A stretch of DNA of 18,891 nucleotides from positions 1 to 18,891 of the forward strand of contig JBBRSP010000054.1 in assembly GCA_038245295.1 (NCBI GenBank). Direction: 5' to 3'. Below the pieces are notes generated by a model that saw only the letters and a program-made list of their open reading frames with translations, was not told where the DNA came from and did no database searches. The translations under genes were made by a program, and so were the position numbers. Shown piece by piece: positions 1 to 18,891 of this stretch (position 1 is its first letter; every line of letters begins with the position of its first letter). Source of the stretch: Candidatus Binatia bacterium. GTDB lineage: Bacteria > Desulfobacterota > Binatia > HRBIN30.

Positions 1-150
1 CAGGTTGCACGGGCTCTCGGCGTCTCTGTGCCAACTGTGCTGCGCGGCGTGAGCCGAGCCCCGACGAGGGCGTCGCGTTTCGCCATCGACCTCGAGCAGA
101 TCGCTGGGGAGTACATCTCCCATCTCAACTCAGTCCGTCACCCTTTGTGA
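1..150 (+). CDS. 3' end of an upstream gene with a C-terminal helix-turn-helix (possibly a REP-associated/Y1 transposase with an HTH tail); partial
   Basis: Frame 1 is open from base 1 to TGA at 148-150 and reads QVARALGVSVPTVLRGVSR..., matching the HTH pattern xARxLGVSxxTVxR. It is not in the ORF track because the start lies outside the window. The transposase identity is inference. Confidence 0.55.
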   Translation, partial: QVARALGVSVPTVLRGVSRAPTRASRFAIDLEQIAGEYISHLNSVRHPL

Positions 151-175
151 GCTGGCGGTCAGATCCGTCAGTTCG

Positions 176-226
176 AATTGCTATCGGTCGAGACTTGAGA
201 AAGTTGTTACAACGTCCCCCTCGGAA
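176..226 (+). repeat. Left 51-bp inverted repeat
   Basis: aattgctatcggtcgagacttgagaaagttgttacaacgtccccctcggaa is the reverse complement of 2398-2448 with 1 mismatch. It contains the internal palindrome GTTGT-T-ACAAC. Confidence 0.95.
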
Positions 227-282
227 AGCCCGTTGGGGAAAAGTAATTGACGTCAGACAATTTTGGATGAAACGGTGGGCTG

Positions 283-1017
283 ATGCGCATCCGAGGACAA
301 ATGTATATTTCTAGTCGGTATGCTTGCAGAGAATGGTGGTCACTGGAGATAGCGGTGATCGTCATCACGGTTCTATGCGGAGCTTCTGGGTGCATACCCT
401 ACTGCGGTCGTGGCGGAGACTATTCACAGCAACCCTTACGCCTGTTGGACGCGGAGGATAAGCACGAAGTCAATAGTGCGTTGCTTGTCACGATGGGGGG
501 GGGTGGGATCGGCATCGTGAGCGCTCATGGGTCCGGGGGGGCGGGGCTTCGTGGTGCGCTGCGGATCGAACGCGCGATCCGTTTCAACCGAGGCGACGCC
601 CCCGACTTTCACATTGGGTTCATGTGCGGCCTGATTTCCCCCTGGGCTGGAGCTGGTTTCGGCGGTGGGGATGCCCTAGTTCTGGCTATCGCACCTGGAT
701 ACGAGCCCACTTGCTTCGACGTGGACTCCGTAACGAAGACGGCGTTGTGGCCCTGGGCCCCATTGCTGCACCGTGTAAGCCCAGACGCTGCGAGCAGCGC
801 GGTGACGAGGTTGAGACGGATAGCAGAGCTACTAAAGCAAGGGGCAGTCACGGGGCGCGACGATGTCTATTCGATTTGCCGTGAGAACTTAGGACGAAAC
901 GATGAGGAGTACCTCGTCGCTCTTAGTCAAGAGGACCGTCACCTGGTGAATTCGTTCATCGACGAGGCGATCGCTTCGATCGAGGCAGCCGAGGGTGCGG
1001 GCGGTGATTCTCGTTGA
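283..1017 (+). CDS. Hypothetical protein, probable lipoprotein
   Basis: 244-aa ORF (alternative start at 301). Hydrophobic stretch IAVIVITVLCG is followed by the lipobox-like ASG-C. No family recognised. Confidence 0.6.
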   Translation: MRIRGQMYISSRYACREWWSLEIAVIVITVLCGASGCIPYCGRGGDYSQQPLRLLDAEDKHEVNSALLVTMGGGGIGIVSAHGSGGAGLRGALRIERAIRFNRGDAPDFHIGFMCGLISPWAGAGFGGGDALVLAIAPGYEPTCFDVDSVTKTALWPWAPLLHRVSPDAASSAVTRLRRIAELLKQGAVTGRDDVYSICRENLGRNDEEYLVALSQEDRHLVNSFIDEAIASIEAAEGAGGDSR

Positions 1018-1123
1018 GTAGGAGGGCTCCCAGAGGGATGTGTAGTTGCGATTCTCGCAATTCTCGATCGATGCGAGGAGGAGCAGACCTACCTGACGAG
1101 CGGCATAGCGGCGCGCGGCGGTG

Positions 1124-1144
1124 AAAGGGGATGACCCCCATTTT
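1124..1144. repeat. REP-like 21-bp imperfect palindrome (AAAGGG-N5-CCCCCATTTT)
   Basis: aaaggggatgacccccatttt. Its reverse complement matches 17634-17654 at 16/21 positions, differing only in the central 5 nt. Confidence 0.6.
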
Positions 1145-1146
1145 GC

Positions 1147-1373
1147 AGCTCTCTCGTGCTGACACTGCAGACAACCAGGGTAATCCACGCCCCCTCCCGA
1201 CGGCAAGCAGTGGTTACGATATGGGTGCGTTTGAAGGCGCGAGACCTCCGGGATGTGCAATCGATTCCTCCCCGATCAAAAAAACGGGATGGCCAATCGC
1301 GTACGGAGCTGCTTTGATCGCGATTATCGGAATCCGATTCAGGGTGACGCAACAGCGTCGTGAGGGGAGATAA
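1147..1373 (+). pseudogene. C-terminal fragment of a choice-of-anchor-Q-like surface protein with a MYXO-CTERM-like sorting signal
   Basis: The frame of ORF 1131..1373 reads DNQGNPRP...GYDMGAFE (choice-of-anchor Q terminal motif DxRGxPRP...DIGAFE), then GCAI, a hydrophobic segment and RR. There is no N-terminal part; the only ATG comes from the palindrome at 1131. Confidence 0.65.
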
Positions 1374-1377
1374 ACGT

Positions 1378-2544
1378 ATGCCCTTCGAGTCCAAGACTGC
1401 GATTGTCTGTTTTCTTAGTGTTCTGGGTGTCTGCACGCTCGCAGTCCCCGCAAGCGGTGCGGTATACCGCGACGGGGTCAGGAGCTGTCTCGTCGCGGCG
1501 CCCTCGGACACACAAGTCGGGAACCTCGATTTTTTTGTGGCCGAAGACGACGATCACGGATGCGAGCTTTGGGTTACCGACGGCACCGAAGATGGAACCT
1601 CGATCCTTGAGGTATACCCAGGGGCGCGGAACGCGTTCGACGGCGAGTATCCGATACTCTTGAATTTTAAGAATCGGCTGATTTTCACCGCCGATGACGG
1701 CCAGCACGGTATAGAACTCTGGCAGAGCGATGGGACACCGACCGGCACCGCGCTCTTAAAAGACATTTGCTCGGGTACTTGCTCAGGCTTCGACCTTAGT
1801 CCGCAATTCGCGATCTTTGCCAGACTCGGTGACGTGCTACTGTTTGTTGCAAACGATGGAGTGCACGGCGCTGAACTGTGGAAGACTGACGGCACCGAAT
1901 CCGGCACTGTGCTCGTGCGTGACATAAATCTTGGACCCGCGGATGGTTTCTTCTTCGCACAGGACTATCACGACTACGTTCCATTCTTCACGCCGTACAA
2001 CCGACTCATTCTATTTGCGGCGCAGGATGGTGCGTTGGGTTTCGAGCTGTGGCGTACCGATGGAACCACGAACGGCACCACTCTCGTAAAGGACATCAAT
2101 CCAGGCCCCACAAGTTCCCTCGTCGACCATTTGGGCACCGTAGTCAATGAGGAGCCGTTTCCAGAGGTGAATCAGGTGGTTACTTTCACTGCTTATGTGG
2201 GAGTGGAGCCGGGCACCTGGCAGACCGATGGTACCGCGGCTGGCACTCACCCCACAAGCGAGTCAAGAGCAGCGTCCCAACAAGGGGGCTCGTCTGCGGG
2301 CGGGTGCTCGATTCAGTCGCCAGCAGACGGGCGACGGGGTTGGGTGACCGTTTTGATCTTCTCTCTCGTCGGAGTCGCGATTCGGGGATTCCGGGGATTC
2401 CGAGGGGGACGTTGTAACAACTCTCTCAAGTCTCGACCGATAGCAATTTTCGAAAGCCGCCCCGGGGCCGCAGTTCGAAGGAAGCGCGTGCCTGCCGATC
2501 ACGCCGGCCTGCGAGTCCGCAGGGCGCCAAACCTCGAGGTTTGA
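1378..2544 (+). CDS. ELWxxDGT repeat surface protein with signal peptide and MYXO-CTERM-like anchor
   Basis: Repeats ELWVTDGT, ELWQSDGT, ELWKTDGT, ELWRTDGT and TWQTDGT. N-terminal signal peptide. GGCS...WVTVLIFSLVGVAIR near the C-terminus. RBS-like gaggggag precedes ATG 1378. Confidence 0.88.
   Translation: MPFESKTAIVCFLSVLGVCTLAVPASGAVYRDGVRSCLVAAPSDTQVGNLDFFVAEDDDHGCELWVTDGTEDGTSILEVYPGARNAFDGEYPILLNFKNRLIFTADDGQHGIELWQSDGTPTGTALLKDICSGTCSGFDLSPQFAIFARLGDVLLFVANDGVHGAELWKTDGTESGTVLVRDINLGPADGFFFAQDYHDYVPFFTPYNRLILFAAQDGALGFELWRTDGTTNGTTLVKDINPGPTSSLVDHLGTVVNEEPFPEVNQVVTFTAYVGVEPGTWQTDGTAAGTHPTSESRAASQQGGSSAGGCSIQSPADGRRGWVTVLIFSLVGVAIRGFRGFRGGRCNNSLKSRPIAIFESRPGAAVRRKRVPADHAGLRVRRAPNLEV
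2398..2448 (-). repeat. Right 51-bp inverted repeat
   Basis: ttccgagggggacgttgtaacaactctctcaagtctcgaccgatagcaatt is the reverse complement of 176-226 (50/51). Confidence 0.95.
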
Positions 2545-2792
2545 GCCGTTTGCAAACTGCAAATCGTCCGATCATCGATGATCGAGCGAGTTGCAAACCG
2601 CAGATCGCCAAAACCTCGAGGTTTGAGCGCTTTGCAAACCGCAGATCGCCCAATCACCGATGATCGAGCGAGTTGCAAACGGCAGATCGCCAAAACCTCG
2701 AGGTTTGAGCCGTTTGCAAACCGCAGATCGCCCAATCATCGCTGATCGAGCGAGTTGCAAACGGCAGATCGCCAAAACGTCGAGGTTTGAGC
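2525..2792. repeat. Tandem array with an 82-bp period, built from two alternating 41-bp subunits
   Basis: Constant 26-mer GAGCnnnTTGCAAACnGCAGATCGCC at 2543, 2584, 2625, 2666, 2707 and 2748 (first copy slightly diverged). The copies are separated by alternating 15-mers (a)AAACCTCGAGGTTT and (c)RATCATCGATGATC. Confidence 0.95.
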
Positions 2793-3075
2793 AGGTCCAC
2801 GGTGCCGGGGGGTCGCACATCCAGTCTGGCGGTCGCGGTTCAAGAAACGCCGCCACTCGTTGTCGAGACTAACGTCGTTCCATGCGTCACGCGGCAGCCC
2901 GAATTGCTCGAGAGCATCCTCCGCCACTTGGATCCTCCCTTGGAGCCACTGTCGCTGCTCAAGGGGAACTTGGCGTCGCGCTATTTTGTCACCCGGTCCC
3001 GTCATCCCGGCGACGCGGATCCGCGTTCACCCACCTCGTCGTCAACACCTCCGGCGTTATCTTAGGTTGGTGCAA

Positions 3076-3100
3076 CCGGCCCATGTGTCAGATGGGCCGG
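3076..3100 (-). terminator. Hairpin just downstream of the exonuclease gene (possible weak terminator)
   Basis: ccggcccat-N7-atgggccgg forms a 9-bp stem 13 nt after the stop codon. The U-tract is poor. Confidence 0.35.
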
Positions 3101-3113
3101 GCGTGGTGCTAAT

Positions 3114-3839
3114 TCACATCTGGGTCGATCGGTACACATGTGCCGTGGCGATCACGTCGCAGGCACAGTAGCGCGTTACTTCGAGGATTTTTCCGTCGGC
3201 GACGGCTTCGCCGACCTTCGAGCCATCCATTTGATCTTTCGGCGAACGGAACCCGTATCCGAGCGCGTAGGCGGCGAGCGGGTAGCGCGAGGCGGCGCCG
3301 GTGAAGGTGACCACGTCTGACAGGTCGAGATGCATCTGCGGCTTGAAGCGGTTTTCGTTGGCGGCGCGGATGACTACATCGCGGCCTTTGCGTACGCCGT
3401 GGCGGATCGAGCGGTGTACGAGCACCGGAAGATCGAAGCCGCGGCCGTTGTAGGTCACCATGAAGGCGTTCGACTGGGCCAGATGTTGCTGCAAGCGGGC
3501 GCCGAAGACTTCGAGGAGATGTTTCTCGTCGTTGCATGGCTCGAGCAGGCACTCGACCGAGCTTTCATCGTCAGGGCGGCCGTCTGGAACGCTGAGCGAG
3601 CTTGGCACGTCGCCGGTGTGTAACGAGCGATCAAAGGCGGCGGCGAGAATGCCGCTCTGCATATCGAGCCACGAGATGCAGGCGATGCGCGCCAGCGGGG
3701 GGCACAAGCCGGCGTAGTGCTCAGGTGTTTGCTCGCGCTTGGCGGCCATGGCCGTCACTGCATCGCGGTTGTCTGGGGTAAGGTCGGCGATCGTTTCGAT
3801 ATCGAAGACGAGAGCCGCGGGTGCAGTTGGATTGGCCAT
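3114..3839 (-). CDS. Predicted 3'-5' exonuclease related to the PolB exonuclease domain (DEDDy; DNA_pol_B_exo2-like)
   Basis: ExoI VFDIET, ExoII TYNGRGFDLP, HLDL, MDGSKV and ExoIII YCACDV motifs. Start placed at MANPTAP (3839). Confidence 0.88.
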   Translation of the reverse strand: MANPTAPAALVFDIETIADLTPDNRDAVTAMAAKREQTPEHYAGLCPPLARIACISWLDMQSGILAAAFDRSLHTGDVPSSLSVPDGRPDDESSVECLLEPCNDEKHLLEVFGARLQQHLAQSNAFMVTYNGRGFDLPVLVHRSIRHGVRKGRDVVIRAANENRFKPQMHLDLSDVVTFTGAASRYPLAAYALGYGFRSPKDQMDGSKVGEAVADGKILEVTRYCACDVIATAHVYRSTQM

Positions 3840-3891
3840 GGCGCCGCCTTGTAGCCAAGGCGGCGCCATTTGGCCATTTGGCCAAATGATC

Positions 3892-5013
3892 CTACTGCGG
3901 CATCAAACGCTGCAGCCGCTCGCTGGCTTCGACGTAGTCTTCGACCAGGTCGCGGATCACTTCCTTTACCGGGCGAACCGCATTGAGGCGGCCGACGATT
4001 TGGCCGATCGGGTTGAATTGCACGTCCTTCGCTTTGTCGGCGTAACGATGGTTACGCGACACGGCTTCCGAGGTCACCATGAATTGCAACGGCATTCCAA
4101 GCGGCTTCGGCGCACCTTCCGCTTCCCAGGCTTCCGTCCACTTGTTCTTCAACATGCGGCACGGCTTGCCGGTGAACGAACGCGAACGCACGGTGTCACG
4201 GCTGCCGGCCTTCAAGTACGAATCCATCTGCGCCGGCGGGCAGTCGGCTTCGGTCACGGTGAGCCAGAGCGAGCCCGTCCACACACCCGAGGCGCCCATG
4301 GCCATGGCCGCGGCGATCTGACGACCACTGCCGATACCGCCGGCCGCGAGCACCGGGGTCGGCGACACGGCGTCGATGACTTCCGGCCACAAGACCATGC
4401 TGCCAACCTCGCCGGTGTGTCCGCCGCCTTCGGTGCCTTGCGCGATGATGATGTCGATGCCGGCGGCCTTGTGCGACATCGCCTGTTTGGCCGACCCACA
4501 CAGGGCGGCGATCAGACGGCCGGCTTTGTGAACCTGCTCGATCACGTCGGGAGGCGGCGTACCGAGGGCATTGGCGATCAGTTTGACCTTGGGATGCCGG
4601 AGAGCTTCGTCGACCTGTGGCGCCGCGGTTGCGGCCGTCCACCCGAGCAATTCGTTCACCGGCTGATCACCTTCGGGCAGCTTGGGCACGCCGTTGTCGT
4701 CGAGGATCTTCTGGACGTAAGCACGATGTTGCGGCGGGATCATCTCGCGGAGCGAAGCCTCGAGCTTGACCGGGTCGATCTCGCCGATGCCTTCGTATTT
4801 GCCGGGGATGACGATATCGACACCGTAGGGCTTGTCGCCGACATGTTCGTCGATCCAGTTGAGCTCGGTGCGCAGCTGCTCCGGAGTGAAACCGACGGCG
4901 CCGAGCACACCCAGGCCGCCGGCGCGGCTGACTTCGGCGACGACGTCGCGGCAATGACTGAACGCAAAAATCGGCAGCTCGATCCCCAAGCGCTCACAGA
5001 TTTCCGTCTTCAT
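3892..5013 (-). CDS. Nitronate monooxygenase / 2-nitropropane dioxygenase family flavoprotein
   Basis: PIFAFSHCRDVVAEVSRAGGLGVLGA, AQGTEGGGHTG, VLAAGGIGSG, GVWTGS and SRSFTGKPCR. Strong RBS AAGGAG upstream of MKTEIC (5013). Confidence 0.93.
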   Translation of the reverse strand: MKTEICERLGIELPIFAFSHCRDVVAEVSRAGGLGVLGAVGFTPEQLRTELNWIDEHVGDKPYGVDIVIPGKYEGIGEIDPVKLEASLREMIPPQHRAYVQKILDDNGVPKLPEGDQPVNELLGWTAATAAPQVDEALRHPKVKLIANALGTPPPDVIEQVHKAGRLIAALCGSAKQAMSHKAAGIDIIIAQGTEGGGHTGEVGSMVLWPEVIDAVSPTPVLAAGGIGSGRQIAAAMAMGASGVWTGSLWLTVTEADCPPAQMDSYLKAGSRDTVRSRSFTGKPCRMLKNKWTEAWEAEGAPKPLGMPLQFMVTSEAVSRNHRYADKAKDVQFNPIGQIVGRLNAVRPVKEVIRDLVEDYVEASERLQRLMPQ

Positions 5014-5234
5014 GTTTTGAACTCCTTTTTTGTCGGCAGCGCCGCGACGGCGGCCTGAACCAAACAAACGTTTGCTAGTCGCTCGGCCGGGGGGAAGTCA
5101 AGCCGGTTCACTCCTGGGAACCAATCATTCGGTTTGGGCTTCCATCCGGAACCAATGGAAAACGAAAAACCCAGAACCGACGACTGACGATGATCAATTG
5201 GGGAACGTTCCATTGCCCGGTCACTGGGCGCAAA

Positions 5235-5283
5235 TGTAGGGGGCGGTTTGGGAACCGCCCGGCGAACCGGGCGGTTCCTAAAC
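5235..5283 (+). repeat. GTAG-type REP element followed by a truncated inverted partner
   Basis: tGTAGggggcggtttgggaaccgccc (5235-5260), then gggcggttcctaaac (5269-5283), a partial reverse-complement copy. Confidence 0.75.
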
Positions 5284-5338
5284 GGTTACTGTTGCTGTTG
5301 AGAGCGGCGCTGCTCGATTCGTACCGAGGGTCCGATCG

Positions 5339-5626
5339 TTACGAGGCCGGCTTGTGTTTGTTCCGCATGCAAGGGCAGCCACCTTCTTCCGCGGCCGCCT
5401 TTGCTTCGGGAGCAGCGCCTTTGGCAACGCCCGAGCCTTTGCATTCGGGAGCGCCACAACAGCCGCCGCCTTCCATACAACCGGCCGGCATCTCGCCCGC
5501 CTTGCCGTCACTCGGGGCCGTCTCGACGGCCGGGGCCTTGTTGGCCGCGTCATCTGCCCGGGCGGCCACGGCGATCCCACTCGTCAGCAGCGCCGCCATG
5601 GCCAAACTCGTTAGAAGTCGTCGCAT
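5339..5626 (-). CDS. Small secreted Cys-rich hypothetical protein
   Basis: Perfect AGGAGG RBS (5634-5639). Signal peptide MRRLLTSLAMAALLTSGIAVAARA. C-terminal CxxxxxCCxxxxC and CPCM/H motifs. Confidence 0.75.
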   Translation of the reverse strand: MRRLLTSLAMAALLTSGIAVAARADDAANKAPAVETAPSDGKAGEMPAGCMEGGGCCGAPECKGSGVAKGAAPEAKAAAEEGGCPCMRNKHKPAS

Positions 5627-5701
5627 GAGTGCACCTCCTACCGAATTTTACGCTACCGGCGGCCCACGGTCGATGCAAGCCAGCCCTTGGCGGGCAGGGC
5701 C

Positions 5702-5726
5702 GGGCGGTTCCCGAACCGCCCCTACA
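5702..5726 (-). repeat. GTAG-type REP element (inverted relative to 5235-5260)
   Basis: The reverse complement is tGTAGgggcggttcgggaaccgccc, near-identical to 5235-5260. Confidence 0.8.
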
Positions 5727-5739
5727 GACGCTGAATCGT

Positions 5740-7521
5740 TTAGAGGCGACGTTCACCGCTGCGGACCTGCGCCAGTAGCGCCGGTGTGAGCGGCACATAG
5801 GTCTGCGTCGCATCGTCGCGCACATAGAGCGGGTCGGTAATGCGCTCGGGGTCATAACCCTGCTCGCGCAACTCGGTCTTGCGCTGCTTGAGTGTGCCGG
5901 TGACCTCCATGGTAGCAAGCAGGCGGATGAACAGCGGCCGCGCATAGGCGGGCAGCTGGGCGGCGCGGATGTACAAAGCTGCCGGGTCGAACGCATGGCC
6001 GGCCTCAAGGACGACCGCGGCCATCCCGGCGCGCCCGTCATAGCCCGGTATTTCGACACCATAGACGTTGGTCTCGGTGACGCCCGGTGTGCCATTGAGG
6101 CACTCGGCAACTTCCTGCGTCGCAACGTTCTCGCCTTTCCAACGAAAGGTGTCGCCGCTGCGATCGACAAAATAGTAGTACCCATCGTTGTCGCGGCGCA
6201 GCACGTCGCCGCTGCGGAAGTAGCAATCGCCCTTGCGGAAGGCGTCGCGCACGAGCTTGGCCTCGCTGGCTTGACGATCGGTGTACCCGTCGTAGGCCAT
6301 CGTTGCGCCGCCGCGCACGCGCCCGAGTAGCTCTCCCGGTTCGTCGTCGGCGCAGGCGATCAGCCAACCGTCCGGCCCGCGTCGCAATTCACCCGTGGCG
6401 ACGTCTCTTTGGGCCAGGCGGACCTGGTCATGTTGAAACGGATGCGGTCGGCCAACCGAGCCGGCGCGGCCATGACGATTCATCAGGGCGACGTTGCCCT
6501 CCGTGCAGCCGTACATTTCGACAATGCGTTCGATACCGAAACGTTGCTGGAACGTCTCCCAGATGTCTGGGCGTAGACCGGCACCAACCGCGAGGCGCAG
6601 GTGGTGGTCGCGATCGAGCCGCGACGGCGGCTGGCGCAGAAGGTAGCGACAGAGCTCGCCGACATAGACGAACGCCGTCGCTCCGTGGGTGCGGACATCG
6701 CTGAGAAACTCGCCGGCGCTGAAGCGGCGTCGCGAGGCGAATCCCCCGCCGGTGCGCACGGCAACGCTGAAGCCGACGAAGTTGCTTTCGCCGTGATAGA
6801 GGGGCAACGGCGCGTAGATGACGTCGTCGGCGCCGAGGCCGAGCATGCCGGACAATCCGAGGCCAGCCATGGTGAAGCGTGTGTGACGTACAATCGCCGC
6901 TTTGGGGAACCCGGTTGTTCCGGACGTATAGATGTAGAGGAAGATGTCGCGGCCATGCAGATCAGGAAGCTCCGGCTCGTGGCGCGGTGCCGCGGCGATG
7001 GCGGCATCAAGCGGTTCGACGTGCGGTGGCAACGTGCGCGCCTCACCCTGAGCCCAGGTGGTCAACGTGACCGACTCCGGCAGCCGCAACACCTGCGGCA
7101 TGCAGGCAGCATCGGCGAAGACATGGCGGGCGCCCGAGGTTTTCAACACATGCAGCAGCGGCTCCCCGCTCAGGTGCGTATTGATCAGGGCGCCGATCGC
7201 GCCTGTCTTGGCAATGGCGCCCTCGGCCGCGAGCAACGCCGGACTGTTCTCCATCATCAAGGCGACGGGCTCACCGCGCGAAATGCCGGCCTGGCGAAAG
7301 ACATGGGTGTAGGCGTTGACCAGTGCGTTGAATTCGCCGAACGACAAGGTCTCGTCCTCGAAACGCAGCAGCACCCGATCTGGAATGGTTTGCGCCTGCT
7401 GGCGCAGTAGGACCCCGAGGGTATCCGTGCCGTCGGGCGACGCACGCCTCAGGGCCGCCCCCATGCGCAAGAATACCGGGATTTCTTTCAGGTCGTCCCA
7501 CAACAGCCGCCAGCGATTCAT
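5740..7521 (-). CDS. Long-chain acyl-CoA synthetase, FATP/FadD6-like
   Basis: AMP-binding motif YIYTSGTTGFPKAA, plus YVGELCRYLL, EMYGCTEGN and RSGDVL...YFVDRSGDTFRWKGENVAT (FATP signature). Start at MNRWRL (7521) gives 593 aa. Confidence 0.93.
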   Translation of the reverse strand: MNRWRLLWDDLKEIPVFLRMGAALRRASPDGTDTLGVLLRQQAQTIPDRVLLRFEDETLSFGEFNALVNAYTHVFRQAGISRGEPVALMMENSPALLAAEGAIAKTGAIGALINTHLSGEPLLHVLKTSGARHVFADAACMPQVLRLPESVTLTTWAQGEARTLPPHVEPLDAAIAAAPRHEPELPDLHGRDIFLYIYTSGTTGFPKAAIVRHTRFTMAGLGLSGMLGLGADDVIYAPLPLYHGESNFVGFSVAVRTGGGFASRRRFSAGEFLSDVRTHGATAFVYVGELCRYLLRQPPSRLDRDHHLRLAVGAGLRPDIWETFQQRFGIERIVEMYGCTEGNVALMNRHGRAGSVGRPHPFQHDQVRLAQRDVATGELRRGPDGWLIACADDEPGELLGRVRGGATMAYDGYTDRQASEAKLVRDAFRKGDCYFRSGDVLRRDNDGYYYFVDRSGDTFRWKGENVATQEVAECLNGTPGVTETNVYGVEIPGYDGRAGMAAVVLEAGHAFDPAALYIRAAQLPAYARPLFIRLLATMEVTGTLKQRKTELREQGYDPERITDPLYVRDDATQTYVPLTPALLAQVRSGERRL

Positions 7522-7779
7522 GTGTCTGGCAAATATCTGGTGTGGCGGGGGAAAGCCAAACATTTGGACATTTGTTCGAGGCCGGCGATTCTGGCCAAAA
7601 AGCCCGCGAAGATTGCGCTGGCCAAATGCCGAAAAATAGCCGACTGACGAGAAGCCCAAATGAAACGACGACCACAAGTCCGCACGTTCAAATGGCCAAA
7701 TGGCCAAATGACTCGGTAGACATTCCAAACCAACAGTGGCTATATCACGCCACAATTTGAGGATGGGGCAGATCTTCGC

Positions 7780-9156
7780 ATGAGCAAACTCTCGTACCTT
7801 AGCCCACGTATATCGTGGGGAATTGTTCCCTTGGTCTTCGCCGTTGCGGCCTGTGGCGGTGGTGGTGGCGGTGGCGGCAATGTTTCGTCCGTGCCGACGT
7901 CGACACGAACGATCATCGGCGGCCGTACGTTGACCCCGACGCGCACCGGGACGCGGATGGCCAACACGGAAACGGCAACGCCGACCGTAACCGATACACC
8001 CACGGTCACGGGTACGCCGACGCCGACGGCAGTGCACGCCGGCGGCGATCTGGCCAACATCATCAACAACGCCAACGATGGCGATACGATCATCATTTCG
8101 GGCGGCGCCTATGCGCCATTCGAGCTTGTCGATGTGAACAAGCTCGTGACGCTCCAGGTCGATACCACCGGCTTCGCCAGTGGCGGCACCGCGAGCCCGG
8201 CGACGATTAATGCGCGCAGCTTCGCCTTCGGTATCCATTTCTTGCGGGTAACCGGCGTCACCCTTGATGGCTTCACGATTATCAACGGCGGCAGTACGGG
8301 CGGCGTGATCATTGATGAAAGCCGCGACGTCACCATCCGCAACTTCGAAGTGCATGGCAGCCAAGGCGACGGTATCCAGGTCAACAACTCGCCCAACGTC
8401 GCGCTCATCAACAACCTCTCGTACAACCACGCCCTGGCAGGTTTTGCGATCATCGGTGCCGACAGCCTGCAACTGCTCAACAACACCTCGACGCGCAATC
8501 TCGAAGGGGTGTACATCGGCAACAGCGTCACGCCGAGCGTCGGAATCCTGCTGCGCAACAACTTGATCAGCGGCAACTCACGCTTCGGGCTCGATGTCCA
8601 CCCGAGCACCACCGGCTTCGACAGCGATTACAACATCATCACCGATGCCTACTCCGACCAGCAATACCGCGGTGCCAGCGACAGCAGCGCCAACCCATTG
8701 TTTGCCGATCCGAACAGCGGCAACTTCCACGTCTTGCAACCGTCGGAAACCTGCCAGGGCGGTAGCCCGGCGGTTGACGGCGGCGATCCCAACATCTTGG
8801 CATCGATGCAATCGCTGGAGCTGCGAACGGTTCGCTTGGATGGGCGGAACGACTGTGTCGGCGGCGGATGCTGCCCGGTTGGTTGCGGTGGTGCTGTGGC
8901 CTGTGTGCGCGCGGGCCAAATCGACGTCGGCTACCACTACGTTGCGCCGAGCGCCTTCTTCACGCCGACACCGACGGTCACGGCCACGCGCCCGCCGCGT
9001 ACGCCGCGCTCGACGAATACCCCCGGCGTGGTGGTGCCGACACCGACCGGCCCAACTCCCTCGCCGACCGTGACCAGCAACGTGCCGGTGGCAACACAGA
9101 CACCAACGTTCGCCGGGCGCCGAAGCCCGACCCCAACCCGCACGCCACGCCCGTAA
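7780..9156 (+). CDS. Surface lipoprotein with right-handed parallel beta-helix (pectin lyase-like) repeats and Pro/Thr-rich linkers
   Basis: Lipobox VAAC followed by G7. TPT repeats at both ends. LDGFTI, GIQV and GVYI beta-helix turns, NPLF and SPAVDGG...DVGYHY, with a Cys-rich insert. Confidence 0.85.
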   Translation: MSKLSYLSPRISWGIVPLVFAVAACGGGGGGGGNVSSVPTSTRTIIGGRTLTPTRTGTRMANTETATPTVTDTPTVTGTPTPTAVHAGGDLANIINNANDGDTIIISGGAYAPFELVDVNKLVTLQVDTTGFASGGTASPATINARSFAFGIHFLRVTGVTLDGFTIINGGSTGGVIIDESRDVTIRNFEVHGSQGDGIQVNNSPNVALINNLSYNHALAGFAIIGADSLQLLNNTSTRNLEGVYIGNSVTPSVGILLRNNLISGNSRFGLDVHPSTTGFDSDYNIITDAYSDQQYRGASDSSANPLFADPNSGNFHVLQPSETCQGGSPAVDGGDPNILASMQSLELRTVRLDGRNDCVGGGCCPVGCGGAVACVRAGQIDVGYHYVAPSAFFTPTPTVTATRPPRTPRSTNTPGVVVPTPTGPTPSPTVTSNVPVATQTPTFAGRRSPTPTRTPRP

Positions 9157-9176
9157 AGGCAGCGTAAGGTTCCTAC

Positions 9177-9219
9177 AAAAACAAAACGCCCGGCCATTCG
9201 GCTCGGGCGTTTTGTTTTT
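9177..9219. terminator. Bidirectional rho-independent terminator
   Basis: aaaaacaaaacgcccg-N11-cgggcgttttgttttt is a perfect 16-bp IR with A/T tails, lying between convergent genes. Confidence 0.9.
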
Positions 9220-9253
9220 CCAGCTCCGCAGGAGCGCGCAAACTCGTCATCTC

Positions 9254-9424
9254 TCAGGCTGGCGGCGTACCGAGATCGGGGTCTCCCAACCCTCCGGCCC
9301 CGCCGCCGCTCTTCTTCTCTTCCTTGCGCGCCAGCTTGTCGCGCATCTTCTGTTCGGCGCGCAGCTTGCGCTCCATCTCCTTGCGTTGCTTCTGATCTCG
9401 CTTGAAGGTTTTCCCGCCTGCCAT
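9254..9424 (-). CDS. Small basic (Lys/Arg/Glu-rich) hypothetical protein, 56 aa
   Basis: RBS AAAGGAG 8 nt before ATG 9424. MAGGKTFKRDQKQRKEMERKLRAEQKMRDKLARKEEKK... ends before the bidirectional terminator. Confidence 0.7.
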   Translation of the reverse strand: MAGGKTFKRDQKQRKEMERKLRAEQKMRDKLARKEEKKSGGGAGGLGDPDLGTPPA

Positions 9425-9571
9425 GGTCGGTGCTCCTTTCTGCAGGGCAACGCCGTGACGCCACCCGAAGAGACGAAACGCCGCGTTCGTACCATGGTGA
9501 TTTCTGAGTGGCAATTGCGCGATATGCCCTGTTGTGGCGGGTCGAGGCGCCGCTTATAAGCACCCTTAGCC

Positions 9572-10066
9572 GTGTCTTACCGCCACATTCCTCGCGCCCT
9601 CTGTGGCGCCGCATTGCTCCTCGTCTGGGCCGCCTGCGCCGTTCAGGCGGTCGAGTTGATCGACGTCAGCGTCGCACCACTCTACGTCGGCAAAGATGTG
9701 ATCGTCGAAGGTAAGATCACCGCCGCCGAGCGCGATGCGAATGTCGTGCGCCTGCAGATGGGTCCCGCTGGCCGCGGTTTGACCGTCGCGTTGGTGATCC
9801 CACTGTTGAATGATTTCCCGACTTCCCCGGAGACCTACTATGCCGGCAAGATCATCCGCGCTGCCGGTCTGGTTCGTTCGTATCGCGGCAAACCCGAGTT
9901 GGCGGTGCGCAGCGCGCAGGATGTGAGTATCGTTGGCGAACCACCGGATGCCGCAGCCGGCGTCGCGGCGAAGAAAGACGCTGCCGTGCTGCGCCAGCAG
10001 GTGCAGGATCTTGAGAATCGAGTCAACGAGCTCGAACGCAACAAAGACGCGACACCGCAGCCCTGA
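9572..10066 (+). CDS. Exported OB-fold domain protein with C-terminal coiled coil
   Basis: Signal peptide. VGKDVIVEGKI...YAGKIIRAAGLVRSYRGKPEL resembles extracytoplasmic OB folds. LRQQVQDLENRVNELE heptads. Confidence 0.7.
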   Translation: MSYRHIPRALCGAALLLVWAACAVQAVELIDVSVAPLYVGKDVIVEGKITAAERDANVVRLQMGPAGRGLTVALVIPLLNDFPTSPETYYAGKIIRAAGLVRSYRGKPELAVRSAQDVSIVGEPPDAAAGVAAKKDAAVLRQQVQDLENRVNELERNKDATPQP

Positions 10067-10070
10067 CGCA

Positions 10071-11153
10071 ATGTCGTCCGATCCGAAACCCGCCGGGCTC
10101 GCATCGCTTGTGCGCACCATCCTCAAGGTGCTGCTCACCGTCGGCGCGTTCTATCTGCTGCTGACACATCCCGTCCGCAACAACCGTGGCGAATCGGTGA
10201 TGGCGCTCGAAGCGCTGCGCCAGTATCTGCCGCGGATCGATCCATCGACATTCTGGTTGTTCGCCGGGCTGGCCTTCGGCGTACGCTCGATCGGGATGTT
10301 CTGCTCGATGGCGCGCTGGACGTTGCTGTTGCGCGGGCAGGGGATCCGTTTCCCGGCGTGGCATATCTTCACGACTTTCATGATCGGCCGGTTCCTCGGC
10401 ACGTTCCTGCCTTCGACCATCGGACTCGACGGCTACAAGCTCTACGACGCGGCGCGTTTCTCCGGCCGCACCGTCGAGGCAACAGCGGCGACGTTGGTCG
10501 AGAAGGGGCTTGGCATCATCGGCATCTTCCTGTGTTTCCTGGCAACGTTCCCTCTCGGCTATTCGATCCTCGGCGAACGGGCGGCGATCGTCGGAGCCCT
10601 CACGGCGCCGATCGCCCTCGCGGTGATCGGCGTCTTTTTTCTGTTGGCCTTCGAACCGCGCATCGTTATGGCGTTGCTGAACCGCCTGCCAGGCCGCAGC
10701 GGCCGCGTCGCGTCGCTGCTCGAGCGTGTCAACGCGGCGGCAGCGGCGTATCGCGAGCAGAAGGGTTTACTGTTGCTTGCCGCCGCCCTGAGCTTCGCGG
10801 TCCATTTCTGCACTGCGGCGACCTACTATTTTACGGCCGTCGCCGTCGGTGCGGCTCACCCTCTGTTCTGGGAAGTGGCCTTCGCTTCGACAATTCAGAT
10901 CTTCGCCACGGTGATCAGCCCATTCACGATTGCCGGCGAAGGTGTTCGCGAGATCGTGCAGGCCTTGTTATTGGCGCATCGGATCGGCATGGAGCAATCG
11001 ATCCTCTCGGCCGCGCTTGGATTCTGGGTCGCCGAAGCACCGACGCTGACGGGTGGGATTTTTTATTCGCTACGACGCGCCGACTATAGACCGGCCGTGG
11101 CCGTAGACGTGCGGGGGCGAGATATGGCAAAGGCGAAGCGGAACGAAGCATGA
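10071..11153 (+). CDS. Lysylphosphatidylglycerol synthase TM-domain / flippase-like (UPF0104) membrane protein
   Basis: RWxxLL, IGRFLGTFLPSTIGLD, EK and PFTIAGEGVRE motifs, with multiple TM segments. ATG lies 4 nt after the previous stop. Confidence 0.85.
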   Translation: MSSDPKPAGLASLVRTILKVLLTVGAFYLLLTHPVRNNRGESVMALEALRQYLPRIDPSTFWLFAGLAFGVRSIGMFCSMARWTLLLRGQGIRFPAWHIFTTFMIGRFLGTFLPSTIGLDGYKLYDAARFSGRTVEATAATLVEKGLGIIGIFLCFLATFPLGYSILGERAAIVGALTAPIALAVIGVFFLLAFEPRIVMALLNRLPGRSGRVASLLERVNAAAAAYREQKGLLLLAAALSFAVHFCTAATYYFTAVAVGAAHPLFWEVAFASTIQIFATVISPFTIAGEGVREIVQALLLAHRIGMEQSILSAALGFWVAEAPTLTGGIFYSLRRADYRPAVAVDVRGRDMAKAKRNEA

Positions 11154-11599
11154 GTACCCCGACACCAGCCGACCTTCGAAACCTCGCTCGCTTTCGGTAT
11201 TCGTTGCGGCGCCTGCTGCGCAACGCCGAAGACGCGGCGCGGGAAGTTGGACTAACGCCGCAGCACCATCAGGTGCTGCTTGGAATTGCCGGCTTCACGG
11301 GCAATGGATACGCCACCATTTCGGATCTTGCTGACTACATGCAGCTACGCCACCACAGCGTCGTCGGCCTGGTCGATCGAGCTGAGACGATGGGCCTGGT
11401 GCGGCGCAGCATCAATCCGGAAAATCACCGCGAAGTGCATGTCGCCCTTACCGCCGATGGATCGCGCAAGCTGCGTCAGCTGAGCGATCTGCATCGCGAC
11501 GAGCTCAACTTCATGCGCCGCCGCATGGACATCCTCGACGTGCAGCGCACCGCGCGCCGAGGTCCGAGCGGTCCCGGTAGTCGCACTCGTAAACGATAG
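11150..11599 (+). CDS. MarR family transcriptional regulator
   Basis: GLTPQHHQVLL, TISDLADYMQLRHHSVVGLVDRAETMGLVRR and REVHVALTADG. ATGA overlap with the upstream gene. Confidence 0.92.
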   Translation: MSTPTPADLRNLARFRYSLRRLLRNAEDAAREVGLTPQHHQVLLGIAGFTGNGYATISDLADYMQLRHHSVVGLVDRAETMGLVRRSINPENHREVHVALTADGSRKLRQLSDLHRDELNFMRRRMDILDVQRTARRGPSGPGSRTRKR

Positions 11600-11603
11600 A
11601 GGA

Positions 11604-12467
11604 TTAGTTGCGCCCGAGTTCCTGGGCGCGTCGTGTTGCGGCGATGATCGCCGAAGCGATCGAGTCCTTGAAGCCGCGGCGATTGAGCTCGCCCAGGCCG
11701 GCCAGTGTTGTGCCGCCTGGTGACGATACCTGAGCCCGTAGCGACTCTGGCGTGTCGCCCGTCTCCAACAGCATGGCCGCAGCGCCGGCGATGGTTTGAA
11801 AAGCCAACTGGACGGCGAGGGGCCCCGGTAAGCCCGCCTGGATGCCGCCGGCGATCAGTCCTTCGGCGAAGAGATAGACATACGCCGGACCGGAACCACT
11901 CAAACCCGTAACCGCATCGAGCATGCGCTCATGCGGGATTGCCACCGCCGCCCCAACGGCGCTCAGCAGTTTTACGCCGAGCTTCTCGTCCGCCGGTGTG
12001 GCAAAGCGACCGCGTACGAGCACCGACATGCCTTTGCCGACCGTCGCCGGCGTGTTCGGCATGACGCGCAGGACTCGGACGCGGACACCCAGGGTATTCT
12101 CGATCCGCAAGGTCGGAATGCCGGCGGCGATTGAAATGAACAGATGGTCGGGCGTGATCAGGGCGCGCAACTCGGTGAGGACCTGCTCGATGACCTGCGG
12201 CTTCACCGCCAGGATGATGATCTTCGACTTGGCCACCAGTGTGGCATTGTTGGGCGCCGCATCCACCTTGAAGCGTTTTTTGATCAGGCTCAAACGCTTC
12301 GCGTCGACGTCGCTGACCCACATTTGCTTGGCGTCGTACAACTCGGCGTCGAGGAATCCTTTGATCAACGCCGCCGCCATGTTGCCGGCACCGATGAACC
12401 CAATACTCCGGCCAACACTCGGCGTTTTCTTATTACTCTTGGGTGCTTGCGTCCGCTTCTCTGCCAT
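11604..12467 (-). CDS. proC: Pyrroline-5-carboxylate reductase
   Basis: IGFIGAGNM, LAVKPQ, SIAAG, RVMPNTP, TGLSGSGPAY and VSSPGGTT. Confidence 0.97.
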   Translation of the reverse strand: MAEKRTQAPKSNKKTPSVGRSIGFIGAGNMAAALIKGFLDAELYDAKQMWVSDVDAKRLSLIKKRFKVDAAPNNATLVAKSKIIILAVKPQVIEQVLTELRALITPDHLFISIAAGIPTLRIENTLGVRVRVLRVMPNTPATVGKGMSVLVRGRFATPADEKLGVKLLSAVGAAVAIPHERMLDAVTGLSGSGPAYVYLFAEGLIAGGIQAGLPGPLAVQLAFQTIAGAAAMLLETGDTPESLRAQVSSPGGTTLAGLGELNRRGFKDSIASAIIAATRRAQELGRN

Positions 12468-12497
12468 CAGTCATTCCCCCACGTCCTACCAAGTACT

Positions 12498-13196
12498 TCA
12501 GTTCTTGCGTGGTGTGCGCTCTCCGAAGATCGCCCGCCCGACGCGTACGATCGTCGCTCCCTCTTCGATAGCGACCTCGAAGTCATCCGTCATGCCCATC
12601 GACAATTCTTTCAACGGCACATTGGGTGGTGCCGAAGCCTGCAGCCGGTCTCGTAGCTGACGCAGGGCGGCAAAGTAAGGACGGGCCTCGGACGGATCGG
12701 CTACCGCCGGCGGAATCGTCATCAAACCGACGACTTGCAGGCCGGGAGCCGCTGCCAGGTTGGCCAACAGCGCCTCCACGGCGGCGGGCGCGAAACCGGT
12801 CTTGGTGGTTTCGGCGCCGACGTTTACCTCGATCAGCACACGCATGGGTTTGCCGGCGGCGGCGGCATGATGTGCCACTGCCAGAGCTAGGGCAACGCTG
12901 TCGATACTGTGGATCACATCGAAAAGAGCTACCGCCTTGGCCGCCTTGTTGCGCTGTACGTGGCCGATCATGTGCCACTGCACTGCGTGGCCAATCGCGG
13001 TGATCTTGTCGGCTGCTTCCTGAACGTAGTTTTCGCCCAGGTCGGTTGCTCCGGCGGCGATGGCGGCGTTGATCTCGTCTACCGACTTGGTCTTCGACAC
13101 GGCCAGGATCCGCACGGCGTCGGCGCCGCGGCCACTGCGCTGCGTTGCCGCCTGTACCCGGTGGCGGACTTCGTTCCAGCGTTGCTCCAGCGTCAT
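12498..13196 (-). CDS. yggS: PLP homeostasis protein YggS/PROSC
   Basis: AVSKT, GENYVQE, WHMIGHVQRNK, GLMTIP and LSMGMTDDFEVAIEEGATIVRVGRAIFG. Start MTLEQ overlaps the maf stop (ATGA). Confidence 0.96.
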   Translation of the reverse strand: MTLEQRWNEVRHRVQAATQRSGRGADAVRILAVSKTKSVDEINAAIAAGATDLGENYVQEAADKITAIGHAVQWHMIGHVQRNKAAKAVALFDVIHSIDSVALALAVAHHAAAAGKPMRVLIEVNVGAETTKTGFAPAAVEALLANLAAAPGLQVVGLMTIPPAVADPSEARPYFAALRQLRDRLQASAPPNVPLKELSMGMTDDFEVAIEEGATIVRVGRAIFGERTPRKN

Positions 13197-13774
13197 GCCG
13201 GCAGGCCCGGAACTCCGCGACGCCGCAGCAGAGCCACGGTCTGCTCGACGGGCAGGCCAACCACGTTGGTGTAGGAGCCGTCGAGCTTTTCGATGAAGGA
13301 CCAGGCTCCGCCCTGGGCGCCGTAAGCACCGGCTTTGTCGAGTGGTTCGCCGGTTGCCACGTAGGCGGCGATATCGTCGGCGCAAACGGCCCGCAGGGTC
13401 ACCTGGGTGCCGACGACAAAGTCGTCGACCTGACCGTCAGGGGACGCCAGCGCGACGCCGGTAAACACCGTGTGGGTGCGTCCCGCCAACTGCGACAGCA
13501 TGCGTTGTGCGTCCGTCACATCGTTTGGTTTGCCGAAGATCGTGCCGTCGAGGGCGACAACCGTATCGGCACCCAACACGTAGTGAGCCGGATGCTGTGT
13601 GGCGACGGCGCTCGCCTTGGCGCGCGCCATACGTCGCGCAAAGGCGTCGGGTTGTTCGCCGGGAAGGGCCACTTCCGGGATGTCGCTGACCACCAGCTCG
13701 AACTCGATGCGCGCCTCGCGCAGCAGCTCGCGGCGTCGCGGCGAGCCTGAGGCGAGGATGAGTCGGGGCGACAT
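13193..13774 (-). CDS. maf: Maf family nucleoside triphosphate pyrophosphatase (YhdE-like)
   Basis: LILASGSPRRRELL, KA, GADTVV, GKP, DKAGAY and GSYTNVVGLP. Confidence 0.96.
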   Translation of the reverse strand: MSPRLILASGSPRRRELLREARIEFELVVSDIPEVALPGEQPDAFARRMARAKASAVATQHPAHYVLGADTVVALDGTIFGKPNDVTDAQRMLSQLAGRTHTVFTGVALASPDGQVDDFVVGTQVTLRAVCADDIAAYVATGEPLDKAGAYGAQGGAWSFIEKLDGSYTNVVGLPVEQTVALLRRRGVPGLPA

Positions 13775-13836
13775 TCCGGGGCTAATCGCCAAGCCGTTCG
13801 GGTTGTGCAAGGGGAGCACTGTGCTAGGTCGTCGCA

Positions 13837-15894
13837 GTGCGTCGGCTGCTGCTGCTTTCGACTTTTGCGCTTGCGATCCTCGGCTGTGAAACCCTGCGTG
13901 CGGTGCCCGAATCGGTCCCTGGTGTCGCCAACCGTTCACCCTCGATCAGTGAAGACAAACGCCAGGCTTTTTCCCGGGCGCTCGATCGTCTCCGCCATCA
14001 GGATTTCGCCGCCGCAAGCCAGGCCTTCGCCATGTTGGTGAAGTCCTATCCACAGCTCATCGACCATCATTTGTACTTCGGCGCCTTGGCCAACGTACGT
14101 CTCGATCGCGGCGACGATGCCGAACGTCTGCTGCGCCGACTGCTCGATGAATTCCCCGACAGTGTTCACGCCGCCGCGGCGCAGGTGGAGCTGGCGCGCC
14201 TGCTCCTGGCCCACAACCAGATCGATGGCGCGCGCGCCTTGCTCTATCGCGCCGTGCAGGCGGCGGACGCGAGCGTCGCTCAACCGGCCCGTCTCAGTCT
14301 TGCCGAAGCCGAAGAGCGCGCCGGCAATGCAAGCACCGCTTACAACGCCTTTGCCAATCTGCGCAAAGATCTGCCCAATACGGCGATCGGTCGCGTCGCC
14401 AAGGAGCACATCCTGACCTTGCGCATCACCAACCCGGAATTCGAACCGCTCGGCCGGGATCGTTTCGACGAAGCGAAACTACTCCTCCAGGAGCGCGACT
14501 TCGCCGCGGCGGAGAAGCTGGCGCAGGTGATCCTGGCGCAACCGGCCGGCCTTGAGCCGGCGACAATCATGCGGCTGCAAGCCGACGCGCTTTATGGCGA
14601 GGGCCGCATCGAGCCGGCCTTGAAGATCCTTTGGGCGATCGGCGAGCGTTACCCGCAGAGCGACGAAGCATCTGGTGCGATGTTCCGTGTCGGCACGATC
14701 CTTTGGAATCGTGATCACGATGCCGCGGCATTGCGCGCCTTCGAGGATTTTCGCCAGCGTTATCCGCGTCACGACAAGGCGCTCGAAGCGCAATATGCGA
14801 TCGGGCGTATTCATCAGCAGGCGGGGCGACGCGAACAAGCTCAGGCGACCTACAGCGCTCTGGCGCGTAGCGCGCCGCAGAGCAAACTCGGGCGCGAGGC
14901 GCGTTGGCGCATTGGCTGGATGGACTATGCCGACCGCGATTGGCACGGCGCCGCGGCTGTCTTCAGCGCGATGCGCGGCAGTGGCACCGACGCTGCCTAC
15001 TGGCAGGCGCGATCATTGGGACAGGCGGGCGACACTGCGGGAGCGCGCAAGCTGTATCGTGAAATCATCGCCAAAGACTCCGACAGCTACTACGGGCTGT
15101 TGGCCGACCGACGGCTGAGTGATGCGACGGGGCCACTGCGGCTCAGCGCCGCACCCATCACAGCGCCGGGCGCGGTCGAGGCGCCGGCCACGCCATTTGT
15201 CGAGAACTTCCACCTGCCACGGTTTGAGGAGTTGCGCCGTGCCGGGCAACACACCCTGGCGCGAGCCGAGCTCGCCGCTCTCGAGCGCAGTCCTGCGGCG
15301 CAAGGTGCCATCCCGTTTCTTGCGCGCGCCTACCTGAGTGTGGATGGCTACAACGACGTGTCGCGGTTGGCCAAGCGCAACCGTAGCAGCCTGTCCGGAG
15401 TCGAGGGCGAACAGCTGCGGTATCCCTTGGCCTTCTGGAACATCGTCACGCCGCAGGCGTCGGCGCTTGGTATCGACCCGCTGCTCGTCGTGTCGATCAT
15501 GCGGCAGGAGAGCAATTTTGATCCAAGCGCTCGCTCGCCGGCCGATGCGCGTGGTCTGCTGCAGTTGCTGCCGTCGACGGCCGAGCGTGTTGCCGCCGGT
15601 GCCGGCAACTTCGCGGTCGATCCGTCACGTCTGGAGGAGCCGGAAATCAACATCGAGCTCGGCGTGCGTTACCTGCAGTCGCTGTCGCTGCGTTATGCCG
15701 GCGATCCGATCAAGATGATCGCGGCGTATAACGGAGGCGAGACGGCTGTCGATAAATGGCAGGACAAATTCGGTGACGCGCCGCCCGACGAGTTTGTGGA
15801 AAACATCAGCTTTCGCGAGACGCGCGATTATGTGAAGCGTGTGCTCTCCAACTACCAACACTATCGCAGTCTGTACGGATGTGGTGACCACTGA
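13837..15894 (+). CDS. slt: Soluble lytic murein transglycosylase (Slt70-like) with TPR repeats, probable lipoprotein
   Basis: Lipobox ILGC and TPR-like helices. SLT motifs MRQESNF, ARGLLQLLPSTA, AAYNGG and ETRDYVKRV. Confidence 0.92.
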   Translation: MRRLLLLSTFALAILGCETLRAVPESVPGVANRSPSISEDKRQAFSRALDRLRHQDFAAASQAFAMLVKSYPQLIDHHLYFGALANVRLDRGDDAERLLRRLLDEFPDSVHAAAAQVELARLLLAHNQIDGARALLYRAVQAADASVAQPARLSLAEAEERAGNASTAYNAFANLRKDLPNTAIGRVAKEHILTLRITNPEFEPLGRDRFDEAKLLLQERDFAAAEKLAQVILAQPAGLEPATIMRLQADALYGEGRIEPALKILWAIGERYPQSDEASGAMFRVGTILWNRDHDAAALRAFEDFRQRYPRHDKALEAQYAIGRIHQQAGRREQAQATYSALARSAPQSKLGREARWRIGWMDYADRDWHGAAAVFSAMRGSGTDAAYWQARSLGQAGDTAGARKLYREIIAKDSDSYYGLLADRRLSDATGPLRLSAAPITAPGAVEAPATPFVENFHLPRFEELRRAGQHTLARAELAALERSPAAQGAIPFLARAYLSVDGYNDVSRLAKRNRSSLSGVEGEQLRYPLAFWNIVTPQASALGIDPLLVVSIMRQESNFDPSARSPADARGLLQLLPSTAERVAAGAGNFAVDPSRLEEPEINIELGVRYLQSLSLRYAGDPIKMIAAYNGGETAVDKWQDKFGDAPPDEFVENISFRETRDYVKRVLSNYQHYRSLYGCGDH

Positions 15895-17522
15895 TGTTCG
15901 GCACACAGCGCAATGAAACCACGGCGTTTCACAGCACGCGATCGATGGCCATTGCGCGGCGCGGCATGATCTGCACCAGCCAGACGCTGGCCTCCGAAGC
16001 CGCCCTGCAGATCCTGCGCAGCGGTGGCAATGCCATCGACGCGGCGATCTGCGCCGCCGCCGTGCTTGGTGTCGTGGAGCCCTTCAGCACGGGTATCGGC
16101 GGCGATTGCTTCATGTTGATCTGGCGACCGGAGGAGCATCATCTCTTCGGGCTCAACGGTAGCGGACGCGCTCCGGAAGGGCTGACCGCCCAGCTCGTAC
16201 GCGAGCGCGGCCATCAGACGATGCCGATGCACGGCATGCTGCCGGTGACGATCCCGGGCGCCGTTCACGCCTGGGGCGAGGCGTTGCAGAGATTCGGTAC
16301 CAAGAGCTTTGCGGAAGTGTTAGCGCCGGCCATCGAATACGCCGAAGACGGCTTTCCGGTCAGCGAGATCATCGCGCATCAGTGGAATCTGATTGCCCAG
16401 GTGGGCATCCTGGCGCAGGCCGACGCGCAGCGCACGTTCACCATCGACGGACGCGCCCCGCGTCTCGGCGAAGTCATGCGTGTGCCGGCACTTGCCGAAA
16501 GCATGCGGCGCATCGCCGCGGGTGGCGCGGCGGAATTTTACGAAGGTGATCTGGCGCGCCGGATTGTCGAGTTCAGCCAAGCCAACGGCGGTGTGCATAC
16601 ACTCGAAGACTTCCGGCAGCACACCTCGACGTGGGTCGATCCGATCTGGACCGACTATCGCGGCTACACGCTCTTCGAGATGCCGCCGAACGGCCAGGGC
16701 ATCACGGCGCTCATGGCGCTCAACATTCTGGAGAACTTCGACGTCGTATCGCAGCCGCTTGGCTCCGCGGCGTCGCTGCACCTACGCATCGAAGCGGTAA
16801 AGTTGGCGTTTGCCGACCGCGACCGTTTCATTGCCGACCCCGAGCGCGCGCGTGTGCCGGTCGATGAATTATTGTCGAAGGACTACGCCCACGGCCGCGC
16901 CGCGATCATCAATCCGAGCAAAGCGCTCAAGGGTGTGCAGCCGGGCAACATCAAGACGGGTGATACCGTGTACCTGACGACGGCCGATGCGCAGGGCAAT
17001 GTCGTTTCGCTCATCAACAGCCTCTACCTGGCCTTCGGGTCGGGGATGGTTGCCGGCGACACCGGCATTGCGTTGCACAACCGCGGCTTCGGTTTTGTTC
17101 TGGAGCCAGGGCATCCCAACGTCGTCGCTCCCGGCAAACGTCCGTTCCACACCATCATCCCGGCCATGTTGTTCCAGGGCGAGCAGCCGCGCGTGTCGTT
17201 CGGCATCATGGGCGGCGATCAACAAGCCCAGGCGCATGTGCAGGTGGTGTCGAATCTCGTCGACTACGGCCTCAACATCCAGGAGGCGCTCGACTACCCG
17301 CGCTTTCACTATCTCGATACCGACCGCGTCTCCCTCGAGCCCGAGTACGACGCGGCGGCACTCAACGGCTTGCGCCATCTTGGCCACGACCTGGTCGATC
17401 CAGGTCAGGTCATCCTGCGCGGCGGCTTCGGAGGCGGCCAGGGCATCATGATCGACCCGGCAACAGGCGCCTACTGGGGCGGCTCGGATCGCCGCAAAGA
17501 CGGCTGCGCCATCGGGTTCTAA
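15894..17522 (+). CDS. ggt: Gamma-glutamyltransferase
   Basis: GGNAIDAA, GIGGDCF, PPNGQG, nucleophile Thr in GDTVYL, FGSG, PGKRPFHTIIP, GIMGG and SDRRKDG. No signal peptide. Confidence 0.96.
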   Translation: MFGTQRNETTAFHSTRSMAIARRGMICTSQTLASEAALQILRSGGNAIDAAICAAAVLGVVEPFSTGIGGDCFMLIWRPEEHHLFGLNGSGRAPEGLTAQLVRERGHQTMPMHGMLPVTIPGAVHAWGEALQRFGTKSFAEVLAPAIEYAEDGFPVSEIIAHQWNLIAQVGILAQADAQRTFTIDGRAPRLGEVMRVPALAESMRRIAAGGAAEFYEGDLARRIVEFSQANGGVHTLEDFRQHTSTWVDPIWTDYRGYTLFEMPPNGQGITALMALNILENFDVVSQPLGSAASLHLRIEAVKLAFADRDRFIADPERARVPVDELLSKDYAHGRAAIINPSKALKGVQPGNIKTGDTVYLTTADAQGNVVSLINSLYLAFGSGMVAGDTGIALHNRGFGFVLEPGHPNVVAPGKRPFHTIIPAMLFQGEQPRVSFGIMGGDQQAQAHVQVVSNLVDYGLNIQEALDYPRFHYLDTDRVSLEPEYDAAALNGLRHLGHDLVDPGQVILRGGFGGGQGIMIDPATGAYWGGSDRRKDGCAIGF

Positions 17523-17531
17523 TTGAGGTGC

Positions 17532-17560
17532 TGTAGGGGCGCCTGGGCGGCGCCCGGCGA
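17532..17560 (+). repeat. GTAG-type REP-like hairpin
   Basis: tGTAGgggcgcc-tgggc-ggcgccc-ggcga has the same GTAG head, GGGCG/CGCCC stem ends and ggcga tail as 5235-5265. Confidence 0.6.
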
Positions 17561-17566
17561 GCGACC

Positions 17567-17658
17567 GGGAAAAGGGGACAGGACCCGTTTGTGGCAGCAG
17601 AAATCATCGAGGAAACCAAGCTTCGCGCTGGCGAAAATGGGGGCAGGACCCTTTACCC
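17567..17658. repeat. Doublet of 21-bp REP-like palindromes
   Basis: aaaggggacaggacccgtttg (17571-17591) and aaaatgggggcaggacccttt (17634-17654), both related to 1124-1144. Confidence 0.55.
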
Positions 17659-17719
17659 TGGTCGGGATCAGCATTGCCGGGGTTGACCGCGGGGCATGGC
17701 GTATCGGATGGTACGCGCC

Positions 17720-18355
17720 ATGACGACGGACGCTGAAGCTAAAGAGCAGGTTCTTCAGGTAACCAATGAGCTGTTTTCGATGGGATTGTTGACCGCCACC
17801 GGCGGCAACATCAGCGCCAGGGCCGCCGATGAAGAGACGATCTGGATTACCCCGACACAGATGTATAAGGGCGGGCTGACTGCCGCTGATCTGGTGCGCA
17901 TCAAGCTCGACGGTACCGTCGTCGAAGGGGAGAGGGTGCCTTCCGTCGAGTTCCAGATGCACTGGGGTGCGTATCAGGTGCGCCCGGGAACAGCCGGTGC
18001 GGTACACACACACGCCCCGGTGGCGACGGCGTTCGGGATCTGCAACCAGTCGTTCCCACCCATCAATACGGACGCCGTATTCCTGCGCGACACTAAGACG
18101 GTGCCGTGGTTCATGCCCGGTTCGAAGGAGCTCGCCGACGCTGTCTCGGATGCGCTCAAGGTCAGCCGCGGCTGCATCCTGCAGAACCACGGGCTGATGA
18201 CCGTGGATAAGACCCTACGCAAGGCGGCGACGCGGGCGATGATGCTGGAGGAAACCGCCAAGATCGTTCTCTACGTCAAGCAGTTCGGCGGCACGGTTTC
18301 GCTCTTGCCTAATGAATGGGTTGACCAACTCGCCTCGATCGCCGATTTCATCTGA
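17720..18355 (+). CDS. Class II aldolase/adducin family protein
   Basis: GGNISAR, ITPT, PSVEFQMH, VHTH and LQNHG (Zn-binding His triad). Confidence 0.93.
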   Translation: MTTDAEAKEQVLQVTNELFSMGLLTATGGNISARAADEETIWITPTQMYKGGLTAADLVRIKLDGTVVEGERVPSVEFQMHWGAYQVRPGTAGAVHTHAPVATAFGICNQSFPPINTDAVFLRDTKTVPWFMPGSKELADAVSDALKVSRGCILQNHGLMTVDKTLRKAATRAMMLEETAKIVLYVKQFGGTVSLLPNEWVDQLASIADFI

Positions 18356-18376
18356 ATTGCCGAAAAGGAGCGGACC

Positions 18377-18730
18377 ATGGCTGAAACGGGCAACATGAAG
18401 AACAATATTGTATGGGTCATTCGTGGTGTGCTGGCACTGCTGTTTGTTTTCGCCGGCGTGTCGAAATTGGCGGGCCTGGGTGAAGTGCCGCAGCAGTTCG
18501 CTGCCTATGGTTATCCGGGCTGGTTTCGCTTCTTCATCGGCTTTGCGGAGCTTGCCGGGGGCATCGGCCTGCTGATGTCCGGTCTGGTCTTCTATGCCGC
18601 ACTCGGCCTCCTGGTGATCATGCTGGGTGCCATCTACACGCTGGTGGCGACCGGCGAGCCCAATGTTCCCATCCCAGTCGTCTGTGCGGCTCTGCTGGCG
18701 ACCGTCGCGTATATACGCCGTCCCCTGTAG
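18377..18730 (+). CDS. DoxX family membrane protein
   Basis: LFVFAGVSKL, FAAYGYPGWFRFFIGFAELAGGIGLL and MLGAIYT. RBS AAGGAG. Confidence 0.88.
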   Translation: MAETGNMKNNIVWVIRGVLALLFVFAGVSKLAGLGEVPQQFAAYGYPGWFRFFIGFAELAGGIGLLMSGLVFYAALGLLVIMLGAIYTLVATGEPNVPIPVVCAALLATVAYIRRPL

Positions 18731-18751
18731 GGCAGGGTGGCCGGAGGCTAA

Positions 18752-18887
18752 AGAGGCTGTCTCAAAACCTTGCGGAGCCGGCTTCGACAGGCTCAGCCTG
18801 AGCGGGTGCTTGGTTGATTTTCAAAGACATTTTGTCCGCTCGCCCTGAGCCCGTCGAAGGGTGAGCCTATGTTTTGAGACAGCCTCT
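18752..18887. mobile_element. 136-bp MITE-like element with perfect 17-bp TIRs and an internal palindromic repeat
   Basis: TIRs agaggctgtctcaaaac (18752-18768) and gttttgagacagcctct (18871-18887). Inner IR cttcgacaggctcagcctgagcgg / ccgctcgccctgagcccgtcgaag (20/24). Confidence 0.8.
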
Positions 18888-18891
18888 GAAG

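Follow-up and report, generated by a model that had tools for sequence, protein, structure and literature searches.

How do genes that look foreign to their host come to lie between two almost identical inverted repeats? In the genome of Candidatus Binatia bacterium, a block of surface-protein genes occupies such a position, and the answer decides whether the block is a unit moved by its repeats or older DNA on whose two sides they came to rest. The window, that is, the whole stretch of DNA analysed here, is 18,891 nucleotides long and is an entire contig (C54) of a 6.63-Mb genome with 62.7% GC; three sequencing runs of one study contain the window stretch as contigs, two of which are called X1 and X2 below, X1 being possibly the source sample. 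A preliminary description had regarded the block as transposase-less cargo bounded by 51-bp inverted repeats and a TTCG target duplication, either a non-autonomous element mobilised in trans or an invertible switch for surface proteins. The repeats themselves are real: 176-226 and 2398-2448 are reverse complements at 50/51 positions, and a longer alignment reaches 57 nt at 95%. TTCG does stand at 172-175 and 2449-2452, and cagttcgaa at 169-177 does recur at 2471-2479. Folded singly, the arms form no notable hairpin (z -1.6 and +1.9). An Rfam search of 1-4000 gave a single match at chance level, and scans of 1-3200 gave 0 promoters against 1.2 expected and 2 terminators against 2.9 expected. 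The features of the locus are collected in Table 1.

Table 1. Features at the left part of the window, in order of position
Feature	Position	Strand	Remarks
TIRYT/RAYT Y1 HUH transposase gene, 3' end, HTH-like tail	1-150	+	Stop 148-150; contig start cuts gene
TIRtron 3' end	151-231	+	Left arm 176-226; TIR core 190-219; CGTCCCC end toward block
Left TTCG, TIRtron-internal	172-175	+	Present in C60 and X1 contig
IS21-like right-end remnant, abutting TIRtron end	230-260	+	29/32 nt to terminus at locus L179 (genome G005)
Gene 1, orphan, probable lipoprotein	301-1017	+	Start uncertain, 283 or 301
Family-B TIR, degenerate	1035-1070	-	GGGG end toward gene 1; 91% to C34
Family-C dispersed repeat	1123-1152	+	13 matches in genome, some in tandem
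Choice-of-anchor Q fragment, 5'-truncated	1131-1373	+	C-terminal membrane anchor; ATG inside family-C repeat
Gene 2, ELWxxDGT-repeat protein	1378-2544	+	TIGR04534, E 2.5e-68
9-bp tandem, 2.8 copies, outer junction of right repeat	2379-2402	+	
Right arm, inverted internally truncated copy of 3' TIR	2398-2448	-	51/51 to C60 allele
Two-copy repeat starting TTCGAAAGCC	2449-2811	+	363-bp; 93% to C10:148364-148002

The repeat can be identified through the gene that precedes its left copy. Window positions 1-135 are 98.5% identical to the end of contig C9, whose reading frame is 44% identical to a full protein encoded on C2 with Y1_Tnp and Bac_DnaA_C (E 7e-34), although the Bac_DnaA_C match in the tail of this paralogue (E 2e-5) is below cutoff; the 49-aa piece of the family-A tail in the window matched no Pfam family. 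Positions 1-112 are 100% identical to the starts of C42 and C49, and on C42 this window-type tail is joined to a Y1_Tnp N-terminus (E 9e-10) with HLH and YIHLNP motifs. The HUH motif and the catalytic tyrosine are found on such sister copies, the window itself holding only the tail. The C42 gene is preceded by the same repeat in mirror orientation, a 30-nt core is common to this 5' TIR and to the 3' TIR of C54 and C60, and C46 is a 300-bp deleted copy that keeps both ends; an intact family-A transposase gene is nowhere assembled in this genome. By its sequence, the 51-bp repeat is the 3' terminal repeat of a multicopy TIRtron. Genome-wide, this TIR (family A) has 22-23 matches, and there are 17 for a second TIR family, B. 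A search of 51 other genomes of the order yielded no family-A TIR, and a metagenome scan with the transposase tail returned one distant locus among the matches listed. The earlier suspicion that the repeats are mobile-element ends tied to the upstream gene with an HTH ending was correct, 1-150 being the tail of a RAYT-type Y1 transposase. The term transposase-less holds for the interior of the block and fails just beyond it, where this cognate tail stands. In a sister TIRYT gene seen in runs X1 and X2, another element is inserted at 112-114 with a 3-bp overlap; one of its ends lies on C56:14013, and the element is presumably IS3-like, as its ends look.

The outer boundary of the TIRtron and its polarity can both be read from other copies. 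C60 and the window have 1-231 in common, and three different continuations follow about 230, those of C54, of C60 and of an X2 contig; as these diverge at 230-231, the TIRtron therefore ends at about 229-231. For polarity, 40 TIRYT loci were fetched as best-scoring matches (they are kin, including orthologues and same-genome copies), and the best inverted pair flanking each gene was sought without bias as to orientation. GGGGAC was outermost in 23 of the 40 loci and inward in none; the strict motif is absent in 10, seven of which by eye have a three-G form outermost, and 7 of the 40 have no inverted pair. Within this genome, all eight pairs of neighbouring TIRs less than 400 nt apart diverge. 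Judged across these copies, the outer end of the element is the one with AACGTCCCC, and its polarity is established. Since GGGGAC points away from the transposase in the relatives, both copies in the window face into the block, which therefore lies outside both ends and not between the ends of one element. This is the reverse of the direction assumed in the preliminary description, and it is also the reverse of a composite transposon or MITE, the outer ends of which point away from the cargo.

Inward of GGGGAC, the TIRs of loci L138-L172, otherwise unrelated in sequence, share a further property, an internal direct repeat of 9 bp. Lag-9 identity is 0.52 in 20 TIRs, against a mean of 0.29 and a maximum of 0.37 in 500 shuffles, the set being 18 hand-picked TIRs of relative loci, near relatives included, together with those of families A and B. 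Quentin et al. (2018, PMC6006769) describe Bac_DnaA_C as a domain that recognises repeats of 9 bp, and a TIR consensus that does not resemble a DnaA box; the internal repeat is a candidate site for the DnaA-like HTH.

The two TTCG copies do not form a target-site duplication, contrary to the first proposal, and each belongs to its own multicopy flank. The left copy is internal to the TIRtron and is carried also by an X1 contig of the other, commoner allele (171-205, depth 30.9). The right copy begins a separate repeat, which occurs on C10 without a family-A TIR abutting it and is preceded there by other sequence; the cagttcgaa at 2471 likewise lies within this C10-type repeat. TTCG makes up one half of the palindrome TTCGAA, by which the inverted repeat is prolonged across a 2-nt bulge, and TTCGAA at both sites is best read as putative junction microhomology. 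The C10-type repeat contains a 41/82-bp tandem array (2517-2792) of non-coding, palindrome-rich units with a fold z of -4.0, present in two copies in the genome (the other within C10:148002-148364) and in none of 40 relatives. A derivation of this 41-bp array from a TIR was considered and not accepted, the resemblance being only loose.

The right arm, which includes the inner 14 nt of the TIRtron 3' end, is matched by an X1 contig of 51 nt (depth 44.2). X1 contigs cover both junctions of the right repeat (588-2427 and 2419-2563), and an X2 contig (2089-2427) covers the inner one; because none of the contigs listed for these runs spans the repeat whole, the pairing of its flanks rests on the assembly. 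No RNA dataset with the window stretch was among the matches listed. At 153, 155 and 201 the left copy departs from the prevalent allele, which the right arm matches, and this weakly suggests that the right arm arose separately; three differences over some 90 nt, set beside none over 51 nt, do not suffice to tell the models apart.

Between the arms, the DNA is foreign-looking and layered. The interior has 57.8% GC, and the GC3s of genes 1 and 2 is 0.62, within the lowest 2% of 1,158 long ORFs (our own ORF calls) and below the genome median of 0.755; the six core genes of the window have 0.73-0.80. The atypical codon usage that had been noticed by eye, and with it the foreign look of the interior, is confirmed by these values. 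The statement that the interior encodes only envelope proteins proved too narrow, for the interior also comprises, besides a gene fragment, a TIR of family B, a repeat of family C and an IS21-like end. The terminus that this IS21-like end resembles lies downstream of rve and IstB_IS21 genes, and a terminal CA is a mark of IS21. Gene 1 has no Pfam or NCBIfam match and found only itself among 3,582 candidates; its nearest Atlas clusters are labelled 'lipoprotein/hypothetical' at 0.90, a weak lead, and it has by eye a lipobox-like GASGC. Copies of the family-B TIR precede TIRYT genes on C90 and C34; the family-C repeat was considered as a further TIR, but no transposase was found beside its copies. 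The choice-of-anchor Q fragment (GC3s 0.53) aligns to positions 36-56 of 58 of NF041518 at E 0.004, below cutoff. Gene 2 has a signal-like N-terminus and a C-terminal hydrophobic segment, and its homologues show 32-47% identity among the matches listed; from the hydrophobic segment its frame runs through the 9-bp tandem and the right arm to the stop at 2544. Taken together, the interior resembles not a clean cassette but the accumulated traces of several insertions and deletions.

Several repeats elsewhere deserve mention in their own right. Further along the window, short GGCCAAAT-type tandem repeats stand at gene starts (3867-3889 and 7688-7710), and a 24-nt inverted repeat (96%; 5240-5263 and 5699-5722) surrounds a small secreted-looking ORF at 5339-5626. 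At locus L020 (G000:C23:1-6000), repeated family-B TIRs, all with a similar ORF start after them, enclose an RHS/Tlde1 fragment and an Imm57 gene, in what looks like a toxin-immunity array with TIR junctions. A second facing TIR pair of this genome, L192 (G000:C5:158292-162646), is 4.3 kb apart and encloses an orphan anchored protein with GC3 of 0.57, its right junction having a triple tandem of the TIR outer end. The relative loci L139 and L140 have direct repeats (41 and 136 bp) with one copy outside the 5' TIR and the other 1.9-2.7 kb beyond the 3' TIR, an arrangement suggestive of a TIRtron that arrived together with the DNA downstream of it.

Alternative states of the locus were also sought. 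No empty site was found in this genome or in 40 relatives, which belong to other genera and match the window only in a PolB-exonuclease gene, ELWxxDGT repeats and short pieces. The block has no second copy, its interior occurring once in the genome and in none of the 40 relatives. Contigs of the left allele are unbroken over 171-494 in X1 and 171-288 in X2, and the X1 and X2 contigs contain no branch to an inverted allele at 176 or 227, which is weak evidence, contigs being prone to drop rare variants. The empty or inverted alleles to which the preliminary description had looked are found neither in the genome, nor in the 40 relatives, nor in the X1 and X2 contigs. It had itself allowed that the 51-mer might be a dispersed solo repeat with independent copies, and this is largely the situation found, with 22-23 family copies and an end that continues differently in C60 and X2. 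Of the orthologous loci L155 and L158 (88%), L158 has a TIR dimer at a site where L155 has none, and the genes between the facing TIRs are host-like and shared.

We consider it rather probable that the block is older foreign island DNA bracketed by two separate landings of TIRtron ends and not a unit moved by them. The identity of the repeats, their polarity, the origin of both TTCG copies and the layers of the interior were read directly; the order of events we infer, because no empty site was found. A surface-protein gene island would have been acquired and then hit by IS21 and by family-B and family-C repeats. A family-A TIRtron would have landed against the IS21 end and supplied the left arm, and a 3' end of the commoner allele would have landed in opposite orientation in the last codons of gene 2, leaving a 9-bp tandem at the outer junction. 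This landed 3' end would have been joined after 51 nt to a C10-type repeat via AATT/TTCGAA microhomology. As for the enzyme, the HTH tail of TIRYT is predicted to bind the two 9-bp direct repeats in the end, and the HUH core may nick single-stranded DNA near GGGGAC.

The same layout could have arisen at one stroke, if a single intramolecular TIRYT event had duplicated the 3' end while inverting or capturing the DNA next to it, the second copy being aborted after 51 nt. The arms are the same end at 50/51 (98%), as one event in cis would give; locus L145 offers a mirror case, in which two 5' ends, 96% identical over 234 nt, face each other across 4.4 kb and the second is truncated; and the facing layout recurs, in four of 21 relative loci (three events, with L155 and L158 orthologues), also in L140 and in the second pair on C5. 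Synteny between L158 and L155 stops precisely at a TIR end of L158, beyond which most of a DUF169 gene has given way to about 7 kb of other DNA. In this genome, 10 of the 38 kilobases that adjoin TIR ends on the outside belong to the lowest GC decile, where 3.8 would be expected, a count that includes the two flanks in the window and takes dimers twice. IS26, by replicative intramolecular transposition, produces inverted copies around an inverted segment (PMC4471558), but that route is DDE chemistry, and a TIRYT equivalent is absent from the literature covered. Moreover, the allele of the right arm is that of C60 and differs from the left one. The junction predicted for the state before inversion, in which reversed 231-300 would adjoin 2449, fails by eye to rebuild the sequence upstream of the C10 copy. 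Among the relatives, only 19 of 32 loci on each side have a lower GC near TIRYT than far from it, the mean difference being about 1 point. We regard this single event as rather unlikely; if it recurs, TIRtron ends would be a hotspot for the turnover of foreign surface genes. The general proposal that TIRYT copies its own end onto nearby DNA, and in this way captures, inverts or swaps foreign surface-protein genes between facing ends, is put forward tentatively, as an unlikely one. Were it true, a Y1 transposase would run gene turnover like that of ISCR elements or integrons, with the block as one cassette, which would explain the role of a large RAYT subclass and add a route for bacterial surface-gene turnover. 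Literature searches, with subscription journals outside their coverage, found no description of gene capture by TIRtrons.

The remaining explanations are far less probable than either. That the contig is misassembled, the right arm really continuing into a full TIRtron and two whole elements facing the block, would agree with the lack of a listed contig across the right arm and with about three TIRtron copies entering the same 51-mer (depth 30.9 of 44.2), but usual reads would be longer than such a repeat, and C54 and C60 appear to have been resolved separately; misassembly is very unlikely. A non-autonomous element with inverted ends enclosing genes, a TTCG duplication and mobilisation in trans would account for the near-perfect arms, the foreign interior and the adjacent transposase; it is hardly credible with the polarity reversed, with one TTCG internal to the TIRtron and the other from the C10 repeat, and with an interior that recurs nowhere in the genome or the 40 relatives. 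An invertible switch for surface proteins seems just as improbable: 51-bp arms could recombine by homology, but both genes lie wholly inside, inversion would alter only the tail of gene 2 after its anchor, no recombinase-like ORF is seen by eye among the ORFs of the window, and the unbroken left-allele contigs add their weak evidence against it.

With two separate landings as the preferred account, the TIRtron here is, as read, ordinary debris of an already named element. TIRtrons are named and, according to the literature search, biochemically unstudied, and the practical value of the locus lies in the placement of the end at about 229-231, a polarity fixed across relatives and the 9-bp internal repeat in TIRs. 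End position, polarity and 9-bp repeat provide substrates for a first cleavage assay.

Comparison with known systems, as described in the accessible portions of the respective papers, places these observations in context. IS26 resembles the present case in having inverted element copies around a segment, but it is a DDE enzyme with whole copies and an 8-bp duplication, whereas here there are an HUH enzyme, a 51-nt partial copy and no duplication (PMC4471558). TIRtrons (Di Nocera, De Gregorio, Rocco 2013, PMC3733652) have a RAYT-like Y1 transposase and long inverted repeats starting GGGG, and their TIRs are dispersed singly, in dimers and in clusters. The element described here agrees in its Y1 gene flanked by long GGGG inverted repeats and in its dispersed TIR singles and dimers (family A 23, B 17). 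The published GGGGWSAS motif is found in some TIRs only, other TIRs being unrelated (PMC3733652), and the motif here, GGGGACGT, matches 6/8 of it, that of the relatives being mostly GGGGACG. Facing same-end copies around foreign genes and the internal 9-bp repeat do not figure in the accessible part of that description. REPIN/RAYT systems (Bertels et al. 2017, PMC5581495) are comparable as regards TIR dimers, which here form long hairpins (z -12 and -17) and are gained or lost between host genes. They differ in that the single arms in the window show no folding and in that the transposase of the present element has multiple copies. TnpA-Y1 subclass 2.1 (Quentin et al. 2018, PMC6006769) has a Y1 core, a C-terminal Bac_DnaA_C/HTH tail and TIRs instead of REPs; the present element shares the Y1 core and the TIRs and may share the tail, membership being judged here from domains and not from the published tree. 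Subclass 2.1 TnpA-REP genes also occur beside prochlorosin genes, where diversification has been proposed although the authors find no strong evidence for causation (10.1101/2020.03.09.984088). The cargo of those loci is other than here, but they share with the window the same transposase class and truncated C-terminal copies adjoining variable genes.
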